In this document: positions 1 through 48,644 of the stretch, in pieces
Position numbering within the stretch: the stretch's first letter is position 1
Layout: every line of letters starts with the position of its first letter
Origin: Escherichia coli
GTDB lineage: Bacteria > Pseudomonadota > Gammaproteobacteria > Enterobacterales > Enterobacteriaceae
Assembly (NCBI RefSeq): GCF_016903815.1
Contig: NZ_CP069971.1
Reading direction: 5' to 3' (one strand)
DNA length: 48,644 nt
Position numbers and translations under genes: made by a program
The notes under the pieces: model-generated
What the model was told of the DNA's origin: nothing
What the model saw: the letters and a program-made list of their open reading frames with translations, nothing else
Database searches by the model: none

Positions 1-738
1 ATCTCCGGCCAGTAACTCTTTGGCTTCGCTTTCTGTAAACCTGAGATCGATTAATGCAGAAAGCTGCTGTAATTGGTCTTTTTTGTATTTGCGAATGGCC
101 TTATTTGCGGCCTTCATTTTGACGTGTGACTTCATGCAGCCTTGCAGCTTACGAAGCAACTTAAATAGCGCATCAGGATCATCAGACGAAATTCCATTAC
201 GACCAACACCTGCGGCTTTGCTCTCGTAGTGTGATGCTTTACTTTCGCATTCAACAAACGCTTTTCTTAATAACGCATCAGCTTTAGACAAACGGCGGCG
301 ATGGCCTTTCGCGCTATAATGGTCAACTAAAATCGGCTGGCCTAACGGGATCACATCCAACAGGTCATGCGCTCGCTTATGCGCTACCGCACCTTCTTTT
401 CTGGCTTTTTCTGCACGAGCAATATATCGGGCAAGACGCGCGTTCTGGCGTTCCTGATAGGTGTTTACGTAATCATCTCCGCGCTGCTGCTGTTCAAGCC
501 ATGCTTTGCGCAGATCTTCTGTTACGTCCACCAGCTCCGCAGGGATACAACCAGTTTGGGCTTCATAAGAGTAACCATCCTCATAGATACGCCCATCATC
601 TTCAACAAAGAAAAAGGTTTCGTGCTCATCGCTTTTGACCATACGACCATTAACATGGCGTAATAGGTAGCCAGTATCAGTGCTTAACAAGCTGTTAGGG
701 TTGTTGATCCAGTCAGAAATAATTACTTGTTTATTCAT
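1..738 (-). CDS. hypothetical protein, 5' portion only within window (possibly DUF3560-like); ORF runs off the window start
   Basis: Minus-strand ATG at 736-738 preceded by GGAGA; reverse translation is open to position 1 (MNKQVIISDWINNPNSLLSTDTGYLLRHVNG...). Not in the ORF track because it has no stop in the window. Family assignment is from memory only. Confidence 0.5.
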   Translation of the reverse strand, partial: MNKQVIISDWINNPNSLLSTDTGYLLRHVNGRMVKSDEHETFFFVEDDGRIYEDGYSYEAQTGCIPAELVDVTEDLRKAWLEQQQRGDDYVNTYQERQNARLARYIARAEKARKEGAVAHKRAHDLLDVIPLGQPILVDHYSAKGHRRRLSKADALLRKAFVECESKASHYESKAAGVGRNGISSDDPDALFKLLRKLQGCMKSHVKMKAANKAIRKYKKDQLQQLSALIDLRFTESEAKELLAGD

Positions 739-855
739 CAGATTTCTCCGGTTTAACCAGGGCGGGTATCGCTCGGTTTCGGGTATAACCTTAGGAAATT
801 TTTTCCCACCTGTAAAGCACTTTTTATATAAATCTATAATTATATATTTATAGAT
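739..855 (-). promoter_or_regulatory. conserved promoter-leader cassette, copy 1 (sigma70-like -35 TTTACA on minus strand, AT-rich palindrome upstream, ~45 nt leader)
   Basis: About 103 bp identical to 10174-10285 and near-identical to 41876-41987; sits immediately upstream of a minus-strand start codon in all three copies. Confidence 0.6.
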
Positions 856-907
856 TTTCGATGTTCCCGATATCTACACACCATCAAAACAGCTCAAAAT
901 GACACTT

Positions 908-1285
908 TTACTCTCTTCGCTTTTTCAAATAGTCGACAACATACGCCCTGGCTTTTGCCAGCTTCCGGCGATACTGTCTGAGACTAAGAGAAAGGGCGTG
1001 GGCTTTATCAATATGCGGTGCATTTATGTCGAGGCCCCGAATCTCCCACGCCCCGTATTCAATTCGGACAACCAGCGCCGCAGTCTCATCAACTACCGTG
1101 AGGGCCGTCACCGCTCCCTCGATACTGGTTTCCAGTGAGTCATTTGGTGCGCCGCCCCCTCCGGTAAACTGGCAGCGCGTAACCATCATCATTTCTAACA
1201 TCGACGCGAAACCGCTACGGGCGTTGCAGCCATTGCGCACCCACAGCGCCCATAGCTCAAACAAGCTATCCAGATCGCGTCTCAC
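908..1285 (-). CDS. putative late-gene antiterminator (Q-like, QuuD-type small family)
   Basis: 125 aa; N-terminal LFELWALWVRNG...SGF resembles the LERWGAWA...GF start of small Q-family antiterminators; sits at the end of a nin-like gene string. Confidence 0.45.
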   Translation of the reverse strand: MRRDLDSLFELWALWVRNGCNARSGFASMLEMMMVTRCQFTGGGGAPNDSLETSIEGAVTALTVVDETAALVVRIEYGAWEIRGLDINAPHIDKAHALSLSLRQYRRKLAKARAYVVDYLKKRRE

Positions 1286-1288
1286 TGT

Positions 1289-1621
1289 TCAGATCTCCCG
1301 TATCGTGACGGGATAAAGCGCCTCTACCTGCTTTTTCTTCATGATGTAGACGTCTGTTCGCACACCTTTAGTGTCGACACAATCAATCGTCCCATCGTCA
1401 TAAAACACCATGAAATCAAGTTTATAAACGACACCACCTGGCAGATGAAAAGGCACCTGCATAAGAAACGTCACAACGCGGCCAGCTTTTCTCAGTAGCT
1501 TCAGTTCGCAGTAGTAATCAGCCTCTTTTTTGCTATCAAAAGAGATATCATCGACAACAGTTTTTTTATTGCCGTATTTGCTTTTCCTGGTCGCTGGTTT
1601 GCGAAAGCCGGTATATCTCAT
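1289..1621 (-). CDS. DUF1064-like phage protein
   Basis: 110 aa with KYGNKKTVVDDISFDSKKEADYYCELKLL...VPFHL...DTKGVRTDVY..KKK...YPVTIREI, the characteristic DUF1064 pattern. Confidence 0.65.
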   Translation of the reverse strand: MRYTGFRKPATRKSKYGNKKTVVDDISFDSKKEADYYCELKLLRKAGRVVTFLMQVPFHLPGGVVYKLDFMVFYDDGTIDCVDTKGVRTDVYIMKKKQVEALYPVTIREI

Positions 1622-2022
1622 TTGGTATCCCCTGGTACTTCACCAAGACTAAGATCAAACCCAATTTCGTCTTTAACTGACTGCGGCAACAGCTCCCACG
1701 TCTGCGCACACAAAAATTCATCGGTGCCATAACGCTCAACAAAGCGAGCACAATTACTCAGGGGAGGGTGACGAACGGCAATATGCGGAGGCACGCGCCC
1801 ACCACCAGGCACAACACCGCGATGATGTGGTGCGCACAACCCAAAGCTATGGAAGTGGCAATTCTCATCAACGCTGCCGTAATCAGGATCGTGATGTAGC
1901 TCCGTCCACAGCTCTGGATTCTCAATTTCACGGCCATCAATAATGCAAGCTATGCAACCCACGTGAGTGAGCACCGCTTGTATATAAAGTTTCTCTTTCT
2001 TCGTTGGTGTACGTCCGTTCAT
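1618..2022 (-). CDS. Cys/His-rich putative zinc-binding protein (possible nuclease), function unknown
   Basis: 134 aa; GCIACIIDG...CHFHSFGLCAPHHRG cluster; 4-nt overlap with the downstream gene. Confidence 0.4.
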   Translation of the reverse strand: MNGRTPTKKEKLYIQAVLTHVGCIACIIDGREIENPELWTELHHDPDYGSVDENCHFHSFGLCAPHHRGVVPGGGRVPPHIAVRHPPLSNCARFVERYGTDEFLCAQTWELLPQSVKDEIGFDLSLGEVPGDTK

Positions 2023-2255
2023 CAGCGCCCCTTACCATTGATAAAGAGGTTGAACTCGTTGATTAACTGGACATACATGCTTCTGGCCGCGTAGTTCTTT
2101 GCCAGCTCTTTACGGGATGAGATCCCGCAAAACTCACGCAGAATCACAGAGGCCTCAGAACTGTTTGAAACGTTCTTCCCTGTTTTACTGGTCAGAAAGC
2201 GCCAGAATTGGGGATTCTGGCAATGCATCGCAGCACCGCGAACATAACTACTCAT
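2022..2255 (-). CDS. hypothetical small protein
   Basis: 77 aa ORF that overlaps its neighbours' start/stop codons within the minus-strand operon. Confidence 0.35.
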   Translation of the reverse strand: MSSYVRGAAMHCQNPQFWRFLTSKTGKNVSNSSEASVILREFCGISSRKELAKNYAARSMYVQLINEFNLFINGKGR

Positions 2256-2767
2256 TGATGGCCCCCGTCATTTCTGGTGCTTTTCACCGTGCGGCTTCTT
2301 AAAAACCTGCCATCACGAACAACAGACACTTCTCGTTTACCCAACCTCATTTCACGGCGGTAACATTCAGAAAATGCCTCGTCCGGCATCATATAAATGC
2401 GACGCTTCGCCTCCGTATCCAGAAGGGAACGGCTTGGGGTTACATATAAAAACGACTCATCAATAGGGACAAAACCACGAGCAAGAATTGCTGGCAGAAT
2501 GCCAGGAAGAACGCAGAAAACAGCTCCACGATGCAGCAACATCTGGTACTCCATGACCTCCGTTATCCCCGTGACTACTGTTACGGTGTCACGTCTGTTA
2601 CGGCTGGCAACCAGTCGCTGCACACGTCCAATTTTCTGATCTACAGATAGATGTTTGCTATCGTTATCAATATGATCGATAGCAAATCCTTTAATCGTTT
2701 GATCAAGGTAGTGCACCACCTTCGATTGAATCTGGTGATTATCACCAAAGAAGGCCAGAATCATCAT
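2252..2767 (-). CDS. hypothetical protein
   Basis: 171 aa ORF; start overlaps the Cro-like gene stop by 4 nt. No family recognised. Confidence 0.4.
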   Translation of the reverse strand: MMILAFFGDNHQIQSKVVHYLDQTIKGFAIDHIDNDSKHLSVDQKIGRVQRLVASRNRRDTVTVVTGITEVMEYQMLLHRGAVFCVLPGILPAILARGFVPIDESFLYVTPSRSLLDTEAKRRIYMMPDEAFSECYRREMRLGKREVSVVRDGRFLRSRTVKSTRNDGGHQ

Positions 2768-3258
2768 TCCTCAAGCCTCCCAAGTGCTGAACGCCGGGCG
2801 TTGCTAATCTCCTTATGAATCAGCTCGATATCGCTGGAATCTTTATTCTTAAGCTCCAGCACGGTAATCGCATCACGAACCTCTGAAACGGTTACGTGTG
2901 AGTGTTTCCAGCGAGCAATGAATCGCGGACCGCGTAGATTGCAACGCTCCGCAGGCATCCCCAACTCAGAGAAAACCGCTTTCAGCCTTGATAAGCAGTT
3001 AACAGGGAGATTCCCTTTGATCTTGTTCTGCCGAACCGATGTGCCATCGCTACGCTGGCGCTGACGTTCGGCAAAATCTGCCGCCCATTGCTGGACGTTA
3101 ATCCGGCCTTCCGAATACGCCACCAGCAGCGTCAGGTTATCCGCACGAGGGAATCTCTCGAAGCGATACCAGGCACCAATCAGTGATGACGTAAAGCCAA
3201 ACTTTCTGGCAACACCAATTTGGCCTCCATTTTCGTCAACCCACTCCTGAAAGGTCAT
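2764..3258 (-). CDS. Cro-like HTH regulator with C-terminal extension
   Basis: 164 aa; N-terminal GGQIGVARKFGFTSSLIGAWYRFERFPRADNL resembles Cro/YdaS-type HTH; divergent from the CI-like gene across an operator cluster. Confidence 0.5.
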   Translation of the reverse strand: MTFQEWVDENGGQIGVARKFGFTSSLIGAWYRFERFPRADNLTLLVAYSEGRINVQQWAADFAERQRQRSDGTSVRQNKIKGNLPVNCLSRLKAVFSELGMPAERCNLRGPRFIARWKHSHVTVSEVRDAITVLELKNKDSSDIELIHKEISNARRSALGRLEE

Positions 3259-3274
3259 TTAACGAACTCCAGTT

Positions 3275-3400
3275 AAAACCACGATATGTGGTATTAAAAC
3301 CACATATCGTGAGTTTTTCAATGGGCAAAACAAAAAATAACCTTCTATTTGTGGTCCACCTCTCGTCTTACCATGTGAAAACCACTAAATGTGGTAATGT
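3275..3400. promoter_or_regulatory. divergent promoter/operator region with ACCAC-N5-GTGGT operator sites
   Basis: Cores at 3278-3292 (ACCACGATATGTGGT), 3299-3313 (ACCACATATCGTGAG, the mirror of the first) and 3381-3395 (ACCACTAAATGTGGT), plus a GTGGTCCAC element at 3351-3359. Confidence 0.6.
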
Positions 3401-3432
3401 ATAAATAACCCACCATTCACGATTGATGAGAC

Positions 3433-4089
3433 ATGAAAAGCAACGACGAGAACATCAAGAAAGAAATAGGTCTGCGCATTCAGACTCTACGGAAACAATC
3501 CGGCATGACTGCCGGAGATCTCCAGCAAGTCACTGGAATAGGCTTAAGCACCTTGCAGAACTATGAGGCCGGATTAAGACAACCATCTATACCTGCCATC
3601 AAGAAAATCGCGCACGCCCTGAAAGCATCAGCGCCTTATATCGCGTGCTTAACAGATAACCCGTTCCCACCCCAGAATACTAACGCTCCTGTTATTCCTG
3701 GGCTTGTAGCTATAAAAAATGACATAGCATCGCACGCCGGAGAAAAGCCAGTGCTGGCGATAGAACAGGAGATTCTACGAAGCAAGAACATCAACCCATC
3801 GTCTCTGTCAGTTCTCCAGAGCAACGATGAGTTAATGTCACCAACAATATCCCCTGGCTCCCAAGTCCTGATTGATACAGACGATACAGAGATTCATGAG
3901 GGGATCTATGCCCTTGAAGACAGAAATGGCCTGGTTGTTTTGAGGCACTGTAGAGTCATACCGGGTGACAATGCTGTTATGCTGTCAACCGAAAGGGATG
4001 CTGAAATGAACACTAAGCATCTGAATAACGAGGAATTTAAGCGTTATAAAGTTCTGGGCCGCGTAGTTAGTGTTGTCAACTGGTTATGA
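3433..4089 (+). CDS. CI-like repressor (N-terminal HTH, C-terminal LexA/S24-type autopeptidase domain)
   Basis: 218 aa; HTH GLRIQTLRKQSGMTAGDLQQVTGIGLSTLQNYEAG; C-terminal ...VVLRHCRVIPGDNAVMLSTERD...YKVLGRVVSV resembles S24 peptidase. Confidence 0.75.
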   Translation: MKSNDENIKKEIGLRIQTLRKQSGMTAGDLQQVTGIGLSTLQNYEAGLRQPSIPAIKKIAHALKASAPYIACLTDNPFPPQNTNAPVIPGLVAIKNDIASHAGEKPVLAIEQEILRSKNINPSSLSVLQSNDELMSPTISPGSQVLIDTDDTEIHEGIYALEDRNGLVVLRHCRVIPGDNAVMLSTERDAEMNTKHLNNEEFKRYKVLGRVVSVVNWL

Positions 4090-4131
4090 TACACAGCACG
4101 GCGAAAGCCGTGCATTTCTACGCTCAAAAAA

Positions 4132-4146
4132 ACCACATTTTGTGGT
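4132..4146. promoter_or_regulatory. operator site ACCACATTTTGTGGT next to a TTGACA element
   Basis: Perfect 7-5-7 palindrome AAACCAC-ATTTT-GTGGTTT directly upstream of the 4182 ORF. Confidence 0.55.
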
Positions 4147-4181
4147 TTTGACAACATGTGAAAGTATAAAAGAGGCTACGC

Positions 4182-4556
4182 ATGGAATTACATACAGCCA
4201 ATAAAAACGAAACTCTGATCACTGCTGGAATCGAAATCCAAGCGTTGAACATAGCGATTGAGTGTATGTTATGCCAAATCATTGATAATGAGAAAGATAT
4301 CGACTGGATATCATCTACCCTTCATCTTGCTTACGAGCAAAAAGCCTGCCTCAAAACAGCCTTACAATACGATGTGCCTTCTGTATCAAAGCTGTGCCAG
4401 TCATTGATGGCATATAACAGAGCTATCATTTCTGTATGCCTCATGATTCTCGATGAGAATACCCCTCTTAGCGACCGCTCAGAAGCAGCTCTAACCCTCT
4501 CACGTAAACAGCGACAGCTAGCAAATCAACTGATATCAACGATAGCTGACCTCTGA
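4182..4556 (+). CDS. hypothetical protein (operator-controlled orphan gene)
   Basis: 124 aa ORF with an upstream GAGG RBS; flanked by an operator upstream and a hairpin terminator downstream. Confidence 0.45.
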   Translation: MELHTANKNETLITAGIEIQALNIAIECMLCQIIDNEKDIDWISSTLHLAYEQKACLKTALQYDVPSVSKLCQSLMAYNRAIISVCLMILDENTPLSDRSEAALTLSRKQRQLANQLISTIADL

Positions 4557-4560
4557 CTGC

Positions 4561-4585
4561 AAGCGGGCTAACGCCCGCTTATATG
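4561..4585 (+). terminator. intrinsic terminator hairpin
   Basis: AAGCGGGC-TAAC-GCCCGCTT followed by a T-rich stretch. Confidence 0.5.
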
Positions 4586-4589
4586 ATTA

Positions 4590-4683
4590 TAGATTTATAT
4601 AATTATATAAAACGCTTTTCATCCGCCAAAAAGTTGGTTATGCTTACCTCGTTCTATAAATATAGATTTATAGAATTATATAA
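4590..4683. repeat. two AT-rich composite sites (ATAGATTTATA + TATAATTATATAA) upstream of parA; candidate centromere/operator
   Basis: 4590-4610 ...tagatttatataattatataa and 4661-4683 tatagatttatagaattatataa. Confidence 0.5.
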
Positions 4684-4706
4684 CCAAACACATGGAGTCT
4701 CGACAA

Positions 4707-5360
4707 ATGACTATCTCTGTAGGTATTTTCAACGGAAAAGGCGGCGTAACCAAATCAACAATTGCCCGTGCTTTAGCAGTTGCTTATGCAAAGGCTGGCT
4801 GGAATGTATGCCTGATCGATATGGATGTGCTTAACGGAACGGTAACGCGTTGGGTACAACGCAGAATGGCCAACAATATCGAACCAGCAATCGCGGCGCA
4901 GCCGTGCGGCACACCATCACAAGTCCAGAAAATCATCGAATCAGAAGTATACGACCTGGTTATCGTCGATGGCGGTGCCTACGCATCTGAATCAGTACCG
5001 AAGCTCTCTGAATTTCTGGATATGGTTATTTTGCCAACCAGATTCTCTACCGATGACCTGGAAACCACCGTTAACACAGCTCACGGCATCGTTAAAAAGG
5101 GTGTACCAATCAAGAAAATTTGCATGGTGTTTTCCGGCGCGGCTGAAAACGAAGCTGACTATATTGAAGCCCAAGAGTACCTGGCTAATACGCCATACTT
5201 TGTTGTCGATAAGTACATTCCCCACAAGCCAGCTCTGAGCAAAGCTCAGGATAAGGGCTTAAGCCTTATTGAGTGCTCATACGTTGCGCCACGCAAAAAG
5301 GCAGACGATGTTATCCAGGGGATTATCAATCAGCTTGAGGCTCTGACTACTGCCGCGTAA
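4707..5360 (+). CDS. parA: ParA-family partition ATPase (deviant Walker A)
   Basis: MTISVGIFNGKGGVTKSTIA...CLIDMD; GGAG RBS about 10 nt upstream of the ATG at 4707 (the ORF track starts at an upstream in-frame ATG, 4692). Confidence 0.8.
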   Translation: MTISVGIFNGKGGVTKSTIARALAVAYAKAGWNVCLIDMDVLNGTVTRWVQRRMANNIEPAIAAQPCGTPSQVQKIIESEVYDLVIVDGGAYASESVPKLSEFLDMVILPTRFSTDDLETTVNTAHGIVKKGVPIKKICMVFSGAAENEADYIEAQEYLANTPYFVVDKYIPHKPALSKAQDKGLSLIECSYVAPRKKADDVIQGIINQLEALTTAA

Positions 5361-5391
5361 TATATAATTATAGTTTTATAGATTTATATAA
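5361..5391. repeat. AT-rich palindromic site between parA and the ParG-like gene
   Basis: tatataattatag ttt tatagatttatataa, the same motif family as at 4590-4683. Confidence 0.45.
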
Positions 5392-5403
5392 AAGGGGATA
5401 CAC

Positions 5404-5652
5404 ATGGCCGCACCATCAAAACCACCGAAAAAGAACAGCAAAGGCGTACCGCCATCAATCGAACAACCGCAGGTTTTCGACCCGACTGAAACGCCGACCA
5501 GAACCAAATCAGGTGGGGCACAAATGGCGTTTAACGTCGACCCTGAATTTAAACGCGAGTACAAAACGTTCGCCAGCTCAATGGATATGTCATTGAAAGA
5601 AGTGCTGACAAAATCTTTTGAGTTACTCAAGGCTCAATACAACCAGAAGTAA
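5404..5652 (+). CDS. small partition/centromere-binding protein, ParG-like (predicted ribbon-helix-helix)
   Basis: 82 aa; flexible basic N-terminus and C-terminal MAFNVDPEFKREYKTFASSMDMSLKEVL, RHH-like; immediately downstream of parA. Confidence 0.55.
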   Translation: MAAPSKPPKKNSKGVPPSIEQPQVFDPTETPTRTKSGGAQMAFNVDPEFKREYKTFASSMDMSLKEVLTKSFELLKAQYNQK

Positions 5653-5714
5653 GAGAAGGTGACGGCCTCCAGCGCCAACTGTTGGCCGTCGCGACACAAC
5701 AAGGGGAATTTGTT

Positions 5715-5864
5715 ATGTCCGAGCAACAATATACACGGTTACTGAAAACTCGTCTAACCGACCTCAAACGGCTGCAAGCTGGTTGCTTATTTGCCCTGCT
5801 ATCTACCAGGCCAGAATGGGTACGTGAAGCAGTTCTGAAAGGTTTAATGCGCTCCAGCGTTTAA
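5715..5864 (+). CDS. hypothetical small protein (49 aa from ATG 5715)
   Basis: AAGGGG RBS 8 nt upstream of ATG 5715; the track ORF at 5682 begins with TTG. Confidence 0.3.
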   Translation: MSEQQYTRLLKTRLTDLKRLQAGCLFALLSTRPEWVREAVLKGLMRSSV

Positions 5865-5874
5865 ATTCAACCAT

Positions 5875-5900
5875 AAAAAAGGCCCCCGAAGGGGCCTAAT
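5875..5900 (-). terminator. intrinsic terminator (GGCCCC-CGAA-GGGGCC, T-run on minus strand)
   Basis: Perfect GC hairpin flanked by an A6 run on the plus strand, i.e. T6 on the minus strand; lies between convergent genes. Confidence 0.65.
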
Positions 5901-5902
5901 CG

Positions 5903-6022
5903 CTACTTGCTGCTAATGTTTATCGTCACATTCAGAGCGTTATCAGTAATCTTCCAACCCTCCCCATGTGGCGTAAACAAAGCTCCAGTAACAACGATAA
6001 AAATACACATACAGTATTTTTT
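5903..6022 (-). CDS. small hydrophobic peptide (about 40 aa), function unknown
   Basis: MKKYCMCIFIVVTGALFTPHGEGWKITDNALNVTINISSK with an AGGG RBS, ending at the terminator hairpin. Confidence 0.3.
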   Translation of the reverse strand, partial: KKYCMCIFIVVTGALFTPHGEGWKITDNALNVTINISSK

Positions 6023-6423
6023 CATTGTATGGCCCTTACAGGCCGTTTCACGGCATCCCCACCGACGAAAACAACGCGAGAGCAAGCACGGCTGCTTGTG
6101 CTTGCATGTACGGCAACGGAGAATCCTCCCCTAAAGTCGGTGCCCGGGTGCGAATCGGCGGGAAGGTCCACAGGTATTTTACGATTATTTTAAGATTAGT
6201 TATAGGAAAGAAATTAAACGAAAAAACTCGTTTATTTTCACAAAATCAGTAACCTACCCACAATCTGTGAGTTTGCAGGCACAACAAGAACCACAATTTT
6301 ATGAAGCATAATAGTGGACTATTATTACCTTTTGGGTAAAATTAACTTGCTGCTTGTGCTTGCGTGGTTGTTTATACAACAACGTAATGCTGAAAGGACC
6401 GCGAATCCGATCAGCACGAAAGA

Positions 6424-6449
6424 ACCGTCCTCAATAGGGCGGTTTTTTT
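6424..6449 (+). terminator. intrinsic terminator/attenuator in the antirepressor leader
   Basis: ACCGTCCT-CAAT-AGGGCGGT followed by T7. Confidence 0.6.
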
Positions 6450-6468
6450 GTTTCTGCCTACCAATAAA

Positions 6469-6483
6469 CCCACACTATGTGGT
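6469..6483. promoter_or_regulatory. operator-like site CCCACACTATGTGGT (ACCAC-N5-GTGGT family)
   Basis: One mismatch to the operator consensus seen between the CI-like and Cro-like genes. Confidence 0.5.
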
Positions 6484-6593
6484 TGTCTCTGTTAAAATCC
6501 CGCCGTATTGACATAAATGCGCCATTGGTGGACACTTTCCTAGCCGTAGCAAAATCTACGGTCGGGATTGGAACCCCGTAGACACAATGGCGC

Positions 6594-6616
6594 ATACCGC
6601 GTTAGCGGTTTTTTTA
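6594..6616 (+). terminator. second terminator-like hairpin in the antirepressor leader
   Basis: ACCGC-GTTA-GCGGT followed by T7. Confidence 0.45.
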
Positions 6617-6781
6617 TGCGTAAAGCACTGCTACACCCAAATTATGGTGGGGCGTGCGGGGGAGTCGTAAGACTCGCCGGTTCGTCATTGTGTCCGGTAG
6701 TTCCAACCCTGCACGTCTCACCACCCAATGATTGGAACCTGACGGTGGTGAGTATCCTTAACCTTTAAGGGAATCATCACA

Positions 6782-6973
6782 ATGACAAACCTACCCCATG
6801 ACTATTACGTCAACCTCGTAAAGATCCTTCTCAAGAAAGCCTCATACGCCGATAAATTCCGCCTGGCTGAAATAATCGAGCGCGAAGCTATGCGCATCGC
6901 CAGCAACGATAACGCTGTTTCTGTCGCAAAAATCTCCCTCGTAACCAAAGTAGTTATGGGAGGTGCAAAATGA
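6782..6973 (+). CDS. small protein translationally coupled to the antirepressor gene
   Basis: 63 aa; its stop overlaps the ATG of the next gene (ATGA overlap at 6970). Confidence 0.45.
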   Translation: MTNLPHDYYVNLVKILLKKASYADKFRLAEIIEREAMRIASNDNAVSVAKISLVTKVVMGGAK

Positions 6974-8151
6974 AAACGCTTCCGACCGTTAACACCCTAC
7001 AGCCTATCCTGCATAACCAGATCCCCGTTATCACTACTGAACTACTGGCGCAATTGTATGGAACCGAGCGCCAACGTCTGACGAACAATTTCAATAGAAA
7101 CAAGGAACGTTTTATAGAAGGTAAACACTTTTTTAGGATAGAAGGTAAAGAGTTACGAGAGTTGAAGAACAAAAACTCTTTAAGAGTTCCTGTGAGAGTA
7201 GTTAACGAACCATCTTTAAGAGGGTTACAAATTCCCCCGAAAGTTCGCTCCCTCATCCTCTGGACAGAACGCGGGGCTGCACGTCACGCCAAAATGCTTG
7301 AAACTAACCAAGCGTGGGATGTGTTCGAACGGCTGGAAGACTGCTATTTCAGCCAGAACGCGCAAACGGCCGCGACCGTAACCGTCTCGCCAAGCAATGC
7401 TCGTGAGGTTGTTGATACGCTCAACGCCAAACCAATGTATTACGTTAAGGTGTGCAATAACGAGCCACTCACAACCTCAGCCGATGTTGCCCAGGCATTC
7501 AGCACCACAAACAATTCCATCGTTATGGCCATCGATGCGTTACGCATTCCTCGCACAGCTGCGGCGCGTCATTTCTTTAAAGAGCAACGACCGTTGGAAG
7601 GAAGCGACCGCGAAATAACAATCTATCGCATGACAAAAGACGGATTTACCTTGCTCATGGAAAGTATCGACGGTCCAAGCGTGAAGGATATCAAGCTGGC
7701 CTACATTGAAGCTTTTAACGCTATCAGCAGCGTGTTAAAGGCAGAATACGAGCGAATACTATACAACCGACTGTATCAGGAAACAAAGATTATCCGAACG
7801 GCAACAGAACATCATCGGCTATTAACGGAACCAAACTACCGCAAGACACTAATCAAAGAGTTTGACAAAGCGACGGAGAAAACTAAAGCGGCACTAAATC
7901 TACCAACAATGACTAAGGATGATGTGATATCAGCCTTACTTCTTGATCTACTCAGAAACGCCAGAGCACTTATAAGCTTTGACGAAAACCTGAATCCTCA
8001 GCTCAAGCTACTACCACCGACAGGCAAAGTAGTCGACCAGGCTGATCACAACAGCATACTCAGCGTTCTGGATGCAAACCTGCCAGCCAGGACACTACAG
8101 GAACTGATAAAAATATCTGCGGATAAACTGGCCGCAGGTGCAAAACCATAA
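6970..8151 (+). CDS. antirepressor-like protein (ORF6N/KilA-type N-terminal domain)
   Basis: 393 aa; N-terminal ...NNFNRNKERFIEGKHFFRIEGKELRELK...LILWTERGAARHAKMLETNQAWDVFERLEDCYF matches the ORF6N-type antirepressor pattern as I recall it. Confidence 0.6.
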   Translation: MKTLPTVNTLQPILHNQIPVITTELLAQLYGTERQRLTNNFNRNKERFIEGKHFFRIEGKELRELKNKNSLRVPVRVVNEPSLRGLQIPPKVRSLILWTERGAARHAKMLETNQAWDVFERLEDCYFSQNAQTAATVTVSPSNAREVVDTLNAKPMYYVKVCNNEPLTTSADVAQAFSTTNNSIVMAIDALRIPRTAAARHFFKEQRPLEGSDREITIYRMTKDGFTLLMESIDGPSVKDIKLAYIEAFNAISSVLKAEYERILYNRLYQETKIIRTATEHHRLLTEPNYRKTLIKEFDKATEKTKAALNLPTMTKDDVISALLLDLLRNARALISFDENLNPQLKLLPPTGKVVDQADHNSILSVLDANLPARTLQELIKISADKLAAGAKP

Positions 8152-8155
8152 AACA

Positions 8156-8176
8156 AAGCGCCCGATTTGGGCGCTT
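8156..8176 (-). terminator. hairpin terminator between convergent genes
   Basis: AAGCGCCC-GATTT-GGGCGCTT with a T-rich flank on the minus strand. Confidence 0.5.
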
Positions 8177-8185
8177 CTTCAATTC

Positions 8186-8821
8186 TTAATATTTCGGTGT
8201 AATCAGTAGCGATACATGCCCTGATTTGTCACGAGAAACGTAATACTCGCCTCTCTTAGTCTTGAACTCAGCTTTCTGCATATCAGATTTAACAATCTGC
8301 TCTAACTGCGCAATCACGGTGTCTCTTTCACTTGACGCATCCAAGACTTCAACTGCTACGGCCATAGAAAGCAAGGAATCAGAGTTAGGCTTGGATACTC
8401 GCCATAATAACTCAGAAATCTTCCCATCCTTATCAACTCTAGCCCGACCGTTAACAGATGAGTTGATGGCAAATTCAACGGTGTTGTTACCTTGTTTAAC
8501 AGACTTAATTCTTATAGTGGAGGTGGCTTTTCCTGATGTAGCGATGCCTTCAAGGTCATCATTATATAACTTCTTAAACTTATCTACGGTCACACCATCA
8601 AAAGCAGCTCCGGTAGTAGCCGCAGTGTTGGAGTCTTCTGGGATCAAGGTCACAGCCGCAAGAGTATTAACAACTACAAAAGTTGCAATCCCGAGAAAGC
8701 CACTCACTAAAACAGCTTTGAACTTACCACCAGAAGACGAGGCACATTGTTTCCGATATGCGCCACGAACTACGAAGAAACACAAAATCAGGCTAATAAT
8801 AAACGCCACCAGCATCCCCAT
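8186..8821 (-). CDS. membrane protein with two N-terminal TM helices, function unknown
   Basis: 211 aa; MGMLVAFIISLILCFFVV and AVLVSGFLGIATFVVVNTLAAV hydrophobic segments, then a soluble domain of about 150 aa. Confidence 0.55.
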   Translation of the reverse strand: MGMLVAFIISLILCFFVVRGAYRKQCASSSGGKFKAVLVSGFLGIATFVVVNTLAAVTLIPEDSNTAATTGAAFDGVTVDKFKKLYNDDLEGIATSGKATSTIRIKSVKQGNNTVEFAINSSVNGRARVDKDGKISELLWRVSKPNSDSLLSMAVAVEVLDASSERDTVIAQLEQIVKSDMQKAEFKTKRGEYYVSRDKSGHVSLLITPKY

Positions 8822-9386
8822 AGAAATCTCCTTTTAGATATAAGGGTAAAGCAATATCGTATTAGATCTTCCTTAAGACACAACCCCCCCTCCCCCCATA
8901 CAGGGTGCCCTTTACCGGAGTTCCGGCCCCTTCTCAAAAGCATCAAAAAAAGCTCGAGATCGAGTACCGGAACTCATGCCACCAGATAGCTCCACATCGT
9001 TTCCAATGCTTCGCCGCCGTGTGCGCCCTGTGACCCACAATCATGCCATTGGTCGTCTGATATACCTTCTTCTGCTCATAGAGCACAGGCGAGTTGTCGC
9101 ACTCCTGCCTTTCTCAGACTCGACTTAGTTTAGATCGCTGTTCCTGGCTTGCGTCAGCACACTTTCCCCTTGTACGCATACCCGCGCGCCACTTCGCCCA
9201 AAAACACCGAACCCAACGAAGTAGCAAAGACAACGACGCGAGCGTGAGTCTGAAACGTGCACCAGTAAAAAAGGGGTTGCAGGCGCAAAAAGATTTGATT
9301 ATCTTTAGACGCAAGAAAGCCGCCCCAATCAAGAGGTGTCTTTTTAAATCCAGCCTACCAAGCAAGATTTAAATTTCAGACTGAAA

Positions 9387-9408
9387 ACCGCCCGGCAAGG
9401 CGGTTTTT
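9387..9408. terminator. bidirectional intrinsic terminator
   Basis: ACCGCC-CGGCAA-GGCGGT with T-runs on both strands. Confidence 0.65.
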
Positions 9409-9456
9409 GTCTTTCTGGCGCTTACATTACACCACCAGAAAACGATCCGTAAAGGA

Positions 9457-9729
9457 TCATTTGATCCCTTGTTCCAATTCTGACGACACTTTAACCTTTT
9501 CCCATACAAGGGTTTGCAGCCTTAACAGAATCGCGTCTTTATCAAGGCGTGAAAGATCCTTAACCATATCGTCAAATGACAGAACGCGAATGGCCATCTC
9601 AATGACCCTCGGCGGCTCCCCCTTCTCATATCGCTTATATGTAGCCAACGATATCCCAAATTCTTCGGCGGCTCGCTCCTGCGTCCAGTTCATCCCACGA
9701 CGCCATAATTTCAATTCATAACCCGTCAT
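9457..9729 (-). CDS. XRE-family HTH DNA-binding protein
   Basis: MTGYELKLWRRGMNWTQERAAEEFGISLATYKRYEKGE; GAGGAGG RBS before the ATG at 9729 (the track ORF starts further upstream). Confidence 0.6.
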   Translation of the reverse strand: MTGYELKLWRRGMNWTQERAAEEFGISLATYKRYEKGEPPRVIEMAIRVLSFDDMVKDLSRLDKDAILLRLQTLVWEKVKVSSELEQGIK

Positions 9730-9740
9730 AGCATCCTCCT

Positions 9741-9790
9741 CGCACAATACTAACACTCGCAAAGTGTCAAAATGACACTTTGCGTATTGT
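9741..9790. promoter_or_regulatory. long nested palindrome (GCAAAGTGTCA-TTT-TGACACTTTGC flanked by CACAATAC/GTATTGTG)
   Basis: Perfect 11-bp arms with imperfect outer arms, between the 126-aa gene stop and the HTH gene RBS. Confidence 0.6.
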
Positions 9791-9792
9791 GT

Positions 9793-10173
9793 TTACTTAA
9801 CGAGGAATAAAAATGGTTTATTGTTCGGCGGTGTAATCGGGGCTGGCTCGCTTTTGCTCATGCGATCAGTGTACCAAGCCAACTCCTTGTCAAAGTAAGC
9901 CTGATTAAAATAGGCCATGAATGTAGTTTCAAATCCATAACGACCGCTAATACGCAGCATCTGATTGCCGTTCTCTGTTTCCAGATATACCTGGGCACGT
10001 TCCTGATTCTCCTTCAGCCAGGTTAAAGCCTCATCGCATGAGGACACACGATACTCATCATCGTAGCCGTCATCGATGCGGCTTGAGGAAGAACGGCAAA
10101 TCACGCCAACAGAACCAGCCAGGATAGTTTGAATTTTAAGGAAAGCGTTTTTGCGGATTTTAATCATGCTCAT
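9793..10173 (-). CDS. hypothetical protein (126 aa), first gene downstream of cassette copy 2
   Basis: ORF with a GGAGA RBS supplied by the conserved leader; no family recognised. Confidence 0.5.
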   Translation of the reverse strand: MSMIKIRKNAFLKIQTILAGSVGVICRSSSSRIDDGYDDEYRVSSCDEALTWLKENQERAQVYLETENGNQMLRISGRYGFETTFMAYFNQAYFDKELAWYTDRMSKSEPAPITPPNNKPFLFLVK

Positions 10174-10285
10174 CGGGTTATCTCCGGTTTAACCAGGGCG
10201 GGTATCGCTCGGTTTCGGGTATAACCTTAGGAAATTTTTTCCCACCTGTAAAGCACTTTTTATATAAATCTATAATTATATAAAT
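10174..10285 (-). promoter_or_regulatory. conserved promoter-leader cassette, copy 2
   Basis: Identical to copy 1 over about 103 bp. Confidence 0.6.
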
Positions 10286-10374
10286 AATAGTAACTGGTGT
10301 TTTTTTAGGCGAAGCATTAAACATTTTTGTTTAGCTTATTGGCAAGGTCTTGAAAAAGACATTTCAGCAATGCT

Positions 10375-10393
10375 ATACCATTGAACATGGTAT
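10375..10393. promoter_or_regulatory. operator-like perfect palindrome ATACCAT-TGAAC-ATGGTAT
   Basis: Lies about 50 nt upstream of the 10441 start codon, next to a TTGAAA -35-like element. Confidence 0.5.
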
Positions 10394-10440
10394 CGGCTGA
10401 ATTTTGTAATTAACACATTTTAAACAATTTGAGGTGCCAA

Positions 10441-10725
10441 ATGGCTAAACAAAAATCTGAAATTGATGCTATTCGAGCATTAACAGAAGTAACAATTAAA
10501 GGTTTTGAGCAGGTTGCTCAGGCATTAGTTGATATGAGAGAAGCTCAGGGAAAAGTCGTACGAGCAACATATAATGGATTAACCTCCTCAGGAAAATCTC
10601 GCTATGTTGCATCGCTAGTAGAGGAAGTAGGATCACAAGCTGAAGTAAGCCGCATGTTAAATATCACACCAGGGCGCGTTAGCCAGCTTATGAAGTCCGA
10701 AAAAAACCGCAAAAATGGAAAGTAA
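10441..10725 (+). CDS. small protein with a C-terminal HTH-like segment
   Basis: MAKQKSEIDAIRAL...GSQAEVSRMLNITPGRVSQLMK; GAGGTG RBS; the track ORF at 10429 begins with TTG. Confidence 0.45.
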   Translation: MAKQKSEIDAIRALTEVTIKGFEQVAQALVDMREAQGKVVRATYNGLTSSGKSRYVASLVEEVGSQAEVSRMLNITPGRVSQLMKSEKNRKNGK

Positions 10726-10731
10726 ATAAGT

Positions 10732-10750
10732 AAGGCCCCAATGGGGCCTT
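10732..10750. terminator. hairpin terminator between convergent genes
   Basis: AAGGCCCC-AAT-GGGGCCTT. Confidence 0.5.
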
Positions 10751-10758
10751 ACATTATG

Positions 10759-11058
10759 TTAGACATGGAACGCTACTCGCTTTCCTGTAGGAAGCTCAAC
10801 ATCCAGGCTTAATTTGCCTCCCATAGCTTCAACGTAACGCTTTAATGTCGCCAGCTTTAAATCATTTCCGCGCTGCTCCAGCTTTGTTACTGCTGGCTGG
10901 CTTATACCCATCGCCTCAGCAACCTGTTTTTGTGATAACTGGAGTTCTTCACGCATCATCTGCAAGCCGACCTCAAGAATCATCTCATCTGCCATTTCTT
11001 TAATTCGCGCCTGGCTTTCAGGTGAACGGCTGGCAATCACCTCATCTAATGTTCTCAT
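10759..11058 (-). CDS. HigA-like antitoxin (XRE-family HTH)
   Basis: 99 aa; ...LQLSQKQVAEAMGISQPAVTKLEQ...; 1-nt start/stop overlap with the upstream toxin-like gene. Confidence 0.6.
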   Translation of the reverse strand: MRTLDEVIASRSPESQARIKEMADEMILEVGLQMMREELQLSQKQVAEAMGISQPAVTKLEQRGNDLKLATLKRYVEAMGGKLSLDVELPTGKRVAFHV

Positions 11059-11411
11059 TACTTGCTCTCCAGTGTGTTCAGATGTGCTGCAAACTCATCC
11101 TCAGCTATACGCACCAGTTTTTCATAAAACCGTTTATCGTTACTTTTGTCTCCTGCACAAAGAACGATGGCCCGGCGAATCGGATCGAACGCATAAAAGG
11201 CTCTTATCGGACGGCCAGAAAACTGAACGCGAAGCTCTTTCATATTTTTGTACCGAGAACCTTTTACGGTATCGGCATATGGCCTGGGTAACTCAGGTCC
11301 GTAAACCTGTAGCTTTTTCAAATCAGCCAAAACCTTTTCCTGAAGAGCGTCTTCTTGCTCATTTAGCCAGTCGTCAAATCGCTGGCTAAAAAGTACCGTC
11401 CACATGCTCAA
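11058..11411 (-). CDS. RelE/HigB-family toxin-like protein (Gp49-type)
   Basis: 117 aa; ...VKGSRYKNMKELRVQFSGRPIRAFYAFDPIRRAIVLCAGDKSNDKRFY... matches the addiction-module killer pattern. Confidence 0.6.
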   Translation of the reverse strand: MSMWTVLFSQRFDDWLNEQEDALQEKVLADLKKLQVYGPELPRPYADTVKGSRYKNMKELRVQFSGRPIRAFYAFDPIRRAIVLCAGDKSNDKRFYEKLVRIAEDEFAAHLNTLESK

Positions 11412-11414
11412 TCC

Positions 11415-11460
11415 TATAACCTGTAGTTTATATCACTAACTATATAACCTGTGAGTTATA
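11415..11460. promoter_or_regulatory. two TATAACCTGT(G)AGTTATA repeats upstream of the toxin-antitoxin pair (candidate operators)
   Basis: 11415-11432 and 11443-11460; the second has palindromic arms TATAAC/GTTATA. Confidence 0.5.
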
Positions 11461-11649
11461 ATTTCAAGAAAAACGGGGCTATTTAACATAATGGACGTTA
11501 TCGGCACCACCGGATCACCGTTCATTGTCGGATCTAAAAAATCCGCTCAAAAGATCATGTTTTCCTGGGCGTTTTCCACCGTTTTTTATGTTGCTTATTT
11601 GTTAATGAAATCTCGTTTTCAGTTTCGCCTCATTTTCGACGCGAAAGCC

Positions 11650-11940
11650 CTATTTTTGTGACTTTACTCCTGGCATATGGACTTCCCAGCGACGAATCCC
11701 CATAGCTGCGCAAAAATCAGCCACATAATTCAATCCCGCCCATTCGCGGATACCACCACGGGCTTTTTCAATGAAAACGGCAATCCCTTTTTTATTGAGA
11801 GCAAAAAGCCGCCAGCTTTTTGTCACTTCGTCCTGGGTAGCCACAACACAAGTGAAAGCTCCCATGCGATACAGGTCCAAGAACTCTTTGCGTGTTTTGC
11901 GTACAAGTTCCATAACAAACCTCATATTTGCATGTTTCAA
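11650..11940 (-). CDS. hypothetical protein
   Basis: 96 aa ORF overlapping the upstream gene by 4 nt. Confidence 0.4.
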   Translation of the reverse strand: MKHANMRFVMELVRKTRKEFLDLYRMGAFTCVVATQDEVTKSWRLFALNKKGIAVFIEKARGGIREWAGLNYVADFCAAMGIRRWEVHMPGVKSQK

Positions 11941-12236
11941 ACATCTGTTTTGTTATCAATGAAGATTAACCCTAACCCAGCGAAGTAACACAGCAGCGCC
12001 CAGGCTGCATACGGAATGCTGGATCTGGATGTGGACTCCTTTAACATCTGCCAGTTGCGAACATTGCGACTATCTTTTAAGCCAAGTTTTTTGGCCAACT
12101 GCGATCCGCTCATTCCGGTCAGGCCAATGACTGCCCGAACTTCTCCACATGTAGGAGATTCCCATTCATCCGCTTTTTTTAAACAAGCCGGATTCAACAT
12201 TTTTAAAACAGTATCTTTATCCATAACCATCTCCAT
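11937..12236 (-). CDS. hypothetical protein with HTH-like segment
   Basis: 99 aa; ...IGLTGMSGSQLAKKLGLKDSRNVRNW... Confidence 0.4.
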   Translation of the reverse strand: MEMVMDKDTVLKMLNPACLKKADEWESPTCGEVRAVIGLTGMSGSQLAKKLGLKDSRNVRNWQMLKESTSRSSIPYAAWALLCYFAGLGLIFIDNKTDV

Positions 12237-12599
12237 TTATTATATCTACGATGGTAGGAAATCTTTTCCTATGTGGCAATAGAAATTTACTACATTGCGT
12301 ATAAGACAAGTTTTCTATGTCTAATAGGAAATGATGTTTCTTACGTTTTATCGCGTTCTGATGGCTACTGTGTGCGTATTTATCGATGTTTATTGATAAG
12401 GCTCGCCCCTTCCTCCTGCAAAGCCCGGCCGTAGGCCTTATTTCGGCCTTATATAAATTGATTTTGTATAGTTCGAAACGCGCCGTTTCGAAAAGGATGA
12501 TCAGGCTGCTCCATGCCTCCGGCAAGTGCCGGAGGAGGTATATTTGAGCGTAGCGACTCGAACCGGCGCGAGCTTTAGCTCGCTGCAAGGGCGAACATA

Positions 12600-12745
12600 T
12601 TCACAGGCAAAGCCTGCGTAAGTTAAATAAAGAAAGTTTTAATAAAAGAAAGTGATTTTGCATTTATTTGTTTAGTGCATCTATTATAAAAAACCATTTG
12701 CATATACATATCAAAACTGTGGATAACTTTATTATCCGATGCCTG
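12600..12745. other. oriR-like region: AT-rich tract plus inverted DnaA-box pair (TGTGGATAA 12718-12726; TTATCCGAT 12732-12740)
   Basis: Downstream of the repA stop, preceded by a GC-rich multi-hairpin segment (12380-12600). Confidence 0.5.
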
Positions 12746-12867
12746 TAAAGGCGATATTTTTGCTGTGTTCAGGTTTAGAGAAAATTAATTTAGATTGTTT
12801 TTTGAACAGATATTTTATTGCGACGTAGATAATCCTCCGGTAAAACCGGATTCATCATTCAGGTGGG

Positions 12868-13848
12868 TTAATGTTGGAGTGATTTCCAGGTCTTTCTTAG
12901 CCTGTTATAACGCTGCTCAACGAGGGAGCGTAAATATGCAAGGTCAGCACCAGGATACATGCCATCAGCAAATTCCTGGCTAACCTCTCTAGTGATTTGA
13001 TGACGAAGTTCGGCCTCTCCCTTTTCCTGAACAAGACGCGCAGCTCTCTCCGCTGCTTTCTGTTTTGCCTTTATCTCTCTGGCCGTCTTCCTCTGACGCC
13101 ATACATTCTCCATCTGCTCCTGAATAACAATACGCTTATAATCAGCCTCCGTTATCGCTTTTTTAAGCCGTTCGCTATTCTTCGCATTGAAGTAATTAAG
13201 TTTCTGGCTAACCGCACGTCTCCATGCTTGTTCAGTAATACCAACTGTTTCCAGCAGTTGATCACGAATCTCGATTTTCGCTGGCCAATACTGTTTATTC
13301 ACCCGATCCCAGCGACGTTCATAATCAATAAAACCTAACTCTTTCAGTTGCGACAACGCCCTTGTACAGCGCGTTATAGACTTGTTCCCAGCTTCGGATA
13401 CGGTAGACAGGCCGCAAAAATCAGCCAACGCCTCAGCACTGGCCAGAACCCGCTTAGAAATGATGTTTACATGGTGCAAAATCGCAGCAATCACAGCATT
13501 AATCGCCCGACGACGATGCTCGTTTATCCGGCGTTTCCGCTCTGACGGTTGATTAACGTAGAACGCAACCTCACACGTAAGATCACGACCATTAATGCGC
13601 TGTAAAGCATCAGATAACACCAGCGGCAGCTTGTGCGTATGGTGCTTTGGAGGCTGGAACTCCGGCGACAAATTACAAACGTAAGCTGAACGTAGAGACG
13701 GCATTGGTCTATCCATATGTTCGCTCTTGCGTCCACGGAAAACCAACGTATAATGGGAGTTGTCGAGGCGCCCATGGATTGTTGTTGTTGGTTTTCCGTG
13801 GATGTCGCAAGAAGCCCGCAGATTTATCTGCGGGCTTTTTGTTTCCAT
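12868..13848 (-). CDS. repA: replication initiator RepA (IncFII RepA-like); may include a leader ORF, with an alternative internal start near 13716
   Basis: ...CGLSTVSEAGNKSITRCTRALSQLKELGFIDYERR... resembles the conserved core of IncFII RepA1 (recalled, not searched). Confidence 0.65.
   Translation of the reverse strand: METKSPQINLRASCDIHGKPTTTIHGRLDNSHYTLVFRGRKSEHMDRPMPSLRSAYVCNLSPEFQPPKHHTHKLPLVLSDALQRINGRDLTCEVAFYVNQPSERKRRINEHRRRAINAVIAAILHHVNIISKRVLASAEALADFCGLSTVSEAGNKSITRCTRALSQLKELGFIDYERRWDRVNKQYWPAKIEIRDQLLETVGITEQAWRRAVSQKLNYFNAKNSERLKKAITEADYKRIVIQEQMENVWRQRKTAREIKAKQKAAERAARLVQEKGEAELRHQITREVSQEFADGMYPGADLAYLRSLVEQRYNRLRKTWKSLQH
13762..13840 (+). ncRNA. CopA-like antisense RNA opposite the repA 5' region (putative)
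   Basis: Plus-strand promoter TTGCGT (13727-13732), 16-nt spacer, TATAAT (13749-13754); terminator AGCCCGCAGAT..ATCTGCGGGCT + T-run at 13813-13840, antisense to the first repA codons and RBS. Confidence 0.5.
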
Positions 13849-14055
13849 ATCTGGTCATTTTCCAACCAGACACCCACAATCATAACCACGTTACGTGGTT
13901 TTAAGAGAACTCTACCACAACACTTTCGGTCATGCACGAAGTCTCTCACTGATCGAACGATAATCCACCAGTAAAAGGATCTAAATTGGATCTCGTTTTG
14001 CGAGCATCATACTACTGGCCTAACTCCAGTCAATGATGAACATAACAACACTCCT

Positions 14056-14583
14056 TTATTCTGGTTTGTCTGGCCATTCGGGGTTTGCTGTGTCCACGCG
14101 ACTGACAAGAACACTGTAACGTTCCCAGGCTTCCAGTCGGATACGCTCCTCATCTGTTGCCATGCTCAGCCTGACAGCGCGTTCCAGCGGCCGGATAACT
14201 GATTCAGCTTCGGAAAGTAACGTGGCCTTTTGTGATTCGGCCTGTTGTTGCTGTTCGCCTGCCGTATAAATCCGCTTAATCACGGCACCATCCTTAAACA
14301 TCCATTTACCTGAGTCATCAGCACGTCGGTTGGAGGTAATATCAGGAACCTCAACAACGCTAAAACCTTCAGGATTAAGCGTTGAAGCATCTCTGGTGAT
14401 AGCGACAATAATATTATTTTCATCGTAAACAATCTTTATTGTGTCTGGCTGAAAGTTCTTCACTTCCTCATACCAGTTTTTCCCGTCTTCAGTGTAAAGC
14501 CAGATGACTCCGTGCTTCTTTGTTAACTCATACTGTTCCAGTGTTTTAGCGTTACCCGCTTTTATGTTCTTTAAGTGCATCAT
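14056..14583 (-). CDS. tail fibre assembly protein (Tfa-like)
   Basis: C-terminal ...[27 protein letters not shown], the Tfa signature. Confidence 0.75.
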
Positions 14584-14584
14584 A

Positions 14585-15625
14585 TTAAACGCTCGCTACA
14601 TTATACCAGGTGCCATTTATATACTTTTGAACGGGTCTGTAATAAACGCCCGCTATATTATCGGCAGAGTTGGACCCTGTATCCTGAACATTAATACCAG
14701 ACAATACATGACCTGACGGGCACTGGAAATTCCATGTTTGCCAGTTATTCACTCCATAATATTGCTGTGAACCAAGTCGAACATCTTTCACATATCTGGA
14801 ATCAAAATTGCCATAGTTGCCGGGAATAACTTGCGAGCCGCAAAGCCAATTCCCGTTATTATCCATGTACGCCTGACCATCGGTGCCATTTTCTGTCCTT
14901 GAATTATTAATCATGTAGATGCCAAATTGCTTATTCCCCAGACCACCAATCATAAATTTGCGATCAGCATGGTCCTGACGTAACAATGCCTGAGCACCAT
15001 CGGTGGATACCACATTACGTCCGAAAATAACATTCTGGTCACGCATATTTATCCACATGCCGGTACTGCTATTAATTGCCAAACGATTTGCATATACCCA
15101 AGCATTGGTTCCTATATCACCAGTAACATTGAGTCCATTACCGATAGAAACAGCGCCATTGGCGTTATTAATGGCAAACGGCCTTAAACTACTCCATGTT
15201 CCCAGGCTGTCTCCCGAATTGGTCAACATGAAGTATGTGTTTGAACCATCGTTTCGGATAAAGAATCCATAGTTGCCATAGGCAATACGCAGACCATTCG
15301 CCGATTTGGAAATAATCTCGCCATCAGCCGTTAAACCGCCGGTAAGAGTTCCTCCCGTTATTGGCAATGCACCAATATTTTTCGGCGTCAGGTTAATATC
15401 TGATGTTCCATCAAACGAAACGTTATTAATTTTACGGGCTGTTTTCAGCTTTGTAGCCGTTGAGGCATTGCCGGACAGCTCACCAGAAATGCCACCAACA
15501 ACTGTTAGATCACCAGTTATTGTGCCGCCTGAAATTTCCAGTTTTTTAGCAACATTACTCTTAATAGAGTCGATTTCATTTTTCAGATTAGTTATATCTG
15601 CTGGTATTGTTGTCACTGTTGCCAT
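14585..15625 (-). CDS. tail fibre protein (second, shorter variant)
   Basis: Contains [28 protein letters not shown], a motif shared with the 792-aa fibre; followed by the Tfa gene. Confidence 0.7.
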
Positions 15626-15634
15626 ATTAATTCC

Positions 15635-15913
15635 TTACGCCCATTCCCGCAGCGGTTGTTCTAATTGAACTTCAAAACCATCAAACATTTGTTGTTTCAA
15701 ACTGTCGTTTAAAATACGAACATTAACAAAGAAGCCATCATTTTTAATCACTGTTGGTTCTTCGTTCTCGCCGTTTGGTATTTCGGTATATGTAATACCT
15801 ACAACATCAAGAAGGATGTTGTTTTGCAGTTCTTCATTATCGTGCCAGGATATACTCTCTAAAAAAGAGTCGTATTCTGCTCTGTCTCTGAATTTCAACG
15901 TAATATCTTTCAT
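15635..15913 (-). CDS. hypothetical protein, possibly a fibre chaperone
   Basis: 92 aa; start overlaps the fibre gene stop (TAATG). Confidence 0.35.
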   Translation of the reverse strand: MKDITLKFRDRAEYDSFLESISWHDNEELQNNILLDVVGITYTEIPNGENEEPTVIKNDGFFVNVRILNDSLKQQMFDGFEVQLEQPLREWA

Positions 15914-18291
15914 TAAATAACCTCAGCCATTTGTTGGTCTGTTAATGCTTTATGCCATATTCTGAAATTCCTGATATGACCAAATAAATGACGTAAGCCT
16001 GCTGTAGTCTGGCCTCCAATACGGATGGTTGCAGAGTTCTGAATATAGGACCACGTAGTCTTTGTTTCGCTGGATATGCGCCCGTTACTTACTGAGCACG
16101 TAGACTGATCTGATTTTACACGCATCCCCATAACCATTTTTTCAAGCGATGCGTTTTCGTTTACCCGTCTGTTAGCTCCTCCAATATTGCAATAAGGAAA
16201 TCCGTCGTAATCTGTTGAACGACCGAAGCCAAGAATAATAGCCGCTCCGGTTTGATGACCGCCTGTATCAAAAACACGCGGCGCTGCATTTGGCGTTTTA
16301 TACCAGTTCTTATGTACCTCACAAAGAACCGTAAAAGGAAGATTATAAAGATTATTATTAATTGGAACTGTAACTATATCGCTTGCGCGGGTAGCCGCCG
16401 TCGTTCCTGAGATAATAAAAGATGATGCACACGAACCATCCTCAACCTGAGGGGTGGCCAGATAAATATAGTCTCCAGATACGGTTGCTCCGCCCTGCTT
16501 AGGAGAATACTGTATCTGAGATCCTATTTTTAACTCATCATCAATTGCCAGGATTGTTGCCTCTGCAAAAATCCATCCGGTAGCTTCGTCCTTTCTGACT
16601 CTCGCTGTAATCCTTGAGGCCGCGCCACCTGTCATATTAATTTCAAGCGTTTGTGTATCAATATATGCATCACCAAGAAAAGTTGTTGCACTACCGTCAT
16701 ATTTATCAAAGCGGATACGCAACCTTACCTGTCGTTCTGTTTTAAAACGACATGAGGTTGTCACGTACTTGTTATCGCCTGAAACATCAACTGACTTTGT
16801 AGCAGCAATTGATGCCATATTAATGGCTGACGTTTGCCCAATCAGAGAATCGTTACAGACAAACTTTCCATAGGTAAAACCAAAACTATCAGTCCCGGTT
16901 TCGGGAACATCCATATTTGACGATCGCCCCCAACTGGCAGGGTTTTCCGAATTGAGCATGTAGTTTGTTCGTTGTCCCTCAATAAGCAGGCCATCACGTT
17001 CAAATCGTGGCTCGTCAATGGCAGCCTCTGTAAGCACACCAGATTTATTAATATAGGTTGCTTTCGATGCGCGTTTAAACTTAACAACCTTGTCGCCAGG
17101 CATTGTTATTTCGTCGTCGCCAATAACAATCTTTTTATATGATGGCGAAAAGCCCGTAATCATATCCAGCGAATCGTTAAACGGTATCCACACATCAGGT
17201 AGCGGTTGAATAATCTTCCGGGCATCCTCCAGTGACAATGCTTCGATATCCGAGGCTGTTAAAGTAATATCTGACGAACCGTCAAATGAAACGTTGTTAA
17301 TCTTCCGTGCGGTTTTTAATTTCGTTGCGGTGTCGGCGTTCCCCGTCAGTGCGCCGTTGAGTCCGCCGTTGAAAGTCTGGCGTTCACTCCATGTGTTAGC
17401 CGTGCTCAACAGGGGGATCTTTTCACCGCTTGTGCCGAGTTCTCTTAAACCAAGGTACTGGATAACAGCAAGGACACTTGTTTTAGCCAGAATATTACGG
17501 CCGACTGACGTTAAATCAGCCAGGGCTACTGTGTCTTTACCGGTAAAGTACGGCAATTTATTTGCAGCCGTCGCAAGTCCTGCCAGAGCGGTGAGCGTAT
17601 CATCTGCTGGTTGTTTTTGCTTTGCTAGGTCAAACACTTCTTTGACGGCTTTTGGCGTTGCTGCGCGCGTTTCAGAGGTACTGTTAGTGTCACTACTGAG
17701 TTGAACAATGCCTTTTGAGGTTAAAGTTGCATCAGGATGATTACGTGATTGCTCATGTTTTACAATGGCTTGCTTAAGTCGCTTTGCTGAAACAGCTAGG
17801 GAATCATCTGTACCTGCATCAATTTCTTGTTCATTAGCAAATCTTGCTACTCCAACAACAGTTTCGGTTGCGGGAGGGTTAATAAACTCAACATCACCAA
17901 ATGTAATGTTTTTAGTATCAAGATTTTTAATTGCTATATCACTTGATATTAAAGCAATTGTAGAAGATGCTTTATTTATTATTACTTGTTCTTGCGAGTA
18001 TACAGCAAACAATGTTCCTTTATTTGTATACAAACCTATTGTATGGACAACATACTCATCTTTACTATCATCCTTCGCAGTTACATGAATGGTATCAGGA
18101 GAAACGACTTTGCCTCCTATTGTGGTAAGTCGCTTTATTTCATCTGTTATTTTTGTTTGTGTGGTTGATGTGACATAATATCTACTACCTAAACCAACAG
18201 AAACGATCTCAACTTTATTTGTTCCAGTCTTGTTGGCATTAACCAGCTCCTGACGCCCGGCGTCAGTCATCGTAAATAATAATTTACTCAC
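15913..18291 (-). CDS. tail fibre protein (long)
   Basis: 792 aa; [28 protein letters not shown] motif; directly downstream of the baseplate genes. Confidence 0.75.
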   Translation of the reverse strand: MSKLLFTMTDAGRQELVNANKTGTNKVEIVSVGLGSRYYVTSTTQTKITDEIKRLTTIGGKVVSPDTIHVTAKDDSKDEYVVHTIGLYTNKGTLFAVYSQEQVIINKASSTIALISSDIAIKNLDTKNITFGDVEFINPPATETVVGVARFANEQEIDAGTDDSLAVSAKRLKQAIVKHEQSRNHPDATLTSKGIVQLSSDTNSTSETRAATPKAVKEVFDLAKQKQPADDTLTALAGLATAANKLPYFTGKDTVALADLTSVGRNILAKTSVLAVIQYLGLRELGTSGEKIPLLSTANTWSERQTFNGGLNGALTGNADTATKLKTARKINNVSFDGSSDITLTASDIEALSLEDARKIIQPLPDVWIPFNDSLDMITGFSPSYKKIVIGDDEITMPGDKVVKFKRASKATYINKSGVLTEAAIDEPRFERDGLLIEGQRTNYMLNSENPASWGRSSNMDVPETGTDSFGFTYGKFVCNDSLIGQTSAINMASIAATKSVDVSGDNKYVTTSCRFKTERQVRLRIRFDKYDGSATTFLGDAYIDTQTLEINMTGGAASRITARVRKDEATGWIFAEATILAIDDELKIGSQIQYSPKQGGATVSGDYIYLATPQVEDGSCASSFIISGTTAATRASDIVTVPINNNLYNLPFTVLCEVHKNWYKTPNAAPRVFDTGGHQTGAAIILGFGRSTDYDGFPYCNIGGANRRVNENASLEKMVMGMRVKSDQSTCSVSNGRISSETKTTWSYIQNSATIRIGGQTTAGLRHLFGHIRNFRIWHKALTDQQMAEVI

Positions 18292-18321
18292 GCTTAATTC
18301 CTTGGATTAACAAATCGCAAA

Positions 18322-18903
18322 TTAGCACTCACCAATTAATCGTACATAAGACACAGGCTGGAAAGCACCGACAATACCAACACCACCTGAAACATTGGTT
18401 GCTTGCGAAAATGTAAATAGTGTTCTTGCCGACTTTGCACTCTTGATACTTCTTAACGTATCCTCCAACATCTCTTTCGAAGGAACAGCACCATCAAAAG
18501 AGTTAATCGAAGCAACAATTGAGGCTGTATATGGTTCGCCAGGTGGTGATGTTTCAAACCATTCTGTTATGTTTACCTCTCCACCCAAGCTATTTACTAC
18601 ATCTTCAACCGCTGCCCTTGTACCCTTTATTCGCTTTGTTCGTATTATTGATTTAAAAACAGAACGCTTTAACGATACAGGCCAACTATCCCTCCATGTA
18701 TCAGCATTCCATTGCCAAGCTAAATGATCGAGAACAACTGAGTCCAGGTTATCAACAACGCTATATATTTCTGTCTTATATATTAAATTGTTAATTGCTT
18801 GTAGTTCATCATCAATAGCTTTCGACATAGCTATCACGTTGGGATCTCTAGCTAAGTTAGGAGGTAAAACATCCAACAAGCTAACATTAAAGATATCAGC
18901 CAT
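18322..18903 (-). CDS. baseplate protein, P2 gpI-like
   Basis: ...LAWQWNADTWRDSWPVSLKRSVF...NITEWFETSPPGEPYTASIV... parallels P2 gpI. Confidence 0.7.
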   Translation of the reverse strand: MADIFNVSLLDVLPPNLARDPNVIAMSKAIDDELQAINNLIYKTEIYSVVDNLDSVVLDHLAWQWNADTWRDSWPVSLKRSVFKSIIRTKRIKGTRAAVEDVVNSLGGEVNITEWFETSPPGEPYTASIVASINSFDGAVPSKEMLEDTLRSIKSAKSARTLFTFSQATNVSGGVGIVGAFQPVSYVRLIGEC

Positions 18904-20020
18904 CCTCTACCCCCGCATACTGGCAATTTATATTTCTCTCTCTGGCGACCTGCGTCTCTCCAACTACAGTAAATACAGGACTTGATATTTCTAATCTTTT
19001 AGCCCCAGCATTTTTTAAACGTTGAATAATTTCATCTGGATTTATATCTCTTCCCATAACCGAACGTTGCCATTGTTTATACTCATCAAGAGCTTTCTCA
19101 ACCTCACTTTGAATTAACGTTGTTCTGTTTTTGTCCGATGAGTTAATCCAGTATTTAATTATTATATCGTATTCAATGCTATCTGGTTTCTTAACAAGAA
19201 CTTTATCTGTGAATGGTCGAATATTAGTTGCAGAGAGAACGCTATTTATCTGCTCTAATAGTTCATCAGAAGGTATATCTCCGTTCTCTAACAAAGAACG
19301 GATTTCTACAGTTCCGGGCGATGGTGTATATACATTCACATCTTTTATATTCTGATTGGCTGTTCTTGTCCAATATTTATAAGAATCCTCCGGCCCTGCT
19401 GTAGACAGTTTTTCCGGCGACAGTTTTATTCTTTCAGCATAATTATCATCTGACTCTGTATCAGCACCAGAATTAGATGTTGTTAGATTCCTTACGCTGG
19501 AAACATACGGCAACGGAGTCACCAACTCGTTTATTTGCCCAGGTAAAAAGCCATTCCCCGATAAGCCAGGTATAACAGCATATCCTGAGACTGTACCAAC
19601 TGTTTTCCCAGCTGGTATTTCCAACAAAACATCTGTTTGGAAAATAACACTATTTCCAGTTGAAATTTGAGTGCCAGCAGGTATTGTATATATCCCCGAT
19701 AATTTTGTTGACAGATTAAACTCAAATGTAGTCAAGGCAGATTGAGCTTCCAGCCTGGGCGTATCCGTCAGATAGCCTATATGGTCGAGATATTCACCCC
19801 CACCATATGTAAGAAGGTTTTGTTTTGCAGAAAAATCGATAGCTTTTCTTTGCTGTATAATAATCTCACACAATGACAAGATGAATAATCTACGTGGATC
19901 AGCAGGTGCTAATGTTTCACCTGTTATACTCTCAAAAGCCCTGATTGAACGAGTTGTTATATCAGTCGGGTTAGAATCTGCGAAAGTAATATCTGGCAAA
20001 CCACCGCGCGGCAACGTCAT
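18896..20020 (-). CDS. baseplate assembly protein J-like
   Basis: 374 aa; position and size match between the gp25/W-like and gpI-like genes. Confidence 0.7.
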   Translation of the reverse strand: MTLPRGGLPDITFADSNPTDITTRSIRAFESITGETLAPADPRRLFILSLCEIIIQQRKAIDFSAKQNLLTYGGGEYLDHIGYLTDTPRLEAQSALTTFEFNLSTKLSGIYTIPAGTQISTGNSVIFQTDVLLEIPAGKTVGTVSGYAVIPGLSGNGFLPGQINELVTPLPYVSSVRNLTTSNSGADTESDDNYAERIKLSPEKLSTAGPEDSYKYWTRTANQNIKDVNVYTPSPGTVEIRSLLENGDIPSDELLEQINSVLSATNIRPFTDKVLVKKPDSIEYDIIIKYWINSSDKNRTTLIQSEVEKALDEYKQWQRSVMGRDINPDEIIQRLKNAGAKRLEISSPVFTVVGETQVARERNINCQYAGVEDG

Positions 20021-20337
20021 TCTCTAACTCCTATCACAAGTTTTGGCCTAATAAAACCATCAGAAACGTCCGTTCTTTCAAAAGTAACAGAATGGATAAT
20101 CGCTCTAGGCTCAAACTCACTAATTTTTTGAATTATTTCTCGTGTTGCTGTAGCAATAAAAATTGGGCTGGGGCTATCAACAAGACTTGAATTAACTCCT
20201 AATTTTCTGGCATATGGTACAGTGCCAATCTGAGTATTAATAATAGTAGAGACATTTTGCAAAACTTCTTCTACAACTGTTTTTGGCGACCAATCAATCG
20301 AGTAAGAAGGTGATGATATGGTAAACGTATTATTCAT
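20017..20337 (-). CDS. baseplate wedge protein (gp25/gpW-like)
   Basis: 106 aa; ...YARKLGVNSSLVDSPSP...ISEFEPRAII... Confidence 0.65.
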   Translation of the reverse strand: MNNTFTISSPSYSIDWSPKTVVEEVLQNVSTIINTQIGTVPYARKLGVNSSLVDSPSPIFIATATREIIQKISEFEPRAIIHSVTFERTDVSDGFIRPKLVIGVRE

Positions 20338-20801
20338 AATAATTTACCTAACGCACTTCTGGTTTTTGACTCTATATTGCCAGCAATATCAACTAATGCT
20401 TCTTTCAGAGAGGTCTGTCCGACTTCCTGTAATTTAATGCCGACGATAATCACTCGTGGATTCCCAGTTGGACCGAAATAAGTCCATGATTCCTCTATAT
20501 CTGTAATTATAAAATTACCAAAATACTGAATACCAATTACAACAGGATTTACTTCCTGAATTGATTGCATTGTCCTAAGTAATGAAAGCGCAGCCAATGG
20601 AACAATGCCAAGTGTTGTATCCAACCGCATATTAAAACTAACTTCATCCAGATCTGGACCTATATCCTCCAGAACAGGTTTAAGCCCAATAACATCATGG
20701 CGCGCTACACGACGCTTTGACGTCCTTTTAAAATTGTTGAACGTATTCACCACTATTGATGAGGCAACAAAAGGCATTGTACCAAGCATACCCACAATCA
20801 T
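20334..20801 (-). CDS. baseplate-associated protein (Mu gp46-like position)
   Basis: 155 aa between the spike and gp25-like genes. Confidence 0.45.
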   Translation of the reverse strand: MIVGMLGTMPFVASSIVVNTFNNFKRTSKRRVARHDVIGLKPVLEDIGPDLDEVSFNMRLDTTLGIVPLAALSLLRTMQSIQEVNPVVIGIQYFGNFIITDIEESWTYFGPTGNPRVIIVGIKLQEVGQTSLKEALVDIAGNIESKTRSALGKLL

Positions 20802-21418
20802 GCCTGAGCCTCCGTTGTCGGAGCGTATTCCCCCTGAGCTGTGTGATGGTGGCCTTTAGATTTAATCCCATCAACATCTATATCACCACCAACAACCTTA
20901 ACATCCCCAGAAATTGTAGCTGCAACACCTCCAGCAGAAGATCCTTTCATTCCACCTTTGAAGGTTAGTAATCCTTCAACTGTAGCATTTCCGGTAATGA
21001 TGGTTTCTGGAGCATCAATAGTTACGGTTCCTGTAGCCTTAACGGTTACATCTCCGACAGCATCAACAAGGAGTAAATTAGATTCTCTGTCTACCTCAAT
21101 ACGAGTTCCGTTATTAAATCTAATGACGCGTTTATTAACAGTATTAGATGGCGGCTTCTGTGTTTCATCATAAAAACTACCAAGAATAAAACCTTGTTGC
21201 GGCCCTGCGGGATGAAAGATACACAAAACTTGCTCACCAATATCTGGCATCCAGTAATCAGCATTCTTATCCGTATTTTTCACAATAACTGATAACTTTG
21301 CCGAAGTGACGTTATCCTGATCATCGAAAGTAACTCTTGCTGTAACATCACCATCATCAATATCAGAAACAACGCCAACTCTTATAGTCTGACGTAATAA
21401 TGTTTCTAAATCATTCAT
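20798..21418 (-). CDS. baseplate spike/hub protein (gpV-like)
   Basis: 206 aa; ...KLSVIVKNTDKNADYWMPDIGEQVLCIF... Confidence 0.7.
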   Translation of the reverse strand: MNDLETLLRQTIRVGVVSDIDDGDVTARVTFDDQDNVTSAKLSVIVKNTDKNADYWMPDIGEQVLCIFHPAGPQQGFILGSFYDETQKPPSNTVNKRVIRFNNGTRIEVDRESNLLLVDAVGDVTVKATGTVTIDAPETIITGNATVEGLLTFKGGMKGSSAGGVAATISGDVKVVGGDIDVDGIKSKGHHHTAQGEYAPTTEAQA

Positions 21419-21420
21419 AA

Positions 21421-22422
21421 TTAATACCCATTAATTACTCTTCGGACATCAATCGAGGTGGTATAACCACTAGCCCCAATTGAATGCACAGCTTTCGATA
21501 TAAGATATTTTCCAGAAAATGAACCGAATCTGTCCAGATTTATAGTTACACCAGCTACCAATCTGGTGTCTCCAACCAATACTAAAGATCCTGTATTTTG
21601 ATATCTATTTTTAAGCCGCAAAGCAGCCTTTGCCTTACGTTTTGCTTCATCTAAATTAGCTACCAGTTTTCTTATCTTAAGATTCGACCCTTCTTCTACG
21701 GATGGATCTACCCAAGTATACGAAAGCGACTTTCTTTTTTTAGGTACGCGATATTTGCACGTGCAACTTTTATACAAATCTGTAGATTGTGTGCTAAAGC
21801 TATATCTGATTATCTCATCAATACCTAACGTAAGCGTAGCGATAGGATCTTTTTGCTCAAACATCTCTTGAGCAAATATTATTAATTGGCTATCAGTGAC
21901 CTTTAACGACAACCCTTCATCCTGGCAAAGTCGATGGAGAAATTTTAAATCGCTTTCCTCCATTTGATCTTCACGCGCATAATATGGATTACTATCACCA
22001 TCAATAAGAAACAACAGTTCAAGGTTAGCTAATTTAGCTATAGAGGTTGCTATATCTTTAAGAGTTGTTTTTTCCCATGCATTACTTTTTAAATCACGTC
22101 TAATGCCTGATGAAACAGGAACAGAAACAGCAGTCACCTCAACAACAGAAGGTGGTCCAGAGCAAGTTATGCCATCTACCTGGAATTTCCCGCACTCAAG
22201 GACGATTTGATTTATAGGCTTAAAGCTCAAATCAATAAAATCACCCTTTTTAGGTGTCCAGTCTCCAGACCATTTCCCATCATCATTTTTTAATATAATA
22301 GAAATATCATCGACCTGACCATCTTCATTATCTGTATAAGACATTGACAAAACATCAGGTGACATATGAGCGGTAATATTTACATTCTGATATATAACAT
22401 CAAAAAGCGTTTTACGTAACAC
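21421..22422 (-). CDS. tail protein D-like (late control gpD family, baseplate hub)
   Basis: 333 aa; C-terminal ...SKAVHSIGASGYTTSIDVRR. Confidence 0.7.
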   Translation of the reverse strand: MLRKTLFDVIYQNVNITAHMSPDVLSMSYTDNEDGQVDDISIILKNDDGKWSGDWTPKKGDFIDLSFKPINQIVLECGKFQVDGITCSGPPSVVEVTAVSVPVSSGIRRDLKSNAWEKTTLKDIATSIAKLANLELLFLIDGDSNPYYAREDQMEESDLKFLHRLCQDEGLSLKVTDSQLIIFAQEMFEQKDPIATLTLGIDEIIRYSFSTQSTDLYKSCTCKYRVPKKRKSLSYTWVDPSVEEGSNLKIRKLVANLDEAKRKAKAALRLKNRYQNTGSLVLVGDTRLVAGVTINLDRFGSFSGKYLISKAVHSIGASGYTTSIDVRRVINGY

Positions 22423-22630
22423 TATTGCGTCTCCAAGGAGGCAAATTGTTTACTGATATTGGCATAACCGGAGCATCAGGAACTTTAAGAATAATTCCCG
22501 CAGAAAAAAGCACCGTAAAGCGGTGCTCAGTATTAGCATCAATAAGAAGATAAGACAGGTACTCATTACCATACAACTTTAACGCGATACTATCCCATGA
22601 GTCCCCTTGAACCGTTCTATAATCATCCAA
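22412..22630 (-). CDS. tail protein X-like (LysM-like)
   Basis: 72 aa; MDDYRTVQGDSWDSIALKLYGNE... Confidence 0.7.
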   Translation of the reverse strand: MDDYRTVQGDSWDSIALKLYGNEYLSYLLIDANTEHRFTVLFSAGIILKVPDAPVMPISVNNLPPWRRNSVT

Positions 22631-25415
22631 AACTTAATCTCCGTTGTTGGAACATATGAGCACTCAATTTCTTCTCAAAATCAGAATATCCCGCATCTAA
22701 TGCTCTTTTAGCTGCCGCCTCAGTTTCCTTTGGTGAACCAGCCGGAAGATTGATTACAGGTGAATAGGTTATTCCACCAGTCACAGCATTAACGTTCTGG
22801 CGAGGTCCAGAAGTCCCGGCGGCAGATATCCCGTGAGGTGATAAATTTGATTGCCCGAACTTGGTTGCTATTGCATTCTGTAAGCTGTTATTCCTGCTAA
22901 CGCCTGATGCCAGAGTAGTCATTATTGCACCACCTGACTTTGTTAGCTGTGAGAATGGACCTTTTTTCGCGTCAGAGAACGGTAAATACTCACGTACAGA
23001 AGAAAAAACGCCTTTCACTTCATTAATTAAAGCATTTGCTTTTGATTTTATCCCAGTGATTAACGTCTCAATTATTTTTGCGCCTGACTCACTCCAGTTT
23101 ATTCCAGACAAATAAGCCGTTACAGATTGGAATGCTCTTATAAAGAGTCCAACTGGTGAAAAACGCATAAAAACAGATACCAGTGTATCTATGATTTTCT
23201 TTCCTGTTTCGCTCCAGTTAATACCAGAAAGGTAATTTATTGTAAGTTTAAATGCTTTAATTAAGAACGGAAGCGGAGACATCCATTTAAAAGCACTAAT
23301 TAATGTACTGTAAATTCTTACTCCTGCCGAACTCCAGTTTATGTTGGAAAGATAATCCCATGCTTTACCAAACATAGATATAATCCATCCATTGAGATCA
23401 AAGTTTAAGATAAAGTTTTTTATAGCTTCAAACGATTTAACTGTATATTCCTTAACAGAAGGCCAAACTCTGACAGCATAATCTCTGATCTTATCCCAGT
23501 TCTGATAGAGCAATATTCCTGCGGCAACCAGCGCAGATATAGCCATCTGAATCCACCCGAAGGGTGTTAGCTTTGTCGCTACAGATAAAGCCAGCATAGC
23601 TACCCTACACGCTATAACCACACTTTTCATGGTTAGAAACGCACCTGCCGCCATCACAATCTGAGACACAAAATTGGGGTTGTTAGCTACAAATTCACTA
23701 ATTTTTGTAATCAGCGGAACCAAAACACTAAGCGCGGCATTCAAAGCAGGTTGCAAGGCCTGACCAAAACTTAATGATGCATTGCTAGCCTGAATACGTA
23801 ATTGTTTCAATCGCTCCGCATTGTCTTTCGTTATGTTGGCAAAATCGCGGTCAATAACAGCACTTCCAGCACCAAGAGATGTTGCTTTGATTCTCTGGTA
23901 TTCCTTCCAGTTTTGAATCATCGGACGAACAAAGTTCTGAACCTGCATATCGCCAAATAGCTCACCAAGTAACTTCTGATCTCCGTTCTTAGTCATTTTC
24001 ATGACAGAATGCATTGCAGCTTCGAATGGATTCTTCCCTTTTTTCTGCGCTGTTGTGACAATTTTATATAAATCTACACCGAAATTTTTCTTTGCTTTTT
24101 TTAGTGTTTCAGGGGAAAGTATTTTCGCCAAAAAGTTGTTCATATTATTAGCAGCCTCATCCGAAGTTGCAGCACCTTTGCGAGCTATCTGCAAAGCTGC
24201 CCCCATCGTCGCGGCGGCTTCTTTACCTCCCATTTTTAATGCCTGGAACTGGGCACCAAGCACAGGAAGATTTTTGGCCATATCTTTAAATTCAAAGTTT
24301 CCCTCTTTCCCTGCCTGAACCAGAATCCCCATTGCAGACTTCATTTGAGATGGATCAATCTTCAATGAGTCACTTAATGTAAATGATGCTTTCGAGACAT
24401 CGAGGATATCAGAGCCAGTAGCTGTAGCTGTTCGCCCAATAGTTAGTAGATTCGCCTGAGCCTCTTTATAATCCTGCCCAGCAGCGACGAGAAAACCCTG
24501 AGCAGCCTGAATATCAGATGCAAACTGGTTGGTAGCCGTTCCGGTAACAAGCATCGCCTGCCCCATCGCCTGAACTTCTTCCGGCTTCATATCTGCCGTA
24601 AGACCAATCATTTTGTTTTCACGATTGAAATTTGCTGCATTGTTAGCAGCAGCAAATGCACCAGCCGCTACAGCACCAGTTTGTAATCCTGACCTTACAA
24701 GTTGACTCTTTGCCTCACCAAGATGCTCTCGCTTCAATTCACGCTGCCTTTCCAACGCGCGGTTTAACTCCTCCTGAGCACGTTTTACTGCAAGAACATT
24801 TTTCCGTGCTTCAGCCAACGCATTTTTATAGCTGTTAATTTTATCAATACGTTGTTTTTCTAATGCCCGGTTAAGTTCCTCCTGCTGTTTTTTCACTTGC
24901 TGAACATTTGCTCTGGCTAAAGCCAAAGCCGTTCTGTAGCGGTTAACCTGCTCAACGCTACGGACCTGAGCCTCACGATTACGATCAATGCTGGCTTTAA
25001 GCTCTTTCTCTCTTGAGGCCAAAGCTCTGGCAGATGTATCAGCTCCCTGATAGGCAGACTTTAAAGCGGCCAGTTCTTCACGCTGAGAACGTAGTGATGC
25101 TCGTAAATTCGATGAATGTGTTTTTGCCTTCTCAAAGTCACGAAGCATCGCTCTGGTTGGATTGGCCGTGTTTTTTATTTGCTTCTGTAACTCTTCAACG
25201 CGAGCGGCAGCTTTATGATATTCGAGGGCAGTCTGTCCAACCTTTACTTTTACAGATTGTAGCTTTTGAATTTCCCCATGTTCTTTCGTTAATCCAGCAA
25301 GCTCGGCATTTAATTTAGCAACAGCCTGATTAGCTGTAGTAAAACTTTTGGGGAGAGAGGCGGCAACTTTGCCGCCAATTTCAAAAGCCAGCTTAAAGTT
25401 CTTATTGCTGGCCAT
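22623..25415 (-). CDS. tail tape measure protein
   Basis: 930 aa; coiled-coil N-terminal half, hydrophobic middle segments. Confidence 0.85.
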   Translation of the reverse strand: MASNKNFKLAFEIGGKVAASLPKSFTTANQAVAKLNAELAGLTKEHGEIQKLQSVKVKVGQTALEYHKAAARVEELQKQIKNTANPTRAMLRDFEKAKTHSSNLRASLRSQREELAALKSAYQGADTSARALASREKELKASIDRNREAQVRSVEQVNRYRTALALARANVQQVKKQQEELNRALEKQRIDKINSYKNALAEARKNVLAVKRAQEELNRALERQRELKREHLGEAKSQLVRSGLQTGAVAAGAFAAANNAANFNRENKMIGLTADMKPEEVQAMGQAMLVTGTATNQFASDIQAAQGFLVAAGQDYKEAQANLLTIGRTATATGSDILDVSKASFTLSDSLKIDPSQMKSAMGILVQAGKEGNFEFKDMAKNLPVLGAQFQALKMGGKEAAATMGAALQIARKGAATSDEAANNMNNFLAKILSPETLKKAKKNFGVDLYKIVTTAQKKGKNPFEAAMHSVMKMTKNGDQKLLGELFGDMQVQNFVRPMIQNWKEYQRIKATSLGAGSAVIDRDFANITKDNAERLKQLRIQASNASLSFGQALQPALNAALSVLVPLITKISEFVANNPNFVSQIVMAAGAFLTMKSVVIACRVAMLALSVATKLTPFGWIQMAISALVAAGILLYQNWDKIRDYAVRVWPSVKEYTVKSFEAIKNFILNFDLNGWIISMFGKAWDYLSNINWSSAGVRIYSTLISAFKWMSPLPFLIKAFKLTINYLSGINWSETGKKIIDTLVSVFMRFSPVGLFIRAFQSVTAYLSGINWSESGAKIIETLITGIKSKANALINEVKGVFSSVREYLPFSDAKKGPFSQLTKSGGAIMTTLASGVSRNNSLQNAIATKFGQSNLSPHGISAAGTSGPRQNVNAVTGGITYSPVINLPAGSPKETEAAAKRALDAGYSDFEKKLSAHMFQQRRLSFG

Positions 25416-25420
25416 TAGTA

Positions 25421-25603
25421 TTAATCCTCATTAAACACATCAATCCATGCGACGATTCGCCTCAACCGAAGCGAAAGCCAGTAGGATATAGGTGTTGATT
25501 GAGATGATTGAGATAGAGAACTCGCGGCCCTCATTATTTGCTTATCAATAGGTTTTTGCTCATCAAAACCTACGAGAGCAAAAAATTCTGTACCTTTTGA
25601 CAA
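25421..25603 (-). CDS. frameshift extension of the tail assembly chaperone (E+E'-like product via -1 shift)
   Basis: Overlapping ORF in the -1 frame; the slippery site TTTTTTG (minus strand, plus-strand A6 at 25580-25585) links the two frames. Confidence 0.55.
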   Translation of the reverse strand: MSKGTEFFALVGFDEQKPIDKQIMRAASSLSQSSQSTPISYWLSLRLRRIVAWIDVFNED

Positions 25604-25851
25604 ACTTTAACAAAGTCTTTCGCTGGCAATCCATTCAGATACTCTATTGGACGGCCAATACAGCGAGCAGCCAAGGCTGCATGGACTTTATTATCAAGTG
25701 ATGTTTGAACTGAAACATGCCCTTGAGATTGCAGTAAGTCCGATACCTCTAAAATATCACTGCCTTTTAGGTTGTCTAAATCAAGGTTGAGTTCAGTCAC
25801 CGGCTCAAAGTCTTCAAAACGATATTCTTTACTTAATTTAACAGTTTCCAT
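25570..25851 (-). CDS. tail assembly chaperone (gpE-like)
   Basis: 93 aa, immediately upstream of the tape measure gene; ends in a T6 slippery run. Confidence 0.65.
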   Translation of the reverse strand: METVKLSKEYRFEDFEPVTELNLDLDNLKGSDILEVSDLLQSQGHVSVQTSLDNKVHAALAARCIGRPIEYLNGLPAKDFVKVCQKVQNFLLS

Positions 25852-25860
25852 TTTGTCACC

Positions 25861-26382
25861 TTATAAACCTAAATCATCACGAACGCTTTTTAATATATCT
25901 TCACCATCAAAGATACAAATAAAGTTCAACTTATCAATTTCCAGGACTTCTTTTCCATCAATAAATAATTTGATATAGAGAACTTCAAATTCATTCTCTG
26001 AATCAGTAGCCTTTGCCACCTGTAGCGAACCTAAATCCAGTTTCTTAGGGTTTAGCTTCATTGAAGCCCGAATAGGAACCGTTTTATATTTTCCTGTTCC
26101 TGCATCATAAACCTGCTGGCTACCGCGAAAATCTACCTGATGCGATGAGGATAGAAATAATTTTGTACCAGCAGAGGTAAGAGTTCGCCATTTAAGAGAG
26201 ACAGTCATTGGTTTGAAATGCCCCAGAGTTCCGCTCTCAAGCTCTCCAGCGATACCTGCACCACTAACAGTTTCTGTCATCATCTCAATTGATGGCAGCT
26301 TTGCGTCAGCAACACCGATAATACGGTTTCCCTCACCGTATACTGTAAAGTTAATAAGTCTCTCAGGAATTTGATTGCTCAA
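25861..26382 (-). CDS. tail tube protein
   Basis: 173 aa; downstream of the sheath gene. Confidence 0.75.
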   Translation of the reverse strand: MSNQIPERLINFTVYGEGNRIIGVADAKLPSIEMMTETVSGAGIAGELESGTLGHFKPMTVSLKWRTLTSAGTKLFLSSSHQVDFRGSQQVYDAGTGKYKTVPIRASMKLNPKKLDLGSLQVAKATDSENEFEVLYIKLFIDGKEVLEIDKLNFICIFDGEDILKSVRDDLGL

Positions 26383-26398
26383 AGCAACCTCCTATTAT

Positions 26399-27862
26399 TT
26401 ATTCAGAAAACAAGTTCAGCAGATAATCAGGATTATATTCCATGACGAACTCTATATCTCTGGCAGGTGAGAATGGTGTCATTTTTACATGGAATTTAAC
26501 AATCCCGTCCATCAATGACGTAATCGTGTTTTCAGACTGATCAAAGGTAACAACACCACCTGCAATATCCTGATTACCTGTGAGGCCGTTAAGCCAAATA
26601 TTCGCACTTGTAACAATCGATTCAATTAATCGACGGTTTGCAGGATTGTCTATTTTTGACCAATGCGAAAGAATTAACGTATTACCCACCCAGTTAAACA
26701 TACGTCGGCAAACACGAAATGCGTCTTTGGGGTCTGTAGATGTTGGATAAATAGCATTACGGTTTCCCCATGATTTCCAACCATCAAAATTAAGGCTTGT
26801 TACAATCCCCTGTCCATTTAAGTAGTTTGCCTGGCTAATGTTAAGCCATACTTCACTGCCATCTTTACGTACAGCACCGTCCATCTGTAGTTTTATATTT
26901 GACGGAGAACGTGATGGAATATCACCATACTGACTATCCAGCAAGCATGTTGCGGCCGCTAAATGGGTTGAGTGATGGTAAATATTGTCACCAAGTTTCA
27001 CCATCGGCCAGCACACTGTCTGGTTAGCGGCCATGTGATTATTGTTCTGTTTCCATTCAGGAACAGCCGAGTAATCACTGATAGTAGATTTATCGGTCGG
27101 TGCATCAGTTATGGCTTCTGCTTTGAACAATTCACTAATCAACGCGGCTTTAGCCGCCATTAGCTGACCAACTTCACTATCAGAACTAAATCCAGGCGCA
27201 ATCACTTGTCCAGGAACCAACTTGAAGCGGGGATACACATCAGACAGTAACTCAAGCCCTGTATTGGCTTTAGTGTTGGAATCCACACCACCGATAATGT
27301 CATTTTTAGTTACGGCACCGGGATCAAGATGCGTATAACTAACCTTAAGAGTAGCGTCTTTTTCGGTAATTTTTCCTCCGCTAATAGCGGTAATGACCGT
27401 ATAGCCATTATCATCCAGCGCCAGCACATAATCGGTATCAACCGTTAATCCTGCAGAATCACCATCTGCTTTTTTCACAACAACAGATTTATATAAGACA
27501 CCATCGTTAGAGAGCGTACCTTTCCCGCCAGAAAGTTTTACTACCTCATCAGTTACGTCTTTCTTATGCTTTGCTGGATCAAGCACATTGATAAATACAA
27601 CTGGCGCAACACCATATATTCCAAATGCGACTTTAATTACTTCGCTTAAAGTATATTTCTCGAAGTTTGTGCTATATCCTATTTTAGATACGGCCTCTGC
27701 GTATGTATAAGCAATGATAGGTTTATTTACCGCTGAGGCTGGATCTTCCAACTGATTAACAGGAGCTGTACCAAATGCGACAATCAACCCAGCACTAACT
27801 TGTACTGGAGGAGTTATATATGTAGCCAGCTCAGATATATAAATACCGTGGCGATATCCCAT
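26399..27862 (-). CDS. tail sheath protein
   Basis: 487 aa; MGYRHGIYISELATYITPP... typical contractile-sheath start. Confidence 0.85.
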   Translation of the reverse strand: MGYRHGIYISELATYITPPVQVSAGLIVAFGTAPVNQLEDPASAVNKPIIAYTYAEAVSKIGYSTNFEKYTLSEVIKVAFGIYGVAPVVFINVLDPAKHKKDVTDEVVKLSGGKGTLSNDGVLYKSVVVKKADGDSAGLTVDTDYVLALDDNGYTVITAISGGKITEKDATLKVSYTHLDPGAVTKNDIIGGVDSNTKANTGLELLSDVYPRFKLVPGQVIAPGFSSDSEVGQLMAAKAALISELFKAEAITDAPTDKSTISDYSAVPEWKQNNNHMAANQTVCWPMVKLGDNIYHHSTHLAAATCLLDSQYGDIPSRSPSNIKLQMDGAVRKDGSEVWLNISQANYLNGQGIVTSLNFDGWKSWGNRNAIYPTSTDPKDAFRVCRRMFNWVGNTLILSHWSKIDNPANRRLIESIVTSANIWLNGLTGNQDIAGGVVTFDQSENTITSLMDGIVKFHVKMTPFSPARDIEFVMEYNPDYLLNLFSE

Positions 27863-28152
27863 TATTTAATCTCCATGATAGAAGAAGAAACTCTAGAGTA
27901 CATTACATACTCGACACTGGTTTTATCAGAAAGTCTTTTTTCTGCATCTGCAAAATCACTGGTTGCCACAAACAAACACTTTGCACCAGGAATATGTGAT
28001 ATTAATTTTTCACACTCTGGAGATAAGCCATTCTTAAATAGTTTATGCTTCAAAATTGAGAGTTGAGGGATTGTTGGTCCTATATATACAAATGTTTGAG
28101 CAACATCTTCCTTCTTTTCTATATCTTCTTTACTACTTTTCTTATTAGACAT
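27862..28152 (-). CDS. hypothetical protein
   Basis: 96 aa ORF coupled to neighbours. Confidence 0.4.
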   Translation of the reverse strand: MSNKKSSKEDIEKKEDVAQTFVYIGPTIPQLSILKHKLFKNGLSPECEKLISHIPGAKCLFVATSDFADAEKRLSDKTSVEYVMYSRVSSSIMEIK

Positions 28153-28638
28153 TTAGATAAACTCCTGAGACTGAATATTCTGAGGCTTTAATACTAGCCA
28201 CGTTCCAGTTGCTTCCGTTATCCAATATGGATATGGTTGATCATCAAACATTCGCCATCTGATATCACCCTGAAAGAGAAATTTCTCTTCAAGTAAAGGC
28301 TTCTCCTGGAAATGAAACATCATCCTTTCAAGAAGAGCCATTACCCATTCATATCCAGTATGGTCCTCACAAAAACCACCTAGAAGAAACTTAACCTTAA
28401 CTTCATCCGTTTCAGGCTGCATTCCTCCTTCCGTTGGTCTGATAATCACATGAGGAAATTCTGGCGATTTATCTGGAGATGGTTGTGATTTAGGAGGCAA
28501 GTACCCTTTAAATATTGTTGGAACAAACAATTTAATATCGCTGTCTGTTTCATCATAAGGAGGCCCCTGCACTAATAAATCATGGAAAACCTCATGTTCC
28601 AACCGATTTTTTATTGCATCTATCAAAAGATTAATCAA
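28153..28638 (-). CDS. putative neck/tail completion protein
   Basis: 161 aa; position between head and tail modules. Confidence 0.4.
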   Translation of the reverse strand: MINLLIDAIKNRLEHEVFHDLLVQGPPYDETDSDIKLFVPTIFKGYLPPKSQPSPDKSPEFPHVIIRPTEGGMQPETDEVKVKFLLGGFCEDHTGYEWVMALLERMMFHFQEKPLLEEKFLFQGDIRWRMFDDQPYPYWITEATGTWLVLKPQNIQSQEFI

Positions 28639-28979
28639 ATCGGCATTCCTCTGTTAGTATTAACAGTGAGAGTTATTTCCAATACACCAACATTATCTGA
28701 TACTTCATCAACAATATAATTTTTACCGTTGATTTTCATTGACTGGTCTTTGACAGGGAGAACAGGAAAATCTTTTCTTGAAACAAATAATATTATTTGC
28801 CCCTGATTTATTCCCTCTGCAAACTCAGCATATGAGCGTTTATTACGCTCATGAATAAGGTCTGTATCAATAACGGCAAGGATATCCTTGCCGTCTATGT
28901 TATATGTATCGGCAAACTCTTTTTCATTGAGGAATATTGCAGAAATATCTTGCGCTATAACCTCTTTGAAGGAGTTCAT
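28635..28979 (-). CDS. putative head-tail connector/head completion protein
   Basis: 114 aa; position only. Confidence 0.4.
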   Translation of the reverse strand: MNSFKEVIAQDISAIFLNEKEFADTYNIDGKDILAVIDTDLIHERNKRSYAEFAEGINQGQIILFVSRKDFPVLPVKDQSMKINGKNYIVDEVSDNVGVLEITLTVNTNRGMPI

Positions 28980-29371
28980 TACTTCTTATTACCTTTTTTT
29001 TGTGTTGATTTTTTCGCATTACTGGTATCAGAAGTAGCTACAGATTCAGATGAATCATCAGCAACCATTTCCTCATTGCCGCCATCATCCTCAAACTCAA
29101 CCTCGAATACACAGCTACCCGCCTCCGTTCGCGTAATCAACCCCGCGTCCACAGCATCATTAACAGCAGATGCGTATCCATGCTCAAAAGCTAACTTAGC
29201 AGCATCATAGCCCCCAGCCGATGCCAAATCACCATCCTCTTCGGTGGCAATAGCATGTCCTGACGCAATCAGTTCGGCAATTCTGGAGTTATCCATTAGC
29301 CCATTAAGCAAACGGCCCGCTTTTAGCGAGCCGTGGCTTATCGTATCAATGTTTTTAATCAGTCTGGCCAT
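28979..29371 (-). CDS. hypothetical acidic protein downstream of the major capsid gene
   Basis: 130 aa. Confidence 0.4.
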   Translation of the reverse strand: MARLIKNIDTISHGSLKAGRLLNGLMDNSRIAELIASGHAIATEEDGDLASAGGYDAAKLAFEHGYASAVNDAVDAGLITRTEAGSCVFEVEFEDDGGNEEMVADDSSESVATSDTSNAKKSTQKKGNKK

Positions 29372-30415
29372 TTAAACCACCTTAGCCACCAGATAGGCAT
29401 CAGCCACACCAGGATTAGGCAGTGGAGATGACTTCATGGCAACATAACGGCCAGCCGGCTTACGAGTTACCCAGGTGTCTGGAACTCGTGGCGACTCAAC
29501 AATCGTTAGAGTCTTTTCGGCGTCATCTACAAGCTCTACAGCACCATACAGCATCGTTCCTCGACCAGGAGAGCCAAAGAGGATCTTATCTTCCGGTACT
29601 AATGGTTCTGGTTTTCCTGTTTTATCATTGCGAATAAGTTCGTCGTAACCATAAAAATCGACACCTTCAAGATTGCCATAATGAGTTACGCCTTCTTCTA
29701 ACTCCTTAGGCTCAATATACCCAAGCTCTTTTCGGCGATTATCAAGATATTTAGTTACTGCTTCATTTTTAACGAAGGCATCAACAACTTTTGCGCCCAT
29801 TACGGCAACACGAGGTGTAAAACCTGAAGTTAGTGATACCCGACGTTTCCAGTTGCGAACATTGACCAACGGATCTGATTTTGCTGCACTCCATAAATCA
29901 TCACCTGTCAGTTCAAGATATGGTTTATCTCCTTCCTCTTCAGGCCAAAAATAAACTGTGTCATCCACTCCTTCACCAACAATATCAACCTGCCCCGTAA
30001 ACAAGACTTGTGCACACATCCATTCTTCACGGCGGTTAACCATTTCATCAAGCTCAAGCAAATCTTTACCTAATTGCTCGGCGGCTCGTTCTGCTGGCGA
30101 TTTTGCGTTGTAAATATTCTCACCCGGAAGCCTGTTTAAAAGCAGCTCGGCTGTTGTTACCAAATCAGGTGCAACAAGTGGTGGCTCCAGAGTTCTCGTT
30201 ACAAAGCCGCGTCGCTCAACGGTTTTTGAGCCAAAACCTTTACCAACAAACGGAGCCATAGTACGGCCACCGCGAACAAAATCCAGATCAACTTTCTTTG
30301 TATTAAAGGTCTGAACACCAGGAAAAAAGGTACGAAGAAGAAAACGACGAGCCTTGAAATTCTGAATAACAGGCTCAAGCATTGTACGTCGTTCAAAAAT
30401 ATCAATATTCGGCAT
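29372..30415 (-). CDS. major capsid protein (lambda gpE-like)
   Basis: 347 aa; gene order decoration-capsid as in lambda. Confidence 0.75.
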   Translation of the reverse strand: MPNIDIFERRTMLEPVIQNFKARRFLLRTFFPGVQTFNTKKVDLDFVRGGRTMAPFVGKGFGSKTVERRGFVTRTLEPPLVAPDLVTTAELLLNRLPGENIYNAKSPAERAAEQLGKDLLELDEMVNRREEWMCAQVLFTGQVDIVGEGVDDTVYFWPEEEGDKPYLELTGDDLWSAAKSDPLVNVRNWKRRVSLTSGFTPRVAVMGAKVVDAFVKNEAVTKYLDNRRKELGYIEPKELEEGVTHYGNLEGVDFYGYDELIRNDKTGKPEPLVPEDKILFGSPGRGTMLYGAVELVDDAEKTLTIVESPRVPDTWVTRKPAGRYVAMKSSPLPNPGVADAYLVAKVV

Positions 30416-30435
30416 AAAAATACGACCTCTTTATA

Positions 30436-30819
30436 TTATGCAGATGGATTTTGTTGTGCGGTATTAAGGAATATCCCAACCTTCCGGCAAGCCAGATATA
30501 CATCGGCAATCTTTGCTGATTCAGGAAGGACAACCGCATGTGCATTGAACATTCCGGTCAGCCATGCTGTTCCAACTTGCGCTGAATCAGTCGCATCAAT
30601 ACTATGTTGAGCGATACAATACGGTTCTTTTGCCACCCCCTCACCAGAGAGATTTATTGGTGCCACAGTGACAACATTTGTTGTCTGATCAATACTGACA
30701 AAAGCAAGTAACTCACCCCGTTTTACTTTACCGCTGGCAAGTTTAATACTTGTTGGAATTGCTGGCATACCACCAGAAATAATCAGATTATCTGGTTCAA
30801 ATGAAAAAGACTCTCGCAT
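30436..30819 (-). CDS. head decoration protein (gpD-like)
   Basis: 127 aa directly upstream of the capsid gene. Confidence 0.65.
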   Translation of the reverse strand: MRESFSFEPDNLIISGGMPAIPTSIKLASGKVKRGELLAFVSIDQTTNVVTVAPINLSGEGVAKEPYCIAQHSIDATDSAQVGTAWLTGMFNAHAVVLPESAKIADVYLACRKVGIFLNTAQQNPSA

Positions 30820-30828
30820 AAACTCACC

Positions 30829-31917
30829 TTAATTTTTATCGCGGTTTTTAAATACTGACCCAATAACATTTTTTACTGCTTCAGCCTGTTTGTTGCCGTT
30901 GTTTTCTGGTTGATTAACATCAACTGAATCATTCACCTCACTTGCGTCTTCTTGCCGTTGATTAAGAAAGTTTTTGTTACGCGCTCGCTCTGCATTCATA
31001 ATTTCCAAAGCAAGTTCAGCCGCAGAAACTCCTGTTTTGAATTTTGCATTCTTAACCAGGTCGTCATGACCTGGAATTACGCTATTCTCGATTGTTTCAA
31101 TGCGCTCGCGTTCTGATTTAACGCCCTCGTCTTTACCAGCATTAAAAACCTGATTGTATAATTCTGGATGTTTATTTTTTAATTCATCAAGAGTCACAAC
31201 ATCGTCCTCATTTTGTTCATTTAATTCAGTAGATAATTCATTTTTATTTTGTGGCAACTTTGCGAGCGAATCAGGTAATTTTGAAAACCTTGATGCTTCA
31301 AAAGTTATTCCATTGAGCGAAAGCATCCCTTCCTTTATAGAAGCGGATAAGCGCATTGGTTTTTCAACTTCGTCAGCAAATCCAAGCTCTACAGCCTCTT
31401 CTGCATTTAGCCATGTTTCCTGATCCATTAGTTCAATTAATTTATCCTCAGAAAGCCCTGTTTTCTCCTTATATGCAGATAAAATACTATCTCGTATCTT
31501 ATCCATCATCTCAGCAATATCACGTAGTTCATCTGCATCACCAGCAGCAAATGTCCACGGATTATGGATCATCATCATAGCATTAGATGGGATAACAACT
31601 TTATCACCTGCCATTGCAATAATGGTTGCAGCCGATGCAGCAATACCATCAATATAAACAGTAATATTAGCCTTATGACGTTTTAATGAAGAAAGAATAG
31701 CTTGAGCAGTAAAAACAGAACCACCATAACTATTAATTTTTACGTTGATAGCATTTGATGATATATTCTTTAATTTATTAACTATGTCAGAAGAAGAAAC
31801 CTCATCAAATTCGCCAATATATCCGTAGATTAAAAGTTCAGCCGGAGAGTCATCTTCACCCGTGCTATTTTTTATTTCCCACCAATTAGCCATCATCTGT
31901 CTCCATATTTTGTTCAT
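30829..31917 (-). CDS. prohead protease, ClpP-like (S14) with C-terminal scaffold-like acidic region
   Basis: ...INSYGGSVFTAQAI...YIDGIAASAATIIAMAGDKVVIPSNAMMMIHNPW. Confidence 0.75.
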   Translation of the reverse strand: MNKIWRQMMANWWEIKNSTGEDDSPAELLIYGYIGEFDEVSSSDIVNKLKNISSNAINVKINSYGGSVFTAQAILSSLKRHKANITVYIDGIAASAATIIAMAGDKVVIPSNAMMMIHNPWTFAAGDADELRDIAEMMDKIRDSILSAYKEKTGLSEDKLIELMDQETWLNAEEAVELGFADEVEKPMRLSASIKEGMLSLNGITFEASRFSKLPDSLAKLPQNKNELSTELNEQNEDDVVTLDELKNKHPELYNQVFNAGKDEGVKSERERIETIENSVIPGHDDLVKNAKFKTGVSAAELALEIMNAERARNKNFLNQRQEDASEVNDSVDVNQPENNGNKQAEAVKNVIGSVFKNRDKN

Positions 31918-33460
31918 TTACCTCAGAAACAGGAGGCGTAATCAGCCCCAACTCACGGCGAGCATTCTCTTCTCTGCCACAAATTTGTGCTGTTTCTTCC
32001 CAGTTAAGACCTGACATTTCAGCCGCTTCCTTTTCACGGGTAGAGAATGTTTCCTCAACACGCAGTTTTGCAGCTTTGACTTCTTTAAGGGGATCTAATT
32101 GGCCTTGTGATGGGCCATACCATTGAGCGCCACTCCATGCAGCGCGATATTCAGGCCCATAAAAAAAACCAGGGGCAATAACACGACCTTTAGCAACGGC
32201 TTCGGCCAACCATTCCTCATAGATCGGTTGGCAAAATGACTGAACCATCCAGTCACGTCGCATACGGAACATTTTCCAGGCTTCAAGTAATGCGGCCCTG
32301 CTTGCGCTATAACTTGCTGTAAAATGCTTTACCAAGAGTTCGTAAGGGAGTTCTAAAGCAGCCCCAATTTGACGGCATATGGCGACAACAAAACCATCAA
32401 ATGCCGTATTTGGTCGCCCGGGATTTGCTGTATCTATCGACTCACCTTCACCCAAACTTACTATGGAGCCATTCCCCATTTCTTGGGTGTTATCATCATG
32501 GTTATCGATCTGCTCGTACTGAGGGATACCCGATTCACCGACTGGCCCATCAGGAGCGTCTGTTTTAATAAAGACAGTAAACATCCCTGACACAACCGCA
32601 GCAACCAATTCAGCATCGGTGTATCGTCCTAACTGCTTCAATGCTTCAATTACAGGAGCAAGGACAGGAACGCCACGGCGTTGCCCAGGCCTTTCAAAAT
32701 CCTGCATGACATGCAGAATATTTCTTCTTCCTGTTTTACTCCCATATGCGGGAATACGTTCCCACTTGCGGGTTACAAAACCAGAAGTCCCGGCTGGGTG
32801 ATGTTTTGCAACCCAGTACGCCACAGGCTCGCTAAATTCACCAACCTCTACGCCACCGTAAAGATTTGGTATAAAACGATCCTCTGGATTGCAAACACGA
32901 TCACCTTCAATTAAATAGACGCACAAATCATATATAACACCCTTACGCTTAATAACTGGTAGCGCAGCAAATATATCGCCAGATGTTAACGCAGATATTT
33001 GGACCAATGATTGCAATTGTCCAAAAGTACACATTCTTGATGCATCACAATTTGGAGAATCAGCCCATAATCTAAACTCACGCTCAACATGCTTTTCCCA
33101 TGCTCGCGCTTCTTCCTGCGTCATCCCCAAGAAATCGGCATCAATGTTCGCATTTAGTTTTAAACCGGAACCAACAACGTTTGTCCTGATAGTTTTTATT
33201 GCGCCAACCGATAGCGGGTTTCCCATGAAGAGATCACGAGAACGCTCACGCAATTTATCTATATTTTTAACAATATCATCATCAGGGGAACCAGCTTTAC
33301 TAAACCAACCCCTTAATGATTTTTTATGAGTGCTTGCACCATGACGTGAATATCCAAGGTTATTAATACCTTCAAGTGCTTCTAACCGTTTTCTTGCCAA
33401 AGCTCGATTTAATGCCCTCTGAGGTGAAAACGGCGCAATAACTCGATCAAGAATATTCAT
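31886..33460 (-). CDS. portal protein (lambda gpB-like)
   Basis: 524 aa between the gpW-like and protease genes. Confidence 0.75.
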   Translation of the reverse strand: MNILDRVIAPFSPQRALNRALARKRLEALEGINNLGYSRHGASTHKKSLRGWFSKAGSPDDDIVKNIDKLRERSRDLFMGNPLSVGAIKTIRTNVVGSGLKLNANIDADFLGMTQEEARAWEKHVEREFRLWADSPNCDASRMCTFGQLQSLVQISALTSGDIFAALPVIKRKGVIYDLCVYLIEGDRVCNPEDRFIPNLYGGVEVGEFSEPVAYWVAKHHPAGTSGFVTRKWERIPAYGSKTGRRNILHVMQDFERPGQRRGVPVLAPVIEALKQLGRYTDAELVAAVVSGMFTVFIKTDAPDGPVGESGIPQYEQIDNHDDNTQEMGNGSIVSLGEGESIDTANPGRPNTAFDGFVVAICRQIGAALELPYELLVKHFTASYSASRAALLEAWKMFRMRRDWMVQSFCQPIYEEWLAEAVAKGRVIAPGFFYGPEYRAAWSGAQWYGPSQGQLDPLKEVKAAKLRVEETFSTREKEAAEMSGLNWEETAQICGREENARRELGLITPPVSEVNEQNMETDDG

Positions 33461-33696
33461 AAATCTCTTATCACCACTCGTTTAATTCGTGGGCCTCGGC
33501 GTATACCTGCTGATAATCTTTCTACTTCATTACGCCAGTAATCCATCTCTTTTCTGACTTCTGATAAATCCGCACGAGTTAACTGCCGCGTACCAAATTT
33601 ATATGACTGACCGCCAATAGCAATAGCGCGATATGCTTCCCGCCAGACAGATAACATCTCTCTGGCTTCAGTCAGAGAAAATGCTTCATTGTTCAT
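33457..33696 (-). CDS. head-tail joining protein (gpW-like)
   Basis: 79 aa between large terminase and portal, as in lambda. Confidence 0.6.
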   Translation of the reverse strand: MNNEAFSLTEAREMLSVWREAYRAIAIGGQSYKFGTRQLTRADLSEVRKEMDYWRNEVERLSAGIRRGPRIKRVVIRDL

Positions 33697-33707
33697 TTAT
33701 ATTTCCT

Positions 33708-35564
33708 CTATATGGTTACGCCTTTACTTATAACTCTACGGCGTCTTCTACGTATACCTGACGAGTTCTGCACATACACATTACCTCGCATTTCCTGTTC
33801 GGCAAGCCAGTTAAAATTAGGGTTCAGAATTTCCATCGCGGCAGTTGCATAGTTACGGCAATCAAGAGGCTCGTTACGCTCGTAGACTTTCACCCACTTT
33901 TCTTTTGTCTGCCCATTTTTATATTCAAATATTTTTTTCTCTGATAATAATCCTTTAAAGTATTCGGTATCATATCCTCTGTCAGAATCTAATGGGAAAT
34001 GCATATAACCAGGACCAGGATCATGTAGTTTAATTCTTGCCATGATGGTCCCTTTACCATCATCAACCCCCAAATTAAACAACATAGCACCCACACGGTT
34101 ATTATTACTTGGCTTTCCTATAAATGGTAAACCTACCCCACCACGCCCCCTGATAGAGTATATTCGCCTTGATTCTCTCGGCTTAGTAAAGCGATATACC
34201 TCTGTCGTAAAATGCCCACCAGAGTCAATACAAACGGAAGAAATCTGTAATTTTCGACCGTCACGGAATGACCAGCTACGGAGTAAGTATTCATCAAGTT
34301 GTTTCCAGACAACATCTTGTGCGGGATCACCTGGGAATATTTTATATTCTATCCCCCATGACTCCTTACCTTTTCCCCAACCGACCAATTCACAAACTAA
34401 ATACGTGTCCTGTACGTCAACACCAGCACTTAACAATAAAACATCATCTGGTAAAAACTCTTCAAACCTTATTCTGCGTTGCAACAAGTATTCAGGATCG
34501 ATATCGTCTTTAGCATCCTCTTTCCATGGCTCACCCAGCTTAAGGTTAATAAACTCCATTAATCCATTTTTATCGCGGTTTCTGGTTGCTTCCGTAAATT
34601 CTTCAACCAGCTCTGACAATGCAACCCACGGGGAGTAAAGACTGTTAATATGAAAACCAACAATACCTTTAACTCCAGTATGTTCAGCTATCCATACCCC
34701 CTTCGCCAACCAATCAACGTCTGGTTTACCAGATCCGCGCATAATCCCGCCGCACTCACAGCACTCATATCTGGCCGTTTCCGGTAACGCCTCACCTGAA
34801 TCGCTCTTATCCCATCTGACTTGCGACCATTTCATCACCTGCATGGTGCCACAACATGGGCAAGGAACATGGTAGTAACGCTGATCGGAGAGCTTAAACC
34901 ACTTGTGGATTTTGCTCGTTTCCTCCAAAACAGGAGTAGAAACAAAAACTTTCTTACGATTATGAAAGTTGGTAGTACGCTGAATACCTAGTTTTAGTGG
35001 GTCGCCCTCCTGCGTCACACCGTAACGATCAATCTCATCAGCTAACAGTATTCGAATTGGCCTGGATGCAAGACCTGCTGGGGAATTAGCACCAACAAGT
35101 GCTATATATCCACCAGCGTAATGCTTCATACGTATAGTCGTGCTGGACTTTTTGGCTGCACCGCGCCCCTCTTTCCCTTCATGCAGCTTGTGTTTCAAAC
35201 CAGGGGAATATTTGAACGTCGGATCAATACGCTCCTTTGAAAAAGCCTCAGCCGCCTCTACCGTTGGATAAATCATCAACTGAGGAGATGGCTCCTGATC
35301 TGCAAAGTAACCCATAACATTTAGCTGTAATTCGGATTTACCAATTTGTGAGCTACATTGCATCACTACTGTTTCTGTATCAGCGTCACCAATAACATCC
35401 ATTGGTTCACGTAAATATGGCACTCGGCTTGTACGCCACGGCCCTGGCTCTGGAGACGTTCCCGGCGCTACATGACGATACTTATCAGCCCATTCGGAAA
35501 CAGTTAGCCGTGATTTAGGGCGAAGCGCACGGAAAAAAGCGGTGCTCCATACTGTTTCGCCCAT
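33708..35564 (-). CDS. terminase large subunit (lambda gpA-like)
   Basis: 618 aa; ...YHVPCPCCGTMQVMKW...RYECCECGG... Cys cluster and overall size. Confidence 0.85.
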   Translation of the reverse strand: MGETVWSTAFFRALRPKSRLTVSEWADKYRHVAPGTSPEPGPWRTSRVPYLREPMDVIGDADTETVVMQCSSQIGKSELQLNVMGYFADQEPSPQLMIYPTVEAAEAFSKERIDPTFKYSPGLKHKLHEGKEGRGAAKKSSTTIRMKHYAGGYIALVGANSPAGLASRPIRILLADEIDRYGVTQEGDPLKLGIQRTTNFHNRKKVFVSTPVLEETSKIHKWFKLSDQRYYHVPCPCCGTMQVMKWSQVRWDKSDSGEALPETARYECCECGGIMRGSGKPDVDWLAKGVWIAEHTGVKGIVGFHINSLYSPWVALSELVEEFTEATRNRDKNGLMEFINLKLGEPWKEDAKDDIDPEYLLQRRIRFEEFLPDDVLLLSAGVDVQDTYLVCELVGWGKGKESWGIEYKIFPGDPAQDVVWKQLDEYLLRSWSFRDGRKLQISSVCIDSGGHFTTEVYRFTKPRESRRIYSIRGRGGVGLPFIGKPSNNNRVGAMLFNLGVDDGKGTIMARIKLHDPGPGYMHFPLDSDRGYDTEYFKGLLSEKKIFEYKNGQTKEKWVKVYERNEPLDCRNYATAAMEILNPNFNWLAEQEMRGNVYVQNSSGIRRRRRRVISKGVTI

Positions 35565-35569
35565 GAGGT

Positions 35570-36121
35570 TTATTCTTCCTGCTTAATAAATCGGGATTCC
35601 TGGAGCGCCTGAAGCGCAAAATTAATCTCGTCTTCAATAATGCGTTCGATCTCCCTGGCTGTTTTGCCTTCACAACGGGGAGCTGCTCTTGGAGCAATAC
35701 TAAATAAGCGGCTACGCAATTCATTAGCTGCCAGAAATGCATCATCCCTGACCGCATCTTTAGCGATGAGAGAGCCTTCCTTTTCTTCAAATTCAAGGCG
35801 TTTCAGCTTTGCCTGATAAATTTTTTCTGCGGTCTTAGCCTTGTTGAATTGCACCGCAACACCGGAAGTACCACCAGCTAATCCGGCATCATCAGCGGGT
35901 AACTCTGGTTGTTCCGAAGATATCCCATGCCCTCTTTTTCCATTTTCAGCAGATACCTCACGACCAACCTGTCGGCTCGCTTCATAAGCCGCACTGGCTT
36001 TATCAAAATCCAGCTTGCCGCTTTTCAGCACTGGAATGCGACCGGAACGACAGAGCTTCGTAACCATTGCCGGAGAAATACCTTTCCGGCGGGCAAACTC
36101 TGACTTACTGACGATGGCCAT
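35570..36121 (-). CDS. terminase small subunit (Nu1-like)
   Basis: MAIVSKSEFARRKGISPAMVTKLCRSGRIPVL... HTH N-terminus; ATG overlaps the upstream gene stop (TAATG). Confidence 0.7.
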   Translation of the reverse strand: MAIVSKSEFARRKGISPAMVTKLCRSGRIPVLKSGKLDFDKASAAYEASRQVGREVSAENGKRGHGISSEQPELPADDAGLAGGTSGVAVQFNKAKTAEKIYQAKLKRLEFEEKEGSLIAKDAVRDDAFLAANELRSRLFSIAPRAAPRCEGKTAREIERIIEDEINFALQALQESRFIKQEE

Positions 36122-36711
36122 TACTTGCAACCATTGGCAAGATACTGAACAAATCCCTCATGCGTTTCATGCGCGTCGTGGTACTGACGATAAACATCCA
36201 GCAACAATGCAATTTCCATATCCGTCGCGGGAATACGTTCTTTATCAATAGCCAGGTACTTAATTTGAACAACAGGGGAAGAATTATCGTCTTCTTCCTG
36301 CGGCTGTTCATCGCTTAACATTTCGTCAAGCTCTGCATCATTAAACCCAAGCAGATCAATATCAAAATCATCATCCATTAACTCTTTGACTTCTTCGGCC
36401 AGAAGCTGCATATCCCAGCCAGCATTTAAGGCCAGCTTGTTATCTGCAATCCTGTACGCCTTCTTCTGTTTTTCAGAAAGGTTACTCAACCGAATCGCCG
36501 GAACTTTATCCATTTCCAGAATTTCGGCTGCTGCAAGCCGCCCATGCCCCGCAATCAGTTCATTCTTTTCATCGATCAGCACAGGATTAGTGAAACCGAA
36601 CTCACGGATACTGTTCACCAACTGTTCAACTTGCTCATCTGAATGAGTCCGTGAATTTTTGGCATATCTGAGCAGCTTACCGACTGGTAAATATTCGATT
36701 TTTAGAGCCAT
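36121..36711 (-). CDS. ParB-like N-terminal domain (ParB/Srx fold) protein
   Basis: 196 aa; ...LIDEKNELIAGHGRLAAAEIL...; paralog of 39378-40001. Confidence 0.7.
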   Translation of the reverse strand: MALKIEYLPVGKLLRYAKNSRTHSDEQVEQLVNSIREFGFTNPVLIDEKNELIAGHGRLAAAEILEMDKVPAIRLSNLSEKQKKAYRIADNKLALNAGWDMQLLAEEVKELMDDDFDIDLLGFNDAELDEMLSDEQPQEEDDNSSPVVQIKYLAIDKERIPATDMEIALLLDVYRQYHDAHETHEGFVQYLANGCK

Positions 36712-37268
36712 TTTTTAACCGCCATAACACAACAGGTTAAAGAAAACTGTTTAACTTATTGATACTAAAAGAGAAAAATGACGATCTTTTTACTCATAAA
36801 AAATCACACAAACCAGCATAATCATCTGATTTTATTAAGTTTTTATAAGTAAAAAGGATCTTGCGATGGTTTTTTGGTTAAAAGATTGGATGTATTTGCA
36901 TGATTTATAACGATTTTTATCAGAACAACATCACATTGGTTAAAGATCTGCGCGTATCTTGATGATCTAAAAGAAAATTTTCTACTTTCTTTTTACCAGC
37001 ACAAGCACAGCAAAAAATCACGTTTTCCCAATATTTTTCAATGAGATGAGTAAATTTCTTTTACCGCAACTTTTAACCTAACTTTTTTCACGTTTAGCTA
37101 GCCGAACATCGGGGTTCGAATGACCCGCATCCAACGCTTTTGTCCAGAAGGACCCAATTCTGCCGGACGATGAAACGATGCTCGTGCACCCCCACAGACA
37201 GCCAGCGAGCGACGCTACAGAACACAGTGAATACACTCTGCATAACAACACCATCAACCACACGATGA
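36712..37268. other. AT-rich non-coding region with clustered GATC sites; candidate cos/packaging and late-promoter region
   Basis: About 550 bp without a credible ORF, upstream of the terminase operon. Confidence 0.35.
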
Positions 37269-37988
37269 TTAACGAGAGAAGGTCTTGGAAAGAATGTCAT
37301 CAATAGCCTTTGTGACTTCATCAGCAAACGCATCCTCACCAGCACGCAGCGCCACGCCATGCCAATCAAGACGCTGCGAATAGTTAGGTTGCTGGATAAA
37401 CGTAAGGATCAACGTAGGACGCCGCCCAACGCGCTGCCAGACGCCTGGTTGAAGCGGGTTACTTGTACCAGGTCGAACAACAAAAAACTCCGTAGGCTTG
37501 CCCTGACGGCGATTTTGATGCGCATCTCGCTGAACTCTTAGGCCAGATAAGACCTGCTGTAATTGCCCCCGCGAAATATTCCCGTATTTGTCCAGCTTTG
37601 CGCCGGGACCAGGAGCAATCTGCCAGCCGTTAGGCAAATATCCACCAGCCCTTAGCGCCCCTTCTGAGCGTTTGTACTGTCGTTGGCCACCTTCGATTTG
37701 CGGAGTCAACGTTACAGGGGCTGGCGTTCCTCCCCATTCACGAGCATACACAATGGCTGTAGGATCACTCTTCTTTGCGGCCAAAACGTAAGTAGAGTTC
37801 TGAATCCACGGCGTGGGCCTGTCAAATACCCGATTAATTTCATTCTTAATCGCAGCCTGAGAAGCCTTTGCCGTTCTGGTTGCCGCAAGCGCCATTGCGA
37901 ACGGCAATTCGCGTTCTTCAAGGCGCTGGAGTTGTCGTTGAATATCCTGAGAAGAAAAATCCATCTTTATCTCAATTCTGTCAGCCAC
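37269..37988 (-). CDS. hypothetical protein (239 aa)
   Basis: ORF downstream of the ParB-methyltransferase fusion gene. Confidence 0.5.
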   Translation of the reverse strand: MADRIEIKMDFSSQDIQRQLQRLEERELPFAMALAATRTAKASQAAIKNEINRVFDRPTPWIQNSTYVLAAKKSDPTAIVYAREWGGTPAPVTLTPQIEGGQRQYKRSEGALRAGGYLPNGWQIAPGPGAKLDKYGNISRGQLQQVLSGLRVQRDAHQNRRQGKPTEFFVVRPGTSNPLQPGVWQRVGRRPTLILTFIQQPNYSQRLDWHGVALRAGEDAFADEVTKAIDDILSKTFSR

Positions 37989-38004
37989 CAGCGCCTCCTA
38001 CACA

Positions 38005-39384
38005 CTACTTAATCAACGGCCGGAAAGCCGCCAGCACATCATCAGATCGTCCGATTGTTGAACCACCAGGCAACGGCAACTCAAACTCAAAACGAACAGC
38101 TTTCTCCAGACTCGCCCAACTAAGGGAATCATCGTTAATGACGTGCAAATACCAGCTCTTACAGTTGAATATTGACCGCTTAATCCTGAAACCATGTACA
38201 CGACACAACTGCTTCACTTCCTCATCAGAGTGAAACTTCTGGTAAAACCAGTGCCCCTTCCGGTACAACGCGGTAAAACCGTCATGATCAATAAAATAAA
38301 GCCGGCTTTTGGAACTCGCCGCTTGTGTTTGCTTCAGGACTGTTTCCAGTTCTCCACGGCTACGGCCAGAAAAGAATATTGACCCACCAGCTTTACACAG
38401 GCCTTTCAGAACCGTCAGAACGGACCATTCAGCCTCGACACTATCGACCGAGTTCAAAACGCTATCGCAAATCACGTAGTCGTAACGCCCTCGCGTTTTT
38501 AAGTCGTCCACCAGCGTATCAATCATCCGGTTTGTTGCGGCCCTATCCAGAGTGTTTCCAGCGCCCTTACGGCGGAAAAGCTCGAGATCATGCAGGTTAT
38601 ATCCCTTTGCCCTGAGCATTCGCGCGTAGTCTCCCTGCCCCGAACCAAAATCAATTCCTCTTGGCGTCTTGGCAATGATCGGGAGGATCAACGACTCATA
38701 CAGATTTGATTTCAGGCTGCCACCATTACGCAACCGCATAAGCTGCGCATACGTCTGGATGTATGTTGTTTTCTCCAGATGAGAATACTCAAATACACCA
38801 TAAGTTTTATTCAGATAACTTTGGTATTTTTCCTTCTCAACATCAGGGATCACAAACACCGTTAGCGGTGTGCGCGTCATTTTCGCTGCTAATGCATACT
38901 GAGCACAGTGAATAACCTCACCAGACTGAGTAGCAACACAACCACCCCACGGACCATACTTGATAACCAGTTCCGCTATGTTCTTTCGAACATATGCCAT
39001 TTTCGCGCGCATATTGCCTGAGATCTGGCTTGCCGATACCTGAACAAAACCATGCTTATCTTCCAGACCGGACACCCTGCAACGCTCATCTCCGCTATCA
39101 AAATCCGTTCCGTTATGCAGTTGGTTAAACCGTACTTCGTCGTATACCGTCGTTTCACAGGGCAACACATACACCGCAGCACGCGTTATTCCCAACTTAC
39201 GTAGCGCCTTCGTCCTTTGGTGTCCCGCCACCAGCAAATCGCCGCGCACTATCAATGGCTTCACAAGCCCCAGCTCCCTGACGCTTTCCGCCAGCCTCGC
39301 AAGATCATCCTCACCGATAAAACGCGGGTTATATTCCGCGCCGCGTAGGTGCGTTATGTCGTAATTGAGGTGAAGCATCAGCAC
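38005..39384 (-). CDS. fusion protein: ParB-like N-terminal domain + class-I SAM-dependent methyltransferase-like C-terminal domain
   Basis: N-terminal ...LIVRGDLLVAGHQRTKALRKLG...; C-terminal GIDFGSGQGDYARML, DYVICDSVL, LCKAGGSIFFSG motifs; no DPPY/NPPY motif seen. Confidence 0.65.
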   Translation of the reverse strand: MLMLHLNYDITHLRGAEYNPRFIGEDDLARLAESVRELGLVKPLIVRGDLLVAGHQRTKALRKLGITRAAVYVLPCETTVYDEVRFNQLHNGTDFDSGDERCRVSGLEDKHGFVQVSASQISGNMRAKMAYVRKNIAELVIKYGPWGGCVATQSGEVIHCAQYALAAKMTRTPLTVFVIPDVEKEKYQSYLNKTYGVFEYSHLEKTTYIQTYAQLMRLRNGGSLKSNLYESLILPIIAKTPRGIDFGSGQGDYARMLRAKGYNLHDLELFRRKGAGNTLDRAATNRMIDTLVDDLKTRGRYDYVICDSVLNSVDSVEAEWSVLTVLKGLCKAGGSIFFSGRSRGELETVLKQTQAASSKSRLYFIDHDGFTALYRKGHWFYQKFHSDEEVKQLCRVHGFRIKRSIFNCKSWYLHVINDDSLSWASLEKAVRFEFELPLPGGSTIGRSDDVLAAFRPLIK

Positions 39385-40001
39385 ACCTCCCCAGCCAGCA
39401 ATGCGGATACAAATCCGATATAGCTGCCATTATCATCAACATAACGAGACACCGCGCAGTCAAAACGATCCGCTTCCTCATCCGTTGCCGGGATTTTATG
39501 ACCTCCAAATGACAGGTACTGAACTTTTACGCCTGATTTGGCCTCATCCTTCTCAAATGGGATATCCATACCCTCTGTGTCATCGTAGACTGCCGCACTC
39601 AATAAGTTATCCAGTTCGCGCTGAGTAAAACCAATTGAGTCCAGAGCAAAATCATCGGCCGCAAGATCTGCAAGCTCCGCGCTTAACAACTCTTCATCCC
39701 AACCAGCATTCAGCGGAATACGGTTGTCGGCCAGACGATATGCCTTCTTCTGATTCTCCGTTAGCCCAGCCAGAACAATGCAGGGAACATCATCCATCCC
39801 CAACTGAGTGGCCGCAGCAATTCGACCATGACCAGCAATTACAACGTTGTTCTCGTCTATCAGGATCGGATTAGTCCATCCGTACTCCTGTATGCTGGCA
39901 ACAATCTGATCTACCTGCTCCACGGAGTGTGTGCGAGCGTTCTTTTCATAACCAATCAACACAGAAAGTGGTAAAGAAACCACATTAAGATGTTTTGTCA
40001 T
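39378..40001 (-). CDS. ParB-like N-terminal domain protein (paralog)
   Basis: 207 aa; aligns by eye with 36121-36711 over most of its length. Confidence 0.7.
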   Translation of the reverse strand: MTKHLNVVSLPLSVLIGYEKNARTHSVEQVDQIVASIQEYGWTNPILIDENNVVIAGHGRIAAATQLGMDDVPCIVLAGLTENQKKAYRLADNRIPLNAGWDEELLSAELADLAADDFALDSIGFTQRELDNLLSAAVYDDTEGMDIPFEKDEAKSGVKVQYLSFGGHKIPATDEEADRFDCAVSRYVDDNGSYIGFVSALLAGEVC

Positions 40002-40235
40002 GCCGTTTATCCGCTAAAATCCCCTCGCTTGTGCAAGCAAGTGGGCCTCGGTTTGTATCCACGGCACCCTGTGGGTATGAATGACTGTCGTCAGGTCGCA
40101 ACTGACGGCGGTCGCCCACCTTCCAGTAATAAAAAAGCCACCAGCATTAACTCCACAGCGAGCAGGAGTTAATGAGGCAGCTTTGGTTTGCGCATTATCG
40201 CAGCCCCTGATTAGCACAAGAGCTGCTGTAATGCG

Positions 40236-40646
40236 TTACGCAGGGATCAAACAGATGTGGCCGTTATTTACCTCAATACGGGAATATTCCGGCTTACCAT
40301 CCACGATTCCGGTAATGACAAGTTCGCCATCAGGCGACCATTCTTCTTTGTCGTCTTCAAGTACCGCGCCTTCTGGCAAATCAATACAGGCAAAAACAGG
40401 GCAGCCAGGATGACGTTTATCCTCCATCGCAATCAGCATCGACTCACCGAACCACTCTGTGGTAGCACGGCCATCAGCCGCCTGATAGTGAATCAGATAC
40501 TGGTTTTCGCCATTTGCATACTGAGCACGGGCTTGAACTTCTCCCCACTCTTCACTGATACGCATTGTTACCAGTTGGGATAATTCAAACTTAAACGGAA
40601 CAGACTCTGCACCAATGGCAATCGGTTTATCTTCTTTCTTTTCCAT
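40236..40646 (-). CDS. hypothetical protein (about 136 aa from ATG 40646)
   Basis: AGGTGA RBS before MEKKEDKPIAIG...; a hairpin terminator lies just upstream. Confidence 0.45.
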   Translation of the reverse strand: MEKKEDKPIAIGAESVPFKFELSQLVTMRISEEWGEVQARAQYANGENQYLIHYQAADGRATTEWFGESMLIAMEDKRHPGCPVFACIDLPEGAVLEDDKEEWSPDGELVITGIVDGKPEYSRIEVNNGHICLIPA

Positions 40647-40844
40647 AACATCACCTGAAAATAAAAAGCCCCGCGACACCGCGAGGCTGTAAGAGTTACT
40701 TTCGATATAAATCAAGGCGCATTTGCTCCCGCTTAAGCCGAAAAGCCCTCTGCGCCACTAAGATGCGCCACAGGACACCAGCGATAACCACCAGCGAGAT
40801 ACAAAAACACACGGCCACAACCATCAGAAAAATGCCAACACCAT

Positions 40845-41057
40845 TCATGAAACTATCCATTCTTCAATGAATATCTCCAGTAATGTCAAGAGATACGCCG
40901 TCCCCAGCGCGGTTCCTACCGATATAGCTAAGACAAACCTCAAAGATAACGAGGTGTCTTTCGCTTTTCTCCAGACGTAAGCGCCAGCTAGAAATACCAA
41001 CAAATCTCTTATTGGAAGCGGAAACCAGAACAAATCACTCGGCATAAGCACGATCAT
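40845..41057 (-). CDS. small membrane protein
   Basis: 70 aa with two hydrophobic segments. Confidence 0.4.
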   Translation of the reverse strand: MIVLMPSDLFWFPLPIRDLLVFLAGAYVWRKAKDTSLSLRFVLAISVGTALGTAYLLTLLEIFIEEWIVS

Positions 41058-41334
41058 CTTCCGCTGCTGATTTACATGCCGCAGTTACTGATATATTGAT
41101 AACCGGTGCGCTAATCGTGATGGACGACGCTGTCGGTTGACGCGATATAACTGAACGATGGCTATCAATGAAGTCCACAATCTCATTCAGGCACTCTTTA
41201 GCTGCCTCATCGTGACTTTTTCCGTATGCTTCATGGAGGACTTTCATCCTCATCATTGCTCCGTCACATATAGTCGAAAGCGCGTAAAGCACATCACTAA
41301 CCGCCATTTCTTTTTTGGTGCTTGTCGAAGGCAT
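41035..41334 (-). CDS. hypothetical protein
   Basis: 99 aa; AAAGGAGAA RBS. Confidence 0.45.
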   Translation of the reverse strand: MPSTSTKKEMAVSDVLYALSTICDGAMMRMKVLHEAYGKSHDEAAKECLNEIVDFIDSHRSVISRQPTASSITISAPVINISVTAACKSAAEDDRAYAE

Positions 41335-41408
41335 CCCATGTTCTCCTTTGTCTGGATGTAAAAAAGCCCCGGCAATTGCCGAGGCTCGTTGTTCGTTATC
41401 GTTACGGT

Positions 41409-41609
41409 TTAATGCTCGCGTCGTCCGGCGACAACTTCGGATTTGTATTTCAGGTCGCCCAGCAAGAATTGCAGTTTAAGCATCTTTGCCGCCGTGTAGT
41501 TTCCTGATTCCACAACCTCTTTCATGAGGTCATAAACGGCCGCAACATCATCAGCCAGGAACTCTTTGCGTTGCTGCTCAGTCGCACGTTTGAAGGAAAT
41601 ACGCATCAC
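41409..41609 (-). CDS. hypothetical small protein
   Basis: 66 aa, coupled to the upstream gene (4-nt overlap). Confidence 0.4.
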   Translation of the reverse strand: MMRISFKRATEQQRKEFLADDVAAVYDLMKEVVESGNYTAAKMLKLQFLLGDLKYKSEVVAGRREH

Positions 41610-41875
41610 TCATCATCTCCTGCCGCACATACAACCTCACAAAAAACATCAGCGGAATGTTTCTTTTTGAATGAATGGCGCTCAAAACCGCACTCAATAT
41701 CAGGCGCAAAAACATCCACCACATACGGTCTTTCAGAATGTTTGTTTTCCCAACGATAAACCGTAGTGACGTTGAAATGTTTTAACGCTTCACGGTACTC
41801 AACGCTGCCCGTCAGGTTTTTTGAGGTCAGGTATTGCAGGAGGTTTTTTACTACTTCACGGTCTTGTACTTTCAT
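41606..41875 (-). CDS. hypothetical protein, first gene downstream of cassette copy 3
   Basis: 89 aa; RBS supplied by the conserved leader. Confidence 0.45.
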   Translation of the reverse strand: MKVQDREVVKNLLQYLTSKNLTGSVEYREALKHFNVTTVYRWENKHSERPYVVDVFAPDIECGFERHSFKKKHSADVFCEVVCAAGDDE

Positions 41876-41987
41876 CGGGTTATCTCCGGTTTAACCAGGG
41901 CGGGTATCGCTCGGTTTCGGGTATAATCATAGGAAATTTTTTCCCACCTGCAAAGCACTTTTTATATAAATATATAATTATATAATT
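41876..41987 (-). promoter_or_regulatory. conserved promoter-leader cassette, copy 3 (four substitutions relative to copies 1 and 2)
   Basis: tatctccggtttaaccagggcgggtatcgctcggtttcgggtataatcataggaaattttttcccacctgcaaagcactttttatataaatatataattatataa. Confidence 0.6.
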
Positions 41988-42575
41988 CTATGCCACTTGC
42001 CAGAGAGCATCATGCAACTGGATACCTCCATTGCACTGGTTGCCCCAGCCATGCCAACCATCAGGTAAATCACCGCGAGCAAACAGCTCAATACGAGGAA
42101 CATCACCTAACAGCCTTACCAGCTTGTCACGAACCACATCAGGCTTCCGAGAATGCTCCAGACGAGGCGATGTAAACGACTGAATGATCCCCGCATCAAG
42201 GCGGGTCGGCAATTTGCCTTTTACCGCAAACAAGCAATCTTCACTGTTTGCACGAGTCATATGCCCCATCCCCATCACCAGCTTATCTGGTTGTCGGCTA
42301 CCACATTTGTTCCATGTGAAGCCCTTCATGGTCATAAGCCTGAATCCCCATGCTTTCACCACCAGCAACGCTTCTTCTGGCTGAGTCGGAACCCACCACA
42401 TGGCCAACAAACACGATTCAGGATTAGCAAGCTGCCAGACAGGAATACGAGCAATATCCTCAGCTTTCATCGTTGGATACTTAAAACCAGCTCCACGATT
42501 CCCATCCTTACACTTATCTTTGTATTCCCAGGGGGGATCTGCATAAATCAGATTAAACAATGCAATTGCCTCCAT
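41988..42575 (-). CDS. MT-A70-family DNA N6-adenine methyltransferase
   Basis: 195 aa; LIYADPPWEY and ...SRKPDVVRDKL... motifs. Confidence 0.75.
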   Translation of the reverse strand: MEAIALFNLIYADPPWEYKDKCKDGNRGAGFKYPTMKAEDIARIPVWQLANPESCLLAMWWVPTQPEEALLVVKAWGFRLMTMKGFTWNKCGSRQPDKLVMGMGHMTRANSEDCLFAVKGKLPTRLDAGIIQSFTSPRLEHSRKPDVVRDKLVRLLGDVPRIELFARGDLPDGWHGWGNQCNGGIQLHDALWQVA

Positions 42576-42883
42576 GTTAGTTGTGCCTCCGGCGCTGATC
42601 TCCGGCAGTCATAACGCTGGCCAGCTCTACAGCAGACACAACGAAAAGGGCACTAACCAGACTGATTAATGCCCTTGCCTGTTGTGTGCCGGATATCGCC
42701 CGACAACGCTGTTTTGGTAACACGGCTACAGTTCCGTGCCGCTCCAGCTTTTACCCCTTTGCGGATAACAGGCCCTGCCTGTAACTTAGCCCCACGTTCG
42801 CCCGAAATGCGCACCAGGCACGCATAAAGATGAGCACGAAGGAAGTAACTCCACCGCGCTTATCTTTATGTGTGAGAGTGAAT

Positions 42884-42959
42884 TGGTGGCCCCTACCGGA
42901 TTTGAACCGATGACCGTGCGATTATGAGTCGCCTGCTCTAACCACTGAGCTAAGGGGCC
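42884..42959 (-). tRNA. tRNA with CAU anticodon (Met or Ile2-type)
   Basis: 76 nt; GGCCCCTTAGCTCAGTGGTTAGAGCAGGCGACTCATAATCGCACGGTCATCGGTTCAAATCCGGTAGGGGCCACCA; cloverleaf folds by eye, encoded CCA end. Confidence 0.8.
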
Positions 42960-43100
42960 ATATTTGATCTGTTTGTCTGGTGTGGCGCCGCGCACGAAAA
43001 TCCCAGCCAATAAATTCAGGATTTTTGGGCGCGGCGGCATATCAGACAAACATGGTTGATGCGTGCGCCCATGAGAAAAGCGCATAGAATGTTGTAACTA

Positions 43101-43130
43101 TATATTTATATAATTATAGAAATATATATT
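43101..43130. repeat. AT-rich palindromic site (tatataattatag) upstream of the tRNA
   Basis: Same motif family as at the par locus and the cassettes. Confidence 0.45.
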
Positions 43131-43338
43131 ACTTTCGGCAGTTGATTTCCCATGCCCTGTTATGAGCCAGAATATCTTTCTTTGTCTGGCGGTCCATAAC
43201 ATCGATGTCGTGATCAGTCAGGTAGATGGGCTTTACCCAATCACAGGCGGTATCAACCACCACCGGGACGCTTCCACGACTCCCGCAGCTCGCGATCAAC
43301 ATCGTCATCAGCCATATGGTTAACACTCTGCTGTACAT
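43129..43338 (-). CDS. o-spanin-like lipoprotein (Rz1-like)
   Basis: 69 aa; lipobox-like LIASCGS; overlaps the 3' end of the i-spanin-like gene in another frame. Confidence 0.5.
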   Translation of the reverse strand: MYSRVLTIWLMTMLIASCGSRGSVPVVVDTACDWVKPIYLTDHDIDVMDRQTKKDILAHNRAWEINCRK

Positions 43339-43531
43339 TCCCCACCTCTTTTGTCACTTCTATACGCCGCTCCGCAGTGGCTTTTACAGCGGCTGCATTC
43401 TCATTAATGCGCTGCTTTTCAGCTTCATCTTCGGCCTTTTCTCGCCCCTTCATACGACCAAAACCAAACGCACCGAATGCAACCAATATAACGGTGCCGA
43501 TAAATGACAAAACGGCTTTCAAACCAGTCAT
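43253..43531 (-). CDS. i-spanin-like protein (Rz-like)
   Basis: 92 aa; N-terminal TM helix then a charged coiled-coil-like segment. Confidence 0.55.
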   Translation of the reverse strand: MTGLKAVLSFIGTVILVAFGAFGFGRMKGREKAEDEAEKQRINENAAAVKATAERRIEVTKEVGNVQQSVNHMADDDVDRELRESWKRPGGG

Positions 43532-44070
43532 ACCACCACTCGCTCTTTCATCCAGCCGTAGACAAACGACTCATTAGCCTCGCGCTTCTCCGCCAGCTCC
43601 AGATAGCGTTCGCCCTGCGTACAGTTCAGCGACGTCAGCATCACCCGTTCGCCGTCTTTTCCCCGATTCCCAAGATAAGCACGTAGCGCATTAATGGTAC
43701 GTGGACCGATTCGTCCGTCTGCATCCAAATCGGGATACAGCTTCCCGCGCAGGTTGAACACATTCAGCCAGCGTTGAAGCATTTTTGACGCCACTGTTGG
43801 CCCCATGTTCACCCCCGTGTCACACAGCTCTGCGGCAATATCAGAGGATAATGCGGCCACCTGATCAAAGCGTGGTCCGTACCAGTAATCAGCCTCAAGG
43901 ATTTCCAGTGCCTGTTCGCGGGTTAAATCGCGCATATCGCCACGGTATCCATGAGCACGGGCAGTGTTCTGAGTAATGCCCCACTTTGTTGGGCCTCCCT
44001 TGTCGTCAGGGTGATCCACATAGCCGCCCTCTTTTCCAAGAACGCTGTTAAAAATCTCATCTTTGGTCAT
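43528..44070 (-). CDS. endolysin, glycoside hydrolase family 108-like
   Basis: ...VLGKEGGYVDHPDDKGGPTKWGIT... N-terminal motif. Confidence 0.75.
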   Translation of the reverse strand: MTKDEIFNSVLGKEGGYVDHPDDKGGPTKWGITQNTARAHGYRGDMRDLTREQALEILEADYWYGPRFDQVAALSSDIAAELCDTGVNMGPTVASKMLQRWLNVFNLRGKLYPDLDADGRIGPRTINALRAYLGNRGKDGERVMLTSLNCTQGERYLELAEKREANESFVYGWMKERVVV

Positions 44071-44353
44071 GATTAAACCCTAATGCGTCAACTATCCGCG
44101 CCAGATTGCCCCTGAAATACAGAACAACGATGCAGATAATCAGATTTCCAATAACCACCAGCCAGTGGGATTCTTGATAAAGACCGAACACATAACGGAA
44201 GGGAACATTGGCGTATACAATGACGTAGATATAAGCCAGAAAGGAAACAAATGGACGATGCCTGGAGTCTTTCCGTCGATAAAGCATCAGCGCCATTACT
44301 ATTACTGTGCAAAGCACCGCATTAATCAGTGCTGACGGGTCACTGCTTACCAT
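44057..44353 (-). CDS. holin/antiholin-like membrane protein
   Basis: Hydrophobic segments; sits between holin and endolysin. Confidence 0.4.
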   Translation of the reverse strand: MVSSDPSALINAVLCTVIVMALMLYRRKDSRHRPFVSFLAYIYVIVYANVPFRYVFGLYQESHWLVVIGNLIICIVVLYFRGNLARIVDALGFNHDQR

Positions 44354-44735
44354 TTGAACCCCCTCCACGTAAGCGGGAAAGCATTCCAAAGATGCTACCG
44401 AGATCCTGGCTGTTTACGAACGTGAGGATTTTAATTGTCAATGCAGCCACAATAACCGCACCAAGTGCATCAAGAGGACGATCGTTGTAGCTGGTCCATT
44501 TGGCAAGAAATGAGCCAACTAACGGCGCTCCAATCACTCCAACAATGAACGATGTAAAGAAATAGCCAATCAGCTTGAGACGGCTAATATTCACCGCTGT
44601 AGCAACATAGAAAACAGCGCCAGCAAATGCCCCGAATACAACGCCGTAATCAATACCAGTTGCAATACCAAAAACGCTGGCCCCCATCAGGCCACCAGCA
44701 GCAACGGCCGTACCGGAAATTGGTTCTGCTGACAT
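44340..44735 (-). CDS. holin
   Basis: 131 aa with several TM segments; GAGGA RBS; first gene of the lysis cassette. Confidence 0.65.
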   Translation of the reverse strand: MSAEPISGTAVAAGGLMGASVFGIATGIDYGVVFGAFAGAVFYVATAVNISRLKLIGYFFTSFIVGVIGAPLVGSFLAKWTSYNDRPLDALGAVIVAALTIKILTFVNSQDLGSIFGMLSRLRGGGSNGKQ

Positions 44736-44748
44736 TGAAATCCTCGTT

Positions 44749-44782
44749 AAAAAAAAAGCCCCGCCGAAAAAGGCAGGGCTTC
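44749..44782 (-). terminator. intrinsic terminator immediately upstream of the holin RBS
   Basis: Minus strand GAAGCCCTGCC-TTTTTC-GGCGGGGC followed by T9. Confidence 0.6.
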
Positions 44783-45121
44783 ATAAAGCAACAAATTACG
44801 CGGTAATCGCTTAACGCAGTTTTACTACGTTAAATGAAACACTACACCCAGTTACCACCTAAAACAAGGTTTCCCCATAAAAAAACCTTCATATCGTGGT
44901 TAATCGATCAATAAAAAATCAATGTTCAACTTTTTACCAACCGAACATCCCGACCAGGACTTCCATAATATTCGCCGATATGCCACTGCTTAAGTTGAGT
45001 AATCTTCTCCAACTTAACTCCCATAGAGTCCAGTTTCTGCCATGTTTTCGGTTGTATGTGCTTCATTACCCGCTCTGAATATCTGAATACTGCTCGTAAG
45101 CGCATGGTTTCTCACTACAGC

Positions 45122-45529
45122 TTATATATGTTCACGACTGGACTTCCAGAATATCCACGCCAGATCAACATTCGGGTCCTGGTAATTCATCCCTTCGTTG
45201 GCACGAATCAATAATGTTTCATGGTTTTTATCACCCGCATGAAACCTGACAAGTGCTTCGAACTTTTCGCGCCCATCATCCGGCACTACCACCGTTGGCG
45301 GCGCGGAGAATAGAGGTTTAGGTGATATTTCCGCACGTTTTGCGTATGCTTCAACTGTGTCAGGGTTAAACAGGATTATGTTTTCACCGCATTCCCACGC
45401 TACCGGCTCTGCTTCCAGTGATGCCAGAGCAATTTCATAAGCACGGCGCTCAATATTGTCTCGGACGTCCAGGCTGCCTATGCGCTCTTTGATTTCTTTA
45501 ATCAGTTCTTTGTCGGTTAAAGTGGTCAT
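45122..45529 (-). CDS. hypothetical protein
   Basis: 135 aa ORF. Confidence 0.45.
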   Translation of the reverse strand: MTTLTDKELIKEIKERIGSLDVRDNIERRAYEIALASLEAEPVAWECGENIILFNPDTVEAYAKRAEISPKPLFSAPPTVVVPDDGREKFEALVRFHAGDKNHETLLIRANEGMNYQDPNVDLAWIFWKSSREHI

Positions 45530-45735
45530 TTGTTAATCCTCAAAACTTTATGCCCGGGCGCAAAAGCACGCGTTTTGTCGGCGCTTATTCGCCACCCATC
45601 TTTACGTGCCTCTTTTGCACAGCCAGCCCATGACGTACCGATATATTCACCGAAGTCTGGTACTGGATATACACCTTCCGTACACTGGCGGCAGTCACAA
45701 TAGAGATGCATGGTGTAACTTGCGGCAACAGCCAT
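45526..45735 (-). CDS. small Cys-rich protein (69 aa from the internal ATG)
   Basis: AAAGGAGAG RBS before MAVAASYTMHLYCDCRQC... Confidence 0.4.
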   Translation of the reverse strand: MAVAASYTMHLYCDCRQCTEGVYPVPDFGEYIGTSWAGCAKEARKDGWRISADKTRAFAPGHKVLRINK

Positions 45736-46100
45736 ATCACTCTCCTTTAGTACGCAAGTGGTTTTTCCAGCGGTTTTGCGCCGCGCTGCGCTTATCTTTG
45801 ACTCCCTCTCTGGCAATTCCAGAAAATGAAAACAACACCACACGGCGATTGCTAACTCTCAACCACTGGCTGGGGTAGCAAAGTCTGTATACACGGGAAA
45901 TAAGCATCTTTGCTTTACGGTTTTTCATCGCTTTGCTCTCCTGCGTCTCTTTGCTGCTCGTCGTGCCGCTGCAATACCGGTATGGCGGCGCTTTGGTGCC
46001 GGGATGATGTTGTCAGCCATCAGGACATGTGGCTTTGCAATTAGCGCAGAAGCCCAAAAACGAGTCGGGTACGGTAACAAGCCGATACATGCCACACGCA

Positions 46101-46736
46101 TTACTCACCTCCTTTGATGCGAATGCCAGCGGCGCGTGGCACATTAACTTCCACGATACGCACTGTTGGTTTGTACATCTCAATCGCTGTCAGCCAGTCA
46201 GCTCCTGTCATGCGCTTTTCCGCATCGCCATTAGTCCACTGAACCGGTACACCAATAGCCTTCATCGCGATTTCTATTTCCCCGGCGATGGCGCTTTTTC
46301 CGCAACCAGTAAAACCAGAAACAACGACAAGAACTTCACCTTTGGCTGGTTTTATTTCCCGCGCTTCCAGTTCTGCTATGCGCTTACTTCCATCCGCGAT
46401 TACTCCCTCGTAATACTCGCGTTGCTCGTTGAGTTTTGATTTTGCTTCCTCAAGCTCAACACGCAGCTTCCCTACCGTTAGCGCAATATCCTCGTTCTCC
46501 TGGTCGCGGCGTTTGATGTATTGCTGGTTTCTTTCCCGTTCATCCAGCAGTGCCAGCACGGTTTCTGGTCCGGTCAGAAATTTGAAGGCGTTGAGCGCAT
46601 CAATATCCACACCGTAATCTTTAAGTTCCTGTTCACTTAACAAGTCATCATCAGCTGGCAACATTAACAGGCGTTCCATTGCTGGAGTTGCACGTTCCGC
46701 CACCTCACGCAGTGCCTGGTAATTAATTTCGCTCAC
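46101..46736 (-). CDS. hypothetical coiled-coil protein (possibly Ea22-like)
   Basis: 211 aa; MSEINYQALREVAERATP...; family guess from memory. Confidence 0.4.
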   Translation of the reverse strand: MSEINYQALREVAERATPAMERLLMLPADDDLLSEQELKDYGVDIDALNAFKFLTGPETVLALLDERERNQQYIKRRDQENEDIALTVGKLRVELEEAKSKLNEQREYYEGVIADGSKRIAELEAREIKPAKGEVLVVVSGFTGCGKSAIAGEIEIAMKAIGVPVQWTNGDAEKRMTGADWLTAIEMYKPTVRIVEVNVPRAAGIRIKGGE

Positions 46737-47007
46737 TGGCTGCCTCCTGCTTTTCTGCCTTCAACACCATGCGAGAACCATCATCCAGCTCCCACACTAT
46801 CTCACCACCTTCAGCCATGACCAGTTGCCACACCAATTGAGCAGCCTCATTGGTAACATCACGACCTGGATCATTGCCAACGCGCATACGTCCACCTTCA
46901 ACATCGCGCATTTTTGCCAGCATGATAGTTTTTGATAGCGGTGAAAAACCAAGCTGTAGCCGTGCGGAATTACTCACTGGTTGCCCCCTGAATACGTTTA
47001 AACTCAA
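46723..47007 (-). CDS. hypothetical small protein
   Basis: ORF overlapping both neighbours; start uncertain. Confidence 0.3.
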   Translation of the reverse strand: MSLNVFRGQPVSNSARLQLGFSPLSKTIMLAKMRDVEGGRMRVGNDPGRDVTNEAAQLVWQLVMAEGGEIVWELDDGSRMVLKAEKQEAASERN

Positions 47008-47576
47008 TTACCCATACCCACGGGTTAGATAGCCAGTTCTCTTGCCCGTAAATACCGCGCCAGATATCACCAAAGCCAACGCGATAAACCGCTTCCGGCG
47101 GTGTAATCTTGTACGTCGCCGGAGATGCGCCTTCCGCTTTAGCATCTGCCTCGCTCATGTCATGCAGCCGTTCCACACGCACGTCGGTAATTTCCAGCAA
47201 AATACGCGAAGCCCAGCGCGGCATGTGAATCGACGGGGTCCAGCCCTCAGCTGGCTTGCTACTATCGGAGTAATCAGCCTTGTAATCACACAGTTCAGAA
47301 GCCAGAGAGACACCATCTTTGATTTCCTGAATGACATCGTTATCCAGCCAAAAAGCGTTGAATGTTTCACGGACCCATATGCGATCACCAACGTTACCGA
47401 ACGGGCATAAACCATGTTCCGGTGCATCCATAACGTGGGTATAGACACCATTGCGTTTCTTTGTCGGTTTACGGATAACCAGGCAGTTATCGGCCCTGAC
47501 ATTTTTTACAGGTCGGCGAGTCTGCGTTTTCCTTCCTTCGAGGATGGCTCTGACCATCTCATCATTAAAAATCATG
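46970..47576 (-). CDS. hypothetical protein, possibly ASCH/PUA-like
   Basis: MIFNDEMVRAILEGRKTQTRRPV...; AAAGAG RBS before ATG 47576. Confidence 0.4.
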
Positions 47577-47595
47577 CCGCGCTCTTTCACCTTGC

Positions 47596-47961
47596 TCACT
47601 TCAACTCCTCCCGACGACGTTCCTGAAGCTCTAGCATTGCGGCTCGGAAATCCTGCCACCACTCCTCATCTGCAACGGGGGTGTTCCGCTCCAGCACCTT
47701 GTCCGCATCTGCGATCAGATTTGCCAGACTCTTGTCTGAAATCTTCGTTACCGGAGTCGTTGGTTGCTCAACCTGCCCGATAGGTTTTATCGTGCTCAAA
47801 AGGAGGCGACGGCTGGAAAGTGGCGACCCACAACGGCGCCCATCTTCCTTGCGATATGTTTCTTTCGGACCAACACACCAAGTTGTCGGCGTTTCGCGTA
47901 ACTTCACTTTTTTCTCACCATCAATGGTGATGATTATTCCGGTATGGGTTTTGATGCTCAT
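47596..47961 (-). CDS. hypothetical protein
   Basis: 121 aa ORF. Confidence 0.4.
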   Translation of the reverse strand: MSIKTHTGIIITIDGEKKVKLRETPTTWCVGPKETYRKEDGRRCGSPLSSRRLLLSTIKPIGQVEQPTTPVTKISDKSLANLIADADKVLERNTPVADEEWWQDFRAAMLELQERRREELK

Positions 47962-48260
47962 GCCACAGCCCCTCTCAACGGCTTAACTTTGGCTAATAAG
48001 GTGTTAAACAACATGGAGTTAGGGTTCATGCCAAATGGCAATTCCGGTTTAGCGGAGTAGTACAGGCAACCATTTATTTTCCTGGTTGTTATCTGTCCTT
48101 CGGCAACCATGCTTCTCAGTCTGCAACGCATAGAGTTCTGCGACACACCAATGTGCTCCGCGATTACGTCCACTTTTGAACATGGGTGATCGGTCAGGAA
48201 ATTAATCACATCTTGGGGGTTAATAATTTTGCGTTTCATTGTCGAGGCGTCCTTATACAT
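47958..48260 (-). CDS. putative winged-helix DNA-binding protein (PapI/FaeA-like)
   Basis: ...INFLTDHPCSKVDVIAEHIGVSQNSMRCRLRSMVAEGQITTRK... Confidence 0.4.
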   Translation of the reverse strand: MYKDASTMKRKIINPQDVINFLTDHPCSKVDVIAEHIGVSQNSMRCRLRSMVAEGQITTRKINGCLYYSAKPELPFGMNPNSMLFNTLLAKVKPLRGAVA

Positions 48261-48261
48261 T

Positions 48262-48285
48262 TATATAAATATATAATTCTATATA
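48262..48285. repeat. AT-rich palindromic site (tatataaatatataattctatata)
   Basis: Same motif family as the other seven copies. Confidence 0.45.
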
Positions 48286-48306
48286 CGGCGGGAGACATCC
48301 CGCCGT
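48285..48306. terminator. hairpin ACGGCGGGA-GACA-TCCCGCCGT
   Basis: Perfect 9-bp stem between two minus-strand genes; no clear T-run. Confidence 0.4.
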
Positions 48307-48316
48307 AGGCTTACTG

Positions 48317-48644
48317 TCAGGCTTTCAATAGCGATTCTTTCAGATATCGGGCATCAGCCAGGGCATTTGGAGTAATTTTGCGAATCCATGCATTACGGGT
48401 TGGACTCCACTTAAAGGCGCGTGATTTAAGCAGCGAACGAATGTTTGCCTCTGGTTTGCCAGGGAAATAAAACAGGATGCGGTTATCCTCTGGATCTATC
48501 TCCATAGAAAAGTCGTCGTATTCTTCGCGCTGTGCTCCTGTTACAGACTTGACCGATTCAAGCTCCTTAATACGGCTCTGTAGTCGTTTGATCTCGGCGT
48601 TATTGTTGCTCAGTACGTATGAAGGGAATCCGATGCGCCCAGAA
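48317..48644 (-). CDS. hypothetical protein, 5' end beyond the window
   Basis: The reading frame stays open from 48505 to the window end. Confidence 0.4.
   Translation of the reverse strand, partial: SGRIGFPSYVLSNNNAEIKRLQSRIKELESVKSVTGAQREEYDDFSMEIDPEDNRILFYFPGKPEANIRSLLKSRAFKWSPTRNAWIRKITPNALADARYLKESLLKA

Follow-up and report, generated by a model that had tools for sequence, protein, structure and literature searches.

A putative timPR-type type I toxin–antitoxin module on an Escherichia coli phage-plasmid

TimP of Salmonella is a 38 aa toxic inner-membrane protein that is encoded by the ryfA RNA and whose translation is repressed by TimR; overexpressed TimP was shown to be toxic, to localize to the inner membrane and to be rescued by this small RNA (sRNA) (PMC7667032). 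The two RNAs pair over 18 nt, with the 5′ end of TimR annealing to SL2 of the timP mRNA (PMC7667032, PMC11228461). Within the Salmonella mRNA, a 7 bp pseudoknot between SL1 and SL3 is essential to translation (PMC11228461), and a sequence referred to as site 2 pairs with the 5′ flank of SL4, thereby freeing the Shine-Dalgarno (SD) sequence (PMC13000454). The K-12 locus is annotated as timR (b4811), ryfA (b4440) and timP (b4812, 41 aa). TimP/TimR has been described as a chromosomal enterobacterial locus whose physiological role is unclear (PMC7667032, PMC11228461, PMC13000454), and plasmid- or phage-borne copies of timP or ryfA are not mentioned in the literature searched, which included these three papers.

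The window analysed in this study, i.e. the whole 48 644 nt stretch of E. coli contig NZ_CP069971.1, contains a minus-strand ORF (5903..6025) that very probably represents the toxin gene of a timPR-type type I toxin–antitoxin module located on a phage-plasmid. Like chromosomal timP/TimR (ryfA/ryfB, STnc2070), with which it shares a divergent gene arrangement, the module is predicted to comprise an mRNA of ~300 nt assigned to the same Rfam family, in which the AUG occupies nt 147 as in K-12 timP, and a peptide within the 38–41 aa range with a signal-like N-terminus. The predicted RNA features also correspond, including an SD sequence buried in SL4, an SL1–SL3 pseudoknot, a pairing between sites 2 and 4, and a divergently encoded sRNA with a TimR-homologous body and a 5′ end that anneals to the SL2 loop over ~18 nt. 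Conversely, whereas the chromosomal locus lies between sseA and sseB, the window copy resides on a phage-plasmid and others on Serratia conjugative plasmids; furthermore, its seed and SL2 loop are unrelated in sequence to their chromosomal counterparts and predicted to be orthogonal to them, and its two genes are ~175 nt apart, as compared with ~400 nt in K-12. As judged from sequence comparison, the module is a divergent, mobile-element member of the known timPR family, the new aspects being its presence on mobile replicons, a strongly diverged peptide and unrelated, apparently diversifying recognition sequences.

With hok/sok of R1, pnd and srnB, the module shares a plasmid-borne location, a small (predicted) membrane toxin, an antisense RNA antitoxin and a proposed addiction logic and, as for hok/sok, the toxin mRNA would be a stable, structured molecule with a hidden SD sequence. 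However, there is no sequence similarity to hok/sok and no mok-type leader ORF in the window module, the antitoxin is encoded ~175 nt upstream rather than in a cis-overlapping position, and the characterized timP homologue is activated by a structural switch instead of the 3′ processing known for hok/sok. A Hok-type identity was rejected, as TimP was the only family matched in NCBIfam, in which no Hok model was matched at E≤0.1, and as Rfam assigns the RNA to ryfA and not to hok/sok. Divergent genes with ~18–20 nt of complementarity in the toxin 5′ UTR are also found in tisB/istR-1, shoB/ohsC and zorO/orzO, which differ from the window module in encoding other toxin families and in having mRNAs that need 5′ processing and a standby site. 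We know of no tisB/istR-1, shoB/ohsC or zorO/orzO copy on a phage-plasmid. Like phd/doc of phage-plasmid P1, the module (for which addiction is here proposed) would represent an addiction module of a plasmid prophage situated among maintenance functions, whereas phd/doc is a type II system with a protein antitoxin and an unrelated mechanism.

The ORF extends from an ATG codon (6025..6023) to a TAG codon (5905..5903) and comprises 40 codons plus the stop. A preliminary description of this DNA had placed it at 5903–6022, thus locating the lower end correctly and missing the start codon by 3 nt at the upper end; its account of a peptide of ~40 aa with a hydrophobic, Cys-containing N-terminus agrees with the 40 aa product deduced here (MKKYCMCIFIVVTGALFTPHGEGWKITDNALNVTINISSK), which consists of a basic MKK, a 14-residue hydrophobic core with two Cys residues and a polar tail. 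Mean Kyte–Doolittle hydropathy is 2.36 for residues 4–17 and −0.53 for the remaining residues, the core of K-12 TimP scoring 2.34. A lipoprotein reading was rejected from the sequence, since the Cys residues, located at positions 5 and 7, do not show lipobox spacing. As the same description had indicated, the ORF is convergent with the par operon, facing parA (ParA ATPase; 4692–5360), an 82 aa gene (5404–5652) and a 49 aa ORF (5716–5864), all on the plus strand, and it ends at a strong terminator with a 7 bp stem (5897..5880; 6 G–C pairs) followed by a T-run.

A search of NCBIfam with the window peptide matched a single family, NF040796 (toxic_TimP), across residues 1–40 of 40 (23 bits, E=7e-5), a score below the curated cutoff of 45 bits. 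Across relatives, timP/TimR occurs in seven sequence variants and the peptide in five; TimP was the sole NCBIfam match for all five peptides (best E=1.2e-6), every one of which fell under the cutoff. BLASTP aligned the window peptide with K-12 TimP over its full length (36 % identity, E=4e-8), and hhalign returned a probability of 93.7 % for a profile of five plasmid-type variants against K-12 TimP. In both identity and its position under the NCBIfam cutoff, the window peptide is unlike chromosomal TimP.

The length of the ORF is uninformative by itself, as 104 ORFs of at least 20 aa are present within 6 kb around the locus. Forty-codon ORFs being common, it could in principle be a chance ORF flanked by a terminator and by AT-rich intergenic DNA, a reading which retains a negligible likelihood and is refuted by the Rfam match (E of the order of 1e-37), the TimP HMM match and purifying selection. 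Indeed, it is the combination of the Rfam ryfA match, the TimP HMM match and frame conservation with dN/dS below 1 that raises the ORF above chance. Frame, start and stop are kept across variants, the single indel corresponding to one whole codon in frame, and dN/dS across relatives ranges from 0.06 to 0.5, a coding-selection signal underlain by four to five independent sequences; for example, the ORFs of relatives L019 and L020 differ by 15.5 synonymous and 5.5 non-synonymous changes. Within the plasmid class of 83 % identity, the ORF is nearly invariant, which may reflect a recently shared segment instead of selection. The two other sense frames carry one to four stops in most variants counted, with one frame of the Serratia copy L024 having none. 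Three antisense 75 aa ORFs on the plus strand (5907–6134, 5966–6193 and 6025–6252) were rejected, as they are not consistently open in relatives.

Alternatively, the transcript might mainly act as a non-coding, RyfA-type regulatory sRNA with an untranslated or incidental ORF. This would be in keeping with the original definition of ryfA as an sRNA, with the deletion phenotypes of RyfA in UPEC and APEC, which have been read as sRNA regulation (PMC8205139, PMC10664665, PMC13188913), and with the predicted sequestration of the SD sequence in SL4. Such a reading is nonetheless unlikely, given that the frame and the start and stop positions are kept from K-12 to the plasmid despite 36 % aa identity, that dN/dS below 1 is accompanied by many synonymous changes while the other sense frames are mostly stop-bearing, and that the Salmonella homologue is translated, its AUG being needed for toxicity (PMC7667032). 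A dual function, as both a coding and a regulatory RNA, may apply.

The ORF is embedded in a match to Rfam RF00126 (ryfA, timP mRNA) on the minus strand (6171–5875), which covers model positions 1–296 of 296 with 142.3 bits (GA 80; E=1.3e-37); the relatives score between 135 and 214 bits. The corresponding timP-like mRNA (5875..6171, minus strand) would be 297 nt long and consist of a 146 nt structured leader, the ORF and an intrinsic terminator (5875..5897), in which the stem described above is followed by a U-run and aligns to the terminator helix of RF00126. A −10 box, TAAAAT (6176..6181, minus strand), precedes the transcription start site (TSS) inferred by homology; a TAnnAT hexamer occurs at the same distance from this start in seven plasmid variants and K-12, amid diverged surrounding DNA, and the −35 element of this promoter is poor. 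In the module as a whole, the transcribed parts are conserved and the promoter spacer of ~170 bp is strongly diverged, a −10 hexamer being fixed before each inferred start despite this divergence. Both TSSs, as well as both ends of the TimR-like RNA, were placed by homology. A second promoter-like sequence (GTGAAA-16-TACAAT; 6051..6024, minus strand) was judged to be a chance occurrence, as it overlaps the start codon and its −10 element is altered in relatives L011 and L019.

The leaders of seven plasmid variants and K-12 were aligned and assessed for the Rfam-derived helices and the published pseudoknot. In total, 90.4 % of the cells for leader helices and pseudoknot were paired, as compared with 35–47 % in slid controls, and double-sided changes were present at eight leader pairs of this eight-sequence alignment. 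SL1 (6126..6165, minus strand; nt 7–46), the lower stem of which is 100 % paired in eight sequences, contains pseudoknot site 1, CACCGAC (6136–6142; nt 30–36), a perfect complement of site 3, GUCGGUG (6060–6066; nt 106–112), in SL3 (6047..6080, minus strand; nt 92–125). This SL1–SL3 pseudoknot comprises 7 of 7 bp, is 100 % paired in 8/8 sequences and includes two pairs with double-sided changes relative to K-12, the respective sequences being CACCGAC/GUCGGUG in the window, CGCUGGC/GCCAGUG in K-12 and CAUCGGA/UCCGGUG in the Serratia plasmid. The intervening SL2 hairpin (6082..6105, minus strand; nt 67–90) overlaps the predicted TimR target (nt 64–81; 6091–6108). SL4 (6029..6046, minus strand; nt 126–143) aligns to SL4 of the Rfam model and covers the SD sequence AGGG (6033–6036, minus strand; nt 136–139), which is predicted to be sequestered; of its seven modelled pairs, the window sequence forms five, paired cells amount to 80 % over the eight aligned sequences, and a compensatory C–G to U–A pair is split 4/4 among them.

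Site 2, GCCGU (6110..6114, minus strand; nt 58–62), pairs with ACGGC (nt 126–130), and five of the six pairs of this site 2–4 interaction form in every plasmid variant, i.e. it is conserved with no double-sided changes. The best duplex between sites 1 and 2 has a predicted energy of −9.0 kcal mol–1 in a shifted register in the window, as compared with −6.5 kcal mol–1 in the other classes and −9.4 kcal mol–1 in K-12; unlike in Salmonella timP, the corresponding 'inactive lock' appears weakly recoverable and not clearly conserved in the window copy. The published timP RNA switch thus seems to be largely conserved, as far as these models indicate. By analogy with Salmonella (PMC7667032, PMC11228461, PMC13000454), the full-length, unprocessed mRNA would toggle between two folds, one inactive and the other active and pseudoknotted, and site 2–4 pairing could open SL4 and expose the SD sequence buried there. 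TimR would bind SL2 of the active fold, destabilize the pseudoknot and block initiation; should TimR levels fall, TimP would be made and insert into the inner membrane by means of an uncleaved signal-like segment, rendering the membrane leaky. The window copy would likewise be toxic, as its Salmonella homologue is.

Divergent from the timP-like mRNA, and separated from its start by a spacer of ~175 nt, a TimR-like sRNA of ~106 nt (6344..6449, plus strand; ends inferred) is predicted on account of a seed complementary to SL2 and a body homologous to K-12 TimR (b4811). Its putative promoter (6315..6342, plus strand) consists of TGGACT, a 16 nt spacer and TAAAAT, and a −10 box of the GGGTAA(A/G)AAT type is located directly upstream of the complementary stretch in all variants. 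The sRNA comprises the seed (6349–6366), a conserved hairpin (6389–6415) and a terminator (6424–6449), all on the plus strand. The seed can form 18 bp, including one G–U pair, with the loop and 5′ side of SL2 (nt 64–81), and the predicted duplex energy amounts to −35.9 kcal mol–1 versus −23.8±3.0 kcal mol–1 for shuffled targets, the energies of TimR–timP duplexes having been calculated with RNAduplex for the mRNA leader and the TimR 5′ end. The 3′ two-thirds of the sRNA align to K-12 TimR; the central hairpin (GCUGAAAGGACCGCGAAUCCGAUCAGC) corresponds to GCUGGAAAGGCCGCGAACCAGACUAGC of K-12, with three compensatory pairs, and the terminators align as well. No Rfam family matched the TimR-like RNA, nor K-12 timR, and weak Rfam matches at the locus, i.e. 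RNAI (E=0.064; 6355–6450), Atu_C8 and PhrS, were far under gathering and regarded as noise.

The finding of a complete mRNA architecture together with a cognate antitoxin sRNA means that the evidence can no longer be called thin, as it was in the preliminary description, which had recognized the ORF and overlooked both the surrounding 297 nt structured mRNA and the antitoxin at 6344–6449. Its guess that the gene might encode a small membrane toxin or regulatory peptide gains support from the TimP homology in sequence, position and RNA context.

In every variant, changes in the TimR seed are matched by changes in the SL2 loop, and five recognition classes can be defined on this basis. The SL2 target reads GCAAGCACAAGCAGC in the window, contains CAAACAG in relatives L001 and L006 and AAGCGG in L004, and reads AUGCAAGCACUAACCUG in L011 and L019 and GCACAAGUAAGC in L020. 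Cognate TimR–SL2 duplexes have predicted energies of −33 to −43 kcal mol–1, as compared with −14 to −28 kcal mol–1 for cross-clade combinations. Furthermore, K-12 TimR and plasmid timP yielded values of −21 to −26 kcal mol–1, equivalent to background, and plasmid timP is predicted to be insulated from the chromosomal TimR of its host. These variants constitute natural compensatory mutants for both the TimR–SL2 pairing and the pseudoknot.

The module is carried by a circular replicon of 48 kb that encodes RepA and ParA. The nearly identical plasmid pP136-7 encodes RepA, ParA and a RelE/ParE pair, together with a complete myovirus module that includes terminase, portal, capsid, sheath, tube, baseplate, holins and endolysin, and the replicon is a phage-plasmid with a P2-like-tailed myovirus module. 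Genomes with a 99 %-identical terminase have been deposited as Yersinia phages vB_YpM_39/41/44. In PLSDB, the timPR region was found in 61 plasmids and the family terminase in 58, indicating that timPR is a core feature of this phage-plasmid family. The locus is present in 71 of 5426 complete E. coli genomes (~1.3 %), including the reference strain ATCC 25922, and is nearly always located on plasmids of ~48 kb; it was also detected in three Yersinia phage genomes, eight IMG/VR viral contigs and two Logan contigs. In addition, conjugative IncFII plasmids of Serratia harbour an intact timPR, which scores 214 bits in Rfam and shows complementarity over 21 nt. Since the plasmid-type SL3–SL4 motif gave no matches among GTDB representative genomes, the species distribution given here derives from collections of plasmids, phages and IMG/VR contigs; tblastn matches on Yersinia ruckeri plasmids (E=0.3) were set aside, as they were not accompanied by an Rfam ryfA match at threshold.

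A plasmid of Yersinia similis (L023) carries a TimR–timP fusion that arose by deletion between two direct repeats and lacks SL1 and both promoters. This degraded relative, together with the score of the window peptide under the family cutoff, might suggest that the window copy is itself an inactive, decaying remnant with a silenced or defective toxin. That is very unlikely, however, since the −10 boxes, SL1–SL4, the pseudoknot, the AUG, the stop, both terminators and the TimR seed are all intact, and since the elements are maintained in about 60 plasmids and eight viral contigs with co-varying toxin target and antitoxin.

Within the window, the module is flanked by the par genes on one side and, on the other, by an immI-like RNA region (c4-a1b1, isrK, C4), which is followed by an antirepressor. 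In L011, the module is placed on the opposite side of the immunity RNA region, which suggests that timPR is a movable cassette. A perfect 8-2-8 palindrome, ATAATAGTGGACTATTAT (6308..6325), covers the −35 element of the TimR promoter, is partly conserved in the other classes and is a possible operator, as far as its sequence indicates. The window contains no further copies of this 18 bp palindrome.

Based on this context, a role as an addiction device for the plasmid prophage, acting through post-segregational killing or a growth penalty, is plausible, albeit somewhat short of probable. It is proposed on the grounds that the module adjoins parA, that virtually every family member carries it and that, according to the predicted duplex energies, it should be insulated from chromosomal TimR. 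In Salmonella, timP mRNA outlasts TimR in stability (PMC7667032), which fits such a role, as killing requires this difference. More tentatively, the capture of timPR by phage-plasmids and conjugative plasmids may have supplied them with a processing-independent, RNA-switch-based addiction module, the seed/SL2 pair of which is diversifying into orthogonal classes; five specificity classes exist among replicons with structural genes that are ~99 % identical in the comparisons made. If so, this diversification would shield each element against both chromosomal TimR and related elements that co-infect the cell, and the module would represent the first addiction system of type I to be reported from a phage-plasmid, as well as a source of natural orthogonal toxin/antitoxin RNA pairs. 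The copies on phage-plasmids and Serratia plasmids provide a natural setting in which to probe addiction by timPR.

A genuine timPR module could, conversely, serve another role, such as abortive infection or superinfection exclusion, modulation of membrane stress or persistence, or a link between lysogeny and lysis through the palindrome, a possibility that is regarded as equally tentative as that of capture and diversification. In Salmonella, native-level TimP is not growth-inhibitory and causes mild Cpx induction only (PMC7667032), and modulation of membrane stress or persistence has already been proposed for chromosomal copies; moreover, work cited in PMC13000454 connects type I toxins with abortive infection. 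The placement between par and the c4/isrK/antirepressor immunity region, the different placement relative to this region in L011 and the overlap of the palindrome with the TimR −35 element are also compatible with such roles. On the other hand, the surrounding DNA contains no defence-specific partner genes, no second copy of the palindrome exists in the window through which a link to the phage repressor could be made, and addiction would account at least equally well for both the plasmid location and the predicted orthogonality to chromosomal TimR. With respect to killing itself, two observations point the other way, i.e. native-level TimP did not slow growth in a Salmonella timR deletion strain (PMC7667032), and the plasmid already carries par and a RelE/ParE module.

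The module also exposes an annotation blind spot, with a peptide that scores under the NCBIfam cutoff and an ORF and ryfA RNA that are annotated in none of the plasmid and phage records examined. A search of a large protein database gave two called homologues only, from which it follows that small-ORF calling limits protein searches. The 1.1 kb stretch that RefSeq leaves empty in these plasmids was found to be packed with regulatory RNAs.

The location of the timPR toxin-antitoxin module differed between the window, in which it is positioned between par and c4, and two Logan contigs representing a more distant relative (L011 and L012), in which the cassette (positions 2090-2654) is located past the c4/isrK/Rha region and adjoins an IS91-family transposase. 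Since the cassette lies on the other side of the c4/isrK/Rha region in these contigs, timPR appears to represent a movable cassette that was shifted as a unit. A timPR remnant was identified in Yersinia similis plasmid NZ_CP007231.1 (positions 4840-5153), where the TimR body, in reverse-complement orientation, is joined directly to timP SL2, as expected if a deletion had occurred between two direct repeats of ~20 nt, i.e. the TimR seed and SL2. This remnant still attained an Rfam ryfA score of 179.5 bits, and an Rfam Ysr224 match was observed just upstream of it (4677-4783). Furthermore, members of the 83%-identity plasmid class, which includes ATCC 25922 and the Yersinia phages, were shown to carry an additional gene encoding a 190-aa HTH-domain protein (present in L001, L002, L005 and L008; for example, L001 3565-4137). 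This gene, which is absent from the window, is inserted shortly 3' of TimR and is oriented opposite to it.

The spacer separating the divergent timP and TimR promoters (6172-6343) exhibited many substitutions and indels among plasmid classes, being far more divergent than the conserved transcribed parts, while the structural genes of plasmid classes that differ in this spacer are ~99% identical. The spacer thus marks a hypervariable or recombining maintenance/immunity region. A perfect 8-2-8 palindrome (ATAATAGTGGACTATTAT; 6308-6325), of which no further copy was found within the window, overlaps the -35 element of the TimR promoter and is partly retained in other plasmid classes; it may serve as an operator for antitoxin transcription.

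Directly 3' of TimR, an RNA immunity region resembling immI of P1/P7 was identified on the plus strand (6530-6728), encompassing a c4-a1b1 target (6530-6582; Rfam match below threshold), isrK (6543-6615; Rfam, 67.7 bits) and the C4 antisense RNA (6640-6728; Rfam, 77.8 bits). Beyond these RNAs, positions 6782-8151 contain a gene resembling ORF6N/Rha antirepressors (6970-8151) along with a small ORF. Together, timPR and the immI-like region constitute an RNA-dense stretch of ~1.1 kb, which is without RefSeq annotation.

On the par side, a 49-aa ORF (MSEQQYTRLL...; 5716-5864, plus strand) follows parA and the gene for the 82-aa protein, and terminates at the shared hairpin. The ORF is annotated in some records only (WP_000003577.1), and a 49-aa gene was called at the equivalent position in L011. 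It may belong to the par operon as its third gene.

Transfer of coordinates from the annotation of the near-identical plasmid pP136-7 placed a type II toxin of the RelE/ParE type, paired with an HTH antitoxin (~10759-11411), and RepA (12868-13848) on the minus strand, and because of the former pair the replicon encompasses at least two toxin-antitoxin systems. Three near-identical direct repeats of ~113 nt were also observed (735-846, 10170-10289 and 41871-41985), which, when read on the minus strand, comprise an AT-rich promoter-like box, a G+C-rich structured leader, and GGAGA followed by an ATG, which in one case is the start codon of ORF 9793-10173. The repeats, for which no matching Rfam family was found, resemble copies of one promoter and 5' leader preceding three minus-strand operons. 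The single tRNA (42884-42959, minus strand; anticodon CAT) was assigned to Met by ARAGORN and, at the matching site of a near-identical plasmid, to tRNA-Ile by PGAP; it is probably a lysidine-dependent tRNA of the Ile2 type.

Follow-up and report, generated by a model that had tools for sequence, protein, structure and literature searches.

What keeps the antirepressor gene of this Escherichia coli phage-plasmid in check, and how much of the DNA upstream of it takes part in that control? In an earlier note on the window, by which we mean the whole 48,644-nucleotide (48.6-kb) stretch of DNA analyzed here, the region from 6100 onward was read as a single leader of ~680 bp with two attenuators, likened to the antisense-controlled antirepressor loci P1 c4/icd/ant and P22 sar/ant. 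We arrive at a different partition, to which we assign a probability of about 0.78: two unrelated RNA-controlled modules adjoin, a timP/TimR-type pair at 5875-6449 and an immI-type antirepressor operon at 6470-8151 that would be controlled by a C4 antisense RNA in the manner proposed below (Table 1). Three families exceed their gathering scores in the Rfam scan (ryfA, isrK, and C4), and the scores of the latter two place the antirepressor locus in the antisense-controlled class of P1 c4/icd/ant. The stretch 6470-8151 is a P1-type C4 antisense antirepressor switch, an immI-type operon as in P1, D6, N15, and Gifsy-1, and the ant leader proper, counted from its promoter, is ~240 nt long.

Table 1. 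Features of the timP/TimR-type neighbor and of the antirepressor operon, in window coordinates
Feature	Position	Strand	Detail
ryfA/timP mRNA, putative type I toxin transcript	5875-6171	-	Rfam RF00126, 142.3 bits (gathering score 80), full length 1-296
TimP-like small hydrophobic ORF, 40 aa, MKKYCMCIFIVVTGALFTPHGEGWKITDNALNVTINISSK	5903-6025	-	ATG is mRNA position 147
Predicted TimR binding site in timP 5' UTR	6091-6108	-	mRNA nt 64-81, >60 nt upstream of AUG
Promoter-like site for TimR-like RNA	6315-6342	+	TGGACT, 16 nt, TAAAAT
TimR-like putative antitoxin small RNA	6349-6449	+	Fold z = -6.3; ends in first terminator
Palindrome CCACACTATGTGG	6470-6482	.	CCAC-N5-GTGG
Candidate extended -10 element	6490-6498	+	TGtTAAAAT, read from sequence
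Leader promoter	6508-6536	+	TTGACA 6508-6513, 17 nt, GACACT 6531-6536
isrK-like leader RNA	6543-6615	+	Rfam RF01394, 67.7 bits (gathering score 50)
Target site a1, UUGGAAC	6568-6574	+	Loop of isrK hairpin 2; complement of a'
Target site b1, GACACAAUGGCG	6581-6592	+	Unpaired spacer of Rfam isrK consensus, just before terminator
C4 antisense RNA	6640-6728	+	Rfam RF01695, 77.8 bits (gathering score 45), full length
b' recognition loop of C4, CGUCAUUGUGUC	6683-6694	+	b1 partner
a' single-stranded recognition heptamer of C4, GUUCCAA	6700-6706	+	Complement of a1/a2
Hairpin with a2 in loop	6717-6752	+	93% paired across 19 loci, 4 pairs changed on both sides
Target site a2, UUGGAAC	6732-6738	+	Starts 4 nt past C4 3' end
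Target site b2, CACAAUGACAAACC	6778-6791	+	Covers AUG 6782-6784 of 63-aa ORF
63-aa ORF in icd position	6782-6973	+	phrog_7886, function unknown, E = 2e-46
Antirepressor-like protein (Ant), 393 aa	6970-8151	+	ORF6N PF10543 9e-21; Phage_pRha PF09669 5e-12

The upstream module is a timP/TimR-type type I toxin-antitoxin pair, with putative toxin and antitoxin roles assigned from sequence, and it agrees with the timPR architecture described in PMC7667032. As in the chromosomal timP/TimR loci of Salmonella and E. coli (PMC7667032), a small hydrophobic ORF, here nested in the listed ORF 5903-6085, lies within a transcript that matches Rfam ryfA over its full length. A divergent small RNA closed by an intrinsic terminator accompanies it, again as in those loci, and the 5' end of this RNA is complementary over 18 nt to the toxin 5' UTR, at a pairing site that precedes the ribosome-binding site by more than 60 nt. 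Taken as RNAs, the two segments (6091-6108 vs. 6349-6366) form 17 Watson-Crick pairs and one G-U, and the predicted start of the TimR-like RNA, near 6349, is where the complementarity to timP begins. Its terminator, which the earlier note had rightly recognized at 6424-6449, comprises a hairpin (6424-6443, stem 6424-6430/6437-6443) and a T-run to 6449 (z = -7.4 for the 38-nt fold) and is absent from the list of the consensus terminator scan. The minus-strand mRNA would encode the 40-aa hydrophobic peptide, and the divergent plus-strand RNA would pair by its 5' end with the toxin 5' UTR. Unlike its chromosomal counterparts, the pair resides on a phage-plasmid and its TimR-like RNA has no similarity to chromosomal timR/ryfB: sensitive blastn against 5,426 E. 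coli genomes matched only this plasmid family and no E. coli chromosome. Because of this dissimilarity, the TimR identity rests on architecture, complementarity, and one compensatory change, TimR GCUGCUUG/timP CAAGCAGC here vs. GCUGUUUG/CAAACAGC in the ATCC 25922 plasmid and phage Yp41. The ryfA/timP mRNA is a neighbor lying outside the ant leader and overlaps the start of the region considered in the earlier note. Sub-threshold Rfam matches at 6340-6451 (RNAI, E = 0.009; Phe leader, E = 0.21) were rejected as terminator-driven, and the complementarity of 10 nt of C4 (6701-6710) to timP coding sequence, which shows no co-variation in Yp41, was taken as chance.

The antirepressor operon opens with a palindrome, in agreement with an operator-like site previously suggested at 6469-6483. 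Its CCAC-N5-GTGG motif occurs in five copies in the window vs. 0.32 expected, and three of them, at 3279, 3382, and 4133, lie on either side of the cI-like repressor gene (3433-4089); judging by this distribution, the palindrome at the head of the operon is probably an operator for the prophage's own repressor or for a Cro-like protein. The extended -10 candidate may further mark a second, upstream promoter whose -35 zone would coincide with the palindrome, a possibility that has its analogy in P1, where operator Oc4 overlaps promoter P2c4 (P1 annotation). The leader promoter, with a predicted transcription start near 6543, has a weak -10 hexamer (GACACT) and stands in register with its counterparts in 19 related loci as well as with P1c4 (formerly P51b) as annotated in P1. 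No LexA box was seen by eye in the leader, CTGTGAGTTTGCAG at 6266 being wrongly spaced.

The isrK-like RNA that begins at this promoter, directly upstream of C4 and ant, has two 5' hairpins (hairpin 1, 6543-6562; hairpin 2, 6563-6578), an unpaired spacer, and an intrinsic terminator made up of a hairpin (6596-6609) and a T-run. The earlier note had located this second terminator at 6594-6616, and it is present, with its seven T's, in the terminator scan. The c4-a1b1 family (RF03163) matches 6530-6582 with 38 bits (E = 6e-8), below its gathering score of 46.7. Segment b1 of the isrK-like RNA is 92% complementary over 12 nt to the C4 loop at 6683-6694 and ends 4 nt upstream of the terminator stem, and with the resulting duplex (-18.9 kcal/mol) it outranks every other target of the C4 loop within 6500-7000.

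The C4 RNA itself, for which we used Rfam families RF01695 and RF03163 and clan CL00128, has the C4 fold: a closing stem (6645-6661/6707-6723) encloses hairpins 6662-6675 and 6676-6698 (z = -5.7). Its helices are 99-100% paired with compensatory changes; the closing stem is 100% paired in the 19-locus comparison, and 8 of its pairs have changed on both sides. Two sets of complementary sites frame it, a1/b1 upstream and a2/b2 downstream. A motif previously seen repeated in two hairpin loops is indeed there: GATTGGAAC has exactly two copies in the 48.6-kb window, at 6566-6574 in isrK hairpin 2 and at 6730-6738 in the hairpin that follows C4. It represents the C4 target site a1/a2, to which a' is complementary; the near-complement GTTCCAACC also exists but lies at 6700-6708, 10 nt away from the 6710-6718 at which it had been reported. 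Where small RNAs had been anticipated from 6400-6620, the isrK-like RNA falls inside that range and C4 outside it. Both the C4 RNA gene and the second pair of sites, b1 and b2, had been overlooked.

Downstream, the hairpin that presents a2 and the C4 fold are mutually exclusive because one segment serves both as 5' arm of the former and as 3' arm of the closing stem in the latter. Site b2, 14 nt long and 93% complementary to 6679-6692 of C4, overlaps the translation start region of the first ORF, and phage Yp41 has a compensatory pair, b' UCAUGAUGA and b2 UCAUCAUGA, likewise over its AUG. A candidate b2 at 6742, obtained in a search allowing G-U pairs, proved spurious under Watson-Crick-only matching. 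The 63-aa ORF, 98% identical to a Yp41 protein, can be called icd-like by its position and by the ATGA (6970-6973) through which its stop overlaps the ant start, but not by homology: BLASTP finds no similarity to Icd of P1, D6, or N15, there is no Pfam match, and we reject it as an Icd homolog. The regulated gene is, by homology, an antirepressor: its product combines ORF6N and Rha domains, matches PHROG anti-repressor families, and is 53% identical to Gifsy-1 AnrP over its N-terminal 163 aa (E = 2e-51).

It is important to note that duplex energies alone do not distinguish a2 and b2 from the window background: the a2 pairing spans just 7-8 bp (-8.8 kcal/mol) and that of b' with b2 yields -13.2 kcal/mol. 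Since these energies are unexceptional, the case for a2/b2 rests on co-variation, traced in a comparison set of 19 loci that includes P1 and D6; Gifsy-1 and N15, examined besides, have the same sites. As a control, the site finder recovered P1's annotated a1, b1, a2, and b2 positions exactly. An isrK-then-C4 tandem, ~25 nt apart, recurs in 17 other loci as well as in Gifsy-1 and N15, and P1 and D6 have c4-a1b1 followed by C4. Across 11 a' types and 17 b' loops, a' and its cognate a2 share a Watson-Crick match of at least 7 nt in 19/19 loci (8 nt in one), vs. 0/306 for non-cognate combinations, and b'-b2 matches average 8.3 nt when cognate and 4.6 nt when not. The a1-a' columns are 91.7% paired with 6/7 pairs changed on both sides, and their covariation score of 0.68 compares with 0.16 in shuffles, 0/500 of which reach the observed value, and with at most 0.18 when the partner is slid. 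The intramolecular helices are 95% paired, 22 pairs having changed on both sides in the 19 loci.

The architecture that emerges is shared with P1/P7 immI (c4 - icd - ant1/2) and D6, in which a promoter is followed by a1/b1, a terminator-like hairpin, and a C4 of the same fold. There, too, a2 directly adjoins the 3' end of C4, b2 occupies the region in which translation starts, and the small ORF that comes next shares an ATGA overlap with the antirepressor gene; the operator motif match of the prophage repressor upstream of the promoter likewise parallels P1's Oc4. The a'/b' sequences here differ, however, and would give a different specificity, b2 lies on the AUG and not on a Shine-Dalgarno sequence, and the small ORF is unrelated to Icd. 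In comparison with P1, Ant is an ORF6N/Rha protein unrelated to Ant1, and the main repressor is lambda CI/LexA-like, with an S24-type C-terminal part (PHROG match), and not P1 C1-like. N15 immA (antA-icd-antB, under the control of a small processed RNA) also belongs to a plasmid prophage; there, too, an isrK-like leader and its terminator precede C4, and the a1, b1, a2, and b2 sites match, whereas the downstream proteins are unrelated and N15 is a linear telomere phage, the relatives of the present element being circular plasmids of ~48 kb.

The Gifsy-1 locus, isrK - 'orf45'/STnc1160 - anrP, provides the genetic counterpart (PMC4825925). Its isrK and C4 both exceed the Rfam thresholds at the same ~25-nt spacing, the isrK promoter drives anrP, and the a1-a' pairing is the very helix that its authors tested: of the residues concerned, G28 and G31, whose mutations G28A and G31A increase expression, map to a1, and their partners C159 and C162 map to a' (PMC4825925). 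Provision of IsrK in trans increases translation of anrP by more than 100-fold, Hfq binding by isrK and trans-activation of the downstream antirepressor having been shown for Gifsy-1 only, and the authors' explanation invokes alternative cis structures together with an ORF inside the C4 sequence, not a trans-acting C4 (PMC4825925). The present locus departs from that of Gifsy-1 in that the 63-aa ORF, with b2 on its AUG, is interposed between C4 and ant, whereas anrP directly follows C4 and has b2 on its own Shine-Dalgarno sequence; furthermore, the 45-codon frame inside C4 is reduced to 8 codons, Ant has an extra Rha domain, and the host element is a plasmid prophage where Gifsy-1 is an integrated lambdoid one.

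In light of these relatives, we propose that transcription would start near 6543 and in part halt at the intrinsic terminator (6596-6616), releasing a short isrK-like RNA with a1 and b1, and that read-through transcripts would hold C4, a2, b2, the 63-aa ORF, and ant. C4, presumably cut from the leader as in P1, would pair through a' and the letters CGUCAUUGUG of loop b' with a2 and b2; since b2 covers the AUG of the 63-aa ORF, its pairing with C4 would block translation of that frame, and Ant would then fail to be made, through either translational coupling or transcriptional polarity. By the same analogy, Ant would act against the cI-like repressor. Segments a' and b' fit a1 and b1 as well, so the upstream sites could let C4 act on the nascent leader beside the terminator, and conversely the free isrK-like RNA could titrate C4 and thereby relieve repression. 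A role of a1 as pure decoy is disfavored because the cis mutation G28A in Gifsy-1 a1 raised expression, which a pure decoy would not predict. Tentatively, and with more doubt than conviction, we combine these steps into a two-level RNA toggle in which C4 would both strengthen isrK-like termination through a1/b1 and, through a2/b2, prevent use of the first ORF's AUG. The terminated RNA would serve as a dedicated C4 sponge, Ant output would be set by how many transcripts terminate relative to those that read through, and a'/b' would constitute the specificity code.

Other distributions of labor among the same elements can be envisaged. If the locus worked chiefly by attenuation, as reported for N15 and P4, C4 binding to nascent a1/b1 would make termination at 6596-6616 efficient and the a2/b2 block would be secondary. 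Such a mode fits the position of the terminator stem, which begins 4 nt past b1, as well as the same isrK-plus-C4 layout in N15 immA, where the annotated terminator coincides with the isrK terminator; work by Ravin et al. from 1999 is said to show that this N15 terminator needs the small processed RNA. It also accords with the effect of Gifsy-1 G28A, expected if a1 binding aids termination, and with the P4 seqA-CI-seqC parallel made by the Gifsy-1 authors (PMC4825925). Yet the fold of 6543-6645 contains no antiterminator structure for C4 to disrupt, and a2/b2 co-vary as strictly as a1/b1 with b2 always on a Shine-Dalgarno sequence or AUG, which indicates a translational target. We therefore hold predominance of attenuation to be unlikely, although it is compatible with the translational mode and both may operate. 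More improbable is the Gifsy-1 model itself, according to which there would be no trans-acting C4 repressor, the read-through mRNA would fold into an inactive form in cis through a1/b1 and 6683-6706, and the isrK-like RNA would be the only trans activator, refolding the mRNA. The minimum free energy fold of 6543-6800 does join b1 to b' and a1 to a' in cis, and native gels and trans-activation data speak for such a mechanism in Gifsy-1 (PMC4825925); but the model makes no use of a2/b2, conserved and co-varying in 19/19 loci, its 'orf45' amounts here to only 8 codons (ATG 6644 to TAA), and in Gifsy-1 the compensatory double mutants fail to restore silence (224 and 327 units vs. 4; PMC4825925). 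In P1, moreover, C4 acts in trans as a processed 77-nt RNA, according to the P1 annotation and, as cited in the literature, Citron and Schuster (1990, 1992).

The two remaining alternatives concern the extent and the polarity of the regulatory RNA. A single ~680-nt leader that begins near 6100, passes through two attenuators in succession, and gives rise to small RNAs from 6400-6620 would be in keeping with both terminators sharing the strand of ant, but 6100-6171 is the 5' end of the minus-strand ryfA/timP RNA, ~6349-6449 corresponds to a separate small RNA, and the first terminator belongs to that TimR-like RNA of the neighboring type I pair, which has its own promoter and the 18-nt antisense match to timP. 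In plasmid NZ_CP009073 of ATCC 25922 and in phage Yp41, the first terminator and the ant promoter are also set apart by an insertion with a minus-strand HTH gene (~806 bp as measured in the former), so the two parts are independent, and the promoter at 6508-6536 is itself conserved. On the strength of the Rfam scan and this insertion polymorphism, we reject the long leader and its double attenuator as very improbable. Scarcely credible is control of the P22 sar type, that is, by a cis-encoded antisense RNA that is read from the other strand and spans the ribosome-binding site of ant: apart from the broad idea of an antirepressor under antisense control, nothing favors it, whereas the minus strand at 6600-7400 has neither a promoter-like site nor an Rfam match and no arc or mnt genes or ORFs are adjacent. 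The likeness to P1 c4/icd/ant drawn at the outset thus stands, and that to P22 sar/ant falls.

The P1-type C4 switch described here is a clear but ordinary further case of a known phage RNA switch, on an E. coli phage-plasmid, and opens no new mechanism. Members of the plasmid family are present in 83/5,426 complete E. coli genomes, among them that of reference strain ATCC 25922, and also exist as Yersinia phages; we found no literature on the Yersinia phages vB_YpM_39/41/44. The RNA genes of the locus are unannotated in all inspected database records of this plasmid family, the CDS call upstream of ant in the Yp41 record begins inside the C4 RNA, and in several records of other phages CDSs are called straight across isrK/C4 RNAs.

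A C4-type switch on a phage-plasmid shows how the antirepressor, and so probably induction, would be kept off. If the proposed toggle is true, the published structure A/B model of Gifsy-1 would have to be re-read as C4 pairing with a2 and b2, and the a'/b' code would decide cross-repression and cross-induction among co-resident prophages and phage-plasmids. P1 immI, N15 immA, and Gifsy-1 isrK-anrP can be regarded as one module with interchangeable recognition sequences, and this view may make immunity and cross-talk among mobile elements more predictable.

Three matches exceed the curated Rfam gathering scores in the 5875-6728 stretch when the whole window is scanned, namely ryfA, isrK and the C4 antisense RNA, and an extra, permissive scan adds the model for the upstream C4 targets. 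The earlier note had read 6100-6973 as one ~680-bp leader of the antirepressor gene ant; this is not upheld, as a neighboring toxin-antitoxin pair (5875-6449) had been merged into it. The region is real and well organized and its right analogue had been named, but the boundaries were wrong and the key RNA gene, C4, was missed. The repeated loop motif GATTGGAAC does occur exactly twice in the 48.6 kb, at 6566-6574 and 6730-6738, both proposed terminators are genuine hairpin and T-run structures, and the operator-like palindrome CCACACTATGTGG (6470-6482) and the 63-aa ORF (6782-6973), which overlaps the ant ATG at 6970, are likewise confirmed. The near-complement GTTCCAACC exists but lies at 6700-6708, 10 nt off the 6710-6718 originally assigned. 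Finally, what we designate below as the a target sites had been noticed but not the b sites, and it is the latter that connect the C4 RNA to translation.

Features of the toxin-antitoxin and ant leader region (window coordinates)
Feature	Position	Strand	Remarks
ryfA	5875-6171	-	Rfam, 142 bits
isrK	6543-6615	+	Rfam, 67.7 bits
C4 antisense RNA	6640-6728	+	Rfam, 77.8 bits
'a1, b1 targets of C4' model	6530-6582		permissive Rfam scan, 38 bits, E = 6e-8, under gathering score
Leader promoter	TTGACA 6508-6513, weak -10 GACACT 6531-6536	+	predicted start near 6543
isrK-like hairpin 1	6543-6562	+	
isrK-like hairpin 2	6563-6578	+	loop holds UUGGAAC
isrK-like RNA spacer	between hairpin 2 and terminator	+	unpaired in Rfam isrK consensus
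isrK-like RNA terminator	6596-6609 + U7	+	second terminator of the earlier note
a'	6700-6706	+	single-stranded GUUCCAA in C4
b'	6683-6694	+	C4 loop CGUCAUUGUGUC
a1	6568-6574	+	complement of a'
b1	6581-6592	+	complement of b'; 12 nt, one G-U
a2	6732-6738	+	complement of a'
b2	6778-6791	+	complementary to b' region; 14 nt, one mismatch

The upstream regions of 19 related loci share an aligned -35 of the TTGAC type and a -10 hexamer located 6-7 nt ahead of the first hairpin; in P1 these two correspond to the annotated promoter P1c4 (formerly P51b). A gap of 24 nt separates the isrK-like RNA from C4, whose recognition segments (a', b') and target sites upstream (a1, b1) and downstream (a2, b2) are labeled here following P1 nomenclature. 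The AUG (6782-6784) of the 63-aa ORF falls within b2. The hairpin at 6717-6752 presents a2 in its loop, and its 5' arm is also used as the 3' arm of the stem that closes C4. The promoter spacer (6517-6527) also forms an 11-nt perfect inverted repeat with 6585-6595, the 3' part of b1, which would be relevant only with an upstream transcription start, e.g., from a candidate extended -10 at 6490-6498; in P1, D6 and some lambdoid loci the promoter spacer region is complementary instead to the 3' arm of hairpin 2.

Nineteen further loci were fetched, including P1, D6, Stx phages, phiV10, phiP27, mEp460 and Klebsiella and Salmonella phages, and 18 of them were compared together with the window; the ATCC 25922 plasmid, with C4 and sites the same as the window's, was left out. 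C4 is present in all 19 fetched loci and isrK lies directly upstream in 17 of them, with P1 and D6 carrying c4-a1b1, and the site search run on P1 returns the annotated a1, b1, a2 and b2 exactly. The 19 distinct loci compared have 11 different a' heptamers and 17 different b' loops. In all 19 the cognate a2 complements a' perfectly over 7 nt or more, as compared to 0/306 non-cognate a'/a2 combinations reaching 7 nt; the cognate a1 match reaches that length in 18/19, and the mean b'-b2 match spans 8.3 nt for cognate vs. 4.6 nt for non-cognate pairs. In a MAFFT alignment, pairing across the a1-a' columns is 91.7%, with both sides changed in 6/7 pairs; their covariation score is 0.68 (0.16 shuffled), a value that none of 500 shuffles reaches, and sliding the partner gives at most 0.18. 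For the intramolecular helices pairing is 95%, and 22 pairs differ on both sides; for the a2 hairpin it is 93%, with 4 such pairs. In phage Yp41, the closest divergent relative, b' reads UCAUGAUGA instead, and b2 (UCAUCAUGA) matches it, likewise over the AUG; duplex energies by themselves do not settle the case for a2 and b2. Together, these data demonstrate the parts of the C4/ant locus, their folds and their co-evolving complementarities.

In light of the P1 annotation, of summaries and of the established work on P1 C4 reported by Citron and Schuster in 1990 and 1992 and by Biere et al. in 1992, we propose that C4 would be cut out of the leader transcript and pair with a2 and b2, preventing translation from starting at the 63-aa ORF's AUG and consequently silencing ant through coupling or polarity. 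By analogy with Gifsy-1 and N15, a1/b1 could further provide a landing site for C4 beside the terminator and thus increase termination, and the terminated short RNA carrying a1/b1 may act as a decoy that titrates C4 and turns Ant on. Either attenuation or the translational block may carry the greater weight.

The Gifsy-1 locus presents isrK, the Rfam C4 RNA and anrP in succession, with spacing as in the window. Its anrP is driven by the isrK promoter and is untranslated at baseline, with translation rising more than 100-fold upon provision of IsrK in trans; a stable processed RNA, STnc1160, was detected over this region, and the authors pointed out the parallel with P4 seqA-CI-seqC (PMC4825925). 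In the isrK locus (34131-34316 in the Gifsy-1 record), 'orf45' of that study lies inside the C4 RNA, its AUG107 belonging to the AUUAUGG that is invariant at the 5' end of C4. In the same numbering, a1 corresponds to nt 26-32 and includes G28 and G31, where Hershko-Shalev et al. isolated the up-mutations G28A and G31A in the isrK locus (PMC4825925), and a' corresponds to nt 158-164 and includes the partner positions C159 and C162. Double mutants failed to restore silence (224 and 327 units vs. 4; PMC4825925), as expected if a' pairing with a2 is required too; that requirement went unconsidered in the study, and we infer the result to be consistent with it. N15 immA has the same leader, with above-threshold isrK and C4 scores (28301-28502 of the N15 record) and its annotated immA terminator coinciding with that of isrK; the annotated start of N15 gene 32 falls inside the C4 RNA.

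Further control may come from the palindrome CCAC-N5-GTGG, a family that looks like immunity-switch operators and has five exact copies in the window vs. 0.32 expected. Two copies (3279-3291 and 3382-3394, with a near copy at 3300-3312 alongside) lie between a divergent 164-aa gene and the cI-like gene and a third (4133-4145) just past the latter; the others are at 13886-13898 and, upstream of the ant leader promoter, at 6470-6482. Because the copies cluster around the cI-like gene, and in P1 the C1 operator Oc4 is annotated upstream of the c4 promoters, the 6470-6482 copy, which has one mismatch in relatives, is a plausible operator of the repressor that the prophage itself encodes. At -73 to -61 from the predicted start it is too far upstream to block the leader promoter directly; a second promoter with the candidate extended -10 TGtTAAAAT (6490-6498) and the palindrome as its -35 zone is speculation.

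The upstream stretch, 5875-6449, holds a complete timP/TimR-like type I toxin-antitoxin pair on a phage-plasmid. Within the ryfA RNA lies a hydrophobic ORF of 40 aa, and a sigma-70-like plus-strand promoter (6315-6342) would start an RNA near 6349 whose first 18 nt (6349-6366) repeat 6091-6108, which makes them antisense to nt 64-81 of the minus-strand timP-like mRNA, >60 nt upstream of its AUG; this RNA ends at the first terminator of the earlier note (fold z = -7.4). The architecture is that of Salmonella timP/TimR, where the small RNA is divergent, is complementary through 18 nt at its 5' end to the timP 5' UTR, far upstream of the ribosome-binding site, and finishes at an intrinsic terminator (PMC7667032). 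Since blastn found no similarity of the TimR-like RNA to any E. coli chromosome among 5,426 complete genomes, its assignment rests on architecture and complementarity, the latter featuring a compensatory change in the ATCC 25922 plasmid and Yp41 (TimR C to U with timP G to A). In that plasmid an 806-bp insertion, absent from the window and most E. coli relatives, is flanked exactly by the TimR-like terminator and the palindrome, and thus the pair is separable from the ant operon; it carries a minus-strand gene for a 190-aa HTH regulator, and Yp41 has a same-sized gene in the same place. The junction maps to window 6455/6466, with the relatives' segments at 3161-3967 (ATCC 25922 plasmid) and 760-1332 (Yp41). 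Separately, AGGGUUGGAA in the minus-strand timP coding RNA (5952-5961) is a 10-nt perfect complement of 6701-6710 in the C4 a' region; this is probably chance, because a' differs in Yp41 with timP unchanged. The pair may serve as a plasmid-stabilizing or accessory module.

Over 6500-6990 the window shares 99.8% identity with the circular 48.5-kb plasmid that E. coli ATCC 25922 carries and with dozens of plasmids of 47-50 kb, and the region is 90-96% identical in Yersinia phages vB_YpM_39, 41 and 44 and present, nearly always plasmid-borne, in 83 of 5,426 complete E. coli genomes. Given these relatives, a ParA-like gene and the cI-like repressor, the element is a phage-plasmid; it also bears a tRNA-Met (CAT) gene (42884-42959, minus strand). 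No inspected record of the relatives annotates the RNA genes of the ant/timP region. Several phage records place protein-coding genes across isrK and C4 (L011 821-1972, L012 793-1938, L010 1127-1786 and, in Yp41, L002 1687-1974), named 'Rha', 'peptidase', 'transcriptional regulator' or 'hypothetical protein', which are probably over-extended ORF calls.

All elements of the region fall into curated families, each with a relative studied by experiment, and the departures from known systems are small: the AUG is covered by b2, Ant combines ORF6N and Rha domains (first 163 aa 53% identical to Gifsy-1 AnrP), a cI-like protein is the main repressor, the phage-plasmid is circular, and the small ORF, assigned to a PHROG of function unknown and with no Pfam match, shows no similarity to any Icd compared (P1, D6, N15). 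Of low general interest, identification of the C4/isrK/timP locus is useful for annotation.

What the first reader, a model, noticed from the sequence alone, without database searches (positions are those of the whole stretch)
8186..8821. Stand-alone membrane protein gene with its own terminator
The 211-aa protein has two N-terminal TM helices and a soluble domain, is transcribed convergently to the antirepressor gene, and is followed by a long non-coding region. It could be a superinfection-exclusion or abortive-infection type membrane protein.
Basis: inference. Interest (0 to 1): 0.45.

Follow-up and report, generated by a model that had tools for sequence, protein, structure and literature searches.

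The report
Phage-plasmid accessory periplasm-facing membrane protein
This is a real, optional gene of an E. coli phage-plasmid that encodes an inner-membrane-anchored protein of unknown function facing the periplasm; blocking entry of rival phages is a plausible but untested role, and the "non-coding" DNA beside it is the most conserved stretch of the region and probably encodes a large structured RNA.

Summary
The ORF is real. It lies at 8186-8821 on the minus strand, encodes 211 aa, has a good Shine-Dalgarno sequence and its own intrinsic terminator, and evolves under purifying selection (dN/dS 0.14-0.21).

It encodes two N-terminal membrane helices joined by a +5 cytoplasmic loop, so the ~150-aa C-terminal domain is predicted to be periplasmic. 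That domain models confidently (pLDDT 88.7). It resembles only exported proteins of unknown function (E. coli YiiQ/DUF1454 and lipoproteins).

There is no match to any known exclusion, defence, lysis or virion family.

The family is tiny and confined to one group of ~48-kb enterobacterial phage-plasmids. It always sits in the same slot beside a P1-like isrK-C4-icd-ant immunity module.

The gene is optional:
- present in 14 of 71 E. coli genomes carrying this plasmid family;
- replaced by a 62-aa ORF in relatives inspected;
- absent in two lineages and frameshifted in one.

Superinfection exclusion fits but is untested.

It lies upstream of the gene, not after it. It is 86-91% identical across five genera, while flanking genes are 62-80%. 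It shows minus-strand RNA covariation.

The parts
8186..8821 (-). CDS of the 211-aa membrane protein (stop codon 8186-8188, ATG 8819-8821)
   Evidence: ORF list; phrog_23465 full-length match, E 1.3e-144; homologues; dN/dS 0.14-0.21.
8828..8833 (-). Shine-Dalgarno AAGGAG, 6 nt upstream of the ATG
   Evidence: Read from the sequence.
8768..8818 (-). TM helix 1 (residues 2-18); the N terminus is predicted periplasmic
   Evidence: Kyte-Doolittle 19-residue windows above 1.9 and no charged residues; modelled as a helix by AlphaFold.
8717..8767 (-). Cytoplasmic loop (residues 19-35, RGAYRKQCASSSGGKFK; 5 K/R, 0 D/E) holding the YRKQ motif shared by most family members
   Evidence: Charge count; family alignment. 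The inside location is inferred from the positive-inside rule.
8642..8716 (-). TM helix 2 (residues 36-60)
   Evidence: Hydropathy; AlphaFold helix.
8189..8641 (-). Predicted periplasmic alpha/beta domain (residues 61-211), YiiQ/DUF1454-like fold
8155..8177 (-). Intrinsic terminator hairpin (GAAGCGCCCAAATCGGGCGCTTT followed by GTTTT) in the 34-bp spacer shared with the convergent ant gene
   Evidence: Terminator scan; sequence.
8133..8870 (.). Swappable cassette. It holds the last codons of ant, the terminator, the 211-aa gene and its 50-nt leader. In ATCC 25922-type plasmids and Yersinia phages vB_YpM_39/41/44 a 244-bp segment with a 62-aa ORF takes its place
   Evidence: Three-way alignment; blastn breakpoints; gap length is 740 or 244 bp across loci.
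6970..8151 (+). Convergent antirepressor gene (393 aa), last gene of a P1-like immI module (isrK 6543-6615, C4 RNA 6640-6728, 63-aa ORF 6782-6973)
   Evidence: PHROG anti-repressor hits; Rfam isrK 67.7 bits and C4 77.8 bits, both above gathering score.
8873..9456 (-). Conserved non-coding element immediately 5' of the gene; a candidate ~400-530-nt structured RNA on the minus strand.
- G6AG7 tract at 8884-8898.
- GAAA-capped hairpin at 8994-9009.
- Covarying helix at 9188-9225.
- Hairpin at 9378-9412, which on the plus strand reads as an intrinsic terminator
   Evidence: - Conservation: 88-91% nt identity against 62-80% for flanking genes; 86-91% over the core.
- Non-coding: variable positions show no codon periodicity, 33/33/34.
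- Not previously described: no Rfam family and unannotated in all 61 matching plasmids.
- Strand: RNAalifold gives -198.8 kcal/mol on the minus strand and -140.5 on the plus strand.
- Covariation counts.
9457..9729 (-). 90-aa XRE-type HTH gene upstream in the same orientation. The longest ORF extends to 9762. It is preceded by a perfect palindrome at 9758-9784
   Evidence: ORF list; PHROG and Pfam HTH hits; PGAP annotation in relatives; the palindrome is unique in the window.

Best explanation
The gene is an optional cargo gene of a ~48-kb enterobacterial phage-plasmid: a myovirus with IncFII-type RepA, ParA, HigBA and a P1-like C4/icd/ant immunity module.

Its product inserts into the inner membrane as a helical hairpin. 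The N terminus is outside, a short basic loop is inside, and a ~150-aa YiiQ/DUF1454-like alpha/beta domain sits in the periplasm.

The most likely role is superinfection exclusion. In this model the lysogen makes the protein. The conserved membrane hairpin holds it at the inner membrane. The fast-evolving periplasmic domain binds either a component of an incoming phage's DNA-delivery machinery or the host envelope protein that machinery uses. DNA entry of related phages is thereby blocked.

Shown here: the gene is real; its predicted topology and fold; its optional distribution; its fixed position beside the immunity module; purifying selection with rapid divergence.

Inferred only: expression in the lysogen, the target, and exclusion itself.
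For: - Real and constrained: dN/dS 0.14-0.21.
- Topology: +5 loop between the two membrane helices and an acidic stretch after TM2; helices and a folded domain in AlphaFold models.
- Fold: matches only exported or periplasmic proteins (YiiQ/DUF1454 and lipoproteins). E. coli YiiQ starts with a typical signal-peptide-like N terminus. This agrees with a periplasmic location.
- Optional cassette: present in 14 of 71 E. coli genomes that carry this plasmid family and in 7 of 61 PLSDB plasmids at 80% or more query coverage. The alternative allele carries a 62-aa ORF. The slot is empty in S. Weltevreden and C. amalonaticus. The gene is frameshifted in S. salamae.
- Fixed position in diverged relatives: homologues of 26-56% identity (Yokenella, Citrobacter, unnamed metagenome-derived contigs) and a Klebsiella aerogenes homologue whose identity was not measured all lie between the HTH gene and the convergent ant or parA genes.
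- Divergence: it and Ant diverge fastest, at 44-56% and 41-54% aa against 66-95% for neighbours, in the three relatives where the proteins align over most of their length. Within the protein the membrane hairpin is about 65% identical to the Citrobacter homologue and the soluble domain about 39% (read by eye). This is the pattern expected when the exposed domain is in an arms race.
- Not lysis or virion: the lysis cassette (GH108 endolysin and two holins) and the structural genes are elsewhere.
- Precedent: P1 places its exclusion operon simABC directly beside c4/immI.
Against: - No sequence or profile similarity to any characterised exclusion protein or defence system: P1 SimC, PADLOC, PHROG functional families.
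- The fold relatives have no known function, so they do not point to exclusion.
- No promoter was identified, so expression in the lysogen is assumed rather than shown.
- GC content (43.1%) is close to the element's average (44.3%), so the gene lacks the usual compositional mark of a recently acquired gene.
- Most family members lack the gene, so any protection it gives is dispensable.
Confidence: 0.35

Rival explanations
1. It is an envelope-protection or lysogenic-conversion factor unrelated to phage entry. One version is an orphan immunity protein against toxins that act in the periplasm (colicins, contact-dependent or type VI effectors). Another is a modulator of a host envelope process that benefits the lysogen.
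For: - Periplasm-facing domain on an inner-membrane anchor.
- The closest fold relatives are chromosomal periplasmic proteins and lipoproteins, including the E. coli K-12 chromosomal gene yiiQ.
- Optional distribution typical of cargo genes.
Against: - No toxin or effector gene lies next to it.
- The family occurs only on this phage-plasmid lineage and always beside the phage immunity module.
Confidence: 0.2
2. It is an abortive-infection or toxic membrane effector that depolarises or permeabilises the inner membrane when a superinfecting phage is sensed.
For: - Two-helix membrane proteins are common effectors of defence systems (established knowledge).
- It lies next to toxin-antitoxin (HigBA) and immunity genes.
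Against: - No PADLOC model matches it or its homologues.
- No partner sensor gene travels with it; the cassette holds this gene alone.
- Two thirds of the protein is a folded periplasmic domain, which a simple pore-former does not need.
Confidence: 0.08
3. Its function is tied to the conserved RNA element just upstream. It could be a cargo whose expression that RNA controls, or a membrane factor that acts with an RNA-primed replication origin or regulator encoded there.
For: - In every lineage that has the element and a filled slot, the slot gene sits in the same orientation at or just beyond the element's 3' end. It starts about 50 nt after the element's G tract in the window, Yokenella and Citrobacter, and about 115 nt after the element in K. 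aerogenes.
- No separate consensus promoter was found.
Against: The two parts occur independently.
- The element occurs without the gene in the E. coli 62-aa allele, S. Weltevreden and C. amalonaticus.
- The gene occurs without the element in L006, L018 and L019.
Confidence: 0.1
4. It is a lysis-timing or virion-associated protein (antiholin-, holin- or spanin-like) made late in the lytic cycle.
For: T4 holin T and antiholin RI also combine a membrane anchor with a sizeable periplasmic domain (established knowledge).
Against: - The lysis cassette is about 12 kb away in a close relative.
- The gene is missing from most relatives, including the plaque-forming Yersinia phages vB_YpM_39/41/44.
Confidence: 0.05

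Closest known systems
E. coli YiiQ / DUF1454 (PF07305) and related exported lipoproteins of unknown function
   Same: - The whole soluble domain superposes on AlphaFold models of DUF1454/YiiQ proteins and of many annotated lipoproteins (TM 0.69-0.82, E ~1e-8 to 1e-7).
- A profile alignment to E. coli YiiQ is colinear over 130 columns and shares local motifs, such as FD..s..F...(Y/F)N and the terminal strand ending in P.
- Both are predicted to be extracytoplasmic.
   Different: - Pfam does not detect DUF1454 in it, and identity is about 15%.
- YiiQ has an N-terminal signal-peptide-like sequence, whereas this protein is held by a two-helix membrane hairpin.
- YiiQ is a chromosomal E. coli K-12 gene, whereas this family is confined to one phage-plasmid lineage.
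- No YiiQ function was found in the searched literature.
Phage P1 superimmunity locus simABC (SimC)
   Same: An envelope-directed, non-essential gene of a plasmid prophage, placed directly beside the C4/icd/ant immunity module (for P1; here).
   Different: - No sequence or profile similarity to SimC.
- P1 sim lies upstream of c4 and is divergent from it, whereas this gene lies downstream of ant and is convergent with it.
- SimC is a processed periplasmic protein (established knowledge), not a membrane hairpin.
Inner-membrane superinfection-exclusion proteins of other phages (T4 Imm and Sp, P22 SieA, HK97 gp15)
   Same: Small phage-encoded inner-membrane proteins that block DNA entry from the periplasmic side (established knowledge). 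They share the general layout of a membrane anchor plus a periplasm-exposed part.
   Different: - No PHROG family annotated as superinfection exclusion matches it.
- It is larger and has a distinct, well-folded 150-aa periplasmic domain.
- Function is untested.
ColE1-type RNA II / RNA I replication control, compared only with the upstream conserved element and not with the protein
   Same: - A ~500-nt conserved non-coding stretch whose substitutions fit a folded RNA on one strand.
- Three hairpins at its 5' end. The first of these reads on the opposite strand as an intrinsic terminator with a T5 tract, as expected for a short antisense RNA.
- G-rich tracts near the 3' end, where conservation stops.
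- Weak Rfam RNAI hits over the hairpin.
   Different: - The Rfam RNAI scores are 18-20 bits against a gathering score of 47.
- blastn found no similarity to any plasmid outside this family.
- No promoters were detected.
- Origin activity is entirely untested.

Membership tests
Known superinfection-exclusion proteins (P1 SimC; PHROG families annotated as exclusion) | Detectable sequence or profile homology to a characterised member | tested here: not met
   BLASTP against SimC E 1.5 and hhalign probability 0.1%. The only PHROG hit is phrog_23465, of unknown function.
Known superinfection-exclusion proteins | Located in the inner membrane or periplasm | tested here: met
   By prediction only: two hydrophobic helices, a +5 loop and an acidic stretch after TM2; AlphaFold models.
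Known superinfection-exclusion proteins | Expressed from the prophage and blocks DNA entry of superinfecting phage | not testable with these tools
   Needs transcript data and phage-challenge assays.
DUF1454 / YiiQ (PF07305) | Match to the Pfam model above threshold | tested here: not met
   The Pfam scan lists only two chance-level hits, DUF475 and DUF6505, with E above 0.1.
DUF1454 / YiiQ (PF07305) | Same fold over the whole domain | tested here: met
   Foldseek against AFDB50: DUF1454/YiiQ proteins at E 1.7e-8 to 6.2e-8, TM 0.69-0.71 over about 153-164 columns.
DUF1454 / YiiQ (PF07305) | Profile-level sequence relationship to E. coli YiiQ | tested here: inconclusive
   hhalign is colinear over 130 columns, with E 0.025 for the single comparison, probability 1.9% and 15% identity.
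Anti-phage defence or abortive-infection systems in PADLOC | Match to any PADLOC protein model | tested here: not met
   No family at E up to 1 for the protein or three homologues.
Phage lysis proteins (holin, antiholin, spanin) | Homology to a lysis family, or position in the lysis cassette | tested here: not met
   No lysis PHROG hit. In the close relative NZ_CP020518.1 the endolysin and holins are at 41-1248 and this gene is at 12731-13366.
Prophage 'moron' (independently transcribed accessory gene) | Presence/absence polymorphism between otherwise near-identical genomes | tested here: met
   740-bp and 244-bp alleles sit between flanks 95-100% identical. The gene is present in 14 of 71 E. 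coli genomes.
Prophage 'moron' | Own terminator | tested here: met
   Minus-strand terminator at 8177-8155.
Prophage 'moron' | Own promoter | tested here: inconclusive
   The scan found no consensus promoter in 8000-9900. A weak TTGTGT-16-TACGAT candidate at the cassette junction was read by eye.
Prophage 'moron' | Base composition different from the surrounding genome | tested here: not met
   GC is 43.1% against 44.3% for the window; GC3 is 41% against 48-52% in neighbouring genes, a small difference.
ColE1-type RNA I / RNA II origin (upstream element only) | Match to Rfam RNAI (RF00106) at gathering score | tested here: not met
   18.1-20.3 bits against a gathering score of 47, E 0.39-1.2.
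ColE1-type RNA I / RNA II origin (upstream element only) | Long primer transcript processed by RNase H, and Pol I-dependent initiation | not testable with these tools
   Needs origin mapping and genetics.

The most novel reading that the evidence does not exclude
The 'non-coding region' beside the gene is a previously undescribed large structured RNA, about 400-530 nt on the minus strand. It is conserved at about 90% across Escherichia, Salmonella, Citrobacter, Klebsiella and Yokenella phage-plasmids.

In the most novel reading it acts as an RNA-primed, R-loop-type origin for lytic replication. Three features suggest this:
- its position downstream of the c4-icd-ant module is where P1 has kilA-repL with oriL;
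- its 3' end carries GGGGGGAGGGGGGG, a G6AG7-type tract like mitochondrial CSBII (resemblance recalled from memory, not tested);
- its 5' end looks like a ColE1 RNA I/RNA II overlap.

Alternatively it could be a new riboregulator. In either case the slot at its 3' end would be a cargo-expression site, and the 211-aa protein carried there would found a new superinfection-exclusion family.
Probability: 0.15. Interest if true: 0.75.

Novelty: new member of a known kind. Interest (0 to 1): 0.42.

Why it matters
- If the protein does exclude phages, it would add a family with a new fold type (YiiQ-like domain on a membrane hairpin) to the short list of understood exclusion mechanisms. It could also give a first functional hint for the fold family of YiiQ, a periplasmic E. 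coli protein whose function is unknown.
- Nature supplies the controls. Near-identical phage-plasmids, and the plaque-forming phages vB_YpM_39/41/44, differ by this one cassette.
- The upstream RNA-like element may matter more. It is the best-conserved stretch of the whole immunity and maintenance region, it is unannotated in every record examined, and it matches no Rfam family.
- Phage-plasmids of this type are common in clinical E. coli. Knowing what controls their replication, immunity and cargo slots is therefore of practical interest.

Tried and rejected
- Sequence searches that found nothing informative: Pfam, NCBIfam, PADLOC and PDB sequences by profile. tblastn against 50,697 phage records found no match at all.
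- Weak phmmer matches (E 1e-7 to 1e-3) to 850-2700-aa proteins with repeated matched stretches. The one inspected, P0019, carries tandem repeats. I judged these matches to be repeat-summed chance similarity to the DKDGKIS..LW motif, and the fold searches did not support them.
- P1 SimC as a homologue: rejected.
- A hidden protein gene in the non-coding stretch: rejected. There are frame-breaking 1-nt indels between lineages and no codon periodicity of substitutions (33/33/34).
- The non-coding element as a plus-strand RNA: disfavoured. The covariation term is unfavourable (+3.06), and many pairs break as A-C on that strand. Column-shuffle z is -2.65 against -6.0 for the minus strand.
- Single-sequence folding is not significant on either strand (z -1.84 and -0.99). 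The RNA case therefore rests on conservation and covariation, not on folding energy.
- The HTH operator palindrome half-site does not recur in the element or elsewhere in the window.
- Attempts to widen the element's diversity. One exact 20-mer scan of genome contigs found nothing. Viral-contig scans returned only lineages already in hand. Two further lineages came from the HTH-protein homologue search and its encoding contigs.
- Literature: no paper mentions vB_YpM_39/41/44. pSLy3 turned out to belong to a different phage-plasmid group, the SSU5 supergroup. No YiiQ function was found.
- The 62-aa alternative slot ORF has no informative family.

Full report
**What the window is**

The 48.6-kb window is essentially a whole phage-plasmid.
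- It is 97-98% identical over most of its first 24 kb to Yersinia phages vB_YpM_39/41/44. The region studied matches many ~48-kb non-mobilizable E. coli plasmids, such as the 48,488-bp plasmid of ATCC 25922.
- A close relative carries myovirus head, tail-sheath and baseplate genes, a GH108 endolysin with two holins, IncFII-type RepA, ParA and a RelE/ParE-type toxin-antitoxin pair.
- Rfam finds, above gathering score, isrK (6543-6615), the C4 antisense RNA (6640-6728), a ryfA-like RNA (5875-6171, minus strand) and a tRNA.
- C4 is followed by a 63-aa ORF and a 393-aa antirepressor at 6970-8151. This is the layout of the P1 immI module.

**The observation**

The ORF at 8186-8821 (minus strand, 211 aa) is there as described.
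- AAGGAG lies 6 nt before the ATG.
- A minus-strand intrinsic terminator at 8177-8155 follows the stop codon.
- The gene converges on ant across a 34-bp spacer.
- It is a genuine gene. dN/dS against alleles 94-96% identical at nucleotide level is 0.14-0.21. Full-length homologues exist down to 26% identity. PGAP calls it on this strand in relatives.

One detail is wrong. Because the gene is on the minus strand, the 635-bp non-coding stretch (8822-9456) lies upstream of it, not after it.

'Stand-alone' is not established either. The consensus scan finds no sigma-70 promoter between 8000 and 9900. By eye I see only a weak TTGTGT-16-TACGAT candidate at the junction with the upstream element.

**The protein**

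Hydropathy shows two hydrophobic segments, residues 2-18 and 36-60.
- The loop between them has five K/R and no D/E.
- The twenty residues after TM2 have four D/E and no K/R.
- By the positive-inside rule, the N terminus and the ~150-aa C-terminal domain face the periplasm.

AlphaFold, using the small family alignment, models two long helices and a folded domain (pLDDT 77.5). The soluble domain alone models well (pLDDT 88.7, pTM 0.86). Its order of elements is helix, four strands, two helices, three strands.

Fold and family searches gave the following.
- Foldseek against AFDB50 matches the whole domain to many uncharacterised exported proteins (TM 0.69-0.82, E ~1e-8 to 1e-7). These include DUF1454/YiiQ family proteins and proteins annotated as lipoproteins.
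- A profile alignment to E. coli YiiQ is colinear over 130 columns but statistically marginal (E 0.025, 15% identity).
- Pfam does not see DUF1454.
- YiiQ begins with a signal-peptide-like sequence. No function for it was found in the searched literature.
- PADLOC, NCBIfam and PDB sequences give no match. The only PHROG hit is phrog_23465, of unknown function. P1 SimC is unrelated.

**Distribution and context**

The family is very small.
- An exhaustive phmmer scan of 1.84 billion representatives finds six full-length or near-full-length relatives. It also finds a few hits to long proteins with repeated matched stretches, which I judge to be chance.
- A profile search adds nothing.
- Full-length members found in NCBI assemblies lie on contigs of about 28-49 kb from E. 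coli, E. albertii, Yokenella and Citrobacter.
- A further 218-aa homologue was found in a Klebsiella aerogenes relative.

In every locus recovered, the gene sits in the same place. It lies downstream of a ~90-aa XRE-type HTH gene and converges on ant or, in more distant relatives, on the parA operon.

Within the E. coli clade the gene is one allele of a swappable cassette (about 8133-8870).
- The 740-bp version carries this gene.
- A 244-bp version carries an unrelated 62-aa ORF.
- Fourteen of 71 E. coli complete genomes with this plasmid family have the 211-aa allele.
- The slot is empty in S. Weltevreden and C. amalonaticus relatives.
- The gene is frameshifted in S. salamae.

The gene diverges fast. 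In the three relatives where the proteins align over most of their length, it and Ant are the fastest-diverging syntenic genes, at 44-56% and 41-54% aa identity. The HTH, orf126, HigA, HigB, the 63-aa ORF and the ParG-like protein stay at 66-95%. Within the protein, the membrane hairpin with its YRKQ loop motif is better conserved than the periplasmic domain.

**Most likely function**

The protein is an optional gene that sits beside the immunity module. It is anchored in the inner membrane, exposes a fast-evolving periplasmic domain, and has no link to the lysis or structural modules. This is the profile of a lysogen-expressed envelope factor.

I commit to superinfection exclusion at the DNA-entry step as the single most likely role, with confidence about 0.35. 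P1 offers a positional precedent, since its simABC exclusion operon abuts c4.

Everything about timing of expression, target and phenotype is inferred. The rivals are:
- an immunity or envelope-protection factor unrelated to phages (0.2);
- a function tied to the upstream RNA (0.1);
- an abortive-infection effector (0.08);
- a lysis or virion role (0.05).

**The upstream 'non-coding' region**

This was the surprise. Window 8873-9456 is 88-91% identical to the corresponding DNA of the Yokenella, Citrobacter and two Salmonella relatives. The flanking genes are only 62-80% identical at nucleotide level. Adding the K. aerogenes and C. amalonaticus copies, identity to the window over the core is 86-90%, against 99% for the E. 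coli ATCC 25922 copy.
- It is unannotated in all 61 matching PLSDB plasmids.
- It matches no Rfam family. The best hits are Phe_leader and RNAI at 18-25 bits, driven by one hairpin.
- It is not coding. There are 1-nt indels between lineages. The 100 variable positions fall 33/33/34 over the three codon phases.

The substitution pattern favours a folded RNA on the minus strand, the same direction as the HTH gene and the 211-aa gene.
- RNAalifold gives -198.8 kcal/mol with a favourable covariation term on the minus strand. It gives -140.5 with an unfavourable term on the plus strand.
- Column-shuffle z-scores are -6.0 and -2.65.
- Nearly all one-sided changes stay paired as G-U on the minus strand but become A-C on the plus strand.

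Two hairpins carry multiple compensatory changes:
- 9188-9225 has four pairs with changes on both sides;
- 8994-9009 is a 6-bp stem capped by GAAA that occurs in three different sequence versions.

There are caveats.
- Only about seven lineages are available.
- Only 7 of 188 predicted pairs show changes on both sides.
- Single-sequence folding energy is not significant (z -1.84).
- The long-range helices are therefore unproven.

Other features:
- The element ends in GGGGGGAGGGGGGG (8884-8898), and conservation stops about 10 nt further on.
- Its 5' part has three hairpins. The first (9378-9412) reads on the plus strand as a strong terminator with an invariant T5 tract.
- This recalls the ColE1 RNA I/RNA II arrangement and R-loop primer sites. 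The position matches that of P1 kilA-repL and oriL, downstream of the c4-icd-ant module.
- That idea is an analogy, not a finding.

The element and the gene occur independently of each other. They are therefore separate modules that happen to abut.

**Verdict**

The exclusion reading survives the tests that could be run but remains untested. The gene itself is a modestly interesting new accessory family. The neighbouring conserved RNA-like element is the more unusual object and deserves its own follow-up.

Noticed in passing
window 8873-9456 (minus strand): About 584 bp of unannotated non-coding DNA that is more conserved than any neighbouring gene: 86-91% identity to the window in relatives from other genera against 62-80% for flanks. 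It shows minus-strand RNA covariation (helix 9188-9225; GAAA hairpin 8994-9009) and matches no Rfam family. It is a candidate new large structured RNA or RNA-primed origin.
   Followed up: partly
window 8884-8898: The tract GGGGGGAGGGGGGG on the minus strand (CCCCCCCTCCCCCC on the plus strand) is invariant in all eight aligned copies. It marks the point where conservation ends. From memory it is a G6AG7-type tract like the mitochondrial CSBII primer/R-loop site.
   Followed up: no
window 9378-9412: A hairpin (CCGCC-loop-GGCGG) reads on the plus strand as a strong terminator with an invariant T5 tract. On the minus strand it has only a weak U run of 3-4. It could end a ~100-nt plus-strand antisense RNA spanning roughly 9312-9412. 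It accounts for the weak Rfam RNAI and Phe_leader hits.
   Followed up: partly
window 5875-6171 (minus strand): Full-length Rfam ryfA match (142 bits, gathering score 80). An internal short ORF reads MKKYCMCIFIVVTGALF... From memory, RyfA encodes the small toxin TimP in Salmonella, so this could be a plasmid-borne type I toxin-antitoxin locus.
   Followed up: no
window 6543-6973: isrK (67.7 bits) and C4 antisense RNA (77.8 bits) are followed by a 63-aa ORF and ant. This is a P1-type immI module on a 48-kb myovirus phage-plasmid unrelated in size to P1.
   Followed up: partly
window 9758-9784: A perfect 27-bp palindrome, CGCAAAGTGTCAAAATGACACTTTGCG, lies between orf126 and the HTH gene. It is probably an operator or attenuator. 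Its half-site occurs nowhere else in the window beyond chance.
   Followed up: yes
L002 3263-3451 (ATCC 25922 plasmid); same slot as window 8133-8870: The alternative cassette allele encodes a 62-aa protein (MMRRKASLLQAIGS...) with no informative family. The slot therefore behaves as a small cargo hotspot with at least three states: 211-aa gene, 62-aa ORF, or empty.
   Followed up: partly
L008 1811-2667 (S. enterica subsp. salamae plasmid CP053324.1): The homologue of the 211-aa gene is split by a frameshift into two overlapping ORFs, so it is a pseudogene in this lineage.
   Followed up: yes
L020 11554-12696 (E. coli strain 222 plasmid); L003 2107-3252: In some relatives that carry the 211-aa gene, the antirepressor is annotated as broken into an ORF6N fragment and a Rha fragment. 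The ant region is also more diverged between alleles (91.7%) than the rest of the plasmid (about 99%).
   Followed up: no
L018 690-1480 and L006 1-175: More distant relatives carry a different conserved sequence upstream of their copy of the gene (shared motif CACCGGGCTGCAAATCCCG.GCGTAGATTTTGCTACGCG.CGTAAATGTA) in place of the element seen here.
   Followed up: no

Follow-up and report, generated by a model that had tools for sequence, protein, structure and literature searches.

Phage-plasmids of one lineage are common in clinical and reference Enterobacteriaceae, yet the best-conserved 0.6 kb of their genomes is annotated as nothing, raising the question of what this stretch specifies. We examined it in 48,644 nt of Escherichia coli DNA (GCF_016903815.1, NZ_CP069971.1), hereafter the window, to which all coordinates refer.

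This 48.6-kb window is a complete or near-complete phage-plasmid. Close relatives (98–99% identity) are plasmids of about 48 kb found in 71 of 5,426 complete E. coli genomes, where all but one of the 72 matching places are plasmid-borne, and the carriers include the quality-control strain ATCC 25922 (plasmid NZ_CP009073). PLSDB contains 61 further related plasmids, and three Yersinia pestis phages (vB_YpM_39, 41 and 44) are also related; the lineage is found in Salmonella, Klebsiella, Citrobacter and Yokenella, in Yersinia as phage isolates, and also in metagenomes. Annotated relatives encode a P2-like tail, terminase, portal, capsid, an IncFII-type RepA, ParA, toxin-antitoxin pairs and an anti-repressor. 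An Rfam scan of the whole window identified ryfA-, isrK- and C4-like RNAs upstream of the anti-repressor (ant) gene, as well as a tRNA located outside 8822–9456; these RNAs and the anti-repressor constitute a P1-type immI arrangement. A literature search retrieved no paper describing an RNA of 8822–9456. Two names considered as literature cover for the lineage were rejected, HQ103 being a different, 32-kb phage and pSLy3 belonging to the SSU5 supergroup.

The interval is non-coding and more conserved than its neighbours

A preliminary description of this DNA had placed at 8822–9386 a gap of about 550 bp devoid of any credible ORF. The gap is real and slightly longer, extending to the adjacent HTH gene (Table 1), and the lack of a credible ORF was borne out: five relatives annotated independently, by PGAP or by the depositor, have no gene in the interval. 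The two ORFs described then as low-complexity, 9094–9372 (plus strand, 92 aa) and 9114–9365 (minus strand, 83 aa), do exist, both with TTG starts, and are ordinary in composition. The GC content of the interval is 0.49 versus 0.443 for the whole window, and its plus strand contains 29% C and 20% G, an excess of C over G that likewise holds for the window as a whole.

Single-nucleotide indels in the alignments break the reading frames, and one relative (L267) contains a 50-nt deletion. The only universally open frame is ORF 8976–9128 (plus strand, 50 aa), with ATG, frame and stop kept in 19 of 19 sequences; its pN/pS is 0.65, the same as in the off-frames. The translations of nine ORFs from the interval produced no match with PHROG and only chance-level matches with NCBIfam (E of about 0.05, far below the curated cutoffs). 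A frame-conservation check of the minus strand detected no conserved hydrophobic ORF, and the conserved ORF remnants on this strand are short and basic, or frame-shifted between lineages. The interval 8822–9456 is non-coding.

Positions 8871–9456 show 86–91% nucleotide identity across lineages from Salmonella, Klebsiella (K. aerogenes), Citrobacter, Yokenella and metagenomes, and the adjacent HTH gene shows 69–71% nucleotide and 69–77% amino acid identity across the same lineages. In the Salmonella and Yokenella comparison, identity reaches 86–88% for the non-coding stretch and 92–95% for the hairpin region, as compared with 69–71% for the HTH gene; the rest of the genome is 70–82% identical in these relatives. 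The lineages from K. aerogenes, Citrobacter, further Salmonella and metagenomes were added by protein-guided retrieval, and in them the non-coding regions are 90–91% identical while the HTH proteins are 69–77% identical. Homology begins abruptly at about 8871 in many relatives, 13 nt outside the C tract, and continues through the hairpin into the HTH gene. The last conserved bases beyond the tract are UUGUGUCU, after which the relatives carry other genes or none. The most variable part of the region, 9321–9370, lies beneath a candidate antisense RNA (see below).

Conservation across related elements is strong, and exceeds that of the flanking genes; the interval is under strong purifying selection and is not decayed DNA. 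Decayed genes were among the options raised in the preliminary description, and are unlikely because decay should leave a gene with lower conservation than its neighbours, and this interval has higher; additionally, neither a frame with a coding signature nor a protein-family match was found.

Searches for more distant homologues, comprising three IMG/VR pattern scans, blastn against plasmids and phages, nhmmer in other HTH contexts and a metagenome scan, recovered only the same lineage, with a maximum divergence of about 14–21%. In particular, blastn (word size 11) against 72,556 plasmids identified 61 members of the phage-plasmid lineage and nothing else.

The minus strand has the features of a structured RNA

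A non-coding RNA was also among the early suggestions, and both the purifying selection and a strand-specific covariation support it, for an RNA that would be read from the minus strand. Across 17 sequences, the RNAalifold covariation term is 5.5 on the minus strand versus 1.4 on the plus strand, and 27 versus 9 pairs survive a one-sided change. On alignment A3, 99.3% of the cells of the minus-strand structure are paired, compared with around 44% in slid controls, and 42 cells show a two-sided change, a value not reached in any of 500 shuffles (16.9 ± 4.0) or in the slid controls (0–7). The number of pairs with a two-sided change was matched in 33 of 500 shuffles. Covariation was counted on alignments A2 and A3, with the structure predicted on the same alignment, and the relatives diverge by only 9–14% or so and represent few independent lineages; given this shallow divergence and the shared alignment, we regard the covariation statistics as suggestive. 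Many of the conserved pairs are of the G-U type when read on the minus strand; on the plus strand, the same positions would be mismatched as C-A.

Individual hairpins of the predicted fold differ in how they vary (Table 1). Two-sided changes occur in H13 and H21, the latter with the exchanges AU/GC, UA/CG and CG/UA across lineages. Among the 17 sequences, H22 has 17 invariant pairs and four that change on one side only, via G-U, with no broken cells, and the 12 pairs of H15 never vary; an exact 20-mer probe from H15 recovered 15 metagenome copies. Both H15 and H6/7 are invariant beyond the needs of pairing alone. The 50-nt deletion of the metagenome relative L267 is centred on H13 and cleanly removes this hairpin, as expected for a modular RNA. 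A predicted long-range pairing between AGACACCUCUU and GGGGGGUUGUGUCU (helices 4 and 5) might close the folded domain; it is weakly supported, as a single U-to-C change is consistent with it and two cells are broken. A putative receptor for the GAAA tetraloop (UAUGG...CCUAAG) was dropped because its second half is not conserved. In the predicted structure, pairs are kept by compensatory or G-U changes and one strand is favoured, as is characteristic of structured non-coding RNAs.

Table 1. Features of the interval 8822–9456 and of the adjacent HTH operon.
Feature	Position	Strand	Remarks
Gene-free gap	8822–9456		Flanked by a 211-aa gene (8186–8821, minus) and the HTH gene (9457–9729, minus)
Variable spacer	8822–8870		Between the conserved RNA region and a lineage-specific cargo gene; 19–56% identity to Salmonella and Yokenella
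Conserved structured region	about 8866/8871–9456	minus	Extends between the HTH stop codon and a point slightly beyond the G tract
G6AG7 tract (C7TC6 on plus)	8884–8897	minus	3' edge of conservation; preceded by AUG, or GUG in one relative
H22, 21-bp hairpin	8918–8975	minus	Just upstream of the G tract
H21, GAAA-tetraloop hairpin	8994–9009	minus	Three of six pairs changed on both sides
H15, invariant hairpin	9146–9182	minus	Loop G-rich, AAGGGGAAAG; G tract about 270 nt downstream
H13, covarying hairpin	9188–9225	minus	Three pairs with two-sided and three with one-sided change
H6/7, nearly invariant hairpin	9273–9326	minus	Count on 17 sequences
Long-range segment AGACACCUCUU	9331–9341	minus	Predicted partner of GGGGGGUUGUGUCU (8876–8889); within the antisense overlap
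Candidate antisense RNA, about 100 nt (103-nt fold)	9312–9414	plus	Three stem-loops; ends at the plus-strand terminator
GC-rich hairpin	9378–9412 (core 9382–9409)		Intrinsic terminator, plus strand
HTH gene	9457–9729	minus	Small XRE-type regulator; phrog_6962; weak RstR-like match
HTH promoter TTGACA-15-TATTGT	9744–9784	minus	Overlapped by a perfect palindrome
113-bp repeat, one of three	10170–10283	minus	Promoter/leader, SD and ATG; heads the 126-aa gene, HTH gene and RNA region

A near-invariant G tract lies at the 3' edge of the conserved region

The poly-C tract noticed earlier is real, with two corrections: the string cacaaccccccctcccccc, assigned to 8881, starts at 8879, with C7TC6 itself at 8884–8897; and the region does not begin with it, as the proposed minus-strand RNA has a G6AG7 tract at its 3' end instead. 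Its C runs are the only ones of at least 6 nt in the window, and the chance expectation for windows with at least 13 C or G out of 14 is about 0.008. The tract is unchanged in nearly all the relatives examined, the exceptions being L267 (G6AG5TG) and L006 (G8 in the second run). In six relatives (L004, L246, L248, L249, L254 and L267), it is followed within about 12 nt by an intrinsic terminator, AAAGGGGCCGAAGCCCCUUUUCUU, better oriented for the minus strand; in the window itself, it is followed by the variable spacer and the 211-aa cargo gene.

Predicted transcription of the interval and the HTH operon

What had been described as a strong bidirectional terminator is a genuine hairpin and a terminator on the plus strand, and our scan gave no call for it on the minus strand. 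The stem is followed on the minus strand by UUUUCAG (4 U) in the window and by UUUCAG (3 U) in most relatives, and minus-strand transcription probably reads through it. A promoter scan found no scoring sigma-70-like promoter inside 8822–9456, and the nearest good one is the HTH promoter (9770–9744).

The plus-strand segment that ends at this terminator, the candidate antisense RNA, folds with a z-score of -3.73. Upstream, the hexamers TTGCAG (9277–9282) and TATCTT (9300–9305), separated by 17 nt, agree with the consensus at 7 of 12 positions, and are invariant while their spacer varies; they share their DNA with H6/7. Judging from sequence, they could form the promoter of this candidate RNA.

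The HTH gene and the RNA region keep their synteny in all relatives. The palindrome over the HTH promoter, CGCAAAGTGTCA-AAA-TGACACTTTGCG (9758–9784), is perfect (12+12) and probably constitutes an autoregulatory operator. The three 113-bp repeats are 96–97% identical, and the other two head the DUF3560-to-lysis and the ParB-like/terminase/head operons. Since this promoter/leader is common to the lysis and packaging operons, we infer joint expression of lytic functions with the 126-aa gene, the HTH gene and the RNA region. None of the HTH relatives with 42–53% identity, which were C-protein-like proteins encoded next to restriction genes and proteins from Lastavirus phages and a Klebsiella plasmid, is accompanied by the RNA region, and family searches with the neighbouring proteins provided no functional lead.

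Comparison with known RNAs and replication origins

At the gathering threshold, Rfam 15 reported nothing in 8822–9456 when the whole window was scanned. In E-value mode, there were sub-threshold matches on the terminator hairpin only, including RNAI (RF00106) with 18.1 and 20.3 bits versus a gathering score of 47 bits, which were driven by that hairpin. Scans of the region for tRNA and tmRNA, for tandem or direct repeats (iterons) and for DnaA boxes with up to one mismatch were all negative. A perfect DnaA box is found at 12718, in the 12.24–12.87 kb gap next to repA, and the probable location of oriV is about 12.2–12.9 kb, next to this IncFII-type repA gene. Regarding the early suggestion of a recombination or replication site, the iteron, DnaA-box and XerCD forms are absent from the region, and an RNA-primed (R-loop) origin would be compatible with its anatomy.

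The region was compared with the origins of ColE1 and pMB1, where the RNA II pre-primer is controlled by the antisense RNA I. The likenesses comprise a folded non-coding RNA of around 0.5 kb, whose functional unit ends at a G run templated by dC; some 265–275 nt upstream of the G run, a G-rich loop; a candidate antisense of about 100 nt with three stem-loops and a strong terminator, over the 5' part; and sequence downstream of the end point that is free to vary. The G-rich RNA on a dC-rich template, typical of ColE1-type priming, has its counterpart in G6AG7/C7TC6 at 8884–8897, at the conservation edge. Conversely, the region contains no sigma-70 promoter of its own about 0.5 kb upstream, there is no sequence similarity to ColE1, and the RNA, lacking a dedicated promoter, would lie behind an ORF on a shared transcript. 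Also unlike ColE1, the host element, a phage-plasmid of 48 kb, is already equipped with RepA and a probable oriV, and some relatives have a terminator past the G tract.

In P1, a transcription-activated lytic replicon (kilA-repL, with oriL) follows c4-icd-ant. The window contains a P1-like c4/isrK-ant module with the conserved non-coding unit immediately beyond ant; however, there is no repL or kilA homologue and the orientation is opposite, making the likeness positional only.

In human mitochondria, a hybrid G-quadruplex/R-loop formed at CSBII by the G-rich RNA together with non-template DNA halts transcription and generates the primer for replication. The C7TC6/G6AG7 tract is identical, letter for letter, to the common human form of CSBII, the string being present in papers on mtDNA HV2. 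The two are certainly not homologous, a bacterial multi-subunit RNA polymerase operates here, and the likeness is one of sequence only, which may be a coincidence between two low-complexity tracts.

The RNA recalls ROOL and GOLLD in its size (around 0.5–0.8 kb), multi-helix fold, location in mobile elements and lack of an adjacent dedicated protein. It differs from them in having no match to their Rfam models, in being confined to one enterobacterial phage-plasmid lineage, and in being conserved mainly in sequence, with modest covariation. Likewise, hok/sok loci share with it a long folded RNA, a possible 5'-3' fold-back, a short convergent antisense at the 5' part and a plasmid-maintenance neighbourhood. 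A toxin-antitoxin locus of this type was nevertheless rejected, because the RNA strand contains no conserved small hydrophobic ORF and has no Rfam match.

A possible role as a replication pre-primer

We consider it likely that the interval specifies a functional, structured minus-strand non-coding RNA, restricted to this lineage and not described before. The strand and ends of the transcripts outlined here are deductions from the features above. The interval would template a highly folded minus-strand RNA of about 0.55–0.6 kb, as an untranslated continuation of the HTH transcript (9729 to 9457) and probably also of the operon headed by the promoter/leader at 10170–10283. Transcription would pass the hairpin at 9412–9378, a good terminator for the other strand only, and the RNA would then fold into a multi-helix domain and end with the near-invariant G6AG7 (8897–8884). 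A plus-strand antisense RNA of around 100 nt (9312–9414) would overlap its 5' part. As to function, the G tract may form a persistent RNA-DNA hybrid on the C7TC6 template, in the form of an R-loop and possibly a hybrid G-quadruplex, from which host enzymes would start DNA synthesis; control over this priming would lie with the short antisense RNA and the HTH repressor.

Such a mechanism would follow the logic of RNA II/RNA I in ColE1 and of CSBII in mitochondria, and we tentatively rank this pre-primer (R-loop) role first among the specific functions, ahead of a riboregulator, as a possibility more than an expectation; the structured RNA and the pre-primer role, blended into a single reading, are plausible, if not quite probable. 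The primer model fits the locus because of the length of the RNA, the dC-templated G tract at the conservation edge, the invariant G-rich loop about 270 nt upstream and the three-stem-loop antisense candidate with variable loops. It also fits because the promoter is repressor-controlled and of lytic type, because the region lies beside immI, where P1 keeps its lytic replicon, and because no origin features of the iteron/DnaA type compete within it. Against a primer role stand the lack of ColE1 or Rfam similarity and of a dedicated promoter, the existing RepA/oriV, and the terminator after the tract in some relatives; besides, the G tract could instead close a helix or stabilise the 3' end. An extended version, which we hold to be rather unlikely, would see in the region a second, probably lytic, initiator-free RNA-primed origin gated by repressor and antisense, combining a fold like that of ColE1 RNA II with an R-loop or hybrid G-quadruplex on a C7TC6 identical to that of CSBII.

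Alternative explanations

The same minus-strand RNA could act as a riboregulator or bind proteins, rather than serve as a primer. As a long regulator or sponge derived from a 3' UTR, it would then take part in the circuitry of lysis-lysogeny and maintenance by means of its invariant loops and G tract; we judge this possible though not probable, and nearly on a par with the primer role. The vicinity of C4, isrK-like and ryfA-like RNA regulators agrees with such a role, as do the linkage to an autoregulated HTH gene, the invariance of H15 and H6/7 and, in several relatives, the terminator past the G tract, which provides a defined RNA 3' end. This end, however, differs by lineage, with a terminator in some and read-through into the cargo in others, and 0.55 kb far exceeds the size of known phage riboregulators. 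Additionally, no target or partner emerged: an RNAduplex scan of the window returned unrealistic long loops, and the exact complementarity of the region to the rest of the window is at chance level.

The functional unit might instead belong to the plus strand, either as a C-rich zone for Rho loading and termination of read-through from the ant operon, or as the sRNA of about 100 nt alone, the minus-strand fold being incidental. Here the ant operon converges on the region, the sole strong terminator acts in the plus-strand direction, this strand is C-rich and G-poor and starts with C7UC6, and the 9312–9414 segment has the low fold z-score given above. Nevertheless, we find this improbable, as a rut-type zone needs neither 86–91% identity nor covarying hairpins, the covariation term, the one-sided changes and the conserved G-U pairs all favour the minus strand, and the C-over-G skew is common to the whole window.

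Still less probable is a cis-acting site at the DNA level, whose conservation would reflect protein binding; examples are an origin of transfer, a site for packaging or recombination, and a hot spot for insertions at the C tract. The sharp end of conservation at the C tract, past which the cargo varies, and the several invariant blocks would suit a site of this kind. So would the inverted repeat H22, followed by CCGGTAAAGGGCACCCT, which resembles the nick region of the RSF1010 oriT (CCGGTAAGTGCGCCCT); however, 166 of 1000 shuffles scored as high, so that this resemblance to a MOBQ oriT is at chance level, and no relaxase gene is present in the element. A search of the region for a XerCD site (XerC arm, 6–8 bp spacer and XerD arm TTATGTTAAAT) gave no candidate, and one with a 20/22 match is located elsewhere, at 11481–11508 (minus strand). 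The region likewise lacks repeats, iterons and DnaA boxes, the terminase genes are some 30 kb distant, and both the strand-specific G-U patterns and the clean loss of a hairpin are signatures of RNA.

Finally, one or more small proteins (for example from ORF 8976–9128), a type I locus like hok/sok or a decayed gene are very improbable, despite the open frame kept in all sequences and the hok/sok-like combination of long folded RNA, short antisense and possible 5'-3' pairing, given a pN/pS indistinguishable from that of the off-frames, the absence of a conserved hydrophobic minus-strand ORF, the indels and 50-nt deletion that break the other frames, the failure to match PHROG or, above chance, NCBIfam, and the high conservation, which decay would have lowered.

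Implications for phage-plasmid biology

A folded RNA that evolves more slowly than the neighbouring proteins is likely to be central to replication or to the plasmid/phage switch. If it is a pre-primer, it would extend R-loop priming of the ColE1 and mitochondrial styles to tailed phages, and its G tract and antisense RNA would offer a simple means to cure or control these elements. As a regulator, it would be among the largest phage riboregulators known.

The C7TC6 tract in other phages

In IMG/VR, 112 stretches contain the 17-mer CCCCCCCTCCCCCCATA, and about 75 of these represent a single family of intergenic elements, 100–150 nt long, from uncultured AT-rich phages. The 17-mer is invariant in this family and, in its sub-group A1, 23 of the 25 flank-pattern hits carry it. 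We found neither a consensus RNA fold nor a cultured representative for the family, and Rfam, in gathering and E-value modes, returned nothing on seven or eight of its loci. Homology between the 3' domain of the window and these C7TC6ATA elements (groups A–C) was rejected, as a covariance model scoring 196 bits on the window gave E values of at least 3.8 in 64 loci. The 16-mer C6TC6ATA had 112 matches in 100,044 GTDB species genomes, in unrelated contexts and at chance level. Roughly ten chance matches are expected in a database the size of IMG/VR, and a single match within a large family multiplies. We thus treat the shared CCCCCCCTCCCCCCATA, on these sequence comparisons, as coincidence or convergence and not as homology. 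If the interval were an RNA-primed origin, the invariant 17-mer in about 75 uncultured phage contigs would point to a recurrent signal for primer formation or termination in phages.

Flanks of the proposed structured RNA

Positions of the features in the window are collected in the table. The region proposed to encode a conserved structured non-coding RNA, 3' of the small HTH gene, also contains a 50-aa ORF (MPPDSS...LLPFSDST), whose ATG, frame and stop are preserved in all of the 19 aligned relatives. The same alignment revealed no frame-specific synonymous excess, and no protein family match was found for the product.

Features of the window
Feature	Position	Strand	Sequence or match
113-bp repeats (n = 3)	735-846, 10170-10283, 41872-41985	heading minus-strand operons	96-97% identical
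ryfA	5875-6171	-	Rfam, 142 bits
isrK	6543-6615	+	Rfam, 68 bits
C4 antisense RNA	6640-6728	+	Rfam, 78 bits
Cargo slot	8186-8821		compared in L002, L003, L004, L245, L246
50-aa ORF	8976-9128	+	
Perfect 12+12 palindrome	9758-9784		CGCAAAGTGTCA-AAA-TGACACTTTGCG
XerC/XerD (dif/cer-like) site, near-perfect	11481-11508	-	GGTGCCGATAA-CGTCCA-TTATGTTAAAT
Second gene-free stretch, ~0.63 kb	about 12237-12871		

The slot directly past the G tract (C7TC6 on the plus strand), which marks the 3' edge of conservation, behaves as an insertion/exchange hot spot. In some lineages it holds a gene for a membrane-anchored protein (211-214 aa, phrog_23465), in others a gene for a 218-aa protein or a 61-aa ORF, and in others only a terminator, which there abuts the convergent Rha/ant gene.

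Approximately 75 intergenic elements from uncultured AT-rich phages (IMG/VR loci L016-L127; for instance, L036 4807-4887, minus strand, L035, L098 and L024) form a family with the exact 17-mer CCCCCCCTCCCCCCATA as its invariant core. These elements of 100-150 nt lie between gene modules, in both orientations, and each comprises two direct-repeat-like halves, ..ATCTCTGAGGGAAAGT-C7TC6.. and ..ATCTCTAGTGCAAAGTCCCCAC.. We found no Rfam match, consensus RNA fold or cultured relative for them, and a covariance-model test rejected their homology to the RNA region of the window.

Probable regulatory sequences

The perfect palindrome and the -35 box of the small HTH gene (consensus TTGACA) overlap, which makes the palindrome a probable autoregulatory operator of this gene; it also scores as a terminator-like hairpin. 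Relatives of the HTH protein at 42% identity occur in IncL/M-like and other plasmids (PLSDB matches H110-H123). Across thousands of conjugative plasmids, they are encoded immediately before a restriction endonuclease gene; these are controller (C-protein)-like proteins.

In each 113-bp repeat, an AT-rich tract, TTTACA box and GGAAA-TTTTTTCC dyad are combined with a leader, an SD and the start codon (ATG) of its operon. The operons they head comprise, respectively, DUF3560 to the lysis genes; the 126-aa gene, the HTH gene and the RNA region; and the ParB-like, terminase and head genes. It looks as though a single regulator turns on all three jointly.

Immunity and plasmid maintenance

Directly downstream of the ryfA, isrK and C4 matches are a small ORF and a 393-aa ORF6N/Rha anti-repressor, and the locus is a P1/P7-type immI immunity module, here in a phage that also has P2-like tail genes.

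The second gene-free stretch, directly 3' of the IncFII-type repA, is probably the plasmid oriV. Its DnaA box at 12718-12726 (-) is perfect, and each of those at 12141 and 12217 carries a single mismatch. The XerC/XerD site, probably the multimer-resolution site of the plasmid, matches at 20 of 22 positions (11/11 in the XerD arm) and occupies the gap separating a toxin-antitoxin pair from the next gene.

Follow-up and report, generated by a model that had tools for sequence, protein, structure and literature searches.

Two palindromes upstream of a small helix-turn-helix gene on an Escherichia coli phage-plasmid: a family-wide candidate operator and a lineage-specific promoter sequence

A perfect palindrome, ATACCAT-N5-ATGGTAT, lies upstream of a gene for a small helix-turn-helix (HTH) protein on an Escherichia coli phage-plasmid and had been proposed, in an inspection of the DNA termed the sequence-only reading in the following, as the site of autoregulation by the product of that gene. 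In the explanation that we regard as the best and to which we give roughly an even chance, the gene product would act through another palindrome, the TAAACA element at positions 10318-10333, and ATACCAT-N5-ATGGTAT would be a symmetric core-promoter sequence specific to its lineage, serving at most as an auxiliary operator. The original proposal is not supported: sister genes encode an identical HTH without being preceded by the ATACCAT palindrome, and a TAAAC site is found family-wide instead. All coordinates refer to the window, i.e., the complete stretch of 48,644 nucleotides that was analyzed. It represents a phage-plasmid of about 48 kb with myovirus tail and head genes, an IncFII-type repA, parA and a cI-like repressor gene.

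A rare gene family in a mobile cassette

The unit under study comprises the following elements:

10284-10730, plus strand: cassette consisting of promoter, gene and the beginning of the terminator hairpin, absent from relatives of the ATCC 25922 type
10441-10725, plus strand: gene for a protein of 94 residues with a long N-terminal helix, a C-terminal three-helix HTH and the basic tail SEKNRKNGK
10730-10752, both strands: bidirectional terminator hairpin between the gene and the convergent higA, with 10 base pairs, seven of them G-C

On near-identical plasmids, the product of 10441-10725 is annotated as a hypothetical protein of 94 residues. It matches phrog_15590 of the PHROGs collection, a family of unknown function, with an E value of 5.6e-63 over residues 1-94 of the 94-position profile, i.e., over its full length; as nothing is annotated for this family, the assignment does not explain the protein any further. 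Only 12 relatives were found among 5.8 billion protein clusters, and a profile search yielded 30 cluster representatives among 1.8 billion proteins (clusters at 50% identity). The family is thus rare as well as uncharacterized, and it resides on plasmids and genomic islands. A literature search retrieved nothing on the phage, on pHW114A or on the gene family.

An AlphaFold2 model of the protein (pLDDT 92) shows one helix of 45 residues, followed by a three-helix HTH. Structural matches were confined to the HTH and led to the DNA-binding domain of KorB, to Spo0J/ParB, to sigma region 4 and to DeoR, and the structure search returned no analogue of the whole protein. The conserved family motifs are all present, namely Y44, T48, G51-K52 and R54, the HTH pattern GSQAxV..L..TPGR..QL and the tail S(E/D)KNRKNGK. 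TxxGKxR[YF] persists down to about 35% identity, as do HTH and tail, and throughout the family there is hardly any variation in the recognition helix and the tail. Searches of Pfam and NCBIfam yielded no family above threshold, the best Pfam scores being those for Sigma70_r4 (21.1 bits, cut-off 24.1) and YdaS_toxin (20.9, cut-off 30), both of which are sub-threshold. With respect to the Cro/C1 group (XRE, Pfam HTH_3), the protein has no HTH_3 match and two of 28 family members touch this model; with respect to proteins of the ParB/KorB type, it lacks the ParB/Srx N-terminal domain. A sequence match to PDB entry 8vd6 (E 4e-15) was discarded as irrelevant, the entry being a de novo designed repeat protein and the score the sum of five weak HTH-like repeats. 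Likewise, the resemblance of GLTSSGKS to a Walker A motif is a coincidence, as G46 is not conserved in the wider family.

Of 5426 complete E. coli genomes, 23 carry the cassette, and it is plasmid-borne every time. In relatives of the ATCC 25922 type, a shared stretch of 110 bp (10174-10283) is directly joined to a different terminator and higA. A version with 83% identity has the same higBA pair as its neighbor in two further places, the 28-kb conjugative plasmid L002 and the metagenome contig L017. Altogether, 21 loci were collected, stemming from enterobacterial plasmids, Serratia, Rahnella, Pseudomonas, Stenotrophomonas, Rhodanobacter, Chromatiales, Alteromonas, Methylococcales, Photobacterium and metagenomes. 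Gene neighborhoods are otherwise unrelated and range from the phage-plasmid, the conjugative plasmid, a 5-kb ColE1-type plasmid and a Serratia plasmid, where the gene is adjacent to kfrA, to a Pseudomonas element carrying type IV secretion genes, a site immediately ahead of trfA and islands on chromosomes. Where the sequence-only reading had suggested a third, separately regulated circuit, the part that stands is a self-contained, separately regulated unit within 10284-10730, missing from ATCC 25922-type relatives, and the comparison of loci speaks for self-regulation as well; the part that found no support is the palindrome as the autoregulatory operator.

The cassette and its relatives show additional features. 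An AT-rich palindrome with arms of 9 bp, TTTATATAA-N8-TTATATAAA (10259-10284), ends exactly at the left junction of the cassette as defined by comparison with ATCC 25922-type plasmids, and its arms measure 11 bp in L002. A replicon of 32 kb (NZ_CP024829.1) is a deletion derivative of the phage-plasmid that has no annotated cI-like repressor or parA and keeps the cassette, higBA and repA. In the locus L042 (1348-2534), only 2 bp separate the family member from the downstream gene for the replication initiator TrfA, and a TAAAC-like site between promoter and Shine-Dalgarno sequence hints at control of plasmid replication in that element.

Palindromes and candidate promoters upstream of the gene

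Between the left junction of the cassette and the start codon, five elements were located:

10318-10333, unstranded: palindrome TAAACA-TTTT-TGTTTA, probable operator of the gene product, equivalent to the distal site of distant homologues
10350-10379, plus strand: candidate promoter P1 with -35 TTGAAA (10350-10355), a spacer of 18 bp and -10 TATACC (10374-10379)
10375-10393, unstranded: palindrome ATACCAT-TGAAC-ATGGTAT, overlapping -10/+1 of P1 and carrying the -35 hexamer of P2 in its center
10381-10410, plus strand: candidate promoter P2 with -35 TTGAAC (10381-10386), a spacer of 18 bp and -10 TGTAAT (10405-10410)
10431-10436, plus strand: Shine-Dalgarno sequence GAGGTG, 4 nt before the ATG

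The TAAACA palindrome, 45 bp upstream of the ATACCAT palindrome, is the only perfect TAAAC-N6-GTTTA site in the 48.6 kb of the window, and its arms are invariant among close variants. A palindrome of this type or a close variant is carried by all of the 18 loci scanned, i.e., the first 18 of the 21 collected. The 3.6 kb of upstream DNA from these loci contain nine perfect sites and the 112 kb of background contain none; when up to one mismatch is tolerated, the respective counts are 19 and four. In a longer, non-enterobacterial subfamily there are two sites, starting at -96 and -73 from the ATG and therefore 23 bp apart, and in distant homologues a -35 element (TTTACA or TTGACn) begins within the proximal site, 12 bp from its start, with a good -10 element 17 bp further on. 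Two Photobacterium loci (L032 and L033) feature two or three TTAAC-N6-RTTAA palindromes about 45-100 bp upstream, replacing TAAAC-N6-GTTTA, and the recognition helix of the encoded proteins begins differently (APR or SAR vs. PGR), which may reflect co-variation of protein and operator. Since the TAAAC site travels with the gene through unrelated contexts and the recognition helix is nearly invariant, we infer that this site is the operator of the gene product.

The region around the TAAACA site (10316-10344) is complementary to the start codon region (10435-10463) at 23 of 29 positions. The match is improved by the Gln-4 codon CAA, which reads CCA or GCC in the six aligned variants differing there. 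Functional long-range pairing was rejected, as the RNA fold is not exceptional and the match weakens both in the closest variants and in L002/L017; its source is an extra TAAAC-like half-site within codons 2-5.

The spacer of P1 carries a TG at 10371-10372 (TGcTATACC). In the alignment, the layout of P1 is common to L002 (TTGAAA-18-TGaTAGCAT) and L017 (TTGAAC-18-TGaTAGGAT), both of which have good extended -10 promoters with scores of 8.5-9.5 in a consensus scan. In the window, the -10 hexamer of P1 is without the final T and fails such scans, and under strict settings neither P1 nor P2 passes, both being non-consensus. The stretch 10316-10372 is nearly invariant, with two variable sites among 57 in ten close variants. 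P2 is a putative promoter that is proposed from its sequence only; its -10 element reads TACAAT in five of the ten aligned close variants, the exchange of GT for AC at 10406-10407 preserving a match to consensus at five of six positions. The presumed transcription starts would lie near 10386 for P1 and near 10417 for P2. The ATACCAT palindrome covers the last five bases of the P1 -10 hexamer and extends to about +8, and it is located 48 bp ahead of the ATG at 10441.

In agreement with the sequence-only reading, the palindrome is perfect and occupies exactly 10375-10393. It remains the single match in the window even when two mismatches are allowed. Inverted repeats of this class (perfect arms of 7 bp or more, spacer of up to 12 bp), on the other hand, occur 80 times in the window vs. 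about 32 times in mononucleotide shuffles, and seven of the 80 have a spacer of 5 bp. When dinucleotide composition was preserved, at least one such repeat turned up in 23% of the shuffles for the 157-bp region preceding the gene and in 35% for the whole intergenic region of 267 bp. The palindrome is therefore at chance expectation, and its position alone could make it interesting. The same intergenic region contains ATACC/GGTAT four times vs. about 0.5 expected, in a count that was made post hoc, and two copies of CGGGTAT, 17 bp apart (10198-10221), are found in the leader of the divergent gene for a protein of 126 residues (9793-10173, minus strand).

As for its distribution, the ATACCAT palindrome is confined to about 23 near-identical phage-plasmids of E. 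coli, E. fergusonii and E. albertii. Among the 21 loci collected, it is absent from all that lie outside this clade, including the sister genes of L002 and L017, the products of which have the same HTH and C-terminal tail as that of the window. The surrounding segment of 73 bp (10352-10424) was compared by BLAST with plasmid and phage collections and matched only the clade of the window, and import of the promoter segment from elsewhere was rejected on this basis. Between the window's clade and L002/L017, the approximately 60 bp from the -10 element to the Shine-Dalgarno sequence are the least conserved part. Among ten close variants, one of the 14 arm positions varies (10392 A>G in two plasmids, resulting in ATGGTGT), and eight of 68 positions vary in the surrounding 10373-10440, corresponding to a background of about 12%. 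This gives no sign of extra constraint on the palindrome within the clade, albeit at low power, as the variants differ too little for a judgment on 14 bases.

Possible alternative roles of the ATACCAT palindrome

The alternative closest to the original proposal holds that a dimer of the 94-residue protein binds ATACCAT-N5-ATGGTAT and represses its own promoter, the palindrome serving either as the only operator or as a clade-specific replacement for a lost proximal TAAAC site. We consider it unlikely, even though the palindrome sits on the -10/+1 region of P1 and around the -35 hexamer of P2 and the proximal TAAAC operator has disappeared from the enterobacterial lineages. In three sister lineages, moreover, the half-site ATGGT[AG]T recurs near the promoter, with a copy whose first base is exactly 23 bp downstream of that of the distal operator, i.e., in the ancestral proximal slot:

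L002, 1547-1553: one ATGGT[AG]T copy
L017, 596-602 and 608-614: two ATGGT[AG]T copies
L016, 136-142: one ATGGT[AG]T copy

The upstream frequency of the motif is about 80 times that of the background when the two copies of the window are included, the sole natural arm variant (ATGGTGT) conforms to the same pattern, and the gene product is the only plasmid-borne factor common to the replicons concerned. Taken together, promoter position and recurrence of ATGGT[AG]T provide a hint that the palindrome has a function. On the other side, ATACCAT is unlike TAAACA, and half-sites are spaced by 12-14 bp vs. 11 bp from center to center. The L002 and L017 proteins manage with an identical HTH and no such palindrome, and in an unbiased scan of 6-mers CATGGT ranked only fourth after three operator-derived words (corrected p about 0.27). 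In addition, the distance from the center of the palindrome to that of TAAACA amounts to 58.5 bp, which is not a whole number of helical turns. That ATGGTRT opens a tiny upstream ORF (Met-Val...) was rejected: a Shine-Dalgarno sequence is lacking, and L002 and L017 have the motif upstream of their promoter.

The sequence-only reading had also described the palindrome as unrelated to the ACCAC-N5-GTGGT operators of the replicon. These sites are distributed as follows:

3278-3292, 3299-3313, 3381-3395, 4132-4146, 6469-6483, 13885-13899 and 39958-39993: ACCAC-N5-GTGGT sites

They cluster in a divergent region beside the cI-like repressor gene (3433-4089; HTH_3 and S24 peptidase), and others precede an ORF6N/Rha antirepressor-like gene (6970-8151) or lie 37 bp before the IncFII-type repA (12868-13848, minus strand), so that one repressor may control lysogeny, the antirepressor and plasmid replication. 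The cores of the sites are conserved in a Salmonella relative at 76% identity. The statement that the two are unrelated could not be upheld, as the N5 spacing is the same and ATACCAT differs from a real half-site, ATACCAC in the right arm of the site at 3278, at the innermost base only. Both share the 5-bp spacer, inverted arms, an ACCA/TGGT core and a promoter location. One conceivable role of the palindrome is that of a weak or variant operator for the cI-like repressor, the presumed ACCAC binder, by which the acquired cassette would come under the lysogeny circuit: spacing is equal, four of five core bases per arm agree, no other sequence in the window comes closer to the palindrome than the 3276 site, and real ACCAC sites are likewise found at promoters (immunity region, antirepressor-like gene and repA). 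We nevertheless judge this improbable. The innermost C/G, which is invariant in all real ACCAC sites including those of the Salmonella relative, is replaced by T/A (ACCAT/ATGGT), which renders binding by the same protein doubtful, and the A-rich outer flanks (AAA/TTT) are missing. Furthermore, the window is rich in two-mismatch matches to ACCAC-N5-GTGGT, which make up 22 of the 29 found when up to two mismatches are allowed, and the 32-kb deletion derivative keeps the cassette without an annotated repressor gene.

Still more doubtful is a site for a regulator of the host or another regulator, e.g., of the GntR/FadR type. In most variants position 10373 is a G, whereas the window has a C; the exchange of C for G creates a palindrome of 12 bp, ATGGTATACCAT, together with a third ATGGTAT half-site, and gives TGGTATACCA, a pattern like that of GntR/FadR operators. 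The latter may resemble operators of the GntR family (TnGTnnACnA; UxuR/ExuR-like TTGGTATACCAA). The C at 10373 breaks the pattern in the window, and the motif is short. By far the least probable role is that of an RNA hairpin, an attenuator or terminator, in a long 5' leader originating further upstream. When folded as RNA, 10368-10400 reaches -9.4 kcal/mol (z -2.7), but the hairpin was not reported by the terminator scan and no U-tract abuts its stem, P1 and P2 would both start transcription inside or after it, and it is absent from sister lineages.

A role as HigA operator was rejected, as the higBA promoter carries two unrelated palindromes:

11415-11432 and 11443-11460: TATAAC-N6-GTTATA palindromes overlapping the TTGAAA-17-TATAGT promoter of higBA (10759-11411, minus strand)

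These are presumably the HigA operators. Like the ATACCAT palindrome, they are perfect, overlap a sigma-70 promoter and belong to the same gene cluster, 1 kb away; unlike it, they are present twice and differ in sequence and spacing.

Probable self-regulation of the cassette

In the explanation that we favor, with the TAAACA palindrome as the site of action, 10441-10725 would represent a small self-contained cassette for a DNA-binding protein of the HTH type. In distant homologues, the right arm of the proximal site forms the -35 hexamer TTTACA, and a dimer bound there would block RNA polymerase and thus bring about negative self-regulation. The enterobacterial copies, including that of the window, retain the distal site only, centered 27 bp upstream of the -35 element TTGAAA, and the ATACCAT palindrome probably arose in a promoter-proximal segment of about 60 bp that diverged from the sister lineages. 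Several observations speak against this explanation. The sole TAAAC site of the window is located upstream of the -35 element and centered near -60 from the presumed P1 start; because of this location, repression by occlusion is not obvious in the window and activation would be possible. P1 and P2 both deviate from consensus in the window. In addition, the ATACCAT palindrome sits exactly on core promoter elements, as a real operator would, and its half-site ATGGT[AG]T returns near the promoter of three sister lineages. On balance, self-regulation of the gene through the TAAAC site appears plausible.

Small autoregulated HTH repressors such as KorA and KorB of IncP plasmids, ArdK of R388 and those of the Cro/cI type have palindromic operators that overlap their own promoters. 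The 94-residue protein is similar in being small and borne by mobile elements and in its C-terminal HTH of the KorB/ParB/sigma region 4 fold, and its family resembles them in the tandem palindromic sites at its own promoter, the proximal one of which overlaps the -35 element in distant homologues. It is unlike KorA in its reversed architecture, with the long helix first and the HTH last, and it differs from these repressors in that all Pfam matches are sub-threshold, conserved partner genes are lacking and no further sites are present on the replicon.

A more far-reaching idea, which we regard as rather unlikely and put forward tentatively, is that the family represents an undescribed class of solitary, mobile, self-regulating HTH cassettes with a fixed promoter containing two operators, in which lineages of the E. 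coli type replaced the proximal operator by ATGGT[AG]T, the reported palindrome being the version of the phage-plasmid. If true, operator turnover would rewire the cassette after its move to a new replicon.

Nothing in the cassette suggests a new regulatory principle, and for now it would be premature to treat the ATACCAT palindrome as a third operator family in its own right. Tests of self-regulation of this gene should address 10318-10333 as the first target and the palindrome at 10375-10393 as the second. With its probable operator and promoter layout, a rare gene family has now been defined in a form that makes it easy to study.

Follow-up and report, generated by a model that had tools for sequence, protein, structure and literature searches.

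On the minus strand of a 48.6-kb E. coli replicon, which is called the window here, we found a toxin-like gene followed by an antitoxin-like gene. The toxin gene (11058..11405, minus strand) starts with ATG and encodes 115 amino acids (aa), and the antitoxin gene (10759..11058, minus strand) encodes 99 aa. The base at 11058 is common to the toxin stop codon TAA and the antitoxin start codon ATG (TAATG, a 1-nt overlap). All that the original prediction describes, the overlapping stop and start codons included, lies at the coordinates given there, on the minus strand. Reading the sequence, we placed the Shine-Dalgarno motif of the toxin, AGGA, at 11412..11415 (minus strand), 6 nt 5' of the ATG, and that of the antitoxin, GGAG, at 11067..11070 (minus strand), 8 nt 5' of its ATG and within the 3' end of the toxin gene. 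A TTG start for the toxin at 11411 was possible but was dropped in favor of the ATG at 11405, because the homologs begin with MW and because AGGA lies 6 nt upstream of this ATG. Beyond the antitoxin gene lies a G+C-rich hairpin (10730..10752) with a 10-bp stem, an inverted repeat that is 100% complementary; it is likely a two-way terminator between the antitoxin gene and a convergent gene of 94 aa (10441-10725).

We compared the toxin and antitoxin ORFs with eight homologous loci and found that the differences were concentrated at the third codon position. For example, the toxin gene differed from that of one locus (L016) at 9, 5, and 57 nucleotides at codon positions 1, 2, and 3, respectively, which corresponds to 49 synonymous and 12 non-synonymous codon changes. 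Judged by this pattern of substitution, both ORFs are real genes under purifying selection. Two plus-strand ORFs that overlap them (11022-11291 and 11072-11389) were rejected as shadows, because the differences gather at the third codon position of the minus-strand genes. The same arrangement, in which small adjacent genes lie on the same strand with the toxin first and translationally coupled to the antitoxin, was found in 31 of the 33 distinct homologous loci (downstream gene callable).

The toxin matched the Pfam family Gp49 (PF05973) with a score of 81.3 bits against a cut-off of 23.9 (E=5.4e-23), the match covering positions 1-89 of the 90-position model, and it also matched PHROG 3445, 'toxin' (E=2e-33). 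In NCBI the protein is named 'RelE/ParE family toxin'. An AF2 model of the toxin had a pLDDT of 97.6 and a pTM of 0.90, and its top Foldseek matches in the PDB were all RelE or HigB proteins, from S. pneumoniae (HigB), T. thermophilus (RelE), and V. cholerae (HigB2); the entries 6af3/6af4 (HigB), 2khe (RelE), 5jaa (HigB2), and 4fxe (RelE) matched with E values of 1e-4 to 1e-3. By its predicted structure, the toxin has the RelE/HigB fold and belongs to the RelE superfamily. This placement was made by fold comparison only, since PDB sequence searches with the toxin alone (phmmer) and with a 51-sequence profile returned no relative. G64 is invariant in the family alignment, and the toxin retains all family-invariant residues. 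The toxin also showed a weak PADLOC domain match to NsnC (E=6e-7), and the pair matched no complete defense system in PADLOC.

We then considered the name of the toxin. A Pfam search at E<=0.01 returned Gp49 only, with no match to a HigB-like toxin family, and Rts1-type or E. coli HigB chains were absent from the matches of the PDB sequence search. The toxin is outside the canonical HigB family (Rts1, P. vulgaris, E. coli). The literature likewise sets Gp49-domain toxins apart from canonical HigBs (PMC5906591). In the HigB/HigA label that the pair had been given, 'HigB' is only a loose name, because the toxin falls in the Gp49-domain branch and not in the Rts1 HigB family.

The antitoxin consists of an N-terminal segment of ~30 residues, a Cro/C1-type helix-turn-helix (HTH) at residues 32-83 with the recognition helix at S53-Q62, and a short C-terminal beta region. 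The HTH matched HTH_3 (E=4e-10, 40 bits against a cut-off of 23), and the protein matched PHROG 2339 (E=1e-31). Its phmmer matches were HigA3 (6lty) and HigA2 (7ewc) of M. tuberculosis and HigA of S. pneumoniae (6af3, chain B). In a model of a fused toxin-linker-antitoxin chain, the N-terminus of the antitoxin had a pLDDT of ~95, above that of its HTH domain, a comparison of pLDDT only. This is an indirect hint that the N-terminal ~30 residues may neutralize the toxin. The match of the toxin to PF05973, its predicted fold, the HigA matches of the antitoxin, and identities of 55% and 47% to the IncC HigBA proteins bear out the original prediction of a RelE/HigB-type toxin gene followed by an XRE-HTH antitoxin gene.

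A promoter scan found a -35 hexamer, TTGAAA, at 11462..11467 and a -10 hexamer, TATAGT, at 11439..11444, both on the minus strand. With its 17-bp spacer this site (TTGAAA-17-TATAGT) has 10 of 12 matches, and no other promoter-like site was found on either strand between 10400 and 11700. A hexamer of the form TTGnnn stands at the same place in most aligned homologous loci, though its register differs in some. Inside the toxin gene, where in A. baumannii a separate promoter for the antitoxin has been proposed, the scan returned no promoter-like site.

The interval first singled out ends one base before the -35 hexamer, and two repeats had been noted upstream of the genes. Both repeats are present, as TATAACCTGTAGTTTATA (11415-11432) and TATAACCTGTGAGTTATA (11443-11460), 28 bp apart from start to start. 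They are not identical copies; each is itself an imperfect 7-4-7 palindrome of 18 bp, of the form TATAAnC-N4-GnTTATA. The predicted distal operator (11443..11460; TATAACT-caca-GGTTATA on the minus strand) fills the promoter spacer and covers the first two bases of the -10 hexamer. The predicted proximal operator (11415..11432; TATAAAC-taca-GGTTATA on the minus strand) lies around the expected transcription start, after the -10 hexamer and ahead of the ribosome-binding site, and its last base is shared with the Shine-Dalgarno motif AGGA of the toxin. When up to 3 mismatches were allowed, the 18-mer occurred only at these two sites on both strands of the 48.6 kb, where 0.12 were expected, and shuffles of the window gave at least two matches in 2 of 100 cases. 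A third, weaker dyad between the operators (TATATAG-ttag-TGATATA, 2 mismatches) was not conserved in other loci and so was not counted. From their sequence and position, the two palindromes would be operators of the antitoxin that overlap the promoter, which predicts autoregulation.

We examined the palindromes across homologous loci. At least one palindrome of the form TATA-N10-TATA was found in 24 of 33 distinct upstream regions, and at least two in 12 of the 33. At the background density of 0.016 per 80 nt, only ~0.5 regions would be expected to carry one, and in shuffled upstream regions the number that did so was 1.65 on average and 7 at most. In aligned homologous loci the palindromes are kept while the sequence between them diverges, and the proximal one stays at a distance of about 27-32 nt ahead of the start codon. 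Diverged loci share the dyad symmetry with its 7-4-7 geometry as well as both positions. The inner half-site also tracks the recognition helix of the antitoxin: SQPA occurs with TATAA and QP(T/S)V with TATAG, with one exception. The comparison shows a two-palindrome design, of predicted operators, that is conserved across the Gp49-HigBA family and to which neither the IncC nor the A. baumannii paper drew attention. The proposal that the repeats are operators gains from this conservation of position and form across diverged loci and from their overlap with a good sigma-70 promoter, and we retain it as a sequence-based assignment.

The replicon is a phage-plasmid with an IncFII RepA, ParA, a terminase, and tail genes, and repA lies 1.4 kb upstream of the toxin-antitoxin (TA) operon. 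The plasmid setting with partition and replication genes was thus correctly recognized in that RepA and ParA are present, but the replicon is not a plain plasmid. Totals of plasmid records were compared: this repA occurs in 61, this terminase in 59, and this TA, at an identity of at least 95% and outside Yersinia, in about 64. Such similar totals fit a TA that is carried by most members of the phage-plasmid family, and the data support the view of the replicon as a plasmid-prophage that brings along RepA, ParA, and a TA for its own maintenance. Homologs elsewhere were found in the tail region of a Rodentibacter prophage, in Shimwellia within a type I-E CRISPR-Cas locus, where the homolog separates cse1 from cas3, and on chromosomes.

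A close copy of the module is carried by the Y. pestis plasmid pPCP1 (YPPCP1.08c/09c; NC_003132.1, 7790-8430); each of its two proteins is 98% identical to the one analyzed here, and its DNA about 96%. The pPCP1 copy shares its promoter and distal operator with the module analyzed here, but in its proximal operator the left arm is degenerate (GGTAAGC). The copy resides on a 9.6-kb ColE1-type virulence plasmid, where it adjoins pla, and its annotation is generic only. In addition, Y. pestis EV76 was the host on which phages with this TA were isolated. Our search of the literature on Yersinia phages, phage-plasmid HigB, and pPCP1 genes found no functional study of this ortholog or of the pPCP1 copy.

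Taken together, we consider it very probable that the locus is a self-contained, toxin-first type II TA operon of the Gp49-domain HigBA group, which would be self-repressed and would most likely aid the maintenance of the phage-plasmid. What comes directly from the analysis is the structure of the genes, the family they belong to, the predicted fold, and the layout of promoter and operators with its conservation across loci. We infer the toxicity and RNase activity of the toxin, the neutralizing part of the antitoxin, its DNA binding, and the stabilizing role of the pair. In the mechanism that we propose, one sigma-70 promoter (TTGAAA-17-TATAGT) would give a two-gene mRNA, in which translation of the antitoxin would be coupled to that of the toxin via the TAATG overlap. 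The RelE-fold toxin would most likely arrest growth through mRNA cutting, and the antitoxin would neutralize it, probably via its N-terminal ~30 residues. A dimer of the antitoxin HTH would bind the two 18-bp palindromes (TATAAnC-N4-GnTTATA), so that one bound site would occupy the promoter spacer and the -10 hexamer and the other would cover the transcription start and the leader. This binding would repress the operon, with the toxin probably acting as co-repressor. The benefit would most likely be that cells which have lost the RepA/ParA prophage-plasmid are killed post-segregationally or stop growing. A role in plasmid stabilization is plausible by analogy, from precedent and from context (RepA 1.4 kb upstream, ParA on the replicon), and where a replicon also has active partition, its TA may make no difference to stability.

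The same machine could have another main benefit, either anti-phage protection (abortive infection or superinfection exclusion) or anti-addiction and competition against replicons that carry the same TA. A ParA partition system is already on the replicon, homologs occur where plasmid stabilization is irrelevant (the Rodentibacter prophage, the Shimwellia CRISPR-Cas locus, and chromosomes), and native pAB120 was stable after deletion of higBA2 (PMC5906591), all of which would fit such a benefit, as would the weak NsnC match of the toxin and the 98%-identical pPCP1 copy together with the TA-carrying phages isolated on Y. pestis EV76. However, no defense phenotype for the subfamily was found in the literature on the relatives, and no complete PADLOC system was matched; the validated relatives stabilize plasmids (PMC8265657; PMC5906591), and the module, at 1.4 kb from repA, is apparently kept by most family members. 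We regard another main benefit as possible but unlikely. It is considerably less probable that the toxin is inactive or weakly active and that the pair is mainly an XRE-type regulator with an accessory protein. A role of this kind has been suggested for M. tuberculosis HigA2, which bound eight genomic sites, and HigB2, a member of the family, was non-toxic in M. smegmatis (PMC11205783), but the toxin gene analyzed here is under purifying selection (the 49 synonymous versus 12 non-synonymous changes against L016), the family-invariant residues are intact, including the G64 needed for the toxicity of IncC HigB, and the 48.6-kb replicon has no further copy of the operator 18-mer.

The repeats themselves might be no operators but A+T-rich promoter sequence, -10-like or UP-like, that is repeated by chance, as each of them holds TATA motifs that resemble -10 hexamers and as 2 of the 100 window shuffles gave at least two matches at 3 mismatches. 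This is very improbable given that loci with a diverged intervening sequence keep the dyad symmetry, its 7-4-7 geometry, and the two positions, that the inner half-site bases vary with the recognition helix of the antitoxin (with one exception), and that the same palindrome stands in the GC-rich higBA3 promoter of M. tuberculosis. Nor do we see more than a very slight chance that the toxin is a ParE-like poison of DNA gyrase and not a RelE/HigB-like mRNA cleaver: the NCBI name 'RelE/ParE family toxin' and the ParE2 structures among the fold matches (5cw7, E about 1e-2) speak for such a poison, but RelE and HigB structures scored better (E 1e-4 to 1e-3, TM 0.56-0.71, versus TM 0.46-0.49 for ParE), and both of the nearest tested relatives are RNases (PMC8265657; PMC5906591).

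The HigBA operon, with its predicted self-repression, is an ordinary intact addiction cassette, of a family already known from experiments to stabilize other plasmids. The module matters little by itself, as it belongs to a well-annotated class of which a 55%/47% relative has already been characterized. The analysis gives a precise map of the promoter and predicted operators of a module that about 60 E. coli phage-plasmids carry and that is also present on pPCP1, the virulence plasmid of plague, and the family-wide two-palindrome design fits the promoter palindrome of M. tuberculosis higBA3. A further idea, which we put forward only as a speculation and think doubtful, is that the module of pPCP1 and those of the phage-plasmids and of phages that infect Y. 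pestis cross-talk and, more generally, that one operator 'code' applies across the Gp49-HigBA family. If there were cross-talk, the pPCP1 antitoxin would neutralize the incoming toxin and repress its promoter, and vice versa; the mutual cancelling of addiction could displace the pla virulence plasmid or affect the establishment of the phage-plasmid. If there were a code, the outer TATA-N10-TATA would be fixed from Actinobacteria to Enterobacteria while the inner three bases would be set by residues of the recognition helix, which could insulate co-resident paralogs from one another.

Among known systems, the IncC plasmid HigBA (Qi, Kamruzzaman & Iredell 2021, PMC8265657) is the closest tested relative; over the full length, the toxins are 55% identical (E=8e-46) and the antitoxins 47%. 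The IncC module is likewise plasmid-borne and toxin-first, with proteins of 116 and 100 aa and a conserved G64. IncC HigB is toxic, cleaves mRNA, and is neutralized by HigA, HigBA stabilizes pACYC184, and a G64V change in HigB abolishes both toxicity and mRNA cleavage (PMC8265657). We found that the IncC higBA promoter also carries two TATA-N10-TATA palindromes, a region that the IncC paper took for a non-canonical SOS box, leaving the palindromes undescribed (PMC8265657). With their different half-sites, TATAGGT/TATAGAT, the IncC palindromes overlap by 2 bp, whereas those analyzed here lie 28 bp apart; the recognition helix is RQPTVSEME in IncC HigA versus SQPAVTKLE here, and the IncC host is a conjugative plasmid, not a phage-plasmid. 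HigBA2 of A. baumannii pAB120 (Armalyte et al. 2018, PMC5906591) is likewise a reverse TA, which pairs a Gp49-domain toxin with an XRE antitoxin. Its toxin is an RNase, its antitoxin represses with the toxin as co-repressor, and the module stabilizes an unstable plasmid, although deletion of higBA2 from native pAB120 did not destabilize that plasmid (PMC5906591). The same paper gives 51% identity between the pAB120 and IncC proteins and a large HigBA2 complex of about 100 kDa, and it defines no operator sequence (PMC5906591).

In M. tuberculosis HigBA3 (Rv3182-Rv3183; PMC7340258), the antitoxin HigA3 (structures 6LTY and 6LTZ), which our antitoxin matched over residues 20-88 (phmmer E=4.6e-5), has the same layout: its N-terminal segment (~34 residues) is labile and is followed by an HTH and then by a C-terminal beta region. 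The recognition helices are alike (VSQARVSKLE in MtHigA3, ISQPAVTKLE here), and at the -10 of the higBA3 promoter stands a palindrome, TATAACC-TAGA-GGTTATA, that is nearly identical to the operators described here (PMC7340258). The M. tuberculosis locus differs in being chromosomal and actinobacterial and in that only one such palindrome has been described. MtHigA3 binds a 20-mer that covers the left half of the palindrome with a Kd of 11 nM, the authors having centered the dimer differently; in EMSA, the left-half oligonucleotide alone was shifted, and DNA4, which holds the whole palindrome, was not (PMC7340258). Because DNA4 did not shift, this closest biochemical precedent for the operators is ambiguous.

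The HigB toxins of V. cholerae (HigB2, 5JAA) and S. pneumoniae (6AF3/6AF4) share with our toxin the RelE fold and a long C-terminal helix (Foldseek E 1e-4 to 2e-4, TM up to 0.71), but only 14-18% of their residues are identical. Their antitoxins are XRE proteins too, and S. pneumoniae HigA is a sequence match of the antitoxin (E=5e-3). The 5JAA chains of VcHigB2 were found by neither phmmer nor the 51-sequence profile and matched in fold only, at 16-18% identity; since VcHigB2-type toxins are unmatched by sequence, the 'higB2' label in Yersinia phage records is valid only at the level of the superfamily. Finally, the Gp49 family of Pfam is named after gp49 of phage-plasmid N15, and the Tad-Ata systems (Paracoccus pAMI2, N15 gp49/gp48, and SXT) share this Pfam domain, the toxin-first order, and the XRE antitoxin. 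A tblastn search of a phage collection with the toxin (E<=1e-3) gave no N15 record among its matches, in a collection that may lack N15. The Tad toxins appear to form a distant branch, with about 20% identity to the A. baumannii HigB group as given in PMC5906591, and a system of the Tad-Ata type is cited there as stabilizing N15 (Dziewit et al. 2007, cited in PMC5906591), itself a phage-plasmid.

The pair comprises two overlapping genes on the minus strand. The toxin ORF (115 aa, ATG start) runs from 11405 down to 11058, and the antitoxin ORF (99 aa) follows from 11058 down to 10759, its start overlapping the toxin stop as TAATG with base 11058 in common. A Shine-Dalgarno-type AGGA lies 6 nt 5' of the toxin ATG, and GGAG lies 8 nt 5' of the antitoxin ATG. 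When both genes were compared with eight homologous loci, most differences fell at third codon positions; between the toxin and that of one such locus, L016, there were 9, 5 and 57 differences at codon positions 1, 2 and 3, and 49 synonymous vs. 12 non-synonymous codon changes. This concentration of differences indicates that both minus-strand ORFs are real genes, as the original prediction of a toxin-like gene running into an antitoxin-like gene had proposed. The same pattern ruled out the overlapping plus-strand ORFs, which are shadows.

The toxin scored 81.3 bits on Pfam Gp49 (PF05973; cut-off 23.9) and also matched PHROG 3445 ('toxin'); its family counts 2385 representatives (50% clustering, E<=1e-3). 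Sequence searches of the PDB, with the single toxin or with a profile of 51 sequences, detected no solved structure. A highly confident AlphaFold2 model built from the 51-sequence alignment (pLDDT 97.6, pTM 0.90) had as its best PDB neighbours S. pneumoniae HigB (6af3/6af4), T. thermophilus RelE, V. cholerae HigB2 (5jaa) and E. coli RelE, all of them RelE-superfamily mRNA interferases. ParE proteins ranked below RelE and HigB among these neighbours, and a ParE-like action of the toxin is unlikely. In the literature, Gp49-domain toxins separate from the classical HigB of Rts1, E. coli and V. cholerae and from Tad toxins, and our sequence searches agree with this split; 'HigB' is thus a label from gene order and superfamily, not from close homology. 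G64 is invariant in the alignment of the family, and in HigB of the IncC conjugative plasmids G64V removes toxicity and mRNA cleavage (PMC8265657); that the toxin is inactive is unlikely. The toxin also matched, weakly and at domain level (E=6e-7), the last 100 residues of NsnC, a PADLOC model, which suggests that this candidate defence protein contains a fused Gp49-like domain.

The antitoxin carries a Cro/C1 HTH at residues 32-83, and its sequence matched three antitoxins of solved structure: M. tuberculosis HigA3 and HigA2, and S. pneumoniae HigA. Like them, it has about 30 extra residues at its N-terminus and ends in a short beta region. In a model of a fused toxin-linker-antitoxin, made from 22 paired sequences, the antitoxin N-terminus had a pLDDT of about 95, above that of its own HTH domain. 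These confidence values fit a toxin-binding role for the N-terminus.

The only sigma-70-like site found in 10400-11700 was TTGAAA-17-TATAGT on the minus strand (-35 at 11467-11462, -10 at 11444-11439; 10/12 matches, 17-nt spacer). Two repeats, TATAACCTGTAGTTTATA at 11415-11432 and TATAACCTGTGAGTTATA at 11443-11460, read on the minus strand as the 7-4-7 dyads TATAAAC-taca-GGTTATA and TATAACT-caca-GGTTATA. The distal dyad occupies the promoter spacer and touches the -10, and the proximal dyad is located between the -10 and the Shine-Dalgarno sequence. The two repeats originally predicted upstream of the pair are therefore present, but the copies differ, the genes they precede lie on the minus strand, and the predicted interval just misses the -35. 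The 48.6-kb window held no further copy of the 18-mer on either strand with up to 3 mismatches (0.12 expected). A perfect hairpin with 11-bp arms (10730-10752), a likely terminator, lies 3' of the antitoxin stop, facing a convergent 94-aa gene.

We then compared 33 distinct upstream regions, collected by exact-protein look-ups and a viral contig scan, in which toxin identity ranged from 100% down to about 42%. In an alignment of eight regions, the two dyads formed conserved islands amid diverged sequence, and most had a TTGnnn -35-like hexamer 5' of the distal dyad. Under a strict rule (outer TATA...TATA with <=1 mismatch, inner triplets palindromic with <=1 mismatch, in the 80 nt before the start codon), 24 of the 33 regions had at least one operator-type site and 12 had at least two. 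Shuffled controls gave a mean of 1.65 regions with a site and a maximum of 7, and the background density in the remainder of the same loci was 0.016 sites per 80 nt, so that repeats arising by chance are an unlikely explanation. With one exception, TATAA half-sites were paired with the recognition helix SQPA(V/I) and TATAG half-sites with xQP(T/S)V; this is suggestive of inner half-site bases varying with the recognition helix, a correlation confounded by lineage. In M. tuberculosis, the -10 of the higBA3 promoter lies within TATAACC-TAGA-GGTTATA; HigA3 bound a 20-mer spanning the left half of that palindrome (Kd 11 nM), and the two were crystallised together, whereas a full-palindrome oligonucleotide gave no shift in the same study (PMC7340258). 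The target of M. tuberculosis HigA2, ATATCAC-N6-GTGATAT, is a similarly built dyad (PMC11205783).

The replicon is a phage-plasmid. An IncFII-type RepA (12868-13848, minus strand) lies 1.4 kb upstream of the pair on the same strand, ParA lies at 4692-5360, and other genes encode a CI/LexA-like repressor, an ORF6N/Rha antirepressor-like protein, tail fibres and a large terminase. Rfam matches to ryfA (5875-6171, minus), isrK (6543-6615, plus) and C4 antisense RNA (6640-6728, plus) precede the antirepressor-like gene (6970-8151, plus); C4 lies directly 5' of it, an arrangement that resembles the P1/P7 immI (c4-ant) immunity region. There is also a tRNA gene (42887-42959, minus; Rfam, 67 bits). 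Near-identical 47-49-kb replicons occur in E. coli and as the Yersinia phages vB_YpM_39/41/44, whose records label the toxin 'higB2' and whose isolation host was Y. pestis EV76. In a plasmid collection the same repA was found in 61 records, the same terminase in 59, and the pair at >=95% identity in about 64 non-Yersinia records; compared as list totals, these counts fit carriage by most family members.

The convergent 94-aa gene (10441-10725, plus), between the hairpin and the next gene, belongs to PHROG 15590, which has no assigned function, and its product has a weak HTH-like C-terminus. The segment at about 10174-10758 is absent from the Yersinia phages and some plasmids, whose matches begin at query base 70, and is therefore a local insertion or deletion adjoining the pair. 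Between repA and the promoter lie two small conserved genes (11650-11925 and 11937-12236, both minus; PHROGs 4595 and 8351, without assigned function), the latter weakly similar to HTH proteins and 'mobile mystery protein A'. No terminator-like site was found between them and the promoter, so transcription from further upstream could run on into the operon.

Beyond this family, the pair stands beside the plasminogen activator gene pla on Y. pestis plasmid pPCP1 (CO92, NC_003132.1, 7790-8430; also locus L048, 3501-4147), with 98% identity in both proteins. The proximal operator there differs in its degenerate left arm (GGTAAGC), and we found no functional study of these genes in the literature. 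A 72%-identical pair on a Shimwellia blattae-type contig (L006, 2501-3150) is inserted into a type I-E CRISPR-Cas locus, where it separates cse1 from cas3, with the same two palindromes upstream. A 68%-identical E. coli variant, present on many contigs (L003/L004, 3144-3425, and L022), has a second, overlapping 93-aa HTH_3 gene 3' of the antitoxin gene, and its operators are just 3 bp apart, followed by a third partial half-site.

Taken together, the Gp49 match, the RelE fold, the HigA matches and the conserved dyads uphold the original prediction of a HigB/HigA-like pair with upstream operator repeats, and the locus is very probably an intact, autoregulated type II toxin-antitoxin operon of the Gp49-HigBA group. 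One promoter would give a coupled two-gene mRNA; the toxin would be a RelE-fold mRNase, toxic to the cell and blocked by the antitoxin, probably through the antitoxin N-terminus; and an antitoxin dimer is predicted to bind the two dyads and repress the promoter. The benefit to the replicon may plausibly be post-segregational stabilisation, which we favour slightly. The main rival, a role against other phages or in competition, seems doubtful; in its favour, homologues also reside on chromosomes, within prophages and even among the genes of a CRISPR-Cas locus, and the replicon has an active partition system of its own.

Among characterised relatives, IncC HigBA shows 55% identity to the toxin and 47% to the antitoxin, and its promoter conforms to the same operator design (TATAGGT-ttga-ATCTATA and TATAGGA-ttgc-ACCTATA). 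IncC HigB inhibits growth and cleaves mRNA, is neutralised by HigA, and the pair stabilised pACYC184 (PMC8265657). HigBA2 of the A. baumannii plasmid pAB120 likewise has a Gp49-domain toxin and the reverse gene order; its toxin is an RNase that acts as co-repressor with the repressing antitoxin, and the pair stabilised an unstable plasmid, although deletion of higBA2 did not affect retention of native pAB120 (PMC5906591).
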